Of a stretch of 64,000 nucleotides of DNA, positions 1 to 64,000 are shown in pieces; within the stretch, counting starts at the first letter, position 1; every line of letters starts with the position of its first letter. The notes beneath the pieces are model-generated. The model searched no databases. It was given only the letters and a program-made list of their open reading frames with translations, and was not told the DNA's origin. The DNA is from Rhina ancylostomus (Eukaryota): positions 49,840,928-49,904,927 of the forward strand of contig JARFYF010000001.1 in NCBI GenBank assembly GCA_030265395.1, given 5' to 3'. The translations under genes were made by a program, and so were the position numbers.

Positions 1-137
1 TGTATTCTCTCTTGTTTAAAAAAAATGTCCGTAACTTATGTTTTTCTTGTGAACTGTGATGCTGTTGCAAGTAAGTTTTTCATTGCACCTGTGCATACAT
101 GTACTTGTGCATATGACAATAAAATTGACTTCGACTT
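1..137 (+). mobile_element. Rex1/Babar-type LINE 3' tail fragment
   Basis: Ends gtgcatatgacaataaaattgacttcgactt; the same tail occurs in reverse at ~1850 and ~49660, where it is attached to Rex1-like coding sequence. Confidence 0.6.
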
Positions 138-1192
138 ACAGTACTTACAAACTGTTTTTCAATAAAGTTTGGGAATAAGCTTGGAAGAAAGACTAGGGGC
201 ATGAAATTTTCTTCCTGTGGTTCCATGATAACTCGTGTCTCTGCTCTGAAAGGCAATGGTGAACCATTTAACAGGAATCTGGCAGGGAGCACTACAGTTG
301 ATTCATTGGGACTTGCAACATTTCACTCCTGGTTAACACTACAAAGGAACAGTTTTGAAATTCAGCACTGAATGTGTTTTTGGCTGGTGCTGTCTTTTGA
401 AATGAATGTGAGCTACCTCCAGGTGTCACCTTTGATAGCCAGCTCTTGCTTTGACAATGATTTGCCTGATTTGATTTGACCAAGATATATAAGCACTGGT
501 GAAATTCATTACCAGGCACCAGTAAATATTTTTTATTGCATTGCTGTTAGAAATTGTGATCTTTGGAAGTTAATTTCAAGTTAACTGTCTCCCCTTTTGG
601 AATAAAGAACATCTTGCAGATGGCAGTGAATCTCTGGGATTCTTTACCCCCATATTTGAGGAGTTGGTTCAGTTAAAGAGGACATAGATAAATTTTTGCA
701 GAATTGGGGGCTGTGGCGAACTGATGTATAAGAAGAAGAGATGAGGCATGTAGCAGATTAGCCATGATCATACTGAAAGTGGCCTACTCCTATTCTTATT
801 ATGTACTTAATTATGTTGATGTTTGCAAGTCACTAGTAATTGCAATGAATATTATGCATTTTAATGCAATGTTAATACATTTGGTCACATCTAACTACAA
901 CAGAACAATATCTTCTGTCATAACCAATGTTAGGCTATAAACAACGAAGAAACTATAATCTCCTCCTAGTTTATTGTCATGTACAGTCGAGTTTATTATC
1001 CTGTACAGAGGTACATGTATGCATTTAAGTATCCATTGGGAACCAGTGACGTTATTTTAAATATGTGGATCAAGTCTAGAAGATTGTTCACAGCAACTCA
1101 AAGCACCAGTAGACTATATATTACAAATACTTTAATTTAATATATATTTTGACAGCATTAATGTTGATGTCTAGTGTTGTCATGGTAATAAG

Positions 1193-1720
1193 CTAATGGT
1201 GGATTGATGTTTCATATTTAAAATTGCTGGTTTCAATATGCATTATCTTCCACTTCTGAACATTAAAAGCCATTTTCCAATCATTTATCCAGTGCCAACT
1301 CCATCTAGAGCCATTTTGAATAATAGCTGTGACACAATTTGCCTTCCTAAGCAATTTTGCACTTTCAGCAAATTTAGGAATATGGCTTCGAATCACATGA
1401 TTGAGGCCATTTGTGAGATTGAGGATCAGCAGCGGACGTTGTCCAGTCCTGTAATTAATATTACCCAATGTAATTGTCAAATGGCCACTTCAACAGCATC
1501 TTTTTAGTTGTTTAGACTTTGAACCTGTGACGCATGTTTACGCATTTGATTGCAGTGGCTAAGTTCTAAGATATTATAAGATTTCAGGTCTGCAACAGCA
1601 ATTTCTGGATACCAAGAATTCGAACATGCAGTCATAAATCCAGAGTTAGACAATAACCACATTAGTTTTGCAGTAAGACAGCTCTGAAGAAGCTCTACTC
1701 CTTCAGCTGCTGGTACCACT
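1193..1720 (-). mobile_element. Ancient CR1/L2-group LINE RT fragment
   Basis: ORF 1193..1480 reads PLLILNLTNGL...IPKFAESAKL...WINDWKMAFNVQKWKIMH, a decayed form of GPLLF.IYINDL...KFADDTKL...W...WQM.FN..KCKVMH; upstream SCLTAKL resembles SCLTNL. Confidence 0.65.
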
Positions 1721-1848
1721 ATTTGATGGGTGATGGTGTTTCACATGTTTTATCCAAGGGGAAAGATGGATGACACGCACCCATTTATTGTGGAGTTACC
1801 ATTCTGGTTGTCAGAAGCTCCTGGGATATTTTGCCACCAAGTGAGCAG

Positions 1849-2498
1849 TCAAAGTTGAGTTTATTGTCATGTACACAAGTACATGTATGCATAAGTGCAA
1901 TGAAAAACTTGCTTGCAGCAACATTATAGGCACTCAGCATTATATGGACCATTCACAAGAAAACAAACTAAACATAAATCATGCACACTTTTTGCATAAA
2001 AGAACACAATTGGAACAAAAAAATGTCCATTTGGTGATAAGTGGTCATAGTGTTGCTAAACTGTAGTGATAAGAATTACGCTGGCCCATTCAAAATCTGA
2101 ATGGNNNNNNNNNNNNNNNNNNNNNNNNNNNNNNNNNNNNNNNNNNNNNNNNNNNNNNNNNNNNNNNNNNNNNNNNNNNNNNNNNNNNNNNNNNNNNNNN
2201 NNNNNNNNNNNNNNNNNNNNNNNNNNNNNNNNNNNNNNNNNNNNNNNNNNNNNNNNNNNNNNNNNNNNNNNNNNNNNNNNNNNNNNNNNNNNNNNNNNNN
2301 NNNNNNNNNNNNNNNNNNNNNNNNNNNNNNNNCCTGTGCATTCGAATTGGTACACTAGTCCATGTTGCAACCAGTCAGGATACTTTCAACTGTACTTCTG
2401 TAGAAGTTCATTTGAACATTTGGTGACAATCCAAACCTCCTTAAACTCCTAAGAAAGAAAAGACATTGAAGTGCCTTCCCTGTAATTGCATTTATGTG
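1849..2498 (-). mobile_element. Rex1/Babar LINE 3' fragment spanning a gap
   Basis: Tail tttattgtcatgtacacaagtacatg; 2350-2490 is similar to 50090-50220 of the clearer Rex1 copy. Confidence 0.7.
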
Positions 2499-3980
2499 AT
2501 CATACCTCCTCAGTGATGTAATGGCCAACTGGTGATCATTCGCTTAGAGATGGAACTAATATGTCTCTCTTTTGGGCTAAACTGACTCCAAAGTGGCAAA
2601 TGCAGTTAGTGGCGGGTTGGAGCAGAGTGAGGCAGGGCCACATCTCGTGACACTGCTAATGTCACATGAATGAGATGTGCAAGTACAGATGACTGACACT
2701 CTTCCAATTCATCTGAGTTACCACTACAAGCCAAAATCCTGAGGACTCAGTATTTTGGCTGTACAAATGCTGGAATGTTTTAGCTGCTTCCTTTCCAGCA
2801 GTACTTTTGGTCACAACTTGGAGGTACTCGAGCACTGGCTCGACCAACCTGAATCTAACCTCCTTGGATTTATGTCAATTGGTGAATGTATGTAGATTCA
2901 AAACACTTAAGTATTGTAATCTTTGCACACTTCAGGCAATACAAATTTATCTCTGAGCAGGGGAAATTTCAGAATGCATTGATGTCTCATCCAATAGAGG
3001 CAGCAGGATATACAGTGGAATTAACTAGCAGAATTTGCTTTAATAACTACTACTGCCAGTTCTATCTAAAAAAGGGGAGAAAAGAGGCTAGTGAACAGCT
3101 GCAGGCATGCAAAGGTCATGAACGCTGGAGCTGCTGACCAGATTCCAGACAGGTAATGAATGGAGCTTTGTGAGGGTTCGATATTGCCATAGGATTGACT
3201 GTGGCTTCTTTTCTGGATCTGGTTAAAAGGCATCAGGATCCTGTGACATTACAAGAACTCTTTACGTAAATTTCTAAGGATGAATAATTAGATCTGAGGG
3301 TTCCAGGAGGGTGAATGACCTATGTTCAACTGCAGATCGTGTGTGGAACCTTTCCCCAAGGGGAGAAAAGAAAACATTTTCAAGTGTTCACTACAGATAT
3401 CAGAGGAGTATATTGACTGCTTGCCGAACCCTGTAGGATAATATTGGAAGTGGCTGACACCTAGAGGGTAGGTAACCAGTTCTTTATAACTATACACACT
3501 GTACTGGCACATCACCTCCCCCACCACACTCCCTGCAGTTCCAGTGGTGGGCACACTTAAGGCCAATAGCCAAGTTGCCATGCCAAAAGAATAGATAGGG
3601 AAATGAAACTAAGGCCAAGATTAGATCAGCCATATGAACAGTGGAGTAGACTTGGAGGTCCAGGTGGACTGTTCCTGATTCTATACGTGTTTGTATTTGT
3701 CAAGATTTGCACAATTCTTTACTCACCATTCGGAATGGAATTCCTTGGGCTATTCCACCAGCTTTCTAGCATAACAAAATGAAGCCACTTGGATAAAGGC
3801 CAGGACTTGGATACCCTGGGTTCTGAGCACGTTCGTAAAATCCCATGCTGTTGGTGGGCTGGATGAGCTCTTATTGCTGAGGGGTGTGGACACAGACTCC
3901 CTGTTCACCTAGAGAGACTTGGTGTTGGAGTAGACACCAGTGAACCACTTGGTCAGGACTTGCTATTCTGAATCTAGTAA

Positions 3981-4218
3981 GGGGCGGCACGGTAGCATAG
4001 TGGTTAGCACAATGCTATTACAGCGCCAGCAACCTGGGTTCAATTCCCACCACTGCCTGTAAGGAGTTTGTATGTTCTCCCGTGTCTGCATGGGTTTCCT
4101 CCCGGTGCTCCGGTTTCCTCCCACGTTCCAAAGACGTACGGGTAGGTTAATTCAGGGTTTAAAAATGGGCTGTGCGGACTTGTTGGGCCAGAAGGGCCTG
4201 TTACCATGCTATAAATAA
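3981..4218 (+). mobile_element. Full-length tRNA-derived V-SINE (HE1-like) with CR1-type tail
   Basis: A box tagcatagtgg, B box gggttcaattccc, V core gggtttcctcccggtgctccggtttcctcccac, tail ttgggccagaagggcctgttaccatgct. Confidence 0.9.
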
Positions 4219-5639
4219 GGGGATGCCACTTGGGAGGCTGGCGCCCTGCAGATAGAGATTGAGTAAAATTCTGCTATTACACAAGGAGCCAGAATGGGGG
4301 CTCAGCAAAGAGCCTGGGCATCACTTCCCAGCCAGATTATGGGCATCGGAGGCTTCCAGGGTGAGCTGTTTGCCCATTGGCTCTGTCATGTGGAGTGGCC
4401 TCCTATTCATTTCTGGAGGCTGCCACATCTACAGTCCTATCACTTATGCTGCCAACATTGGATTCGTTACTTAGTCCCATTTTATTTAGTTGCTAAAGAA
4501 CAATGTAGTGAAAGTACATTATTGGCTTTAAGTTTAAAAAAAATCAATTTTGGAAACGATGCCAAGGGAAATTTTTTTTTAAGAAGACTGAACTCAGTGA
4601 TAACTTTATACAATCATCCAGCAATTATTATTCATGTCATGCCATAATAGATTGAGATAAACAAATAAGAAAAGTCTTCATGCATATATAACATAATGTA
4701 AGAGGGGAAGAAAGCCTTGGGTAAGTAGAAGTTATTAACTATGGACGACTGCCCCAAATCACATACATGCAACTTGCTCAATGAGAATCTAATTCTCCAT
4801 GTCTAGGAATAATTAAAACATCCATATGGCTTTGATCATTAGTTTTAGGAATTTGTGGCATGATTCACAAAAAGTTGCAGAAGTCTGGATCCCACATCAT
4901 CCTTAACAAGGTTGTATTGAAATCTTTCATTCTGTATACATAAACCTTTTCATTTTGGTCAAATATACTATGTGGTCTTGAGGATGGATTTGATTACATA
5001 CATAACAGTCCAGCCTCACTGAATGTATCTCTAGTGAGGGTGGATTTTAATGTGAGACTGAACAAGCAAATTCTGATATTGATCCCAATTAGGAGTAGAT
5101 TCTAATGTCAGTAAAATATTAGTATGAGCAGGAGGAGGATTTTATGATAACCATTTGGAAAATAAATCAACTCGTACCTTTTTAAATCTATTTCACCATT
5201 AATTATGAAGATTTCAATCATTTATTAGTAATCAGAATGAATGACTATCCATAGTTGCAGAATAAGGCACTCCACCCATTATTAGTTTGGCTAACTAACT
5301 GTAATTTGGCTATGCTTCGTGGTACCTATTCAAAAAACCATAAACTTGTAGCAACTTGTAGCAAAAGTATTACTTTGGTCTGGCAGAAGTTAGTGTTGTG
5401 AGATTAAAAGAAGTGGTAGAGTTGAGTGTCAAGAGTAAATGTGTGCAGGAAGAGGAGGAGCACAAAGATAGAACCTTGAGAGACCTCAGTAAAACCTATA
5501 TTGGAGACAACAACATAAACCACAGTTGGAAATACATCTGCTGTGCTCAGACAATTAGAAGTGGGACCACGGGAGAATAGTTCCATGGAGTTAGATAAAG
5601 ATGAAGGAGGATAAAGAATTATGAATGTTACCTGAGGCA

Positions 5640-6145
5640 AGACAGATTCTGTTGCTACCTCCTTGGCAGTTGTTTACAAACAAGACCAAGGATTTCACAA
5701 GAAATGTATAGCAATGGTGTATTTGAGATCCTCAGTAGACATTTAATGATGTATTGGCTGCAGAATGGATGAGTGAAATAATGTAGAGCTAATGGATGCA
5801 ATGTATTTAGATTTCCAAAAGACATTTGACATGGTGCCACGTACTTTAAATGGTGAATGTGAAAGCAGCTGCTCAGGGGATTGAAGGTAATATGTTGGCA
5901 TGGATAGAGAAATGATAACTGACAGAAAACAAAGAGTACATCAATTTCATGTTGGCAAACTAATTATTATGATAAAACAGGCAATGATTTACAGTCAATT
6001 ATTAATTTCTAGATGAGGAGAGTGTATATATTGTATACATATATTGTTTTTCATGATACAAAAATAGGTAAAGAAGTTGTAAGGAAGAGAGATTAAATGA
6101 GTAGGCAAAAATAATAGATGAAGTGTCATGAGGCAAAATGTGAAG
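5640..6145 (+). mobile_element. Old CR1 LINE RT fragment; continues at ~7095-7700
   Basis: atggatgcaatgtatttagatttccaaaagacatttgacatggtgcca translates as MDAMYLDFQKTFDMVP (CR1 motif VD..YLDF.KAFDKVP). Confidence 0.8.
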
Positions 6146-7095
6146 TCACAGAGTCATTCAGCATGGAAATAGGCCCTTCTGCCCAACTGGTCCATGCCAA
6201 CCAAGCTGCCCATCCAAGCTAGTCCCATTTGCCCATGTTTGTCCCATAACCTTCTAAAGCTTTCCAGTCCATGTATCTGTCCAGCTGTCGTTTAAAAGTT
6301 GTTATTGTACCTGCTCCAAGCAATTCCTCCAGCAGCTTATTCNNNNNNNNNNNNNNNNNNNNNNNNNNNNNNNNNNNNNNNNNNNNNNNNNNNNNNNNNN
6401 NNNNNNNNNNNNNNNNNNNNNNNNNNNNNNNNNNNNNNNNNNCCAAGCAATTCCTCCAGCAGCTTATTCCACATATAGATCACCCTTTGTGTAAATAAGT
6501 TGTCTCTCAAGTTCCTTTTAAAGCTTTCCCCTCTCACATTAAACCTATGCCCTTTACTTCTTTATTTCCCCAACCCTGGGACAAAGACTGAGTGCATTCA
6601 CTCACATGATTTTATACACTTCTATAAGATCACCCCTCAGTCTCCTACACTCCAAGGAATAAAGTCCTAGCCTGTCCAACCTCTCTCTCTAGATCAATCC
6701 TTCAAGTCTAGGAAACATCCTTGTAAATCTTTTCTGCACTGTTTCCAGTTTAATAATATCTTGCCTGTAGCAGGGTGACCAAAACTGAACACAAAACTCC
6801 AAGTGCAGCCTCACCAGTATCTTGTACAACTACACTGTGATTTCCCACCTTCCTATATTCAGTGCCCTGACTGATGACCAGTGTGCCAAAAGCTGCCTTC
6901 ACCACCCTGTCTACCTGTGACTATACTTTCAGGGAATCATGTACCTGAACTCCAAGGTCTTTCTGTTCTACAACAGTCCACGGCCCTGCCGTTCACTGTG
7001 AAAATCCTACCTTGATATGACTTTCCAAAATGCAACACCTTGCACTTAACTGAATTAAACTCAATTTGCCAGTCCTTGGCCCACTTACTCAGTGA
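6146..7095 (-). mobile_element. CR1 LINE 3' fragment (younger), inserted in the older CR1
   Basis: ORFs KWAKDWQIEFNSVKCKVLHFG, FTQRVIYMWNKL and ITTFKRQLDRYM; CR1 3' end gggcagaagggcctatttccatgctg. Confidence 0.9.
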
Positions 7096-7809
7096 AGTAG
7101 TACATTTTGATAGGAAGGACAAAAAGGAGTATTGCGTGGTGTGGGAGTATTAAATGATGGTTTCCTGGGATGAGAAGGTTGACCACTGAGGAAAGTCTAA
7201 ACAAAATTGGCCAGTACACACTGTTTAGAGGAATTCTGAGGATTCTTGGTTCTGTGAAGGCTTAATTAGTTTAGTTGTGGAGTTCAGAACAATGGGGCAT
7301 AGACTCAGTCTAAGAGACCAACCACATAGTCAAGGCATTTGGACATGTACATGGATAGGAAAGGTTTCGAGGGATATGGTCCAAACGCAGGCAGATAAGA
7401 CTAGCTGAGATGGACATCTTGGTCACCATGGACGAGTTGGTCAGAAGGGCTACTTCATGCTGTGTTACTCTGTGAATCCATGGCTTTATAAGATAGATGT
7501 GTGGGAATATCTTCTGAAGGTCATGAATCTTTGGAATCCTCAACCCAAGGGAACAGTGGAGGCTGAGTGATTAAGTATATTTATAGTCAAGATTTTTAGA
7601 TTGGGGGAAAATGGGGATCAGTTGGGCAAGTGGATTTGAGGCCAAAGGTCAGATCAGTCTTGATCTTACCAAATGGCAAAACAAGCTTCAGACCGATTTC
7701 ACCAACTTGTCTCAAGCTATCAAGAAATCCGTGAACTCTTCACTTTTATTTTCAGCACATGCAATGTGATTCAAAACTTTTATTGAATTCAGTCTTCTGG
7801 TTGGATTAT

Positions 7810-7915
7810 GGAATAAAACAAAGAGCTGGAAACACTCAACAAGACAGGTGGCATCTGTGGAAAGACAAATACTGTAAGTTTATTTTTCAGGTGAATGTAT
7901 CATCATCATCAGAAT
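7810..7915 (-). mobile_element. Short Penelope-like terminal-repeat fragment
   Basis: gctggaaacactcaacaagacaggtggcatctgtgg family motif; minus strand carries ctgatga...gaaa. Confidence 0.55.
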
Positions 7916-8287
7916 AGTTGGATCATTTGTTTGCCCCAGTCAACAAGCCTACTTCACCTATTGTCTCCAGGTGACCTCCCATCTAGGCACTAACCAAACC
8001 TAAGCCTGTTAAGCTAGTTGTTCATGGGCTACGCCACAAGGGCACTGATCGGTTGCTCCACAGCTGTTCGTCTAACATTCTAAATAGAATTGGTGGGTAG
8101 GAATCAGTTTAAGGAAAGAAGACACGAATTGTTCTTGGCTTTCAATTTGATCCAGCTGCAGTACTTCTCCCTTTAGGATTGGTACAACAATCCGAAGTAC
8201 AGTGAAGCAAAATCTCACCACGAATGACCAGAGCAGATTTGTAACAAATACACTGCAGATTGTAGACCCTTTAAGTTAATGCCAGAC

Positions 8288-8535
8288 ATAAGATATCTTT
8301 ATTAGTCACATGTACATCGAGACACACAATGAAATGTATCTTTTATGTAAAGTGTTCTGGGGGCAGCCCGCCAGTGTCGCCACACTTCCAGCGCCAATAT
8401 AGCATGCCCACAACTTCCTAACCAATACATCTTTGGAATGTGGGAGTAAACTGGAATACCCGGAGGAAACCCACACAGAAATGGGGAGAACATACAAACT
8501 CCTTGCAGACAGTGGCTGGAATTGAACCTGGGTCA
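8288..8535 (-). mobile_element. V-SINE, 5'-truncated, with alternative (Rex1-like) tail
   Basis: B box and V core on the minus strand, then ggttaggaagttgtgggcatgct...gatgtacatgtgactaataaagatatctt. Confidence 0.85.
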
Positions 8536-9699
8536 CATCCTGGGTGGGATGAGGTTACAATTGACTGAGGCATATCTGAAGCAGATATATAATTACTCTG
8601 GCTACCAGAACACCCAAAGGCTGGGTATTCTGCATTTTGGGAGTCTAATCCTTTTTCTGCAAAACTGTACTACACCTTACAAGGCACAGAAAGAGAATGG
8701 CATACAATCCACTAGTCTGGATGATTGCAGTCCTGCCTGTTCTTGAAATATGACATCATGCTGGGCAAAGTTGCTTGCTTTATTTGGCACATCATTCACT
8801 AACCTGACCATTATAATGCACTGTGCCTGAAGTATCTACCTTCAACAAAATTCAATGCAGTGACTTGCCAATTTTGCTGATAGTGTCAAACTGGTAACTT
8901 CTATCACGTAAGTGGACAAGGGAAACAATGAAATGGAAACATCACAATTTGCAGGCTTGCCTCCATGTAATGCACCACCTTGATTTGGATGTAGGTCTGC
9001 ACTTGTTCCTCGTAACCTGGTCAGCATCCTGCAGCTCCTATTAGCAATGTGGGAGGATCTTCACACACTGGAACAAGAAGACAGTTTCCTACCACCTTCC
9101 CAAGGCATATCTGGAATGATGACAAAATGTTAACCTGCCAATAATATGAATGAATAACAGTGAAGAAATACTCATCTTCTCATCTTTTTATCTTTCCTGT
9201 GGTGCGAAATATCTGTGTTTGTTTTATCACAGCTGATGAATATCAGCCACAACCAAGTTGTCATGCTAAAGCATATTCATCCACCCATTGAGACCAAGCA
9301 AAACTAATCATCCTTTTGCATCCCTTACTATCTTTTGTGCATGTTTGCTTGGACAGCTACTAATGCAAAGTGCTACCCCAAAGACTGAAACCAAGCTATG
9401 CTCTGTCATGGTTCCAACCAGCTTTCATATGTAACCTTTAAATGGTGATGAAATAGTTCAATTGCACAAGCTAGATTCAACTGGTGGTTTATGCTCATAA
9501 TAATATTCACCATGTGTAGTTAGCTTCATGAACGATAGAATTATGATATGGAAGTATGAATTTTGTGTGCCCTATGGTCAGTTAAAGGGCCTTGGGTTAA
9601 TCATGCATCATAATTCCAGTGCCCATTTTCCATCACTATCCATTGTAGCTCCTTTTTAATTTTTTCTGTTATTTTTGTTTCCCTTGCCTTTCATCACTC

Positions 9700-9863
9700 C
9701 AGTGATAAAAGCAAATGTTTGATTTGCTATCAGACCAATCTCACCCTAATACAGTGTCTCAACCCGAAACATTGGTCATCCCTCCATCTCCACAGATGCT
9801 GCCTGTCACGTTGAGTTCCTGCTGCAGTTTTTTTTTGCTTCAGATTACAGCATCTGCAGTCTC
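9700..9863 (+). mobile_element. Short Penelope-like terminal-repeat fragment
   Basis: gtctcaacccgaaacattg...ccacagatgctgcctg...gagttcct...cagcatctgcagtc. Confidence 0.6.
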
Positions 9864-9963
9864 NNNNNNNNNNNNNNNNNNNNNNNNNNNNNNNNNNNNN
9901 NNNNNNNNNNNNNNNNNNNNNNNNNNNNNNNNNNNNNNNNNNNNNNNNNNNNNNNNNNNNNNN

Positions 9964-10049
9964 ACTCCTTGCAGACAGGGGCTGGAAGTGAACCTGGGTC
10001 ACTGGCGCTGTAAAATGTTACACTAACCGCTACACTACCGTGCCTGCCC
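9964..10049 (-). mobile_element. V-SINE tRNA head; remainder lost in gap
   Basis: Reverse complement gggcaggcacggtagtgtagcggttagtgtaac...acccaggttcacttccagc. Confidence 0.8.
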
Positions 10050-10831
10050 ATGGGATGTGGTGAGTGATTTAGATAAGAACAAAGGTGCAAAGGCATAGAG
10101 GGAGCAGTTTATCAAGTTGACAGCAGCAGAGCAATTGGCACAGTGACAGATTGGAGGTGAGGGAATTGCTGGTTTGACCATGAATGTGTGAGGCAGTAAC
10201 TGGTGGTTGCAGGGCAGTGGACTTTGTGGTAGTTGAAAAACATTATTACAACTGCTTTGTGATTGGTTGTGGATTTTCAGTAGCTGTTAAAAAATTTACA
10301 TTCTGCCAAGTCAGTAACATTACAACACTCCGAAGTTAATTAATGGGCCCTGATGCCCTCCGGGACATTTTTGAGATGCGATTAAAGTCTCTTTTTTAAC
10401 TCAGTCTCACATTTAAAATTGTCCTTGTCAGGGTCTAGAAATTGTTCCACACATTTTTTGGCATTAACACAGGATTATGGATCACTCTAATGCTGTAGGT
10501 AGAAATCACATAATAGGCAAGAGTTTCAATGATGGTTCACAGGGCAGAGATTTTGGGTTTCCATGTGTAATACAGCCCTGAAAGTGGCATTATTGGTTTC
10601 AGTGCAACATTCCCAAGTTGGCATAGTTGGTACAGGTCTAATCACCTCTCAAAACTGAACAAGCAACACTCTGCTAGGTACAAGGGAGTGTTGCTGCTGA
10701 ATGAATGGTTTGTGTAATGATAGAAGGATGAGAGAGGGGCTCAGGAGTACCTGGACAAGCTGATGAAGAGCAGTGCCTGCAAGACATCCCTAACTTGAGT
10801 ACAGAGCTTTGGTGACTTCCCTAGTGTGAGA

Positions 10832-10990
10832 AACACTATGATACTTGAGGAACTCAGCAGGCCAGGCAGCATCTGTGGAGAAAAGCAGGTGCTTGCTTTC
10901 CTCCACGGATGCTGCCTGGCCTGCTGAGTTCCTCTAGTATCATTGTATTTTTCATCTAGATTCCAGCATCTGTAGTCTTTTGTTTCCCTC
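10832..10990. mobile_element. Fold-back (palindromic) Penelope-like element
   Basis: 52-bp inverted arms with 4 mismatches at 10838-10943; flanks gtgtgaga/gtatgaga resemble a TSD. Confidence 0.7.
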
Positions 10991-11236
10991 GTATGAGATG
11001 CAGTGGAGAACAGCGGCAGCTTGGAATGATCCTGAGGCTGGGAAGCTGTGAATGACTGACCCTGACCTCTGTGAGTAAAGCAGTCAAGATACACAAATCA
11101 GGTGATAGAGATCTCTGATCTCCAACAAGGTCATCAATGAGGACAAAGAATGCAGCTGGCTCTTCAAAATGGCATAGCTTTCAAGGAAGCAGAATTGGTA
11201 AAATTGTGCATAAATAAGAAATGTTTTTCCAGTTTC

Positions 11237-11548
11237 CATAGAACAATACAGCATAATACAGGCCCNNNNNNNNNNNNNNNNNNNNNNNNNNNNNNNNNNN
11301 NNNNNNNNNNNNNNNNNNNNNNNNNNNNNNNNNNNNNNNNNNNNNNNNNNNNNNNNNNNNNNNNNCTGGCTGTCCACTCTATCTATCCCTCTCAACATTT
11401 TATATACCTATGTCATGTCTCCCCTCATCCTCCTTCTCCCCAGTGAGAAAAGCCCTAGCACCTTAAGCCTCTCCTCATATTCCATACACTCTAATCCAGG
11501 CAGCACCCTGGTAAGTCTCCTCTGCACCCTCTCTAATGCCTCCATGTT
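11237..11548 (-). mobile_element. CR1 LINE 3' fragment
   Basis: catagaacaatacagc tail; MLRGIDRVDSQ motif; similar to 33812-34337. Confidence 0.85.
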
Positions 11549-14439
11549 CTTCACTGCAGGTAAATTTTGCATGTTATGCTACTGTTGACATCATCTGGGG
11601 GAGTTTTATGCCAGAAAAAAAGAAAGCTGGGAGAATGCAAATGCCACTGACAAATAAGAAAATTAATTTCCTTACAGATGCTGATGCAGCCAGAACTGTG
11701 TGCAATACACTGGTATGGCACTTGGCACTGCCTCACAGACCACTGTTATTGTGCTCTTGGCCCTCCAGCCCGAGATACATACCCCTGTATTTTAAGAAAG
11801 ATATTTGCTCAGGCTGTTGTGCTGGGAACCTGGTGCTCCCGCAGTCATGAATCACCCCACACCCCGGAGTGGAGAGGCAGCCTGTGTGGACTGGTGTTGG
11901 ATGGGATGCGGAGAGTGATATGCCTCCTCAGTGTAGGGATATGGTGCTCGGCTGCACCCTGGCTGACACTGAGAACAAGCCATTGCTGGGGTCTTGCAGC
12001 AGCTGCTCTGTGTTGATAAGAGCACCTAGATCCCATGGTCTCCCTTCTTTTGGATGTAATGGAAGCTGTTTTCTACCCCCTCTCTTGGTTTGGCTGCAGT
12101 GACTTCTCTATAATAACAAGCTCAAGAGCCAGAGACCACCATTGAACGTTACCGTGGTGATCTCTGTTCTGGAGAGAGCTGTGAAGCCAGCTAGTGAAAA
12201 AAACAGCAGCTGCGATCACATCCAACAGGAAGTGATGAGTGAGATCCGAGCAACCTGTCAACTCAAGGAGTAGGTGCTGCTGGTGCCCAGTAATGACCCC
12301 TAGACAGGGTGCAGCCTTGAGCCCACAGCTCAGTGCTGAGTGGCTGATACTTCTGTCCTGTCCTGGCCTGCTCAACACCAACAGTCACAGGGTAGCCTCT
12401 CCACACTGAGCCATGAGGCAATTCATTACTCCGGGAGCACTTGGTTACTGGCACATCACAATGTCAATAATCCACTTCTCTATATAGACTGCTGTCATCA
12501 TCCCTTTTGGCATTGATTCCAATAGGACTCCTGTACCTGGGAATGTATCCTGAGTGCAAAGGGAGGCTCCCATGAATTGTTGTAGTCTGAGTTAGCCTGA
12601 TTTTTAAACTGCGCAGCACTTTCATTTTATTCTCAGTGATGAGATTAACAGGGCAGATCACGCACCCCTGCTTCAGCACTATTGGTGGGACTCGCCCAGG
12701 TATTCCTGTGAAAATCCCGGTCAGCACCGCCTGGCATCCACCTATATGGGCAGTGGCTTCTTCTGCCTGTCTCCCGCCAGCTGCAGTTTCTGGTTGCACT
12801 AATGAATTCCTTGTGGAATACCACATGATCATACAAGCTTCCACAGATCTCCCAGCATTCAAACCGGCAAATCTTCCCTTTGAGCTCATTCCATCAGCTC
12901 CCAGAAGATGGGCAAGTAGTTAAGGTTTTATAATATTCACTTAAGTTTATTTCAATGATTTTTAATTGGTTTTACCATGTGGATGTGTTTTTTAGCTTTA
13001 TTTTGATTACTTCAATGTGTCCCAATTGTTACTTGAAGTTATTGAGTGTTAAAGGAATTTACAAACAATATTTTTTGTATGTCAACCTGTGGGGTGAGGG
13101 AGGGGAGAGGATTGTCTTGCCTACTGTCACAGTGGTTCTGTGAGTACAGCTGACAGCCACTTATGCTGTGCTTGGCTTCACCAATGGGCTGGGAGCTGGG
13201 TTCTGAGTGGAAGACTGCACAGGAACAAATGGTGTGACCCAAGTGCAGACAGCTAGAGATCTGGGGTCAGTGGAAGATCTGTCATTCTGGGACCCAACAA
13301 TTCTGGCCCGATCCTCGTTAATTCAAAGCACATACCAGAAGTCTGGTGGCTAGCCAGGCTAGAGAGCAAAAAGCAAGTGGGCAATACAATCTACAGAATG
13401 AAACTGACCATGTAAAAAGTTGCAAGCATTAGGAAAGGTTTTTCATTTAGTTGAATAGTTCCTAAAGCAAAATTTCTAAACTAGTTGTTATCCAAATTAC
13501 CATACTGCAATTTTCACATTTCCATGCTCATTTGGAAATGCCACAATTCCAGTGGGCAACATAATGCAGATAAAGATGGGCATTGAACTATCATTATTTT
13601 TCAACTGCTACAAATATGTTTTCATAATGGAGGTTCACATTTACAGACTTGACATTCCCACTTGGCCTCAAAGGGAAATGTATGTATTTTGTCAATTGTT
13701 CTTTTAGTTTAATAAACCTGGAAAAGATTGGAACAGGTTATAAATTACTGCAATACCGAAATGACAGTGTCAATATTTTACATTTAGTTTTGAGATGTGG
13801 TAAATCATTCTCTAATTTAGCCTTTCTACACAAAACAAGGCAACGTGATCTGTGTAGCATAACTCCCAGATGAGTTGAATTCTTCTTCCCATCAAGGTTT
13901 ACTAGGCAGACGGTGAACTAATGAACACACAAGAGAGGTAATTAATGCTAAAGTTAAGATCATTTATGAGGAAAGGTCAACTTTTCCTTTCACAAGGGAA
14001 ATGTAAATATTGTGGATTAAGGGAAATTAATAATTAAATTAAACACTTGTTAGCAAAGTTCATTCTGTGATATGGATGACAGTTTAGTCCATCTTCTGTC
14101 CAATATTATTATTATTATAACCTCTCTTGAGAAACAAACTGACCCTGGGCAGGGGTGTCTTGGGTCTCTAGTGTATAGTTATCTATTATTGAATCTAAAA
14201 CTAATTCTGTTGTTGATATTAAAGAAATGGCCCATACCTGGAACAGTCTAAATGCCTCAGGGGTTTATGAGCTTGTACAATATTGGATTTGTATGAATGA
14301 GTTTTGAAAGTTGCATGGTTTGGAAAAATAGTCCATTGATTTAACTTATTCATTGCAACACACCATTTTATGGACAAATGGGAAGGGAGGAATGATTGGA
14401 AGAAGGAAGTTTTATTAACTTAAAACTAGTTCACTTGTA

Positions 14440-15850
14440 AAGCTAGCATTCACTATCCATCACTAAGCACCCTTGAGGAGGCATTGCTGAGCATCTTTCT
14501 TGAACTGCTGTGGTCATTCTGGTAAAGATACTCCAACATTGCCGTCAGGGAGGGAACTCCATTTGGCCTGGTGTTGAGAAAGAAATGACAATATAGTTCC
14601 AAGTAATGGTTTGTAACTCAGAGACGACCTGCTGCCATGTGCTTGGAGATTGTGTCTTTCTAGATGGTGGAGATTGTGGATTTGGAGGGTGCTGCCAAAG
14701 AGATTTTGATGAATAACTGCAGTAGATGATGTGCATTGCATCTACTATGTACCAGTAGTGAAGGGAATAAATGTTTAGAGTGGGGAATGGGTTAATTAAG
14801 CAAGTTGCTTTATCCTGGATAAGCTTCATGAGTGTTGTTGGATCTGTATTCTTCCAGGCAAGTGGAGAGTATTCTATCACATTCCTGCCATGAATTTTAG
14901 ATGATTAAAAGCATTTAGAGTGTCAGGAGGGGAGTTATTCACCTCTGGATTCTCTGTCCCTTACCTAGTCCTGTAGTCACAATACTCATACAACTCATTT
15001 GGCTAGTTTCTTGGAAGTTGTGACACAATGTTGGAAGGTGGGGCACTCGGCAGTGGTCACAACACTGAATGTCAAGCAGAGGCACTCTCTTGTTGGAGGT
15101 GGTCATTGGCATTTGTATGGTGAAAATGTTACATGTAACTCATTAGCCCATACCTGAGTGTTGTATTAGAGTTGCTGCACGCCCTGCTTCATTTCCTGAG
15201 CAGTTGCAGATGGAATTGAACACACTTCTATCCTATTTTCTGATCTGATCTTGGAGAAAAGGTGTAGAATGCAGAGTGCTGATTTGGTCCATTGTTTAGC
15301 TCTGTCTATTGCATGCTGTTTTTGCTGGTTAACATCCATGTTGTCCTGTGTTACAGCTTCACCAGATTGGCTCCTGGCATGCCCTGCTATACCGACTGAA
15401 CCAGGGTTGTTCTACTGGTTTGATGATAGTACTAGAGTAAGCATATGCTGAGACAATAATGCAAGGCAATTCTTCTAATACTGATGGTCCCCAGTGCCTC
15501 AGGAATGTCAATTTTAATCTGCTAGGTTTTTTTTCTGAAAATTGCCTTATTTACTAAGATATCAGTGCCACACAAGGTGTCCATTGTGTGAAGAAAGTAA
15601 TTTGTTTCTACAAGGATCGTGTAGTGGATTTTCCTAGGATGGACGCATCTAGAACGGGTATATTGGTGAGTACAAAGTCAACTAGGCCTATCCCTCATGT
15701 TGGAGCTCTCACCGTCAGGCAGAGCCCCAGTCTAGCAGCTATATCCTTCAGGTCTTAGCCAGGTTGGTTAGCTACTGAGCTACTTCTAATAGTAGACATT
15801 GAAGCTGATCATCACAGAATGTTCTCTGGTGTTTCTAATATCATTGTTCG
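14440..15850 (-). mobile_element. Decayed LINE of a second CR1/L2-group family ('family B')
   Basis: Minus-strand ORF IEYSPLAW...TTLMKLIQDKATCLI...LNIYSLH; homologous to 38640-39010 plus 40790-41200. Confidence 0.7.
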
Positions 15851-18289
15851 TTATCGTGGGTGGTAAATAGTAATCAGTACCTTCCTACAAACTACTGGCC
15901 TCTGTTCAACAGGATTTTTGAAATACCTTGAGAGGGATTTCTTAGCCTTGGAATCTAAAGGTATTCTCAGGAGTTGCATTAAGATAACATGCTTGTACAA
16001 TGATATATTTAAGGAAGGAATTGTGCATTTTGGAAATAGTACTCAATGGAAGGACTTCACTCAGTTAGAGGGAGAGGTGTTAGGAAAGTAGAACTGTTGA
16101 TCTTACTGATTCCAGAATACAATGGGATAAATCTTTATCATCAAAGAATGTGGGAAATAATATTAGCAGGCATACGGGGCTGGTTCCCAGACAAATATAT
16201 TTTTCTAATTTAACAAGTTGTTCAATTTATTTTTGAAAAATGAAACTGGTCAAATAAATAACATTAAGCAGGAGATAAACTGAGAACCAGCTGAGTTTCA
16301 TTTTTATGCATGATTTGTTAAATATTTAACACAAAAATGTAGAACTGAAAATAGGGTGAGGCTCCATTAAGTGGAATGACATTAGCACATCTCCCCAGTT
16401 TGCCGTGTGCTGATGTATCAGGGAGGACATGGACAAGGCTAAGTAGACAAGAGATTTCTCAGTTTCAGCAAAGCTCACAAAGCTCTGGGACTTAAATCTT
16501 CCATTGCAGCTTCGCAGCAGTGTCTGCACCTGGCTGAATGTTGAAATAGCTACACTGACATCATGTGTACTGGGGACCAGATATGCTGTTACCTAGAGGA
16601 AGCACAACAGACAGCTCTCCCATGAAGCCAACAAAGAGCTCCTCAGCAATTCCAGGGCATCACTAAAGAACAGAGTTGAATGCTTGGCTGGAAATCTTTT
16701 TCAACATGGTAACCATGGACCACAAAAATTTTGAGACAAATCTAAGTGTGGCTCCTCCATGCCCTATACATTGTCCTCAAGCTCTGGCATTTAATGTTCC
16801 TGTACTATTACTTAACTTTTTTACTCAATATTATTACTTAATTCGAGCTGCTGTGAAGTAGAAGCTTGCCTGTTCTCCATTGTCTTTTTATTTCCCCACA
16901 GAAAAGTTAAGAGGTATATGAAAGAATATACAAAGTACAGATGTTTAAAAAATGTAGTGAAATATTAATTTTACTAATTTTCTAGAAGTGCTTGTTAAGG
17001 ATAAACATCTTAAGGCCACAATTTCATCTTTGTTGGAAAAGCCTGTTAAGAAGTTTTATACTGGTAGAAAATAATTTTCAGAACAGTGGACTGGATTTAC
17101 AGTATATCATTGATTTATTTTGGAGGTGGATGGAGTGATTTTCCAATATATACTTGCCTGGAGTCTTAAAATACAGGTAATAGGATCATTCCATTAAAAC
17201 TTACTTGCCTAGAATTTTTCTCCAGCATTATATTGTCACAAAGCATCTTTTACTCTGTTTTTGAANNNNNNNNNNNNNNNNNNNNNNNNNNNNNNNNNNN
17301 NNNNNNNNNNNNNNNNNNNNNNNNNNNNNNNNNNNNNNNNNNNNNNNNNNNNNNNNNNNNNNNNNNNNNNNNNNNNNNNNNNNNNNNNNNNNNNNNNNNN
17401 NNNNNNNNNNNNNNNNNNNNNNNNNNNNNNNNNNNNNNNNNNNNNNNNNNNNNNNNNNNNNNNNNNNNNNNNNNNNNNNNNNNNNNNNNNNNNNNNNNNN
17501 NNNNNNNNNNNNNNNNNNNNNNNNNNNNNNNNNNNNNNNNNNNNNNNNNNNNNNNNNNNNNNNNNNNNNNNNNNNNNNNNNNNNNNNNNNNNNNNNNNNN
17601 NNNNNNNNNNNNNNNNNNNNNNNNNNNNNNNNNNNNNNNNNNNNNNNNNNNNNNNNNNNNNNNNNNNNNNNNNNNNNNNNNNNNNNNNNNNNNNNNNNAT
17701 TTAGCTTTACCATACATACTTAAAGTCTTCTAGTTCTGACAAAAGCTCATTGACCTGAAATATTAGTTCAGTCTCTCTCTGTACAGGTGCTGACTGACCT
17801 GCAAAGTATCTCAAGAATTCTCAATTTTTACCTTCACTATCATGTTTATTGGATTTAATCATTACCGCAAGGAGAGTAATTTCACCCCAGATATTTCCAT
17901 AAGTATTACTTGAAAATGACTAGGATGTATGCCACATTTTTTTATACAATTTATTAAAACAAGTCAATTAATTGCATCGGCAGTATTATTGTATCTAAAT
18001 AATGGCTCTGTAATTTGATAATGTTTAAAACTCCTTTGGTATTCCCTGCATGCTTCACTTTCTCTTTAAAATAATTTAAGTGTGGTGGTTCCTATAAATC
18101 GACACAGATTGAACACTTTTTAGATAGATACCATCCTGGCCTCCTTGTTGTGGAAAGTTCATATTGCTTTGTTTTCCCAAGAACTTCAATAAGACCTCAA
18201 AATCTTCATTCCCTGTTTAATTTCCAGAGTCTAGACTGGAAAAAGTGTATTTTTGTTATTTAGCATAGTGAAGATGAATTGAAATCATT

Positions 18290-19640
18290 GACTATGGAAC
18301 AATAGAAAAGCAGTGAAAAATGAGGCCATTTGGTCCATTGTCCCTGTGCTGTCTCTTTGATAGAGATAATCCAATCAATCCTGATCACTTTCCTCTTAAC
18401 CTTACATACTACTTTCCCTTCAGGTATGAATCCAATTTCATTTTGAGAGGTGCCATTGAATCTCCTTCCAAAACCTTTTTAAACAATGTGCGAGATCACA
18501 AGATGTGTAAAGTTATGTCTACTCCTGTCACCTTGTTGCCATCACCCTAAAATTGTACTCTTCAGTTACCAACTCCTGCTGCAGCCAGAAACTGTTTCTT
18601 TTCAATTACACTATCAAACCAATCATCACTCTGTGCATCTCCATCAAATCTCCTCTTACTCTGCTCAAGGGATTACCATCGCTGTTTCTCTCTTCTCTTC
18701 ACAGAATTGAAGACCCTAAACCTTAGTTTTGTTTCGGAAAATCCCTTCTGCACTCTCATTGATGCCTTAATGTCTTTCCTGTAGTGTAGAGCTTGAATTA
18801 AGTACATTACCCAGCTGATGCTTAACCTATAATAAAAACAGAAAATACTGGAAACACTCAGCAGGTCATGAAGCATCTGTGGAAAGAGAAATAGTTAACA
18901 TTTCAGGTCGGAGGACTTTTGTCAAAATTCAGAAAGATGCCTAACCTGTGTTTTCATAGATATTTGATATAACTTCCTTGCTTTAAGAAAGCCAAGGGTT
19001 GCACATGCTTTTATTTTCTCAACCTGTGTCATCTCTCTAAGATCTGTGCATATGCAGCTCTGGTTTCTCTGTTACTTAACCCACCTATCTGAATGTATCA
19101 CTTCACACTCTGTGATCAATTTCGATCATCCACATGCTTATCCATTTCACTAGACTGGCTGTCTCCCCCAGAAACCTTTCATTCGCTCACATGAACAAGA
19201 TTTGCTTCGTCCATGAACCTTGAAATCATGGCATGGATTTCAAATTTTAGGGTATTAACATAATCTCAAAATAAGCAGTAGTCCTAACAGCACCACCTCC
19301 AGTCTAAAGAACAACTGTTCATCACCACTCTGTTTCTGTCCCTTAACTAATTTTGATCAATACTGCTAAGGTTCCTTTAATTGTAATGGACTTTACATTT
19401 TCATTAACCATATAATGTGGTACTTCAAATACCATTAGGAAGACAATATCCACAACACCGACCACAGTATCCTCATCAATCCTCCCCATTACCTCATAAA
19501 AAGAACTTAATCAAATTACACAATCACAATTTGAATTTAGTATCTCTGTACTGATATTGTACAGTTGTTAGCTCATTTTTTGTTGAATATGAATTCATTT
19601 TGTCTCAAATTATTATTTCATAGTTTCCCTATTATTTGCT
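18290..19640 (-). mobile_element. Old CR1 LINE remnant with Penelope-like insertion at ~18830-18940
   Basis: aggccatttggtccattg CR1 tail; ORF YRKDIKASMRVQKGFS resembles YRKD..ALERVQRRFT. Confidence 0.65.
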
Positions 19641-20169
19641 TTAGACTGGATGGCCTGTGTGGTTTACCTTGATGTTCAATTACAGGCTCTTAAATAAACT
19701 AAAGTCCTTTTGCCAAAGGACAAAAGGTCAGAGCCTCTACACCAAGCCCAGTCACTGCTTGACTCAAGGATGTGGCGAGCCAGNNNNNNNNNNCAGAGAG
19801 ACTGGTTCCTTATATCAGGCCCAGGTGATACAAAGAAGCATTGCTGGTAGTGACTTCCGATGGCAGGTCTCTTAAGTGTGTCAGGATCACATGGGTTGCC
19901 ATTGGTGACTTTAACTGAAACTATCTTTGGTACTGTAGGAAGATTAAAAATCCAGTTAGAGACATTGTAAAAATTCATTCAAGGTATGAAGGGAACGAGT
20001 TTGTGAGATTCGGTGTGTTTTAGAGCATTGAAGAGGAAAGGAAAGTTGGAGATAAAGCAGTAGTGTGCCAGGAAGGGGAAGTGGCAGTTGTATTTTTTTT
20101 AGAAGGAAAGGATGAAGAGTGCAGCCTTGAAATTGAAGGGGAAGAGTACTTGAGAAGAAAGCAAACCAT

Positions 20170-20445
20170 TAGGCATTAAGGTGAAAGGCAGGAGATTTAA
20201 AGGGGATCTTGGAGGGTGGTTGATATCTGGGACATGCTACCAGAGGAGGTGGAATTACATACAATTTAATTACAATTTAAATACAATTACTTACCGGTTA
20301 AGAGGCATTTAGGCAGACACTTAAATAGGCAAGGCATAGAAGATTTCTAATGTGGGTAAGTAGGATCAGTGTGGATGGGCAGAAAGGTCAGCATGGACAT
20401 GGTGGGTCAAAGGTCCCGTATCTGTGCTGCATGACTCTGTGACTC
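20170..20445 (+). mobile_element. CR1 3' end inserted in an L2-like remnant (~19860-20750, minus strand)
   Basis: aaggtgaaaggcaggagatttaaaggggatct...ggacatggtgggtcaaaggtcccgtatctgtgctgcatgactctgtgact. Confidence 0.75.
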
Positions 20446-20749
20446 CACTAGCAACGTTAGTTGATGTGACCAGAAGAGGAAGTTGGGAGCTCAGCAGTTA
20501 ATTAGGAATTGAGTCAAAGAATGAGGTAGTGGGTATCATGGACAAGGTGAGTATGGAGACACTATGAGGGGAGATGATGCGGTGATGGGGATGGCAAGCA
20601 AACTTAATTCCAATCAGACCTTTGTACTTATTGTTGGAAGTAAGGTGGCAAACTGGGGGAGGTGTTTGTGAAGATGGTTTACAAGAGGAAAAGAAGCCAA
20701 AGATTATCTTTCAACTGCAGGAGGAAGATGGAAGACTCAACAATTTCAG

Positions 20750-20895
20750 GCCTGATGTGGTCCGGTCAAATCTCCTCAAGCTTGTGTTGACATGCATTTT
20801 TTCCCTCCACCGATGCTGCTTGACATTCTGAATTCTTCCAACATTCTGATTTTTATTTTGTTCCAGATTCCAACATCTGCAGTCTCTTTTGTCTT
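20750..20895 (+). mobile_element. Short Penelope-like terminal-repeat fragment
   Basis: cctgatg...ccaccgatgctgcttgacattctgaattcttcca...ccagattccaacatctgcagtc. Confidence 0.55.
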
Positions 20896-22959
20896 CACCT
20901 CCTCAGACTTCTTCACTTCTAAGTGAGAGCCTGATACTCCCAGATCCAGTCAAAATTGCTTTCCTCATCATCTAAACTTGTACTTCACTCCAGGACTGCC
21001 TTTGGTGACAAGAATTCAGCACCATTAGTTTTATCTTGTGCTGCTATCAATGCACTTTAGGAAGTTAACCTCCCTCGGTACTCTGGGAGACTTAACTCCC
21101 AGTCCTAATAACTTTTCTACAAAGGAACACCAGGAATAGCAGTAGGCCACTCAACCCCTTGAGCTACCTCTGCTGTTTAATTGGCTCATGGCTGATCTGC
21201 ATCTGTGTTCCTTCTACCCACCTTTGCTCTACATCCTTTATTATCTTCATATAACAACCATCTTGGTATTGTGAGTCCAATTATCCTAACACTCATAGCC
21301 TTTGGGGGGAGAGAGCTCCAGATTTCTGCTCCCATTTCTACTTACAACACCACTACCTTACACAGTCAGGCTTGCTTTTGAATATTTATTTTTTCAGGGT
21401 GGTTCTTTCACATCTTCCCATGAGGTAGGAAATTTTTATTGTCTAGTGAGACTNNNNNNNNNNNNNNNNNNNNNNNNNNNNNNNNNNNNNNNNNNNNNNN
21501 NNNNNNNNNNNNNNNNNNNNNNNNNNNNNNNNNNNNNNNNNNNNNNNNNNNNNTTTATGGTCTAGTGAGACTTGGCTGTTGCTTTTAAGAGAAGCTCTTA
21601 GTAACTGAAGCCATTAATAGACATCTGAGATCAATCAGAGGCCATTGTAAATGCATATAAATTTCAAACTCTGGGAACTAAAATTGACTGTGTTCTTTTC
21701 CTGAACATTTTAACATCTGATATATGATAGATGTAAGTTGAATACAGGATTTTTAGACAGATTGTTAGACTGATAGCTTTATTTAAAAACTCTGGAGTAG
21801 ACATATCACCTTTTGATTGACAGCAGCAATATATAAATTTCCTTATTAATTGAATAGCATTAGAGAGGCTCTCCAGCCTAGCAAATGACAATTATCAGAC
21901 TGAGGACCACCTTTATTGTATGGACATGAATTATTTAGGCATGGTTAATAATTCAAAGTTTTGCTAAGTTTGACCACAGGGATAACACTGAACTGTTGGT
22001 TTGTTTTATCCTACACAATGTTGACAAGTAAATTGGAATTTAATATATGGGCCCTCCATCAGAAATATCTTGAATTAATTGTCAGCAGTAGCTGTGTAGT
22101 GATAGTTTTAATATGCAGTCATAAGCACCATAAGTCTACATTTTATACTGAGCTTAGAGTAGAAATTAATTCCTTTTTCATTTCTTGCTGTTTGGAAGGA
22201 GCTAGAGAAGACCTTAATTGGAAATGTAGAAATCAAATCAAAGAGCAGATTTGTGCACTAATCAATTGAATGACAGTAGAGAGTCGATTGTTGAATGTGA
22301 TCAAGACCTTTTACAACTTGCATTATTGCCCAATGGCTGTGCAGAAAGGGAATTTACATGAAACATGCAGAAAGTGCAGGAATGCAATCAATCTTCATCC
22401 AATGGCCAACTGAGTCCTCCCACTGAAATTGATTTGCCCATGTGTGACTACTACCCATTGTGGACCATTCCCAGGAAATCAAAGCTGATTATCAGTTTCT
22501 CGTGGATGTGTTGGAGAGAGAGCTGGAGTTGAACTCGCTACAATCAGTCACACAAGTTCAGAGCAGCAGAAACTTGGGAGAATTCTGAACATTGCTGAGG
22601 TGATGCCTTTTGCTTGTAATCTGAAGAGCGAAAATCAGAAGCAGGAGCAGATCGCACAAATGCCAAGCCTTCCTCACAGAGCAAAAGAAGGGCTCTGGCC
22701 AGTGGACCCTATCCCCGAGTCTGCCACAGGCCTTGTCCTCACTGCCACCTGCAAGAAGAGCAATGACCCAGCAGTGGTAATGAAGATCAGTCACCATGCC
22801 TGCATCACTCTGTTCGGTTGAAGCCACCCTGAACTACTTAAGCTGTAGAAGTGGTGGGTGAGTGGTAAATATATTCCTGTGTTAGTCTACCATAACCTAT
22901 TGGTGCATTGGATGTCATGGTTGCTTTCCAATAAAGAAGAGAAGAATTTGCATGAGCAA

Positions 22960-23930
22960 TATAACATAAGGAAAATGATCAGGAGTTAACATATGGCCCC
23001 AATAAGATCATTGGCTAATTTTGCTCCTGCTCCTCCCCATGTCCCCTGATTCCTTTAGTATCACACAATCTATTGATCTCAGCCTGACTGAGTGCTCACA
23101 AGGTTGACGATTCCAAAGATTTGCATCCCTGTGCAAAGAAACTTCTCATCATCTTAATCCTAATGACCTATCCCCGATGTGGTGACTCTGCTCCCTATTT
23201 CTATACTCTCAGAGTTCCTCTCAGAATCTTGTATGTCTCAATGAGGTCACCTCTCGTTCTTCTGAGCTCTAGTATTTATAGGCCAATCTTTCATCATAGG
23301 AAAAGCTCGTGCCAGAAATCAAATTACTGAACCTACACGTCATGATTCCAAGGAAAGTACAACCTGCATGAGGTATGGAGATGGAAATGGTTTATGGTGC
23401 ACCAAATGAGTCTTGCCAAAGTCCTGTATAATCTCAACAAGACATCCCTTATTTTGAACTCCAACGCTTCGCAGGGAAAACCAATGTTACATTTGCCCTT
23501 CTATTATTGTTATATCTGCACATCTGTTTCCTGCCTCTTCTGAGCCAACACGCTGATACCCTCCTGTTAGCCAGTGTTGACTACCTGCTGCACCATTGTT
23601 GTGACATGGTAGAAAGGTTGGGCTTCAAGCTCTCTGCAAAGCCATGTGCAAAGTTGAAACTGGACTTTGCCCATGTTCTGGACATCTTGTATATGCACAG
23701 ACAATTATTACAAACATTTCCGTGTGTTGGCTCATAACCTCTCCTCTGTAACTGTTAAATCTGAGTCCTCCAGAGCAGAACTGATGTGAACCTTCCTCCT
23801 GGGAAGCTGGTATTTTCATTACCATTTTCTCCATGGTCCACCTGCAGTCCACTAGTGTCTGGTGACTGACCACATGCAGATGCCAACCTCTAACTATCCT
23901 CAAGTGCCAGGATCAGACAGGGTGGACGGA
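22960..23930 (-). mobile_element. Old CR1 remnants (3' end, possibly ORF1)
   Basis: aataagatcattggct, aagaaacttctcatcatct and tcacctctcgttcttct match reverse CR1 3' motifs. Confidence 0.55.
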
Positions 23931-26869
23931 TTGAACCAGGGTAGACATCACTCTCTCTTCAGAATGATATGGATTAGTTGACAGAGCCTGGCATTTCTTG
24001 TGCATTTAAAATAAGAAAGATGTAAAGTTGGAGAAAAGATGATGCAGGGACATGTTTAAACAACACGTGTGGTATAAGACAGGAGATTGTGGGATGAGGG
24101 GCAAGTAGAATAGAATTTACTACAAGCATACCTCAAACATCTTTGAACTGCTGCTCACTGCTGGGTCTGTGGTGGCTCAGCCTATTATTGCCATCACCTT
24201 CTTCTCCTCTGACCAACTTAGCCTGTGGACTGATATGTGAACCGTTCCATTCCCCAGCCCCAACCCATGAACCTGCTGCTGCAATCTGTGCTGAGATGTG
24301 AAACCTGCTGCAAGAGAGGGGGAAGAACTTCATTGAGTGTGTTGCCATGATTGAATTACTGGGGTGAGCTGTGTGGGCGTTGGAGTGGTGTTAAGTGGGT
24401 GAAAGGTGGAACCTGTTACAAGTGGTACTTGATCACAGTCTGAATTCGTCGCTCATCATTGGGATAATTTTCCAAATTTGTTTCCCAGACAGTTCCATCA
24501 AGCATGTTTTAATGACCAATTGAACTTCCAGGCCATATACTTCTGGCAAATGCACTTGTTAATTTCCTTGGGAATAACATAGTGCATAAAGAAATCTAAA
24601 AGGGAGAAGCAGACTCCAGATGTGGGAAAATGGAAATGCCGAGTAGGCCAGGTAACATGTATGGAGAGAGAAATAAATGAAACATTAAGTCTGTATTGCT
24701 CTCCAGAGATGCTGTCTGACTTGCTGGGTATTTTGTGCATATTTGTTTTTTTATTATAACAGAATTTGTCTTATTCCAAGAAGTTAATGTTCATGAAACA
24801 TTCATGCTTTGTACCATGTAAAAGTAATATCTTTTTAACTTGAAAAGGCACAGTTCTTCTCTAATATTTGAAAGAATGGGTGTTATGACTGTACTACAAT
24901 GTAAGAAGGATGCCTTCAAATTTAAATTTAAGCAGATTACAAGTGGGAATAAAGTACAAAATAATTATGTTTTGTCATCTATAATTTAATCCCTATCAGN
25001 NNNAGAAGTGCTCACAAATGTAAATGTGCACAACAAATAGAAATGAAAAGGCTTTTGTAAATTTAATTCTTTGTTATTAGGTGTGACGTAGAATTAGCCA
25101 CAGAGCCTAAAGCACATATACTTTGTTGATGCAATAATAAGGTTCTATGCTGTTCAACTAGTTTTACAAGAAGGTCTCATTAAATTTTCTAATTCATATG
25201 AGTTAATTTTAAATCCATTTGTTCTGGTGCCCATTTAAATTGCTGGTGGAAGGTAAAAACTATTGTAAAAAAAATCATTTATTCTTCAGCACAAAAAAAT
25301 AATTTTAGCATTTCACCAGTAATTAATCAAACCATGGTTACAGAACTGTGACTTTGACTAGTAATACCTCCTGGCCACAACAATTAAATAAAAAACCCAG
25401 AGTGATACTTGTACATACCGAGGACTGTTACTAATTGGAATTAACTGAAATGAGTGAAATCATTCACCAAATAAATTCAAATTTATGTATCTATTCGTAC
25501 TTTGCCTGATCGCAAATGTTTCATNNNNNNNNNNNNNNNNNNNNNNNNNNNNNNNNNNNNNNNNNNNNNNNNNNNNNNNNNNNNNNNNNNNNNNNNNNNN
25601 NNNNNNNNNNNNNNNNNNNNNNNNTTCATTACACTATACACAGCTCTTATTTCCATCAGAATGACATGTTTCATGGAAGCACTTACTGTCACAATGATGT
25701 GGCAGGTTTTCATACAGCAGCAAATTTTTACGTGGGTTTGGAAACAACTTACAAGAAAAGAGTTGGTGGAGAAAATGATTTCTCAATGTGTGACTATTTC
25801 ACCATGGAAACCACATGCAACAATAGTGCAGAATGATTCCAAGTTTGAAATCACAAATTAATGACCAGATATCATTGTGTTTTCTAATCCCACAAATTAC
25901 TGGAAGAGGAGATGACTGAAAGGCATCGTGGGCTAGGGTTGTAAGGGCACTGAGAGTGAGTTATTTTTAGAAATCATGCTGCAAGATTTCATTTCAGGAG
26001 TGTGAGGAGCAAATGGAAGGAGGAGTAGTAGATGACCAAGGGAGAAATTTGCAGCATTCATTAACCATACAGGTGCCAATAAAGAAGGCAACAAGAAGCT
26101 GTATAATCAAAAGACAAGAGATTAGAGACAGATACTTCATGAGACAGTAAACCTGTCTTTTATATCCTCTATATGAGCACAGGCTGTTACAGCTTCTAGA
26201 AAGAGAGCAGGAATGAGTCAAGAATTTGAGGAATCTCCATTTCATGGAAAGCTAGATATTTATTATAAAGGGAAATCCAAGGTTCTTAAAGAAAATTTAA
26301 TTAAAGGAAGTGTGAATGACATACTTGAGGTCAAGGTGGTGTTGATACTTGAAGTAAGGCTGCAATTTGTGATTTTAGCTTTTTTACAACATACTTTCTT
26401 CACACTCATAGTAAGNNNNNNNNNNNNNNNNNNNNNNNNNNNNNNNNNNNNNNNNNNNNNNNNNNNNNNNNTGAACCTTCTTGGTATGTTTCACTGAAGA
26501 CAAGAAGCAATGTTTGCTATCTTTTCATGTCATTTTGATTGAAATTAATAGATCAGATTTATTTCCCATTAATATCTTTGTAACATTAATATCTTGTTGA
26601 GGTAACACTCAACAAGATATTGTTACAAATAGTAAAACACAGAATAATTGCTCAAAGAATCAAATATAGCTTTTATTGTAAATGTAGGGAGGTTGTTCAG
26701 AGAAATGTCAGTTTAAATTTCTTTCATACAAGCTCTTACCAGTTGGTTCATTACTTTATTGACTATAAATGGTAATGGGAAGCTGTCCAGACATTTTGCT
26801 GCTTTCCTTGAATTTAGCTGCTGAAGCAGATGACCCTAGAGATGGTCAAGGAAGAAATTTGCTATACCG

Positions 26870-27170
26870 TGGGATAGTGGAGGCCAAGTCATTGAGTGTA
26901 TTTAAGGCAAAGATAGATAGTTCTTCAAATAATCTACTGGAGGAACTCAGCGGGCTGAACTCAGTGAGTTCTTCCAGCAGGTTGTTTGTTGCTCCAGATA
27001 CCAGCATCTCCAGTCTCATCTGTCTCCATTATTAAGTTCTTGATTGGTAAGGGGGTAGGGTTGTGGGGAGAAGGCAGGAGAATGTGGTTTAAAAAAATAT
27101 CAGCCATGATTAAGTGGCAGTGCAGACTCAATGGGCCAAATGGCCTAATTCTGCTTATGGCCTTATAGTC
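26870..27170 (+). mobile_element. CR1 3' end interrupted by a short fold-back Penelope-like insertion (26926-27034)
   Basis: gtggaggccaagtcattgagtgtatttaaggc...aatgggccaaatggcctaattctgct; the insertion is flanked by the 7-bp duplication agttctt. Confidence 0.8.
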
Positions 27171-27180
27171 ATAGAAGTTC

Positions 27181-27265
27181 TGTCAGAATGTTGAGCAAAG
27201 AGCAAGCTCGCAGAGAACCCAAATGCGGCACACCGATACAGGACTGGAGTCAGGATACTTCCTCA
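27181..27265 (-). repeat. 3' LTR, visible part only (rest in gap)
   Basis: Aligns without gaps to 30634-30718. Confidence 0.9.
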
Positions 27266-27365
27266 NNNNNNNNNNNNNNNNNNNNNNNNNNNNNNNNNNN
27301 NNNNNNNNNNNNNNNNNNNNNNNNNNNNNNNNNNNNNNNNNNNNNNNNNNNNNNNNNNNNNNNNN

Positions 27366-27403
27366 GGAGTCGCACCAGGGAGTGAAACATACATATGCAC
27401 TTG

Positions 27404-27452
<49 letters not shown>

Positions 27453-27900
27453 ACACACACACACACACAAGATCACGATTAATGGTCTGGAAGGGTGCAA
27501 TACTATACTTGAGTCTCCTGATCTACACAAGTAAAGCTCTAAGCTACGGGGAATCTACTCGCCATGTGTCTAAACCCCAAGGACAGCGCAGTCTTACCTA
27601 TAGGGGCCTCGGCCCTGGTGTCACCAGCAAAAGAGGTCGAATGGAGCTAATGTGTGGGTTTTATGGAGCTCGACTGGGGTGGAGTTACCTGGGTGACGTG
27701 GTCAGGCCAATAGTCCGAAATTCAAGGACAAAGTTGAGTCCTCAGGGCCAATCTCCAAGGTGTGTACTTGATGGTTGGGCGGAGCCCGACCTGTGATTGA
27801 CAGTGAGCCGACCCGTGATTGTCATTGCTGTCACTTCCGACCAGGTGAACAATGGTGAATACTACTTGCCTATCACATGGTAGCCCTATACTTTTCTACA
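27366..27900 (-). mobile_element. Putative nested LTR of an unrelated family, containing (TG)n
   Basis: Minus strand starts TGTAG exactly at the edge of the RT fragment; CCAAT, CRE-like ccacgtca, cataaaa TATA-like box and ag|gtaaga donor; no similarity to the host LTR; other end is in the gap. Confidence 0.5.
27405..27468 (+). repeat. (CA)n microsatellite
   Basis: Directly visible. Confidence 0.98.
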
Positions 27901-28280
27901 GCACTCCACTACCTACCAGTTCGCTATATAACCTGTCCCGACGAGACTGGGAAGCAATGGAGGAGTACATCAATGAGTCGCAGTTGACATTCGCCCCTCA
28001 TTCTCCCTGGTAGGCGCAGCATTCTTCTTTGTGAGGATGAAGGATGGCTTGCTGCGCCCATTAATTGACTACCAGGGCCTAAATAACATAACAGTCAGAA
28101 ACTAGTGTCCACTGCCACTCATCAATTCCGAGTTTGAACTTCTTCACGGGGCCACCAACTTTCCAAACTTGACCTACGAAGCGCATGCCACCTGGTCAGG
28201 ATAACGGAGGGAGGTAAGTGGAAGACAGCCTTTAATACCCCTCTCAGCCACTTTGAACACTTAGTAATGGGATTTGGCAG
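27901..28280 (+). pseudogene. pol: Antisense-oriented Gypsy RT N-terminal fragment
   Basis: Reads LYNLS...[10 protein letters not shown]...[34 protein letters not shown]...[30 protein letters not shown], with a stop and frameshifts. Confidence 0.92.
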
Positions 28281-28287
28281 TAATGCG

Positions 28288-29520
28288 ATTTGGAGTTGCT
28301 TGCGTGTCGTGGGTCGAGGCCACTCTGCCACTGCCCGGATCTTCTCAGGATCTGCCCTTCCTCTTCCGCTCTCAATATTGTCTCCTAAGAATCTGACAGA
28401 GGGCTCATGGAATTCACATTTCTCCGCTTTGACGAAGAGCTTGTTCTCCCAAAGCCTCTGGAGAACCCGATGTACTTGCTGGGTGTGTTCCTGGAGAGTA
28501 GCAGAGAAGATCAGGATGTCATCCAGATAGACAAACACAAATATATTTATGAAGTCTCGTAGGACATCATTGATCAGCACTTGGAAGACGGCAGGAGCAT
28601 TGGTAAGGCCAAATGGCGATACTAAGTATTCAAAGTGGCCAAGAGGGGTATTAAAAGCAGTCTTCCACTCATCCCCGTCCCTTATCCTGACAAGGTGGTA
28701 AGCGCTTCGTAGGTCAAGTTTAGAGAAGACGGTGGCCCTGTGAAGAAGTTTGAATGCAGAATTTATGAGCGGTAGTGGATACTTGTTTCTGACTGTTATG
28801 TTATTTAGGCTCCGGTAGTCAATGCACGGGTGCAGCGCGCCGTCCTTATTCCCCAAAAAGAAGAATCCTGCACCTACCGGAGAGGATGAGGGGCGAATAA
28901 TGCCGACTGAGAGCGACTAATTGATGTACCATTGCTTCCCTCTCTGGTCGGGATAGGTTACATAGCCGACTGGTAAGTAGCGGAGCCCCAGGGAGGAGTT
29001 CAATTGATCAATCATATGGGCGGTGAGGAGGCAGGTAAAGAGACCCTTGTTTGCTAAATACCTGCCCCAGGTCATGATACTCCGCTGGGACCCGGGACAA
29101 GTCAGGGGCCTTGGCAGCCGACGAACTAAAAGTTGCTTCTACCGGAGAAATTGCTGACTGGAGACAATTGGAATGGCAGTATGGACTCCAACTGACTATC
29201 TTGCCCGTTGCCCAATTGAAGTGGGGATTGTGGTGGCTCAACCATGGGTATCCATGGACGATTGTTATCTGCGGGGTGGTTATCAAGTGGAATTGAATCT
29301 GTTGCCGATGGTTTCCGGAGATTAACTACGACAGCAGAGGTGTCCGGTGTGTGACTCGGGTCAACAGTCAGCCATCCAGTGCACGAAGCTCTAGAGGAGC
29401 ACTCAATGGCTCCCGGGGAATCCCTGCCCGGCAGGCTAACTTTTCATCCAACAGATTCCCTTCGGCACCAGAGTCCACCAAGGCGGAGAAGTACAGGGAC
29501 TGATAGAGGTGTGGCATGGT
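28288..29520 (-). pseudogene. pol: Gypsy pol: aspartic protease plus reverse transcriptase, truncated before RNase H/integrase
   Basis: ALVDSGAEGNL (protease DSG), [60 protein letters not shown]; homology ends at PTTRKQLQ. Confidence 0.95.
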
Positions 29521-29589
29521 AGATGGCACCAACAACTGGTTCTGGGAGGCCCTCGGGAACGACGTCTGTCTCACTAGGAGCCTCCTCTC

Positions 29590-30617
29590 TACTGGAGAGC
29601 CCTTCCCTGTTGGCCGAAGGGGACGTCACGAGAAGATTGTCAGGCTGGCCGCAGTTGAGACATCTCCCAGCTCTTAATCTCCGACGTCGTTCGGAAGAAA
29701 GGCGCTTTCGTCCCGGTTGAGTTGGTTGGTCCTCTAGGGTGGTGCAATCGACTGGGTCGGGAGAAGCACTCGGGACGGAAGGTGAAGGAGCTGAGAGACT
29801 TGGGTCAGGAGAGTCTGGGAAAGTGACCCGTGGGAGGAATAAAGTTGTGGGTCGGGTCATCTTCTCTCTCTGCCTTTCCTGGAGTCGCCTGGTGGCTAGA
29901 GAGCTCAATGCATCCAGTCTGGTTGTCTCATCCCTGGAAGCCAACTCATCCTTAATCTTGTCGCTGAGTCCTTGCCTAAAACGCCCTGGAGAGCCTCCCC
30001 ATTCTATCCTGAGTCAGCCGCCAACGTCCGGAAATCCACAGTGCATTCTGCGACACTGCGGGAGCCCAGGCGGAGGGTTAGGGGTCGCTTGGATGCCTCT
30101 TTTCCATAGATGGGATGATCAAATACCTTTCTCATCTCCTCAATGAAAGTGTGAGACAAGGAGCAGCTCTCTGTTTGATGGTCCCAGATGTCCGTGACCC
30201 ATTCTACTGCCCTTCCTCGCGACAACCCCACGATGAATGCGACCTTGTATCTCTCTGTGGAGTACATGGAGGGCCGCAGCTCAAAAACCTACAAGCACTG
30301 TCGTAGGAAAGACCGTCATTTCCCAGATCCCCAGTGTAGGTTTCTAGGTCAGGTACATGTGGTTCCCTGGGTGGTTGGGTCATCAGAATGTACTGTGGTG
30401 CTCCAACTGATGGTTCAGGCGGGATAGACAGAATTGCAGGAGTGGTGGAGGCAAGGAGAGCAGACAGTAGGCTGACCGGATCACAAAGCTGCCCTACAGT
30501 CGACAAAAGGGTCTGGAATTCTGCCACAACCCTCCGGAGCTCCTGGTTATGCCGGCCCAGAAGTGAGCCCTGGCTGGTGAGGGCTTCATACAGGGGAAGC
30601 TTGTCCACTGGGTTCAT
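29590..30617 (-). pseudogene. gag: Gypsy gag (sushi/PEG10-like capsid plus degenerate zinc knuckle), frameshifted
   Basis: MNPVDK...QGSLLGRH; KVAFIVGLSRGRAVEW; FIEEMRKVFDHP; DFRTLAADSG; GLSDKIKDELA; RRRRLRAGRCLNCGQ. Confidence 0.9.
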
Positions 30618-30619
30618 GC

Positions 30620-30632
30620 TGGCCAAAGTATT
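30620..30632 (-). promoter_or_regulatory. Self-priming type primer-binding site
   Basis: Minus-strand AATACTTTGGCCA is complementary to TGGCAGAGTATT in the LTR (30867-30878), ~30 nt downstream of the TATA-like box. Confidence 0.7.
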
Positions 30633-30633
30633 C

Positions 30634-31029
30634 TGTCACAACATTGATCAAAGAGCAAGCTCACAGAGAACCCAAACGCAGCACACCGCTACAAGACTGG
30701 AGTCAGGATACTTCCTCAGGACAAACACTAGCAGCAAATGGAAGGAATCTTGCCTCAGAGATCTGAGGAGAAATCCCAACACAAACTGGATCTTTGAAAA
30801 GGAATATAGAACACAGAACTGCGCTAGAGTAGACCACTTTTAGCAGCTAAAAGCCAAAGGTAGACCAATACTCTGCCAATTAATGCTAGAGAAACCCTGG
30901 TACTTATGCTAGGCTCCTGATGGGGCACAGGTGTGTGTCGTTATGTAATCAGTTCAGCATGGAATCCATGTGCTGGACAACAAGGCATTAATGGAGCCAA
31001 ATTGAGGGCCAGAGCTCAGAACCATGACA
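30634..31029 (-). repeat. 5' LTR, 396 bp
   Basis: TGTCA...TGACA termini; TATA-like cataagta (minus strand, 30901-30908); directly followed by the PBS and the gag ATG. Confidence 0.92.
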
Positions 31030-31692
31030 AGTTCAGCTAAAACTTCTTTTAAAATGACGCCTTCCCATCTTGGCCTTCATTTAGCATGTTGGGACCAATA
31101 GTCTCCCTTGCAGCGAACATCCACTGGATTCAACCCGGATAAATGATTCTGGCTTTGGAGAATAACTTAGATTCACAGCAGAATCATGATGGTGTACAGG
31201 GTGGGGGGAACCTGGTGGAATATTTCTTGAATGGTTCATGAAAATATTAGAACAAAACAATGGTAGATTCTTCATTTTAAAAAATGATTATTTCTAATCA
31301 TCTTGTGCTTACCACATGAAGGCCAATGAGCATGTAAACTAAATTATAAAAATCTACATCTCATATTTTCTTTTCTTCAAAGACATGCTCTATCATGTAA
31401 GATCAAAAGCATTATGAAACATACTGTAATATATAATACGAATGAACAAGTTAACATACATCATTTGGATCTCACTTTGAACTTGTAGAAGAAAGCCACT
31501 ACTCCTTAGAATTTGCATAACAGATCAATCATCTTGGTCCATTTTCTCATGTATAAGCTCCATTTTAAAATGTAGAACGATACAGAAGCCTATCCTCTTG
31601 AGGAAATAAAAGGCTTTTCCATTAATGTGCCCTTGGTACTGTTCCAAAAACTATTGAGGAAATATAGTTGTACATGTTTATCATAACAAAGT

Positions 31693-32118
31693 GGGTGGCA
31701 CGGTAGCATAGTGGTTAGCACGACACTATTACAGCACCAGTGACCTGGGTTTGATTCCCACTGCTGCCTGTAAGGAGTATGTACGTTCTCCCGTGTCTGC
31801 GTGGGTTTCCTCTGGGTGCTCCGGTTTCCTCCCACATTCCAAAGACGTACAGGTAGGTNNNNNNNNNNNNNNNNNNNNNNNNNNNNNNNNNNNNNNNNNN
31901 NNNNNNNNNNNNNNNNNNNNNNNNNNNNNNNNNNNNNNNNNNNNNNNNNNNNNNNNNNGTAAGGAGTTTGTACGTTCTCTCGTGTCTGCGTGGGTTTCCT
32001 CTGGGTGCTCCGGTTTCCTCCCACATTCCAAAGACGTACAGGTAGGTTAATTTGGGGCTTAAAATGGGCAGCGTGGACTCATTGGGCTGGAAGGGCCTGT
32101 TACCACACTGTATATACA
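31693..32118 (+). mobile_element. V-SINE with CR1-type tail; middle section duplicated across an assembly gap
   Basis: Same head, V core and tail as 3981-4218. Confidence 0.9.
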
Positions 32119-32664
32119 TTTTAAAAAATTTTTTTTAAAAAGTAGAACCTATGTGAATGATTTCACGAGCAGAGGGATCAGGGGAGATTTTCCTGAGTCT
32201 GTGAAACCAGAACACTCAGCTGAATTATATCAGATCAGAAAAGGTTTGTGTGTGCAGGATATATGTTGTACCAAGACTGGTTCAATTTGGGCAAACACTT
32301 GTATTTGCAATTTGGAAATTCTTTTGTCATATTTTGCCTCTCATACCTGGCCTGGTATCACCCAACCATGACCTTTATCTGATGATACCCAAGTTGTGTC
32401 TGACGGGATACCAGTGTCATCTCACCAGCCCAATTACTTGTCAAAATAAGAGCATTAGGAAAACAGAGCACTCTGTGCAAGGAAGACCTCCATACAAAAT
32501 ACTTCTTCAGACTAGGGAGATTATCTTTTTGGTACACAGAATTTCTGACCCAATGAAGACTTCACTAGAAAATAAATACATCTCCATAGTACATCCATGT
32601 TCTTCCCTATCAGCAGTCCTTCTGGGGCTCTCCCATCTTGTATCTTATTTTTATGACACAAAAA

Positions 32665-32967
32665 GAAACCAATCAGCCCATTAGTTTCAGGCCAGCTCTC
32701 AGAGAAGTAGTCCCATTCCCTCACTCCTTATTTCCTTGTAACCCTGCAACCTATTTTCTTTCACTCTCCTCTTTGATTTGTTTTGCCATTAACCTACACT
32801 AAGGGGCAAGGTGCAGCAGCCAACAAAAATACCAGCATGTGTTTTGGATGTGGGAGGTATCTGGAGGAAGCCCATGCAAACCCTGTTCAGACAGCATCTA
32901 AGGTCAGGAGTAAGCCCACTTCCCTGGAATGTGAGGCAGCAACTCTAAGCGCTGAATCACTGTGCTG
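32665..32967 (-). mobile_element. Older diverged V-SINE
   Basis: tttggatgtgggaggtatctggaggaagcccatgc is a reverse V core; gaggcagcaactcta head remnant. Confidence 0.55.
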
Positions 32968-33569
32968 CTGCTATAGTTGTGAAATAAGACTGCAGCTGTG
33001 GTGCATTTTCCCAGAGGTAGCAAAGGCTAGGAGTTTGAATCCAAATGGTGTCTAATTGATACTAATTTTCTAATCCATATTGATTTTCTGTCTGTTAATC
33101 CCCATGCTTTACACACCCACCCTCAAATGAAAGGAATGGAGCCAATGGGGGATTATGTGATCCAAATAATCTATGAATTTTAATCAGTATGCTTTGAAAG
33201 AATTTGGTTCTAGTTTCGGGTTAAATGTGCACAAAGTGTAAAATGTATTGCATTGGTGAGCTACAGATCATTGGGCATTGAAGACTATTGTCAGTGCACA
33301 GGGTTTTGGTACCTTTGTGCTTGACACCTAGCTACCTCGCTTGGCCCAGAGATGTCCATAAGTGGACTAACTGATTAGCTTTGCAAGTGAATAAATCGTG
33401 CATAAACTTAAACACTAAACACTTCACAAAGCAGTTCAGAATGCTTTTATACTGATTTTTTTAAAGCATGTATTGATAATCTAGTTTCTTAATGAAAACA
33501 TTCTGCAACATACTCCACGTATAACATTAAAGATTATACTCGACAGGTTTTACTGGAGGTTATAAATTC

Positions 33570-33811
33570 TACAGTGTTACAAGACATTGTAAGACTGCCC
33601 TTGACATCAATGAGAGTGTGGCATCAAGGAGCCCTGGTAAAATTGAAGTTAGTTGGTATCGAGGAGCAAATACCTCACACTAAGGAAGGCAGTGGTTGTT
33701 GCAGGCCAATCATCTCAGCCTCGGACATTGCTGGAGTTACTCCTCAGGGCCAATGACCTAGGCACAGCCATTTTCAACTACTTCATCACTGATCTTCCTT
33801 CCATCAGAATG
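33570..33811 (+). mobile_element. LINE family B RT fragment
   Basis: gcccttgacatc..agagtgtggcatcaaggagcc translates as ALDI..RVWHQGA; a GV.PQG...FI.DLPS remnant follows. Confidence 0.7.
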
Positions 33812-34337
33812 CTAGAACATAGAGCATAGAACATTCCAGTACAATACAGGTTCTTCGGCCCACAATGTTGTGTCAACACTTTATCCTACTCTAAGATCTA
33901 TCTAAACCTTCCTTCCCACATTAGCCCTCCATTTTTCCATCATTCATGTGCCTAAGAGTGTCTTAAATGTCCCTAACGTATCTGCCCCCACAACCTCTGC
34001 CAGCAGTGCATCCCATGCATCCACCATTCTCTGTGTAAAACAAAACTTACCTCTGACATCCCTCCTATATCTTCCTCCAATCATCTTAAAATTATTGCCC
34101 CCTCGTGTTAGTCATTGTTGCCCTGGGAGAAAGTCTCTAACTGTCCACTCGATCTATATCTCTTATCATCTCGTACACCTCTATCAAGTCACCACTCATC
34201 CTCCTTTGCCCCAAAGAGAAAAGCCCTAGCTTGCTCACTCTATCCTCATAAAACATGCTCTCCAATCCAGGCAGGACCCTGGTAAATCTCCTCTGCACCC
34301 TCTCTGAAGCTTCCACATCCTTCCTGTAATGAGGCAA
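33812..34337 (-). mobile_element. CR1 LINE 3' fragment
   Basis: ORF PHYRKDVEASERVQRRFTRVLPGLESMFYEDRVSKLGLFSL; tail (gttctat)n. Confidence 0.93.
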
Positions 34338-34379
34338 CTAGTTGTTTCTCTTTTCTCCACCCACTCCCTGTGCCATTAT

Positions 34380-34830
34380 TCAATGGACAGTTTGCACATC
34401 CACCCTGTAGTCCCCACCCTCAGGCCGACAGGGAGCAAGGACTTTTGTGGGACAAGGGCTGATGCTTCTCTGGAACTAACTGCTCCTTCTGCAGTCACAC
34501 CGTCCTGCCCCTGACCATTCGGCATGCTAGAGACAGCTCGTCTAAGGGGTGCGACTGGCTCCTGGAACATCGTGTACAGGTAATTCTCCCCTCCCTGATG
34601 TGTTGAAGTGTTTGGAGTTCACGCTCCAGCTCATCGACCCTGAGCCGAAGTGTCTTGAGCAGACAACACTTTGACCAATCAGAATAGACAGAGAAAATAA
34701 AAGCCCCTGTCAAATGGCTCCTAATTTCTCTCCACAAAGAGATGCCCCCACATGACCAGTGACCCCCAGGGCCCACTCACAGCTGAGGCTCTGCTGCTGC
34801 AACAGGACATTGGAGCTTCATATCCTGGAT
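34380..34830 (-). mobile_element. CR1 ORF1 N-terminal fragment (zinc-finger/leucine-zipper region)
   Basis: KCCLLKTLRLRVDELERELQTLQHIREG matches the CR1 ORF1 pattern C.KC..L......V.ELE..L..L..IRE. Confidence 0.7.
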
Positions 34831-35664
34831 GTTCTAGACTGACAGAAGGAACCACAGTAAATTTAAACCATCTATTTTCGATGATCACATGACAAGTTGA
34901 GCAGGTTGCCAAAGCGAACAAAGAAATTGGGCCTCTGGCAGAGCAGCCAGCATGAAAATAAAAAAGGGAGGCAGTGCCAAACATGGACTTCGTGGCACAG
35001 GGCCTTGGTGACCAATACACCCCTACACAGGGCAGTAGCCTCTCTCCCCACTCAGTGGGTCAGGACACTCCCGCTTCTCCGCTCCATTCACTGACTTCAA
35101 ACAATTAGCCTCGGTGTTGGGAGAAAAGGGTTTGCCCTCTCACTGCTAGTCAATGTCGCTGATTGGAAAAATAATCAAGCGCTGAGATCCCAGCTGTCAC
35201 ACCCCCTCCAGTTAAACATTGGCTCAGAACAAATGTCCATGAACAAACTGCAATTTGGAAAGGGCACTATAGAGGAACAGTTTGGTGGAAGACAGGAAGA
35301 GGAGGAGGAATATTCCAGTGATCCAGTTGTCCTAGTTAAGCGGAGCAACATCATGGGAATCACCTCCCAGGAAACCTGGAAGTGCAGATTCAGAAAGGAG
35401 ATGCAAAGGTAAAGGTTAGATCAGGGGCTGGGAAAGCAGAGGAACAAAACACTGGAACAGTGTCCGGCACTTCGACGGACAGAAACACGGGAACCACTGC
35501 TACTGACAGGTGGATTAGAGAAGGACAGGACAACAAGTTAAACGGCTTGGATGTGGGGTTTTCACATGAGGAGGGAGATGCACTGCCCACAGCAGCACCT
35601 GCACTGGAATTACTCTTGAATGCAATGGCACCATCTCATTGGAGCCAGACTGTGCCAGGGAACT

Positions 35665-35921
35665 TTTTTTTATCCAAAATAAACTTTATTCATAATAAAA
35701 GACAATCTATATACAATAATAAAACAGTGCAAGCCTTTACATTCTTGTACAGATCAATCATTAGTGTTAGCTTTTTATATTAAAAAAACACAGCACTTGT
35801 GTGGCNNNNNNNNNNATATTTACAAGAGTTAAGGAGTTTCCGTGCCTGACCCCACCCCTCCCACTCCAGTGGCAGAAGAACCCTAAACTGTAGTCCTTCC
35901 CCACTGAGCCCTTGCATTGGC
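35665..35921 (-). mobile_element. 5'-truncated L1/Tx1-type LINE 3' end with poly(A)
   Basis: Minus strand ends ORF AANARAQWGRTTV*, then AATAAA and poly(A); 12-bp TSD tgccagggaact at 35653-35664 and 35922-35933. Confidence 0.8.
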
Positions 35922-36334
35922 TGCCAGGGAACTGGAAGGTGTATTAACTCCCACAGTATCACAGATTAATATAGGTTTTAAAAGCCAGTCCCTTGTCCTG
36001 GAGAAACACAGTAACATCAGCCTAACTAGCTGCAGCTCAGGCTAAAGTGATTGCAGAATACAATTGTTGGGACCTGCTATCTTCTCAAGCTGGAGTCGGC
36101 CTCCCTACTGCAAGGATTATACTATATTGATTGCATCATGCACTGTTCTACAAGACTGGAAATGTATTCACAGTACCAGCCCAATAGAGAATGAAGGCAG
36201 CCCCTTATCTGCTGGATATCTGGGAAACGAGCTTGGCAGCGAGGCTAACGATAGCTTTGTGCAGGAACTCAATAGAGCTCCACGCACAACCACTGACTCC
36301 AACCCAACCAGCCAGAGGCTTCCTTCATCTACAA

Positions 36335-36500
36335 AGAGAAAATGCCAGAGGTACTCAGCAGGTCAGGCAGCAGCTGAAAGGTCATCAACCCAAAACATCG
36401 ACTGTTTCTCTCCCCACAGATGTTGCCCGCCCTGCAGAACATCTCCAGCACTGTATGGTTTTATTTCACATTTCCTACAACTGCAATTTTTTTTCTGCTT
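36335..36500. mobile_element. Fold-back Penelope-like element
   Basis: actcagcaggtcaggcagca...ctgaaaggtcatcaacccaaaacatcgac...ccacagatgttgcc. Confidence 0.6.
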
Positions 36501-36681
36501 TGAACTCCTAGTGTTCACTTCACCAAGGCTAATGAATTTATACCATACTTCATTATAGTAGCAGGCGTTATCACATCTCACACCTTCAACAACCTCCTGC
36601 TCTGTACATCACTCTGTATGACTCTGTCTCTGATCAGCTCTTCTGCCTCCTCTCTGTTGTGCTTACCCCCAAGTTCCACGA

Positions 36682-36965
36682 CAGGGCCATCCCTGGTAAT
36701 GAACAGGTTCCGTATTTTCAGACATCCGTAAGCCAGAAGACACAAAAATCACTCAATATGGTAACCGTACCTCTACAGTATTGTACCGACGGCACCAAAA
36801 GCACACAAGGCTGACAAGGAAGGACAATTACTAAAAGTGGAGAGAGAGGGGAAACTAGTTCTGCTGTTTGTAGGAACAAGTGCAAGTATGCCGGACTTTT
36901 GAATTTAATATTATGGGAGTTCCTTCTTCAGGAGGGGTGTCCATTAGTTGGGTGTCTATAGCTTG
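36682..36965 (-). mobile_element. Non-autonomous Tigger/pogo-like DNA transposon (MITE), copy 1
   Basis: Reverse complement of 36820-36925 aligns with 59560-59668 (tagtttcc.c.ctctctccacttttagtaattgt); starts with cagg..atccc, a TIR-like end. Confidence 0.6.
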
Positions 36966-36969
36966 TGCT

Positions 36970-37390
36970 CAGTGCCAGCCTCCCATCCTCCATCCTTGAC
37001 CGGCACCACCCCAGCCAAGTCCTTCATTTAGCAACACCTTGTAAAATTCTCCCCCTTGGGCTCAACACCCTCCATTATAACACTCCTCCTTGGCTAATCT
37101 CCTGCTGCCCCTTTACACAACCCACCAGCATCTCTGCAATTCATCACTAGCATCCTCAAGAGAAGAACACGTCGGTCTGGAAACTATAATTTCCTTCACT
37201 CTCAGGGCCGTGTCTCCAGCTGCCTTAAGGTCATGAATTCCCTCCCTAAACCTATCCACCTTCCTACTTTCCTTTATGACATCCTTCACCAAGCTCTTGG
37301 TCATATCCCTGTGGTTTGGGGTTGATAATTATCTGACAGTTCCTGTGGTGTGCCCTGGGACATTCAGAGCATTATATAAATGCAAGTTAC
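36970..37390 (+). mobile_element. L2-type LINE 3' end
   Basis: tgaattccctccctaaacct...ccaagctcttggtca...cattatataaatgcaagtt. Confidence 0.6.
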
Positions 37391-37396
37391 GGTAGT

Positions 37397-37700
37397 GGGC
37401 ACGGTAGTGTAGCGGTTAGCGTAACGCTTTACAGTGCCAGCAACCCGGGTTCAATTCCAGCCACTGTGTGCAAGGATTTTGTATGTTCTCCCCGTGTCTG
37501 CGTGGGTTTCCTCTGGGTGCTCCAGTTTCCTCCCACATTCCAAAGACCTATAGGTTAGGAAGTTGTGAGCGTGCTATGTTGGTGCCAGAAGCGTAGCGAC
37601 ACTTGCGGGCTGCCCCCAGAATACTCGACACAAAAGATGCATTTCACTGTGTTTCAATGTACATGTGACTAATAAAGAAATTTTATCTTATCTTATTTTA
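37397..37700 (+). mobile_element. Full-length V-SINE with alternative (Rex1-like) tail
   Basis: A and B boxes, V core, tail gtggcg-like acacttgcgggctgcccccag...aatgtacatgtgactaataaa(tctta)n. Confidence 0.9.
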
Positions 37701-39009
37701 TTGCAGCAGCCCTGGACAAGGATTGTAGGCAGCTGCTGATGAAATACTGTGACCGTTACTGCAGCTGAAGCGCTGGTAACATTCTGGTAACATTCCACCC
37801 ACATCTGACGATCACTGCTCCCGGAAGATTAACAATCAAGAACAGATATGAAGGACTCAAGCAGAAGTGGATACCACAGCACCACAGAACAGACTGTACT
37901 TATTGATAACTCGTTATTTGCTGCCCAATTCTGTTGAGTAGCCTGGCACAGAAAAGATTGGGAGCTGTTCCGCTCTTAGTTTTGCTCTAAGATTGGCAAG
38001 TGCGATTAAGTTGAAAAATAAACAGTTCTAACTGTAGAGTTAATGGGGTTTCCTATTTCTGTGGCACCCAACTGGTATAAAAATGGCTTTTCAAGATAAA
38101 GAGCCTTGCCATAACCTTACACTGGGATCCTCAAAAGACACACAGAATCAGAAACTGTAACAGACCAACAAAGTGCATTACAGCTGGGCCCTGGGTGAGT
38201 TTAATGTGAGGCCTCAATTGCACATAATTAGTGTGTGGCTCAGAGGAAATCAGATGGACAGCAGAATGGGGACAGGAAAGATTAAGACCACAAAGAACCT
38301 CCCTGCAAGTAAGAGGATGGCCTGGAATCCCTAGTAGTAGGGGCACAGTTAAACCGTCCCCTCTTAAAACCATAGCAGACCGCCACATTCCAGGTTGGGC
38401 TTACCTTGTTACCTGTGGACCAACCTTTCACAATCTCATCTGCACAATACACTTTTATCCAAAACTCAAGGTAACATCCGTCCACGCAGCCAATGTCCTC
38501 CACCCCGTGGGCATCATGTGAACNNNNNNNNNNNNNNNNNNNNNNNNNNNNNNNNNNNNNNNNNNNNNNNNNNNNNNNNNNNNNNNNNNNNNNNNNNNNN
38601 NNNNNNNNNNNNNNNNNNNNNNNAATGTCGATGTCTACCAATGATTGCACACTGTCCAACTTCATTCACAACTCCTCAGCAAATGAAACAGCCTAGGCCT
38701 GCATACAGTAAAACCTACAAACAGTCAGACATAAACTGACATGTGGCAATTGACATTCACATGATAAACACCAGATAACAACTATCACCAGTAGGAGAGA
38801 ATCTAACCATCCACCCTTGGCAATTAATGGAATGATAATTACTAAGTCACCCATCGTCAACATTCTGGGACAGCCAACACTGAGAAACTCAACTGGACCA
38901 GTCACTACATAAATACCCATTCTGCAGCGGGTGACTCACTTCCTGACACACCAAAACCTTTCCACCATCTATAAGACACAAGTCAGCAGTATGATGGAAT
39001 ACTCTCCAT

Positions 39010-40755
39010 TTTGTGTGGGGCAGATTGTGCCTCACGAGCCAAATTGAGGTTTTCGAGGAGGTGACCAAACAAATAGAAGAAGGTGGCACGGTGGATGTGG
39101 TGTACATCGACTTTAGTAAAGCATTTGACAAGTGGTAGGCTCATTCAGAAAGTCATGAGGCATGGGATCCATGGAGATTTGACTGTGTGGATTTGGAATT
39201 GGCTTGCCCATAGAAGCCAGAGAGTGGTGGTAGATGGAGCGCATTCTGCCTGGTGGTCAGTGACTAGTGGTGTTCCGCAGGGATATGTTCTGGGACCCCT
39301 GCTCTTTGTGAATTCTATAAATGACTTGGATGAGGAAGTTGAGGGCTGGGTTAGTAAGTTTGCAGATAACACAAAGGTAGAAGTTTTGTGGATAGTGGTA
39401 GGTTACAACAGAAGATAGACAGGATGCAGAGTTGGGTGGCGAAGTGGCAGACGGAGTTCAATCTGGAAGACTGAAGTGATACACTTTGGAAGAACGAACA
39501 TGAAAGCGGAGTACAAAGTTAATGGCAGGATTCCGAGCAGCGTGTAGGAACAGAGGAATCTTGGGGTCCAGGTCCATAGATCCCTCAAGGTTGCCGCTCA
39601 TGTAGATAGAGTGGTTAAGAAGGCATATGGTGTGCCGGCCTTCATCATTTGGGGGATTGAGTTCAAGAGCCATGAGGTAATGTTGCAGCTCTATAGAACT
39701 CTGGTTAGACCACATTTAGAGTATTGTGTTCATTTCTGGTCACCTCATTATAAAAAGGATGTGGAAGCTTTTGAGAGGGTGCAGAGGAGATTTACCAGGA
39801 TGCTGCCTGGATTAGAGAACAGGTCTTATGAGGAAAGGTTGAGTGAGCCAGGGCTTTTCTCTTTGGAGTGACGCAGGATGAGAGGCAACTTGACAGAGGT
39901 GTATAAGGTTATGAGAGGCATAGATAAAGTGGACAGCCAGCACCTTTTCCCCAGGGTGGCAATGGCCAATACCAGTTTAAGGTCAGAGTGTTATCCCGAT
40001 TTTAAGTTCCCACTCCTGCCTGCTGCAAAGTTACACAGTGCCACAGATTGATTCAGTAAAAATGTGTTTATTAGCAGTATACCGCCAGGGAGAAGTCTCG
40101 TCAACACTCGTTGAGAGTCATTATCCGAGGTCTCCACAGTACAAAGGAGCAGATAGTAAGTTATACAGACATTGTCACACACACTTAATGAATGCGGCTC
40201 TGTGAGTTTTGGCCAGGCTCCTGAGATCCAAAGACAGACATCACACTTATTATTCAGTGTAATTGATTTACAATCAAGAGATTCAAAGACAGGTATCACA
40301 TTCATTGTTTAGGACAAGCCTCCCACTTACTGTTTAATACAACCACCACCCTCATTGTTTAGTATAATCGGCTTGCAATCAAGTTCTGGACACAGGAATT
40401 GCCACCTAGTCCTGAGCCAGGGGTTTGCCCTTGTAATTTTTTTCATCAGTTATATGTACAGTCACAATTTCTTAACCCTTTACTTCCTCAAGAGGAGGAA
40501 TGTTCAGGGGAGATGTCAGAGGTTGCACAGAGAGTGGTGGGTGCCTGGAATGCACTGCCAGGGATGGTAGTGGCTGATACAATAGGGAAATTTAAAAGGC
40601 TCTTAGAAAGGCACAGGGAAGAAAGAAAAATGGAGGGTTATGGGCTGTGTGGGAAGGAAGAGGTAGATTGATCATGGAGGAGGTATTCACATAGTTCGGC
40701 ACAACACCATGGGGTGAAGGGCCTGTACTGTGCTAAACTGTTCTGTGTTCTGTAT
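39010..40755 (+). mobile_element. CR1 LINE ORF2 (RT) 3' half
   Basis: VDVVYIDFSKAFDK; VTSGVPQGYVLGPLLF; SKFADNTK; LYRTLVRPHLEYCVHFWSPHYKKD; 3' end gaagggcctgtactgtgct...(gttctgt). Confidence 0.95.
39989..40490 (-). mobile_element. Solo LTR (502 bp), ERV class I-like or Gypsy-like
   Basis: TG...CA termini; 4-bp TSD AGAG (39985-39988, 40491-40494); AATAAA on the minus strand near 40070; removing it restores CR1 continuity. Confidence 0.85.
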
Positions 40756-41234
40756 TTATCTGGATAGGTACAGCTTTGTTACCACTCAAGCAGTTCAGCA
40801 CCATCCTAGGCGAAGCTTGAGTAGTACTCCATCTATTACTTAAAACATTCATTGCCTCCACCACCAGCATACAGTGGCTACAATGTGTACCAGATACAAA
40901 ATGCATCCCAGTTACTCACCTAGACTGCTCCAACAGTGCCACCAAAAAGGGCAAAGACAGCTGGTGCATGGAAACATCATCTGCAGGTTCCTCCCACCAA
41001 CCACCCCCTCCAAGTCACTCACGGTTTTGAACTGGAAGTATATCAAAGGTCCTTCATCATCACAGAGTCTAAATTCTGGAACTCCTGACTCAACTTTCCT
41101 GTGGAGTACTTTCACCAGAAGAAATTCAGCATCCCAAGAAATGATGGATGTTCAATGCAGGCCTCGCCAGCATTGCCCAAACCTTAAAAATGAATTTAAA
41201 AAAGGCAAAAAAAATCATCACTAGGAAGCCCTGG

Positions 41235-41668
41235 TGAGGCACGATAGTGCAGCAGTTAGTGTAACACTATTACAGCGCCAACAACCTTGGTTCAATTCCC
41301 GCCGCTGTCTGTAAGGAGTTTGTACATCCTTCCTATGTCTGCATGGGTTTCCTCCGGGTGCTCTGGTTTCNNNNNNNNNNNNNNNNNNNNNNNNNNNNNN
41401 NNNNNNNNNNNNNNNNNNNNNNNNNNNNNNNNNNNNNNNNNNNNNNNNNNNNNNNNNNNNNNNNNNNNNNTGCATGGGTTTTCTTCAGGTGCTCTGGTTT
41501 CCTCCCACATTCCAATGACGTACAGGTTAGGAAGTTGTGGGCATGCTTTACAGGCGCCGGAAGCACGGCTACACTTGCGGGCTGTCCCCAGAACACTCCA
41601 CGCCAAATGATGCATTTCACTCTGTGTTTCGAGGTACTTGTGCCTAATAAAGAGAAAGATCTTGTATC
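41235..41668 (+). mobile_element. V-SINE with alternative tail, spanning a gap
   Basis: Same structure as 37397-37700. Confidence 0.85.
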
Positions 41669-42579
41669 CTGAAGGTGCATCCAACAAGGCGCCATGGCCT
41701 GGAAACTGACATGTGCACTGAAAGGTAGATTCTGGGTTTATCGAGCAGTCCACCAAAGTATTCCGGTCATGGCTTCACCACTGGTTTCAGGCATCGGGAG
41801 CTCCTTTCACTTTCTGCAGCGATTGCAAATGAAGATGCAGCTTCTGGATGGGATCTGAGGCAGAGGCGGTCAGGGAAGAGAGAGGATCAATGGTCGGGGG
41901 ATTGCTCATGAGCAGGAGGTTGTGGTAGTGGCTGGCCAGGGATTGGGACCTGGAGTGTGTTGAGGGAGCATGCAGACATTATCAGGGATTTGAGACAGTC
42001 AGGGTTCAGGATTTGACCTGATCAGGAGATTGGGAATGAGGTCAGGGTTGGTACAATGGTTGAAGAGGGCCAGAATAAGGGAGGAGAGTAGAGGGACTTA
42101 TCTGGATTGGGTCCGAGTCCTGGTTGCGGGAGCAATGGGCTTGATTTTCTGGGTAACCCTCTAAAAGGATGCCTGCGTGAGGAATGACATCAGTTGATAT
42201 GAACCTGATGATCAAAAAGCGATCTAAAGCACTTGAAGAAATTTACAGAGTGTTGCAATTTGACCCAGACGGGGTTGCAATAATTTTCCACTTCAGAGAT
42301 AAAATGGATTGTCAGAGATGTGGTGCTGATATAAGCAGTGCTGCACTTCCAAATTTCTAGACCCATATTTTCCCTTTGGGTACAAACACATTCATACATT
42401 GGAAGTTATGGGAGCAAGAATCTTTTCTGATTAACAAGTATTCTGCCTGCTGGGGAAAAGAAAAACTCTCATTGTGAATTTCACATCAGCACAATGTGCC
42501 CAGAGAATTTACACTTTTGAACTAAATTTCAATTCTATTTACTTTTATATTCTTTTCATGAAATTCATTTTGTGTAATT

Positions 42580-44450
42580 GATGAGAACAGAAATGGGCTA
42601 GTCAACCCCTTGAGCTTTTTTTATTTGGTTAGATCAAAGCTGAAATGTACCTGAATTCCATTTATCTGCCTTGGTTCCGTACTCCTTCATATTGTCAGTC
42701 TTAAATTTCAATTNNNNNNNNNNNNNNNNNNNNNNNNNNNNNNNNNNNNNNNNNNNNNNNNNNNNNNNNNNNNNNNNNNNNNNNNNNNNNNNNNNNNNNN
42801 NNNNNNNNNNNNNNNNNNNNNNNNNNNNNNNNNNNNNNNNNNNNNNNNNNNNNNNNNNNNNNNNNNNNNNNNNNNNNNNNNNNNNNNNNNNNNNNNNNNN
42901 NNNNNNNNNNNNNNNNNNNNNNNNNNNNNNNNNNNNNNNNNNNNNNNNNNNNNNNNNNNNNNNNNNNNNNNNNNNNNNNNNNNNNNNNNNNNNNNNNNNN
43001 NNNNNNNNNNNNNNNNNNNNNNNNNNNNNNNNNNNNNAAGTGGTGAAATGGCATTAATAGGACTGGTCTTCTGAGAGCTGGCAAAGATTTGATGGGCTGA
43101 ATGGCCTCCTATGACATTACGATAAATGATGTTAAACCAAAGGTGGTTTCTAATTTTACTCTTACGAAACTCATTCTAATTTAAAGTAATCCACTTTGTT
43201 CTGGATTCCCAGATCTAAAGAGTATTTTTCTGTATCTGTACTCTTAAAGCTGCTAACATTTTAAACACTCCAATACCCCAGTGATTTCCAAAGCTGAGGA
43301 AATACAAGGCATATTTGTGCAAGGTATCATCGTAGTTTAACCCTCTAATATTCTGGTGATTCTGCTCAAAACCTTACTTTACTCAAGTTCAAATTATCTT
43401 TTGAGCTTCAGTGACCAAAACTGAACCCAGAATTACCAGAGATCTGAACAAATGAACTGCTCAAGTTGCTCCCCATTATATTTAACTCTCCTTGAGGCAA
43501 AGGCCAATAATTTTATTAGATTTTGTACTTGTGAAGTAGGTTTTAATGATTTGAATAAATGGGCAGATAAATCCCTTTGGGCTTATTTGTGTTCCTTTAC
43601 AACTTACTGCTTCCATCCACATGGCTTACTGTTCTTTCTTAAATTAGATTCATCTTCAAGCTTGGTTCTACAACTATCTATTCCTTAACCTAGGTCATTG
43701 ATGTATATAGTGAAAAGCAGAGTCTTCAGTACAGTTCACTGGGAAACACTTGCTTCTTATATTGCACTAATCTGAGCGTGTGTGCTTCGTCCTAGCGCCT
43801 TGCCTTTTGCCTCACCAAAAAGGTATTAACCCATATTACAAAGATAATAGCATTTCCTGCATCTTCCTTTGCATCCTTTTTTGTGAAACCTTATCCATTG
43901 TCTTCTTGAGATCCAGACAGACAATATCTATATATGCCTCTCAATCGACCAATGTAATGACAACACCAAAAAGTTCAATTTGATTATTTGGGTATGATCA
44001 ACTCTTGACAAATTAACATGAAATTTTTGTTGATTAGTGTGTGATAAAGTTCTCGATCATTATTTCTCTGATAGTTTATTACAGGAACTTCTAACTGTAA
44101 AGTAAGAAATCTATAGCTCTTTGTTTTTTTTCTCTCTCTTAAACAATAAGGCAATAAATGAAAGTTTTCAATCTGAAGGCACAATTCCTGAATCTAGTGA
44201 GGATTGGAAAATTATGACCAACCCATCTCCAATTTTGTCGTTTATTGCTGTTAATAGCCTGGGGTGGATATCATCAGATCTTGGACAATAAAATACAATC
44301 TTATTGTATCTTGCATTACTTTTTCTAAACTTACATTAAATATTAAATCCAATAAATTTTTCTCCTTGAGTTATTTTAGGTTCCCAACTCTTGGTATTTT
44401 ATACTCTTCCTTGACTATGAAATTGGATAAAAAGTATTGATTTAATGATG
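42580..44450 (-). mobile_element. Very old CR1 remnant; small plus-strand CR1 tail at ~43040-43115
   Basis: gaccaaaactgaacccag, tgtgaaaccttatc..tgtcttcttgagatccagacagacaatatc (reverse of D.VYLD..KAFDKV.H). Confidence 0.55.
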
Positions 44451-44499
44451 AGTTGTAGGGATAAAATGGACAGAGAATTGACTTCAAATTCCAGTTGGG

Positions 44500-44790
44500 A
44501 AATTTAAATTCAGCTAATAACCATCTGTAATAATGACAAAAAAACTACAAAATGTAGTAAAAACTCATTTGGCCTTCAGAGGAAATCTGCCGTGCTCATA
44601 CCATTCAGCCTACATGTGAGTCCAGATTCGTCATTGTGGTTGACTGATAAATGACCCAGCAACCAGTTAGTTGTGCCATTTTACTGCTACAAAGCTACCC
44701 TCACCAGAAGGATTGCAGTAGTTCCAGGGGGCAACTTGCCACCACCTTCTCAAGGGCTATTAAGCATGAGCAATAAATGTTACACCTTAC
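44500..44790 (+). mobile_element. Ancient SINE with LINE family B-like tail
   Basis: ggaaatctgccgtgctcatacc...cctacatgtgagtccag...caccaccttctcaagggc...aataaatg; reverse copies at 45670-46200 and 60890-61250. Confidence 0.55.
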
Positions 44791-45669
44791 TGATTTCTTC
44801 CAGTAACTCCTCAACTGACAGTAAACAAAGCTGTTGTTTTCAGGAAAATAAATAAATTAAAACAAGACGACAAGGCTACTTCAACCTTCGTATCAATCTC
44901 AGTGTCTTTACATAAAACACCAAAGGAAATGTTTCGCCTCAATTTTTTTTTGAAACATTGTGAATGTTCCAAATGTTTATCCAGCTTTGCTCAGCTTGTA
45001 GGATGGAAACAATGTGAATTTTCCATGCGAAAGACAAACAACTAATAACTTTGATTTCCAGGACTGGGTGCATTTAATATTCACAGCTTGGTCCCAGTTT
45101 AGTTTCAGCTTGGTGCATTTTGCTTAGCAGTTTTAGCCACAAGACTGACAGGGCCCATGCTGATGAGTCCCAGGAGTTAAAACTTCCTGGGCTTCACATT
45201 GTCAAAGTCCAGATGCCTGCCGTCTGATTTGGCCTGAGTTTACATCAGGGCTTTTCTGTCAGAAGGGAGAGCCTGGTATTATCGAGACAGGCTCTTATTT
45301 TTGGTTTTGTGAATTAGAAGTAGTGCTGCAGTTTTGGTGATTGTTACAGAAAGCTATTAGTCTTTTTCGTTTTCTGATGGAGGATGTGTTCAGTGATTTG
45401 TCTCCTCTTTGTAAGATGGCTTATCTGTCTCAGAATATCTTACACTGATATAGATAAGGTGTTACAGTCGCAAATGCCCTTGACTGTTGCTGTAGAAGTT
45501 CACCAGGGCCTCTTCTAAGATAATAACTACTTTACGAGCATGGAAGAGGAACACTGCACACTTCCCACTGCCCACAACTCTTCCCATCCTCTCAAACTCC
45601 CTTGACCAACACCCAAGACTTGCAGCCCTGTATACAGAGGATCTTCACAGTCAGAGCAAAATCCTCCTC

Positions 45670-46200
45670 TATTCTTTTTCTTAACTTTGTTTTCTTGGAT
45701 CTGGACATCACTGGTAAGGGCAGTATTTATTACCTGTCCCTAACTGCCCCTGAGAAGGTGGGTGGTGAGTCAGCTTCTGGAACCACTGCAGTCCAAACAT
45801 AGCAGGTACATTCTAATGGAGCCTCACNNNNNNNNNNNNNNNNNNNNNNNNNNNNNNNNNNNNNNNNNNNNNNNNNNNNNNNNNNNNNNNNNNNNNNNNN
45901 NNNNNNNNNNNNNNNNNNNNNNNNNNNAACATAGCAGGTACATTCTAATGGAGCCTCACGAGACCACTTCATTCAACCACGGAGGTGAATCTGGAGTTGC
46001 ATATAGGCCAGATCAAGTAAGGATGGCAGATCTCCTTTCCTGAAGGGCATTTTGTGAATGAGGTAGATTTTTTACAATATTTATTATGAATGAAAAGTTT
46101 GTTTTTTTCCATTTCAGATTAACTTAATTTAAATTTCATCACTGCTATGGTGGGGGTTAAACTCGGGTGTCAGGACTGTCTGTCTAAACCTCTAGATAAA
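45670..46200 (-). mobile_element. Ancient SINE of the 44500-44790 family
   Basis: ctgcccctgagaaggtgggtgg; tctggagttgcatataggccagatcaagtaaggatggcagat. Confidence 0.6.
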
Positions 46201-46224
46201 TGCTCTGGTGAAATACAAAGGCTT

Positions 46225-46510
46225 GAGAGGACAAACCACCAGGCTCAAGAACAGTTCCTATCCCAGCGTTAGACTCTTGAACAGACCTCTTGTACGCTAA
46301 AAGATGAACTCTTGATCTTCCAATATATCTCATAATGGCCTTTGCACTTTATTTATCTACCTTCTCTGTACCTGTAATATTATATTCTACATTCTGTTTT
46401 CCTTTTTACTACCTCAGAGTACTTATGGAATGATATATCTGGATAGCACACAAACAAAAGATTTTCACTGTATTTCAGTACACGTAACAATAATATACCA
46501 ATGCCATATG
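46225..46510 (+). mobile_element. Rex1/Babar LINE 3' end
   Basis: accaccaggctcaagaacagttcctatccc (TTRLKNSSYP, cf. T.R...SF.P); tail cactgtatttcagtacacgtaacaataat. Confidence 0.7.
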
Positions 46511-47161
46511 CATTATTGTGCATCTTCTTTGTACCTACTATGTAATCTGCTCTTCCATCCACTGCTTGAAGCTGTTGCCCTTCAACTTCCCACTCTCACC
46601 CTTTTACTAGCTCCTCCAAGGTTTGAAATGCTGTTGCTATCCCAAGCATGGCAGGATAGCACAAATTTAGGGACAAGCTTTCAATCAACTTGAAGAAATC
46701 CAGAGCACAAATTGAGAACCTAAATACTGTAAAACCAAAGTGATGGACATCATGAAGGGAACAACATGTAGCTGGTGGAAGGTGAGAATGCAGATCTCGC
46801 ACATTGTCAACTGCTAGCATTATTATGTTCTTCTCTAATGCTCTGCTTCTGACCTATTCTCAAAAATGGACATATTCATCATTGCTCAAGCAGCATATAA
46901 ATTGTAATGCAAGCTTTGCTTGAAGCTGTCTAGAGAATCAAGTTTTCTTTCCTCAGTAACTTTTCTGATACATAGAAAAACATAAAATATGCTACTGTTC
47001 CTGGGCACCAAAGAAAGTAAGCTCAGTTTGCAGACCTTCAACAAACCAATGTAGATGCGCTCATTAGTGTGAGCTGAGGAGTGGCCTGTTTCATGGAAGG
47101 GAAATGGGCCACTTCCAAGTGAAGTGACTTCCAGACTAACTTTAAAGAAGAATGTTAATTT

Positions 47162-47163
<2 letters not shown>

Positions 47164-47236
<73 letters not shown>
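47164..47236 (+). repeat. (GT)n microsatellite
   Basis: Directly visible; runs into a gap. Confidence 0.98.
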
Positions 47237-47402
47237 NNNNNNNNNNNNNNNNNNNNNNNNNNNNNNNNNNNNNNNNNNNNNNNNNNNNNNNNNNNNNNNN
47301 NNNNNNNNNNNNNNNNNNNNNNNNNNNNNNNNNNNNNNNNNNNNNNNNNNNNNNNNNNNNNNNNNNNNNNNNNNNNNNNNNNNNNNNNNNNNNNNNNNNN
47401 NN

Positions 47403-47409
<7 letters not shown>

Positions 47410-47455
<46 letters not shown>
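47410..47455 (+). repeat. (TA)n microsatellite
   Basis: Directly visible. Confidence 0.98.
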
Positions 47456-47457
<2 letters not shown>

Positions 47458-49653
47458 CATAGCTCAAACTCAGCAAATTTTTGGCCTATTAAGTTTGCGC
47501 ACAGGTGGGAGTTATACTTGGACCTAAATAGAGCAACCACCTAGACTATTCACACTTCATTGCTGCTCAAAATGCACACAATTTGCCACAAAAAATGTCT
47601 TGGTGGGACCTTTTATAACCAGTAGAAATCTGATTTGCCAGCTCTATTATTTGCCCTCACATGTTCCTTGTAATTCTTCTGAGTGCCATGGAATGAAATA
47701 GCAAAATTGCAAATGAAACAAAATGTATCTCAGGTAAAGTATCACATTTTGTTCTTGACATATGAAAGGATATCTGGAGTCAGAGACAGAATTACACTCA
47801 TCTTTCCATTTATTTCAGGGTGATTATTTCAGTAAATGTCAGCATGGTGTAGATAATACCAAGGTCACACATTCAATCTCCATACGGGCTGCCAACTTCA
47901 GATGCAAAATCGTGGTGCAATTTGGGGGCAAGGTGGGGAAAGAATTAGAGCAAGGGGATGGTCCTTTGGTGTATAAATAATAACATTGATCTGTTGGGGT
48001 GAAATGGTCTGTTTCTGTGACATGCAATCCAACCCATTATTTTGAAATACACAAATAAAACTTGTCTACAAAATTTAGATTTGAAACATACACTGGTTGT
48101 AGTTAAATAAATGCAATTTTGCTATTATTGAATTGTATAATCAACATCACAACTTGGATAGAAGATGGATCTTTAATTAAAACTGCAATGTTCCATCTAA
48201 CTGCACCTCTCACTGACCCAAATACCAACATAAGCAGGGAACATCAATCATTGTAGGAGATACATTGTTTATATTTCCAGGACCCAGCGTGTAATTTGAC
48301 AACTCATGTTAGTTTTTTCTTGGACCTGCGCTCTTTAGATAACTGCAGCTCTTGTGCTTTTATTGCTATGAACTGACTTCCAGAGTTCTAAATGTTTAAT
48401 TTTTTTTCTGCCTGTTGCTATTACATTGATAGGTAGAAACATTTGTATGTTTAGTGGCACAGATTAATGTGTTCAAATCCAGCCACTGAAGAAAAATGTC
48501 AGAAATAATAGCAGAAGTACTAGCTTCTATTCGTCACTACATTGTAGAAAACCAAGAATTACTCCTTTACACAGATCATCAACCGTGAAAACCTTCACCA
48601 TAGTGACATAATTAAACATTAGCTTTTAATAATTCATGTGGACATTTTTAATTATATATTCATGCATTATTATGTAAAGATACCTGATCGTTTATCTTTA
48701 CAGCTGTTTATTAGATTCATTCAAATACATTTGATTGTTGTACTGACTTTTGGCCTTGCCGATCTGGAGAACAGATCTTTGAGAGGCATCTTATAAAGAG
48801 AAAATAACAACCTCTTGTATTTTCACAGCTCATTGCTCAAGTAAATCTAAAGCATTAAAGATGCACAATTTTTCAGAAATGCAATGAAAATTAAATTATA
48901 TGGTTTACATCAGAATGCTTTTTTCATTTTAGGTAAAAAAATATAATTTTAGGTAAAAAAAATATAAATAAAAAACACAATTCATAATTGTGTACTGTAT
49001 ATGTTTCTGGCACAGTGAAACTCATAGGTTAATTTATTGTCTTTGATTTTTGTGATTAAAAGCTGACAGCAATCTCTTTTTCTGCATGTACACACTCATC
49101 ATACTTTACAGCAAGAGTAGATAATTGAATGGCAGCAAGCTTTAATTGTCTGCAATGCAAGAATATTAGTAAGAAAATCATTTGCTTTTAAAAGGACAAA
49201 GCAATCAAGACATTAACATATATATTAGTATTTATGTTTTCTGTATTTCTCCGAACAAATTTAAATAGAATAATGAGGCTGAGAAATAGTGATCTATTAA
49301 TAGATGTGAAGATCTCTTGTGTTATAATGAACAACCAAAACTAATGAACCAAGTTCTTCAGAAACTTTTGAGTTACATCTAAAAATGTTAGAATAAGAAA
49401 TGATTAAGTGAACCTCTCATCGTTTTGAGTCCACACAGTAACATCTGTCTTGTAAGAATTCAATGTAATAGGCAGTGCCAAAAATAGCTAATTTGCTGTG
49501 GAGTATAGAAGAGCAGACACATTAACTGTGTCTGGGCACCAATACTGCATAGTGTGGATGGATATGTGGTACCATAATTTTACAGTTATTATAATCTGAG
49601 CTGTTGGTCTTTTATTTGAAAACTCAAACATTAAAATGTTCTTGCCCTGAGAG

Positions 49654-50508
49654 ATCAGAATCAGAATCAGGTTTATTATCACTGACATATGCCGTGAAAT
49701 TTGTTGTTTTGCAGNNNNNNNNNNNNNNNNNNNNNNNNNNNNNNNNNNNNNNNNNNNNNNNNNNNNNNNNNNNNNNNNNNNNNNNNNNNNNNNNNNNNNN
49801 NNNNNNNNNNNNNNNNNNNNNNNNNNNNNNNNNNNNNNNNNNNNNNNNNNNNNNNNNNNNNNNNNNNNNNNNNNNNNNNNNNNNNNNNNNNNNNNNNNNN
49901 NNNNNNNNNNNNNNNNNNNNGGTATTGTGAAGAGGGCATGTCCCAGGTGGTGAGGGTCCTTAATAATGGATGCTGCCTCTTGAAGGTGTCCTCAATGGCA
50001 GGGAGGGTTGTGTCCGTGATGGGGCAGGCTGAGTCTACAACCCTCTGCAGCCTCTTTCGACACTGCACATTGAAGCCTCTATACCAGGTGGTGATGCAAC
50101 CAGTCAGAATGCTCTCCACTGTTCATCTGTAGAAATTTGCAAGAGTCTTTGGTGACATACCAAATCTCCTCAAATTCCTAATAAAGTAGAGCCACTGGCA
50201 TGCCTTCTTTGTGATTGCATAAATGTGTTGGGCCCAAGGTAGATCCTCTGAGATGGTGACACCCAGGAACTTGAAGCTGCTCGTCTTTTCCACCGTTGGC
50301 CCCTCAGTGAGGACTGGTGTGTGTTCTCCTGACTCCCTCTTCCTGAAGTCCACAATCAATTCCTTGGTCTTGCTGACATTGAGTGTGAGGTTGTTGTTAT
50401 GACACCACTTAGCCAGCTGATCTATCTCACTCCTGTACGCCCTCTGATTGCCATCTGAGATTCTGTCAACAACAGTGGTGTCATCAGCGAATTTATAGAT
50501 GGCGTTTG
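49654..50508 (-). mobile_element. Rex1/Babar LINE RT 3' fragment
   Basis: AIYKFADDTTVV; IVDFRK...FKFLGVTISEDL.W; NFYR..ESILTGCITTWY; tail (ctgatt)n. Confidence 0.9.
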
Positions 50509-51360
50509 ATGGGTGTTATAGATTAGTTTGGTGGATATTTATAGCGAAGATTTTTTAAGGAGTTTATATCTAGGTCCCCATACTGTTAGACTTTAATTTT
50601 CAGTGAATGTAAATATTGTTTAGAAATGGCTCAGTGAGATTGCAGTCAGATTTGCTTGTAATCTCCTTGGAGCCTCTGCAACATAAACATATTCCTCATC
50701 CATATTATTAGATGAGTATGTTCCTCACACACTAGCAGTAGCCACGTAAAGATATCTAGTTTCTCAATCATATCCATTCTTGGAAGATAATGCCCTCTTG
50801 TGTGGATTGGTTATAAGCTAGACGTTATAATTAACCTCCCAGAGGACAGATGCATTTTGAGAAGGTAGCTTAGACGTAGCCTTATTTGCTGGCACACAAG
50901 ACTAAATTGCCCACTGTAAACTGCAAGGGAAAATAGACACTGAAACTTTGCTGATTTGGATATCTGCACAAGATTCTAATTGTCTGGGTAGCTCCTATTA
51001 GTGCACAGCAATATGTCATAAAAATAACAGTCATTTAAAAAAGATTCTGCCTCTGTTGCTTCAGGCACAGATAATAATCATTCATCTGGCATGCTTCATT
51101 GTGACAGGCAGCATATTGACATAAAAGGAATGTGGCTTATCTGTCTGTGACAGTATCACTTTTCAAACTGGGCACAATGATTCCTGACAAGTCAACATTC
51201 ACGTTCCCAAGCCAGATTTTCTTCTCTCCCCACTCCCCATTTCCCCCCACTACCCCAGTTCTCCTACACAATCATCTCAATTTTAGCAACACCATTGCAG
51301 AAACAGAAACAATGACTATTTGCATGTTAATAATTCCAACAACATAGAAACCTATACAAG

Positions 51361-51513
51361 AGAAACAAAGGATTGCAGATGCTGGAATCTAGATGAAAAA
51401 ACAACAAAATACTGTCCTGAGGAAGGGTCCTGACCCAAAGTGTTGACGTCTGTTTTTCTCCACAGATGCTGCCTGACCTGCTGAATTCTTCCAGCATCTT
51501 GTTTTTTTCATCC
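51361..51513. mobile_element. Fold-back Penelope-like element with hammerhead remnant
   Basis: Inverted ends; internal ctgagga-a-gggtc-ct-gaccc-aaag; flanks agaaacctatac/agaaaactatac resemble a TSD. Confidence 0.7.
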
Positions 51514-51719
51514 AGAAAACTATACTAAGTCATTAAGAAGAATTATTTTCTTGAGAAAGCAGCAGAATATATTGGAATTTTTACCTAAATTTGTGTTCAC
51601 CGAAGAACAAAATATATTTATTCTATAGTCATGAAAGTCAACAGAATTCAGATTGCAAATGGAATAAATGTCTTTAGTTTTGTTTAATTCACAAATGTTA
51701 AAAGAAAGAGGGAGACTTC

Positions 51720-52190
51720 AATCTTTCAACATCTCAAAATGCTTTGGAGCTAATTAAATATTTACGTAAAAAAAGTATAGTCACTTTAGAAGACATGATA
51801 GACAACATATGTGCAGCAAGCTGCCAAAAATTTGAGAAGATAACCAGCTATTTAACTTTAATGATGTGGATTGATATAATCAAATGAGTCAGATCNNNNN
51901 NNNNNNNNNNNNNNNNNNNNNNNNNNNNNNNNNNNNNNNNNNNNNNNNNNNNNNNNNNNNNNNNNNNNNNNNNNNNNNNNNNNNNNNNNNNNNNNTCACG
52001 GGGTAATTTCTCTTCTTTGATCTTTAATATCCATTTGTAAGGGCTGAATGGGCTCAGTTTGATACTACATGTGAAAAATGACAATTTGAACGGAGCAGCT
52101 CTTCCTCCATGGAGCGCCAGCCTAGACCCTTTGGGATAGTACTTGAACCTAGAACCTTCTGACTCAAGAGGCAAGAGAGCTACCTAATGC
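51720..52190 (-). mobile_element. Ancient Deu-domain SINE (SacSINE1/AmnSINE-like); second fragment at ~52830-53030
   Basis: cttgaacctagaaccttctgactcaagaggcaagagagctacc is a reverse head; gcacacagcaagatccc is a Deu-like motif. Confidence 0.55.
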
Positions 52191-53119
52191 TGTTGGCAAC
52201 TACCTTGCCTAATCTGAACTGTTTAATGAAATAAGACATAGAGATCGCTTTGGTTATGGGGTCAGTTTTCAGTAAGTGGGCAGTGTGAGTCCTTTGGCAT
52301 ATACTTCAAGATCTCTATCAACATTATAGTGAGACTTGACAGGACGAAAACAAAGCATTAAACACCACATCACCAATCTCACCACACCACATTGTTCCTG
52401 TATCCCACTCAACGCAGCTGAATTCATAGAAGGAAGCCTCTGACTCTTCATCTCGGGTTTTTGATGGTATCTGGCATCTGGCTTGTAATGCTTGGTGAAC
52501 TCTAAGTATGTCATGTGCTTTGGGATTCCACATAATTATCAACACCCCCAACTGATGACTGTGCCCACTGACCCCTCCCCATGCGACAGCAGCCAACTTT
52601 GCCTCAGCCTCTTTACTTACTGCCAAATCTTGACCTCCCATACTCTGTTTCCAGATTGACCAGATTACCTTTGCACACTCTGGACTGGTAGAGCATGCTA
52701 AGTGAAGGCTTCACCATTTGTAAATCCAATTAACTTGTGAATGAGGTCTTGGGCCTTGTGCACCATGAGATTTTCCACAAACAAAACACAGCAGCTGTTC
52801 AACATGCATTTGCCAGTGCCCAACAATTTCAAGGTCAGGATGTCCTGAAGTGATTTGTCACCAGTGAAAGATTTTTATTGTAGTCTGTTTGCTCTTGCAA
52901 GGTGGGAAATTCTTCAAATAATTTGCACACAGCAAGATCCCTTATGACCAGACAACCCATTTTAATGACTGCTAGGATGCTGACGATAACTCTATTGCTT
53001 ACCTTGAAATATTGCCTGGGGTCCAAGATAGTGTGCCCTCCATATGATGAGCAAACTCACTTCATAAAATGCAAAGGTCAAGGCTGAAAATGTACTGAAA
53101 ACCTACCATTAACCATATC

Positions 53120-53237
53120 AAGAATCTCTGGCATTGATCAAGAGTCACCGGCAATAAAAGAAAATCACTAGAATTGAATCACTGGCAATGAAGAACCAAG
53201 AGCAACGAACAGGAATCTCCAGCAATGAACAACAATT
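53120..53237 (+). repeat. Degenerate 20-bp minisatellite, about 6 units
   Basis: aagaatctctggcattgatc / aagagtcaccggcaataaaa / ...aatcactggcaatgaa / aggaatctccagcaatgaac. Confidence 0.7.
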
Positions 53238-54324
53238 TGCTTGTTGTTCCATTGTATTTAATTTGTTTTCCAAATTAAAACGAGATCTATATTTGATGCA
53301 GTATCAGAACTGTAAAGAATCTGAATACTTAAGTGAGCAGTAAACTGATATTCTCATTGGAATCTTACAATAATTCCAGCAACCTGTAAAATGCCAAATC
53401 CATATGTAATATTTTAAACTTTTAATTAATAAATTCATGCTCTCTATGTCCATCCAGACAACAATCACTTTCTTTCATACTTTTGATTTTAAAGGAAACT
53501 ATTTTTCTCTTATACAGAAATACAGCTTTTCCCCAAACATTCAGAGTATTAGAAAATGACCAAAGATGTGGACAGAGCTATTAATTAGTGCAGCTGCACA
53601 ATTTGTCAAAGGCAAAAATTGTAGACCGATTGAATTGCACTTAAATGTAATGATTTCATATTTTAACATGATCAAGAAAGTGTTNNNNNNNNNNNNNNNN
53701 NNNNNNNNNNNNNNNNNNNNNNNNNNNNNNNNNNNNNNNNNNNNNNNNNNNNNNNNNNNNNNNNNNNNNNNNNNNNNNNNNNNNNNNNNNNNNNNNNNNN
53801 NNNNNNNNNNNNNNNNNNNNNNNNNNNNNNNNNNNNNNNNNNNNNNNNNNNNNNNNNNNNNNNNNNNNNNNNNNNNNNNNNNNNNNNNNNNNNNNNNNNN
53901 NNNNNNNNNNNNNAAAAGTTAATTGAATCAGTCACTTAATATTTCCATTTCATTTTGGTTTTATTTATCCAGATATCTTTCTAATAAAATAAACACTGAA
54001 GAATTTAACAGCAAGGTCTTTGTGAATAATTGTTGTTTATGCTGCAGTTATTTTATTACTTTATTATATGCTGTGAAAATATTTAATTATTATGAGATAT
54101 AGTTTCTACTACTCCTTAGGTCTCCCTTGCCATATACCAATTCCCAAAAAAAGCCAAGTCAACCCATCACTTCAGCACATTTTGCTGAATCATCCTTTGA
54201 GTGGAGACTGAATGTATGTGGGAGCTGTCAAGTGACACACTCTCGTATTCCTCCCTAACATTAAACTCAGTCTTAGGCACTCTGGGACAGTGAATTGTAG
54301 TTTCCTAGATTTATATTTTCTTAT

Positions 54325-54660
54325 GACATAAAAGGAGTCGATTTAGCCTGTTGGGTCTATTCCAGCTCTCAGAGCAACCCATCAATCCCATTCACTCATT
54401 TATTTCTCTGTAGCCTATTTCTTACAAGCTCATCAATATCTTCTTTATTCTCCCACCACCCACCTTCATTCGGGGTAATTTACAGTAGCCAGTTAACCTA
54501 TTGACCAGCATATCTTTGGGGTGTAGGAGGAAACTGGAACACCAGTTAGACTCCCCTGGAGTCACAGGGAGAATGTGTACATAGACAGTACTGGATGTCA
54601 GGATCAAACTCAGGTGCCTGGAGCTGTGCAGTAACAGCATTACCCGCTGCACTACTGTTG
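54325..54660 (-). mobile_element. Older diverged V-SINE
   Basis: tctttggggtgtaggaggaaactggaacacc...tcacagggagaatgt...ctggagctgtgcagtaacagc. Confidence 0.7.
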
Positions 54661-56019
54661 CTTCTGATGACCTGTACCACTTTGTGTTTGCATGAACTCA
54701 ATAATTCACTTTTGTCATTCAGTTTTCACTGAAGGAAAGTTAATTTCTACTTAATGCTGCAATCATTACTTCAAGAATGGAATGTAGAAATGTGGGACAT
54801 AGATTGCAACATTAAAATGTAGTTTGTATATCAATAGGAACTATCTTTCTCTTAAGAACATTATTATTTTCAGAATATCTATACTTGTTTTAAACTGACA
54901 GGTTGCTTTAATTGTAGATGGCGTGAAGGACACGTACATAATATTTCATTTATGGAAACAAAGATGGAACTTTCACTTATAGCGGCATTTGAAATAGAAA
55001 CAAAGCATTAAGCAACACACAACTGTTCTCCCATTCAGTTATATCATGGCCAATTAGTATCTTAACTCTATATCACTCTATCAACTGCATTAATCCATTT
55101 GGTCAACAAAAACTGATCAACCTCACTTTTCATATTTTCACTTGACTTGTTTGAAGGAGATTCTTCCTGTTTTTAATTGGCTTTTTTTATGAAGGAATGC
55201 TGATATGCTGATATCAGCTCTGAATGATCTAGCTCTAATTTTGAAGGTGGAGTCGCTTGTGCCAGACTCCCACACCAGAGAAAATAGTTTCTCTTTACTG
55301 TCGAACAACCCTTACTCATCTTGAACATGTCGATGACATCGCTCCATAATCTGTTGTACTTATGGGAATATAAGAAAGGCTGTTGATAAAAACTGAGTAT
55401 TTTAGGTATGCTTGCTTGCTTTTATGCAATCACGATGTTTTGGTGGAAATATCTTTTTTTATCAGGGACATGCTCTAATTCATTGAGATGCATTTAATGG
55501 TTGAAAAAATTTTGAGATTACATTGTATTATTTTTCTGCAATTTCACCAGGACTAAGGGTTTGAATTTTGTGGGAGTACTTGCTTGTACATGTTCACTGT
55601 TGTAATTTGCAGAATTAATCAGCAGTATGTTCTGCAGTTGGTGTTGTTTCAAAGGTAGCCTCTTCCAGGATCCCTCTGTAAAATCTGGATGTCATGAAGC
55701 AGAGCAGGAACTGGGCCTTCTCTACTAAAGTTCAAATTTATTGTCATAGGCATTCATACCTCGGGTATAAATGCCATGACAATTAGCTTTTTGCGGCAGT
55801 GTGACAAATGTAAGTTAACATAAACTTATATTGACATAAGTTATACATAACTTACATGACAAATTGAACATAAAGTAAAAATAACATGCTCATTTTTTTT
55901 CTTTAAGATTATTGTAAAATATTGGTTGTGAAACCGAAATGAGCAGGATTTGACCCTATATCTAATGTACCAATTATCAACCCCACTAATATTAACTACA
56001 TGAGGGGTGGGGAAAAGAA

Positions 56020-56240
56020 TATCATTCCCCTTCATCTCGTTCCACCTATCACTTACCAGCCCCTCCCTTTCACATCTATTACTGTATACTGGCTATCTTC
56101 CCTCTACACTCTCAGTCCTGATGCAAGGTCTCTACCCAAAATTTCCTTTTGCCTTCACAGATGCTGCTTGACCCACTGAGTTCATCCAGCAGTTTGTTTT
56201 TTGCTCCAGATCCCAGCCTCTGCAGTCTCTCTTATGTCTC
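56020..56240 (+). mobile_element. Penelope-like element 3' terminal repeat
   Basis: ccacctatcac...ctcagtcctgatgcaaggtctctacccaaaa...cacagatgctgcttgacccactgagttc..cagc. Confidence 0.65.
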
Positions 56241-56273
56241 CACCAATATCACCACCCATCAAACCACCATCGG

Positions 56274-56419
56274 TGCCGCCTCACACACCCAATCTTGCTA
56301 ACAGTGAGTTTCAATTATATTTGCTGAAATTATCTGCTGTGACTCTCACAGCACAACAGATAATTTAAGAAAATATACTTGAAACTTGCTGTTAGCAAGA
56401 CTGGGTATGCGAGGCAGCA
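56274..56419. repeat. Long inverted repeat (68-bp arms, ~10-nt loop)
   Basis: About 58 of 68 positions complementary by manual alignment. Confidence 0.9.
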
Positions 56420-57027
56420 AGAATGATAATTGATACTTATGTCCTTGACTCAGTTTTGGATAGGGTCTAGGCCTCTCCTTGGGAGTGACTATCGGAGCCC
56501 TGAAATTGGTCTTTAATCCATTGTGTTATTAGAAAACGTAAACCCTGCAGGGCTAATGTAACGGCATCAGGATTTGCACACCCTTGATTTGTCATGGAGG
56601 TTACAAGAACAGGGCAGAGGGTACAGAGTTGCCAATGAGCTGCTCAACTTCTGTTCTGTCAAAGCTGTTCAACGTCTGCAAACTGTAACTTAGGAGAGAT
56701 GCTCATCATTTGATTTTGTGAATTTGCAACAATCATTCAGTTTAGCAGGCTCTGCACTATTGTATTCACTGAGCAGCCCCTCAGTCACTGATTGTTGCTG
56801 GGTTCCATGCCTACAGTTTCCCATCTAACACAATTGCATGGAGTAACATCAACTTAAGGCCTATGGATATTCAAGGACAATCTGACCACTTCTCTAGCAA
56901 GCAAGGGACAGTAAATTTGTATGGCATGACAATGCCATCCGTGTCCAGAGAATGAATACACGAAGATCCAAATCTCAATTCTCAGGTTGGGTTCCACCCT
57001 GCTAATCAGCAAATATTCTCTAGGAAA

Positions 57028-57206
57028 TGGAGATACAAAGCAATGAAGATGCTGGAATCTGGAGCAAAGAAAAACAAACTGCTGGCTGCTGGAGGAATTT
57101 TACATTTTCGTCTGGATTAAGAGTCTCACCCCAAAGCGCCCACTGTCCATTTCCCTCCACAGATGCAGACTGACATGCTGAGTTCCTCCAGCAGTTTGTG
57201 TTTTAT
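57028..57206. mobile_element. Fold-back Penelope-like element
   Basis: agatgctggaatctggagc..aaacaaactgctgg ... ccacagatgc...gctgagttcctccagcagtttg. Confidence 0.65.
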
Positions 57207-59075
57207 TCTGAAGGAAACATTTAGCATGGTTCATCCACCAAAGCAATCTACTTTTTATGCCAGTGTCTTACTCAGGGCAGAAGCAATACTTTGTAGAATT
57301 GCCAGTAAAGAGATTTTGAATGGAGTTTACTGCATTTAACTAACATGAGAGAATGCCTGACAGAGAAATGACCTTTCCTTTGTGATTACATTGGTACCAC
57401 ACAGTGCAATCACTTCCAAGTGATTCTAGGCACCTCTCCATCAAGATTCCCTAGTTTTTTCAACATTAGTGCCAGTTTGTTTAAATGAGTGTATTTTCTA
57501 TTATGGTATTTTGTTTTGATCTAATTAGTATTCCTGTAATATATAGACATATATTAATCAGTATATTGTGAAAGGCAAGATGATATCATCATCAAGCTAA
57601 TTGTATAAATTGTAATTATCGGATTCTAAGACCTATGAATCAGTATTAAATAAACAGGTGTTTGTTGATATTTGATTGCATTCTGAGATTTCAAGGAGGC
57701 AATGTTGCTTTGAAATTAAATCTCATCATTTTTGATATTTTAAGTCATACTGCATTCAACACTAACACTCAATCAGGAGACCCATGGAAAAAAAAATCAA
57801 CTTTATTAGTGAAATTACCTTTGGAATCATTTGGGTTATTTACATGCTTTTTACTTCATTGAATTGCTGTCTCAGTCTTTCCTGACAGCAGCTCTGGCTG
57901 CTGCATTGTTCCATCTCTGGTGATTGGGGCACGAATCAGAGCCTGAAAACATACTCTCCATGGCAGCAATATAAAGCTGCCACAGGGGTGAGGGAAAACA
58001 TCCATGCAAGGACAAATCATGATTAATGTGCAACGTCCAGTTTTGCATTGGGTGAAACATATGCTGGAAATAAATGCAAAACCAAGTTTATGCACTTCCA
58101 ATTTATAAGCATATATTTCTAAGTTCATCATTGGAAAGGCCTTCAGGGCAATAAAATAATAACTCTCATGGCAGCATGCACTGCTGGGACTCCTGTTGTT
58201 TTGGAAATCACTCTTTTTGTACAGACTTTCAAAATGTTTTCACCGCTCACTCAACTGCCATCACTGAAAAGTCTCTGGCCCCTTTTGTAGCTTTCCATGA
58301 CCTTAAAATGAGTTTAGTCTCAGCAATTATCAAAGTGTTCTCCTAGAATGCTGACTGCTTGAACCTTGTTATTCTAAATTAGCAAAGTTTTTTTCACATG
58401 TCATAATAATATTATAAAAGGTAGAATTTGCTGTCTGGTGACACTGTTAAGTAGGTGGCTACGTACTGGCACTATGGGCTCCTTAGCAATGGTAAGTACA
58501 GGTCTTGGCTTAATTAACAGCAGCTTTGTGAGGGATGGAAAAATTAATGGGCAGGTCAGTCCATGTAGATCCTCCATTATTGCTGGTGGCTGGGTTCAGG
58601 ATGGCATCTGAAGAAATATAGGAATGTTTTGAGTTGATCCTTTCATTTGGGATGGACTGGATATGGTATAGGATGGGAAAAGGAGCCCCAAATATGGGAG
58701 TGGGAGCTGAGGGAGTGGGTTTTAGTAGACGATACATAAAATACTAAGAACATCAAAAGCTGGGAGTGGTGGTAGAATCCCATTCATACTGACCACATCT
58801 GTGATGTGCATTCGTTAAATTCATATTAGCACATTAAAGAAAAATAATCACATAATGTGATATATAATTTATAAATTCAATATTGAAAGTCACTTAGAAC
58901 TAAAATACTTAGTAAAGAGCCACCNNNNNNNNNNNNNNNNNNNNNNNNNNNNNNNNNNNNNNNNNNNNNNNNNNNNNNNNNNNNNNNNNNNNNNNNNNNN
59001 NNNNNNNNNNNNNNNNNNNNNNNNNNNNNNNNNNNNNNNNNNNNNNNNNNNNNNNNNNNNNNNNNNNNNNNNNNN

Positions 59076-59174
59076 GCCTGTGTTTGTCCTGAGGAAGTAT
59101 CCTGACTCCAGTCTTGTATCGGTGTGCTACATTTGGGTTCTCTGTGAGCTTGCTCTTTGCTCAACATTGTGATA
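59076..59174 (+). mobile_element. 3' end of a third LTR of the 27181-31029 family (solo LTR, or element hidden in the gap)
   Basis: Reverse complement of 30634-30730 at roughly 90% identity. Confidence 0.9.
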
Positions 59175-59507
59175 GACCAACTTCAAAGTCAAGTTGAATG
59201 CACCAAGAGAAATAAGTAGAAGAAAATAAAGATAGGGTTAAGAGAGAGGCATGAAGAAAAATGACATTTTACACATTTAACATCTGCTGTAATAGTTAAT
59301 ACCTAAAGGAATGAGGTGGTCAGTGCCAGAGAAGTTGGTTAATAGTAATTAACAGATTCTTTTGTTGAAAGGGAAGTTAGACCAAATTGAGCAACGATTA
59401 ATTTCTGTGATGTATCTATTGTAAAAACACAAATTCCACTAGATGCACTGCTTTTAATTGGTGAGGCATAAACAAGATAATATGTTCATAAATATAGTAG
59501 TACAGTG

Positions 59508-59824
59508 CAGGTCATCCCTGGGTTATGAATGTCTGACTTATGGGCACCTGTAAAAATGAATGAGCTCCTATAATACTATGAAATTCAAGTCTGATGTACA
59601 TACATAAGTTCGCTCCTTCCCATGGTAGAAGTAGTTTCCTCGCTCTCTCCACTTTTAGTAATTGTTCTTTTCTAATCTGTCATATGTGTTTTTCATGTCA
59701 TTCATTACAATACTGTGGAGGTCTGGTGATATCATTGAGTGACGTTTGTGTGTTTTTGAACTTGGACTAAATTGACATGGACATCTATGAAAAAAGGAAC
59801 CTACTTGTTACTTGGGGTGACCTA
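59508..59824 (+). mobile_element. Non-autonomous Tigger/pogo-like DNA transposon (MITE), copy 2
   Basis: Imperfect TIRs caggtcatccctgggttatgaa / ttgttacttggggtgaccta; homologous to 36682-36965. Confidence 0.65.
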
Positions 59825-60889
59825 TAGGCCTAATCAAGATTTCTGTGTTTAATAATGCATCCAAACCCCTCAGAACAAGTTACTGATGGGGCTTTTACAG
59901 ATAAATAACGACAAGCATCATTATGCTCATTGCTATTTTGATAGCAGTTTGACATCATCTGGGAAAGGTTATGCCAAGGTCAAAGATTGTAGCAGGAACT
60001 TGTCTGGAACCTTTCTTTGTCATACCAGAGTATGTCACTTGGGCACTAAATCATCTCATAAGCCTTTGATATGTTGGATTGATGGTTGGAAATATATCAT
60101 CTACTATATTGGTGATGGTCCAAAGTACAGGTTATACCTGAAATACACAACATATCGTCTTTGAGGCTCCCACTGAAGACTGTTTTTTCTAAAATTTGCC
60201 AATCCACAAACAACTGTGATCAATGAACTTTCTTCATTGTCAAGCAACCTGTTATCACTGCAGATCAGAACTGTAAAACAAGGCAGAAAACAAGGCTTAA
60301 GACTCAATATCCAGGGTGCTCATGCCTTACTCATCAGCTAAAGCCTACACTGTCTGCTTTAGCCATTCTAAGCATCAGCAACAGAGGTAACTGACTTTAT
60401 TGACTTGCAAAACTTTCTTTAAGAATGGAATGTATTGACTGTGCAGCCAAAACATATAATAATAATTGAGACACATGTGTCTGTCAAAAGGCTTTGTGCA
60501 AAATGTGGGCAATATCAACTCCCTACAAGGAGTTCATATGAATTTGACTCTTTGCATTGATCAATTTATATCTTAATTTTTTTTACTACATATGGAGGTC
60601 TTGTGGAATAATACTCAGAGATTCAAGGGCCACAGTGAAACCATGGTTGACGACTACTATTATCAAGTTCCAACTGGAAACATTGCTTCATTACAAGTAA
60701 GGACTTAGCAGTACCTTTTCAGAATTTTTGTCTTGGAAAAGTTCATTCATGATAGCCAATTGAGGAAGAGAAGTTACAGGTCTTCCATTAAAGGTGTGAA
60801 AGATTGTTATTATAGACTTCATGTTCCATATGATAAATGTTAAGAGGCCAATCTGAACACCATGAGCGGAACAGGCAGTGCAGGAAGGC

Positions 60890-61250
60890 AAAGGCGCTGT
60901 TGTCGTCACCTTTTAGGGAAATGGGCAAATGACTAGCTTGATCTTTTGAAGTTGTATAATGGACCATAATGTCTTGGAGCACAGTATGGGTCACCAATAG
61001 GCCAGAGTGGATGGAAGTGGCAGATTTATTTTCCAAAGGAACTTTAGTGTATATATCAGATGTTTATTTTAAACCAGTCCGGCAGTTTCATGGTCTCTGT
61101 TCCTATTATTGGTTTATTAATTCCAGATAATTTAGTTAAATGATCTTAAATTTCCCAGCTGATGTAGTCTGAATTGAACTCACCTCTCTGGATCAGTGGT
61201 CCTATACATGAAGGCCTCTGATGAACAGTCTGATAATTTAACCACTACGG
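60890..61250 (-). mobile_element. Ancient SINE of the 44500-44790 family
   Basis: ataggccagagtggatggaagtggcagattt...tttcatggtc...aaatttcccagctg...ttgaactc. Confidence 0.55.
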
Positions 61251-62079
61251 TACTGTGACCATGGATTGGAATTAGCCCCAAAGTTCATTTGGTCATTCCC
61301 AAAGAAACAGGCACAATGCCAGCTATTCTTTATGCAACTTAATTTCAGGAAGAGATTCTGGACAGATAAATTTAGAGGACCTAATTCTGTTCTAGGCATA
61401 GTTGCCAGGCAACTGTACTTCAAAATGGTTAGTGGTGCACTTCTGGCATGGAATGTCTGTGTGCCTGTCACCCATCACATTGGATGCTGTTATGCTCATT
61501 TTACGCATGAATAATTGTTGCCACACCAAGAAAATTCTAGGCCAGAATCTTCTGGTAAATTATCCAGCTCTTTGGCACCTTATGACTACCTTCTCTTGTA
61601 CTGGAGAACAGAGCAGTGGAGCTATTTATGGGCATTGGATATATTCCTTTCTGATAACAAGGCATCATGAAATTTGAGTGTAAATGGTGTTTTCATTCAC
61701 TTCAACCTAAATATTCAGCAGATAGCCTGCATTCACTCCTGACTGGCTTATCTGTGCATAAGGTACACACATAATAGTCTTGGAGGAAGTAGTTGTTCAG
61801 ACGGTGCCACTCCCTGCTAGTGTCCACCCCACGGTGTATACACTTCATACATGATAACTTTAGGCCATTTGGTCTCTAATAGTAAAAGCAGTTTACATTA
61901 TAGGATAAATTCACTCAGATTAATTTCATCCTTGAGCAGTTACCTTGTACTATCATAAATGTATCAGCTTGCCCGCTTCATATTTCTTATTATATATTTC
62001 ATCACTGGAGAGCATCTTTCAACTTAAATGACAACATGAAACTAATATCTGCCTTTCCTTTACATTACATTACAAAGCA

Positions 62080-62420
62080 TCTCAGTTTTAAAATTCTCCT
62101 CCCTATCTCTGTAATCTCCTCCGATCCTGTAATCTGCTGAGATATCAGTTTCTCCTAATTATGACCTCTTGATCATTCCCAAAATGATTGCTTAATCCTG
62201 TCTTTACTGCCAAAGCTCTAAGATTTGGAATTCTCAGTCTAAACCCTACTGTGTCTCTATCCCTGTTTCTTCCTAAAAATCTTCCTCTTTGATCAAGCTT
62301 TCAGTTGTCTGCCCTTTTATCTCCTTGTATGGTTTACAAGCAAATTTTCATTGACAGTAATTTTGTAAAGACTCACAAATTGTTGTGATGTAAAGGCCAC
62401 TCTGTTAAGTGGATGTCCTT
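62080..62420 (+). mobile_element. L2-type LINE 3' end
   Basis: ccctatctctgtaatctcctcc...tggaattctc..ctaaacc...ctctttgatcaagcttt; parallels 36970-37390. Confidence 0.6.
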
Positions 62421-64000
62421 CCTTACATTTTCCTGCTTTAATAAGTAAAATGTTTTGTTTAAACCCAATGCAACTATATTAATTTCCATAATTTCCTTAT
62501 ACAGTGGCTTTATATAGTGATCAGACTATTCCCTTTACTAACTCTGATCATGATCTTCAACAGTGATTTTGTTTTTCTTTTCCCTTTCCAAATTCTTCTG
62601 GTGGTAGATGGATTGCAATTACATTCTGCAATCATATAGCAGCTTTTAATTCTGCCTTTGTCTCCTCTCCTATTCCCACTGAACTGCTCCTCCTGAATCA
62701 ATGTCATCCTCTAATATTGCAAGGTCTCTGTTTATTTATTGAAGTTTATTTTACCCATCTGTAACACAAGGCCATCGTCTTTGACCCTTGCTTCCCTCAC
62801 ACCATGGCTGTGCTATAGATTTTCTTACCCTCTCAGCCACTTCACCAGTTTCTCCGCTGTTTAAGATGATGAAGAGGCTTATTACTGCAGCTCTGCTCTA
62901 ATTGGATGCTTCTAGTGCAGACTTGCTTGTAGCTAACATCAGAAATTGGTCTGGCAATATCAATTCACAAATCCTTCTGAGCTACACTTGAAAATGTGCA
63001 ACATGAAAAGAGAATGGTAGGGAAAAAATGTGGCTGTAAAAGCTGATGGATTCCAAAAATAGCCCCGGTGGACATCATAAACACAATTATTATTTCACAG
63101 AACGTTTTTGACTCTAATTATAACATGATGTTCTGACTGCACAATAACCAAGTTAATCCACAGGTCGAGNNNNNNNNNNCAATTATTATTTCACAACCTA
63201 ATGTCAGATCATATTGTTACAGGTAGTCAAACTTAATATCACTTTGATACTGTTCATTGAGGTGAACAAATATAACTGCTGTTCATTATACATCTTAAAT
63301 TGTAACATGATATGCAATAAAACCAAGAAAATGTAATCTTAAGTGTACTGAGAACTTAACAGTGCCCATTATCCATTGTAGCTTTTCTGTTATCACATCT
63401 GCTCTCTGTCTGGTTGCTTGAGAAGTGCCCAGCAAAAACAAATCACCTTGTAATATCCATCAAGTGAAAATTGAATTTAACCCATTAGAGAAGAAACACA
63501 TCCCCTGGGTTCTCCTCTCATCATTTTCCAAGGAAACCACAGCTAACATTAGATAAGGAAATTGTTCTCTGCATTTGTCGTCTGCATTTCCTTACCCTTA
63601 TGTCAGAAAGTGATAAATGCATTGCTTCCAACTGTTAGGCAGAAGGACCCTGAGAACTGGAAACACAAAATAACTAAGTAGAGATACTCCACTCTGTAGG
63701 TGGAAAGTCTCTTATTAACTCTAATGGGTTCCAATTGGTTGGAAGTTTGTTATGATTATCTTGAAGTTACAGGAAATTGCACTGCCATGCTATTTTGAGA
63801 GTGGTAGTGATAGTTATTGTACCTTTACCTAATTAGTTTTATCAATGACTGTATGTTTGTACATCACAGTTATATGTCTCAATAAGCAATGATAGATGAA
63901 ATAATACTTATCCTGACTGTGAAATAAACATACAAAGCTGTATTTCCAGATTCAGAATTGCCCATCCATTGCATTCAAATATTTATTTTAATCTATATTT

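What the first reader, a model, noticed from the sequence alone, without database searches (positions are those of the whole stretch)
27901..28987. LTR retrotransposon carrying an antisense copy of its own RT: built-in ~380-bp hairpin
Seen: between matching LTRs and a matching TSD, minus-strand pol stops at PTTRKQLQ (~28288) and abuts a plus-strand copy of the RT N-terminus (27901-28280). That copy pairs with ~28606-28987 across a ~325-bp spacer. The arms differ at about 34 of 215 aligned positions, many at synonymous third codon positions, against 9 of 85 between the LTRs. This suggests capture from a sister subfamily rather than local duplication. Established: inverted-repeat derivatives of transposons, such as maize Mu killer, make hairpin RNA that silences their family. 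Inference: a non-autonomous lineage that swapped RNase H/integrase for an anti-RT segment, acting as a dsRNA/siRNA source or as a packaging or pairing device. This is the best candidate for an undescribed system in the window.
Basis: partly seen in the sequence, partly recalled or inferred. Interest (0 to 1): 0.75.

Follow-up and report, generated by a model that had tools for sequence, protein, structure and literature searches.

The report
Rearranged dead Gypsy retrotransposon copy
A dead jumping-gene copy is cut off inside its enzyme gene and joined to a reversed, more decayed scrap of a relative, so the two pieces could pair as a hairpin if transcribed, but this is most likely a one-off DNA accident rather than a silencing device.

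Summary
The inverted repeat is real: 27901-28286 against 28597-28988, 316 of 397 columns identical. It lies in a decayed fish-type Gypsy (chromovirus-like) element with TG..CA LTRs and a 5-bp target-site duplication. Other family copies leave the window's sequence at 28290 and continue with one shared sequence (76/44/26/10 contigs in four runs), so the junction is an exception. The reversed arm is a separate, more decayed copy: it departs from 16 of 74 conserved RT residues against 6 of 74, does not share the host copy's private changes, and most arm differences are non-synonymous (dN/dS 0.64). 'Swapped for RNase H/integrase' is unshown: an unsized gap hides at least 311 bp of LTR and may hide more. 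Recent sister copies are unlikely; old ones could not be counted, and no listed contig bridged the junction. No transcription or small-RNA data were obtained. Verdict: ordinary retroelement debris, probably from break repair; a propagating hairpin lineage about 7%.

The parts
27176..27180 (.). left copy of element A's 5-bp target-site duplication
   Evidence: identical to 31030-31034
27181..27265 (-). visible 85 bp of A's 3' LTR (its outer end), cut by the gap
   Evidence: 76 of 85 identical to 30634-30718
27266..27365 (.). unsized assembly gap; must hold 311 bp if the LTR is whole, may hold A's RNase H, integrase and PPT
   Evidence: 5 of 11 100-N gaps in the window have overlapping flanks, so 100 is a placeholder; this one has no overlap
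27366..27396 (.). 31 bp of unassigned sequence
   Evidence: no match to A's LTR, to the window or to 80 related loci
27397..27401 (.). left copy of the 5-bp duplication around repeat C
   Evidence: identical to 27901-27905; about 0.2% by chance over 3 candidate ends
27402..27900 (-). repeat C: 499-bp LTR-like element of another family (TG..CA ends, TATA-like motif, (TG)n near its end), probably a solo LTR
   Evidence: ends and duplication; own multi-contig repeat family in 4 of 4 runs with far lower summed depth than pol; 5' end fits the TGWAGNMRR motif of Table 3 in PMC3601003, 3' end does not (compared by eye)
27901..28286 (+). arm B: reversed, heavily decayed fragment of a second family copy, RT N-terminal part, with a stop and frameshifts
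   Evidence: tblastn covers residues 539-670 of P0068 in three frames; 16 of 74 conserved residues departed from; X1 contig 28073-28245 with 0 differences
28287..28289 (.). junction; up to 3 bases that align to neither arm, no long homology
   Evidence: arm alignment ends 28286, family contigs leave at 28290
28290..28596 (-). A's RT C-terminal part ending at KQLQ; the hairpin loop
28597..28988 (-). A's RT N-terminal part; the second hairpin arm; frameshift near 28930
28989..29625 (-). A's protease and PR-RT spacer, with stop codons
   Evidence: Asp_protease_2 E 1.5e-4, below the curated cut-off; tblastn 48-51% identity
29852..30620 (-). A's gag, broken over three frames
   Evidence: Retrotrans_gag and DUF4939 below cut-off; tblastn E 1e-44
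30634..31029 (-). A's 5' LTR, 396 bp, TGTCA..TGACA
   Evidence: 416/280/89 contigs with unlike loose ends behind 31029, agreement 0.32-0.35
31030..31034 (.). right copy of A's target-site duplication
   Evidence: X1 contig 31002-31720 with 0 differences

Best explanation
This is a dead Gypsy-type LTR retrotransposon copy (A) whose pol is cut after the RT domain and joined to a reversed, more decayed RT fragment of a second family copy (B), likely through a single error-prone DNA break repair after A had inserted, and the hairpin is likely a by-product without function. Shown: A's LTRs, TSD and broken gag-pol; B's separate origin and greater decay; the neighbouring repeat C; normal continuation of other family copies at the junction. 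Inferred: that a break in A's pol was repaired by end joining or templated insertion with DNA from an older genomic copy (family copies are abundant, so such a donor is easy to hit); that C came in with B or inserted afterwards; that whatever remains of A's RNase H-integrase lies in the gap or was deleted in the event. If the locus is transcribed from A's 5' LTR or by read-through it would fold into an 80%-paired stem, an incidental double-stranded RNA.
For: B departs from 16 of 74 conserved RT residues, A from 6 of 74 (p 0.036; 9 of 134 with the loop, p 0.003; at the stricter threshold 12 of 61 against 4 of 61, p 0.058), so B has probably been dead longer than the copy that holds it, which fits neither a fresh nested insertion nor a local duplication. 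B does not share A's letter at 3 of 3 listed private sites. Junction has no long homology. 76/44/26/10 contigs in X1/X2/X3/X6 leave at 28290 with one shared continuation (agreement 0.88-0.96); 73 of 80 related loci read through KQLQ. The exact B contig in X1 is 173 nt, unbranched, depth 5.96 against 4.91 for the unique flank; with 3 or more sisters at 2% divergence or less such a contig arose in under 1% of simulations. A is itself dead (stops and frameshifts). Inverted pol pieces occur in other copies: 4 of 80 loci, among them a 128-bp in-place inversion in L022. Filler-DNA repair with deletions is documented (PMC2567098, passages).
Against: No listed contig bridges 28286-28290 (146,260 pieces were not shown), so neither the junction's reality in raw data nor its copy number was measured. 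The simulation does not exclude old sisters (28-55% chance of such a contig at 5% divergence with 3-50 sisters). None of the 40 best-supported difference rows falls in arm B, against 5 in C and 35 in A (471 rows not shown), and at B's frameshift near 28164 X1 and X2 show summed depth 257 and 82 without a listed indel; both could mean that other copies share B's changes, or could be contig-end effects. B's 5' edge coincides with C's duplication, which the model does not explain. The gap content is unknown. X1 may be the sample the window was assembled from.
Confidence: 0.55

Rival explanations
1. Nesting plus deletion: a second element inserted into A in the opposite direction, and a later deletion removed its 3' half together with part of A's pol. 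Also a one-off accident with no function.
For: Gives the same head-to-head geometry; B has its own origin; the unsized gap could hold B's 5' half.
Against: A nested element must be younger than its host, but B is more decayed (16 of 74 against 6 of 74); the 31 bp left of C do not continue B's reading; no other pol or gag piece in the window.
Confidence: 0.15
2. One-off capture during reverse transcription: the enzyme switched from A's RNA to a co-packaged antisense read-through transcript of an old B locus and back, and the chimera integrated here once, dead on arrival.
For: The foreign piece lies between two LTRs with one TSD and replaces or displaces 3' pol, the anatomy of a transducing LTR element (from established retrovirus knowledge, recalled); an old donor explains B's extra decay.
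Against: Needs two switches and a PPT in the gap, unseen; no homology at the junction; C carries a TATA-like motif and a possible decayed poly(A) signal inside the unit.
Confidence: 0.12
3. One reading: a non-autonomous lineage carrying the anti-RT arm spread to many sites and makes hairpin RNA that silences the family or aids packaging.
For: Stable predicted stem; single TSD around the whole structure; long neutral carriage would also explain B's decay; the unexplained absence of B rows in the difference table and the depth at 28164 in X1 and X2.
Against: Recent sisters unlikely; at 28164 X6 has no contig and the single X3 contig does not share B's break although the family is abundant in both; only 6 of 379 21-nt windows pair perfectly and no homogenisation of the arms; endo-siRNAs were found only in mouse among oocytes of 12 vertebrates including zebrafish (PMC10964541, passages); 0 of 80 related loci have this layout (none is from the same host group as far as could be told).
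Confidence: 0.07
4. Assembly artefact: the junction or the joining of the left LTR contig is a misassembly of a short-read scaffold.
For: 23 gaps in 64 kb, 11 of placeholder size; no listed contig bridges the junction; the LTR pair is no closer to each other (9 of 85) than to an unrelated LTR at 59090-59174 (6 and 7 of 85).
Against: No shared long word at the junction for a graph misjoin; fold-back chimeras give near-100% arms (as L033/L034), not 80%; the TSD ties the left LTR to the right one (chance about 0.001); B and the right flank have exact contigs in X1.
Confidence: 0.08

Closest known systems
Fish chromoviral Ty3/Gypsy LTR retrotransposons (Sushi-like; pol with RT, RNase H, integrase and chromodomain PF00385)
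   Same: RT 73-78% identical to many teleost and metagenome proteins with PF00078-PF17917-PF00665-PF00385; gag with DUF4939, order gag-PR-RT, TGTCA..TGACA LTRs, 5-bp TSD. The label 'Sushi' rests on PMC3601003 (passages) and recall, not on a tree.
   Different: This copy is broken by stops and frameshifts, lacks 674 pol residues in the visible sequence and carries a reversed fragment of a second copy plus a foreign LTR-like repeat.
Maize Mu killer (Muk)
   Same: A rearranged transposon derivative whose sequence can fold into a long hairpin.
   Different: Muk is a derivative of MuDR whose transcript is identical to part of the active target, is expressed and yields 21-22-nt RNAs that silence in trans (bioRxiv 10.1101/2020.01.09.900282, passages). 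Here the arms are 80% alike, come from two dead copies, and nothing is shown about expression or silencing.
Filler-DNA / templated insertions at repaired double-strand breaks
   Same: Foreign DNA joined with little or no homology, with or without deletion (PMC2567098, passages).
   Different: The pre-event allele and the left junction are not available, so the event is inferred.

Membership tests
Ty3/Gypsy chromoviral LTR retrotransposon (fish, Sushi-like) | LTRs with TG..CA ends and a short target-site duplication | tested here: met
   left LTR seen for 85 of 396 bp
Ty3/Gypsy chromoviral LTR retrotransposon (fish, Sushi-like) | gag, protease, RT in Gypsy order with RT closest to chromodomain-bearing elements | tested here: met
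Ty3/Gypsy chromoviral LTR retrotransposon (fish, Sushi-like) | integrase with C-terminal chromodomain | tested here: inconclusive
   no RNase H, integrase or chromodomain hit in the window; may lie in the gap; present in the nearest relatives
Ty3/Gypsy chromoviral LTR retrotransposon (fish, Sushi-like) | self-priming leader complementary to the LTR (some chromoviruses, PMC3601003) | tested here: inconclusive
   11 of 13 match, reached by 157 of 2000 shuffles
Ty3/Gypsy chromoviral LTR retrotransposon (fish, Sushi-like) | Sushi LTR end motifs and AATAAA near the 3' end (PMC3601003) | tested here: inconclusive
   5' end fits TGTYANR, 3' end fits 6 of 7 letters (by eye); no AATAAA or ATTAAA in this decayed LTR
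Mu killer-type hairpin silencer | inverted duplication of the transposon itself, arms matching the active target | tested here: not met
   arms 80% alike, separate origin, both decayed
Mu killer-type hairpin silencer | hairpin transcript across both arms | not testable with these tools
   only contigs were laid; strand and level cannot be read
Mu killer-type hairpin silencer | 21-22-nt RNAs from the stem and silencing in trans | not testable with these tools
   no small-RNA data
Non-autonomous LTR retrotransposon lineage | many copies with the same internal structure and different TSDs | tested here: inconclusive
   recent sisters unlikely, old sisters not excluded; no host genome held
Non-autonomous LTR retrotransposon lineage | intact cis signals (two LTRs, primer site, PPT) | tested here: inconclusive
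   PPT and most of the 3' LTR fall in the gap 27266-27365

The most novel reading that the evidence does not exclude
An old non-autonomous Gypsy lineage captured a reversed RT fragment from a dead relative and spread with it, each copy transcribing an approximately 390-bp hairpin against its own family: a mobile Mu-killer-like element in a vertebrate.
Probability: 0.07. Interest if true: 0.7.

Novelty: new member of a known kind. Interest (0 to 1): 0.12.

Why it matters
As read here it matters little: it is one rearranged dead copy of a very abundant family. It is a useful caution that head-to-head RT fragments inside LTR elements arise as debris and look like designed hairpins. If the junction proved multi-copy with small RNAs on both arms, it would be a self-propagating hairpin silencer in a vertebrate, which I did not find described in the searches (open-licence library only, listings read).

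Tried and rejected
No host genome is held, so the junction could not be counted genome-wide. 4 of the 7 listed runs were laid, all as contigs; cover holes and summed depths were not read as copy number except as the weak hints named. Repeat C: a 22-base pattern found 0 matches in metagenome contigs and no match among 80 loci, so its family was not named. RT relatives in viral contigs: none. Rfam: 0 matches in the window at gathering score. Host gene: Pfam scan of 128 ORFs of 72 aa or more outside the element gave two LINE RT fragments and one sub-threshold TPR_TEX10 match that found nothing among solved structures; a candidate exon at 25627-25836 gave no usable atlas hit; whether the locus is intronic is open. 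Self-priming signal not above chance. Local inverted duplication of A's own RT was rejected (17% arm divergence against 10.6%, private sites not shared). Two unrelated elements sharing the TSD by chance was judged unlikely (about 0.001). The 31 bp at 27366-27396 were compared with A's LTR and with B's expected upstream reading and fit neither. Supplements of the papers were not read.

Full report
Observation. The inverted repeat is there. Blastn pairs 27904-28278 with 28985-28608 at 80.7% over 383 nt; a global alignment of 27901-28286 with 28597-28988 gives 316 matches, 65 mismatches and 16 gap columns of 397, with a 310-nt loop. The minus-strand RNA is predicted to fold at -640.8 kcal/mol against -332.7 +/- 8.7 for 15 shuffles, but the stem is imperfect: the longest Watson-Crick run is 26 bp, 39 with G-U, and 6 of 379 21-nt windows match perfectly.

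The host element (A). It runs on the minus strand from 31029 to 27181, with a 396-bp 5' LTR (30634-31029), TGTCA..TGACA ends and a 5-bp duplication at 27176-27180 and 31030-31034. Hundreds of contigs leave the LTR at 31029 into unlike flanks (416/280/89 in X1/X2/X3, agreement 0.32-0.35), which fixes the end and shows an abundant family. Its RT is 73-78% identical to many fish-type Gypsy proteins that carry RNase H, integrase and a chromodomain. Gag lies in three frames and pol has stops and a frameshift near 28930: the copy is dead. Pol homology ends at 28290; 674 residues follow this point in the intact relative P0036, and none of them is found anywhere in the window.

The gap. Only 85 bp of the left LTR are visible before a 100-N gap. 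Five of the eleven 100-N gaps in the window have overlapping flanks, so 100 is a placeholder. A whole LTR needs 311 more bases, so the gap may also hold the missing 2 kb of pol. The LTR pair (9 of 85 different) is no closer than either is to an unrelated LTR at 59090-59174 (6 and 7 of 85); the link between the two LTRs rests on order, orientation and the TSD (chance about 0.001).

A third piece. 27402-27900 is a 499-bp TG..CA unit with a (CA)n tract, flanked by its own 5-bp duplication at 27397-27401 and 27901-27905 (about 0.2% by chance). It is a repeat family of its own in all four runs, with summed depth of 2,100-3,800 in X1 against 70,000-700,000 over pol (not a copy number). I read it as a solo LTR of another family. 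Arm B starts exactly at its duplication, and the 31 bp on its far side (27366-27396) match nothing tested. This coincidence is unexplained.

Where arm B comes from. It covers residues 539-670 of P0068 in three frames, with a stop. The arms differ at 17/22/25 first/second/third positions of 120 gap-free codons; 20.5 differences are synonymous and 43.5 non-synonymous, dN/dS 0.64 (p 0.15), 0.53 in the RT core (p 0.048) (codons touching indels were dropped). So there is a weak signal of earlier divergence under selection, but decay dominates. Against residues conserved in at least 90% of 83 relatives (P0036-P0120 without P0059 and P0096, two distant non-fish hits), B departs at 16 of 74 and A at 6 of 74 (p 0.036; 9 of 134 with the loop, p 0.003; 12 against 4 of 61 at 95%, p 0.058). 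At the three listed arm sites where A departs from the laid contigs (28842, 28848, 28976), B differs from A and, read by eye, agrees with the contigs; B also lacks A's frameshift near 28930. B is thus a separate and probably older copy. That rejects local duplication and later homogenisation, and argues against a fresh nested insertion, which should be younger than its host.

Is the junction a lineage? In four runs coded as four organisms, 76, 44, 26 and 10 contigs leave the window's sequence at 28290 and agree with each other (0.88-0.96): ordinary family copies go on there. Of 80 related loci, 73 read through KQLQ; four have opposite-strand pol (a 128-bp in-place inversion in L022, one perfect 5.5-kb palindrome counted twice as L033/L034, two separate copies in L067) and none has this layout; only 25 of the 80 are 60% identical or more, so this is a weak test. 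X1 holds an exact, unbranched 173-nt contig of arm B at depth 5.96, beside 4.91 for the exact unique flank. In simulation such a contig arises in under 1% of trials with 3 or more sisters at 2% divergence or less, 3-9% at 3%, and 28-55% at 5%: recent amplification is unlikely, old amplification is not excluded. Against my reading: no listed piece bridges the junction (146,260 not shown); none of the 40 best-supported difference rows lies in B (5 in C, 35 in A; 471 not shown); and at B's frameshift near 28164, X1 and X2 show depth 257 and 82 with no indel listed, which could be copies that share the break or contig-end effects. At the same place X6 has no contig and the one X3 contig does not share the break. 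X1 may be the source sample and is not independent.

Mechanism. The junction has at most three unassigned bases and no long homology. The most likely history, inferred: A inserted; a break in its pol was repaired by joining to a reversed piece of an older genomic family copy; C came with that piece or inserted later (0.55). Nesting plus deletion (0.15) and a one-off template switch during reverse transcription (0.12) give the same functionless product. A propagating hairpin lineage gets 0.07 and misassembly 0.08. If transcribed, the stem would be incidental double-stranded RNA; nothing here shows transcription.

Comparison with known systems. It looks like Mu killer only in geometry. Muk's transcript is identical to part of active MuDR and yields 21-22-nt RNAs (10.1101/2020.01.09.900282, passages); the defining arm identity was tested here and not met, the rest was not testable. 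Endo-siRNAs were detected only in mouse among oocytes of 12 vertebrates including zebrafish (PMC10964541, abstract and passages), which lowers the prior for a hairpin-siRNA device in a fish-like host. LTR motifs come from PMC3601003 (passages and section 12); filler-DNA repair from PMC2567098 (passages). Other papers were seen as search listings only; no supplements were read. Earlier scan notes on similar Gypsy hairpins in other genomes reached like verdicts; they are unchecked and not counted as support.

Verdict. A real inverted repeat, better explained as debris in a dead member of a known family than as a new system. Interest 0.12.

Noticed in passing
window 59080-59176: A third LTR fragment of the same family, opposite orientation, beside a 151-N gap; 93% identical to both LTRs of element A; probably a solo LTR.
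   Followed up: partly
window 27402-27900: LTR-like repeat of an unnamed family, present in 4 of 4 laid runs, with TATA-like and CCAAT-like motifs and a (TG)n tract near its end; family not identified.
   Followed up: partly
window 27366-27396: 31 bp between the gap and repeat C that match neither A, B nor 80 related loci; B's 5' edge coincides with C's duplication.
   Followed up: partly
L022 1824-1951: A fish-type Gypsy copy with a 128-bp in-place inversion of the RT N-terminus.
   Followed up: partly
L033/L034 916-6417: A perfect 5.5-kb palindrome in one metagenome contig, probably an assembly artefact.
   Followed up: no
window 31770-31858 and 31959-32047; also gaps at 6343, 21454, 41371, 45828: Contig ends duplicated across 100-N gaps (19-89 bp), so these gaps are overlaps, not missing sequence.
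   Followed up: yes
window 39077-39415 (+), 50126-50515 (-): LINE-type RT fragments (RVT_1 E about 1e-5, below cut-off).
   Followed up: no
window 10827-10954 and 56274-56419: Short palindromic repeats (128 and 147 bp, 83-88% self-complementary) related to pieces at 20784-20899 and 51354-51516; MITE-like.
   Followed up: no
window 3982-4217, 8288-8536, 31693-32116, 37398-37686, 41229-41653: A dispersed short repeat family with many copies and very high depth in the laid runs; SINE-like.
   Followed up: no
window 22425-22467 and 25771-25813: Weak 43-bp direct repeat (72%) inside coding-looking sequence; possibly decayed DNA-transposon pieces; not identified.
   Followed up: partly
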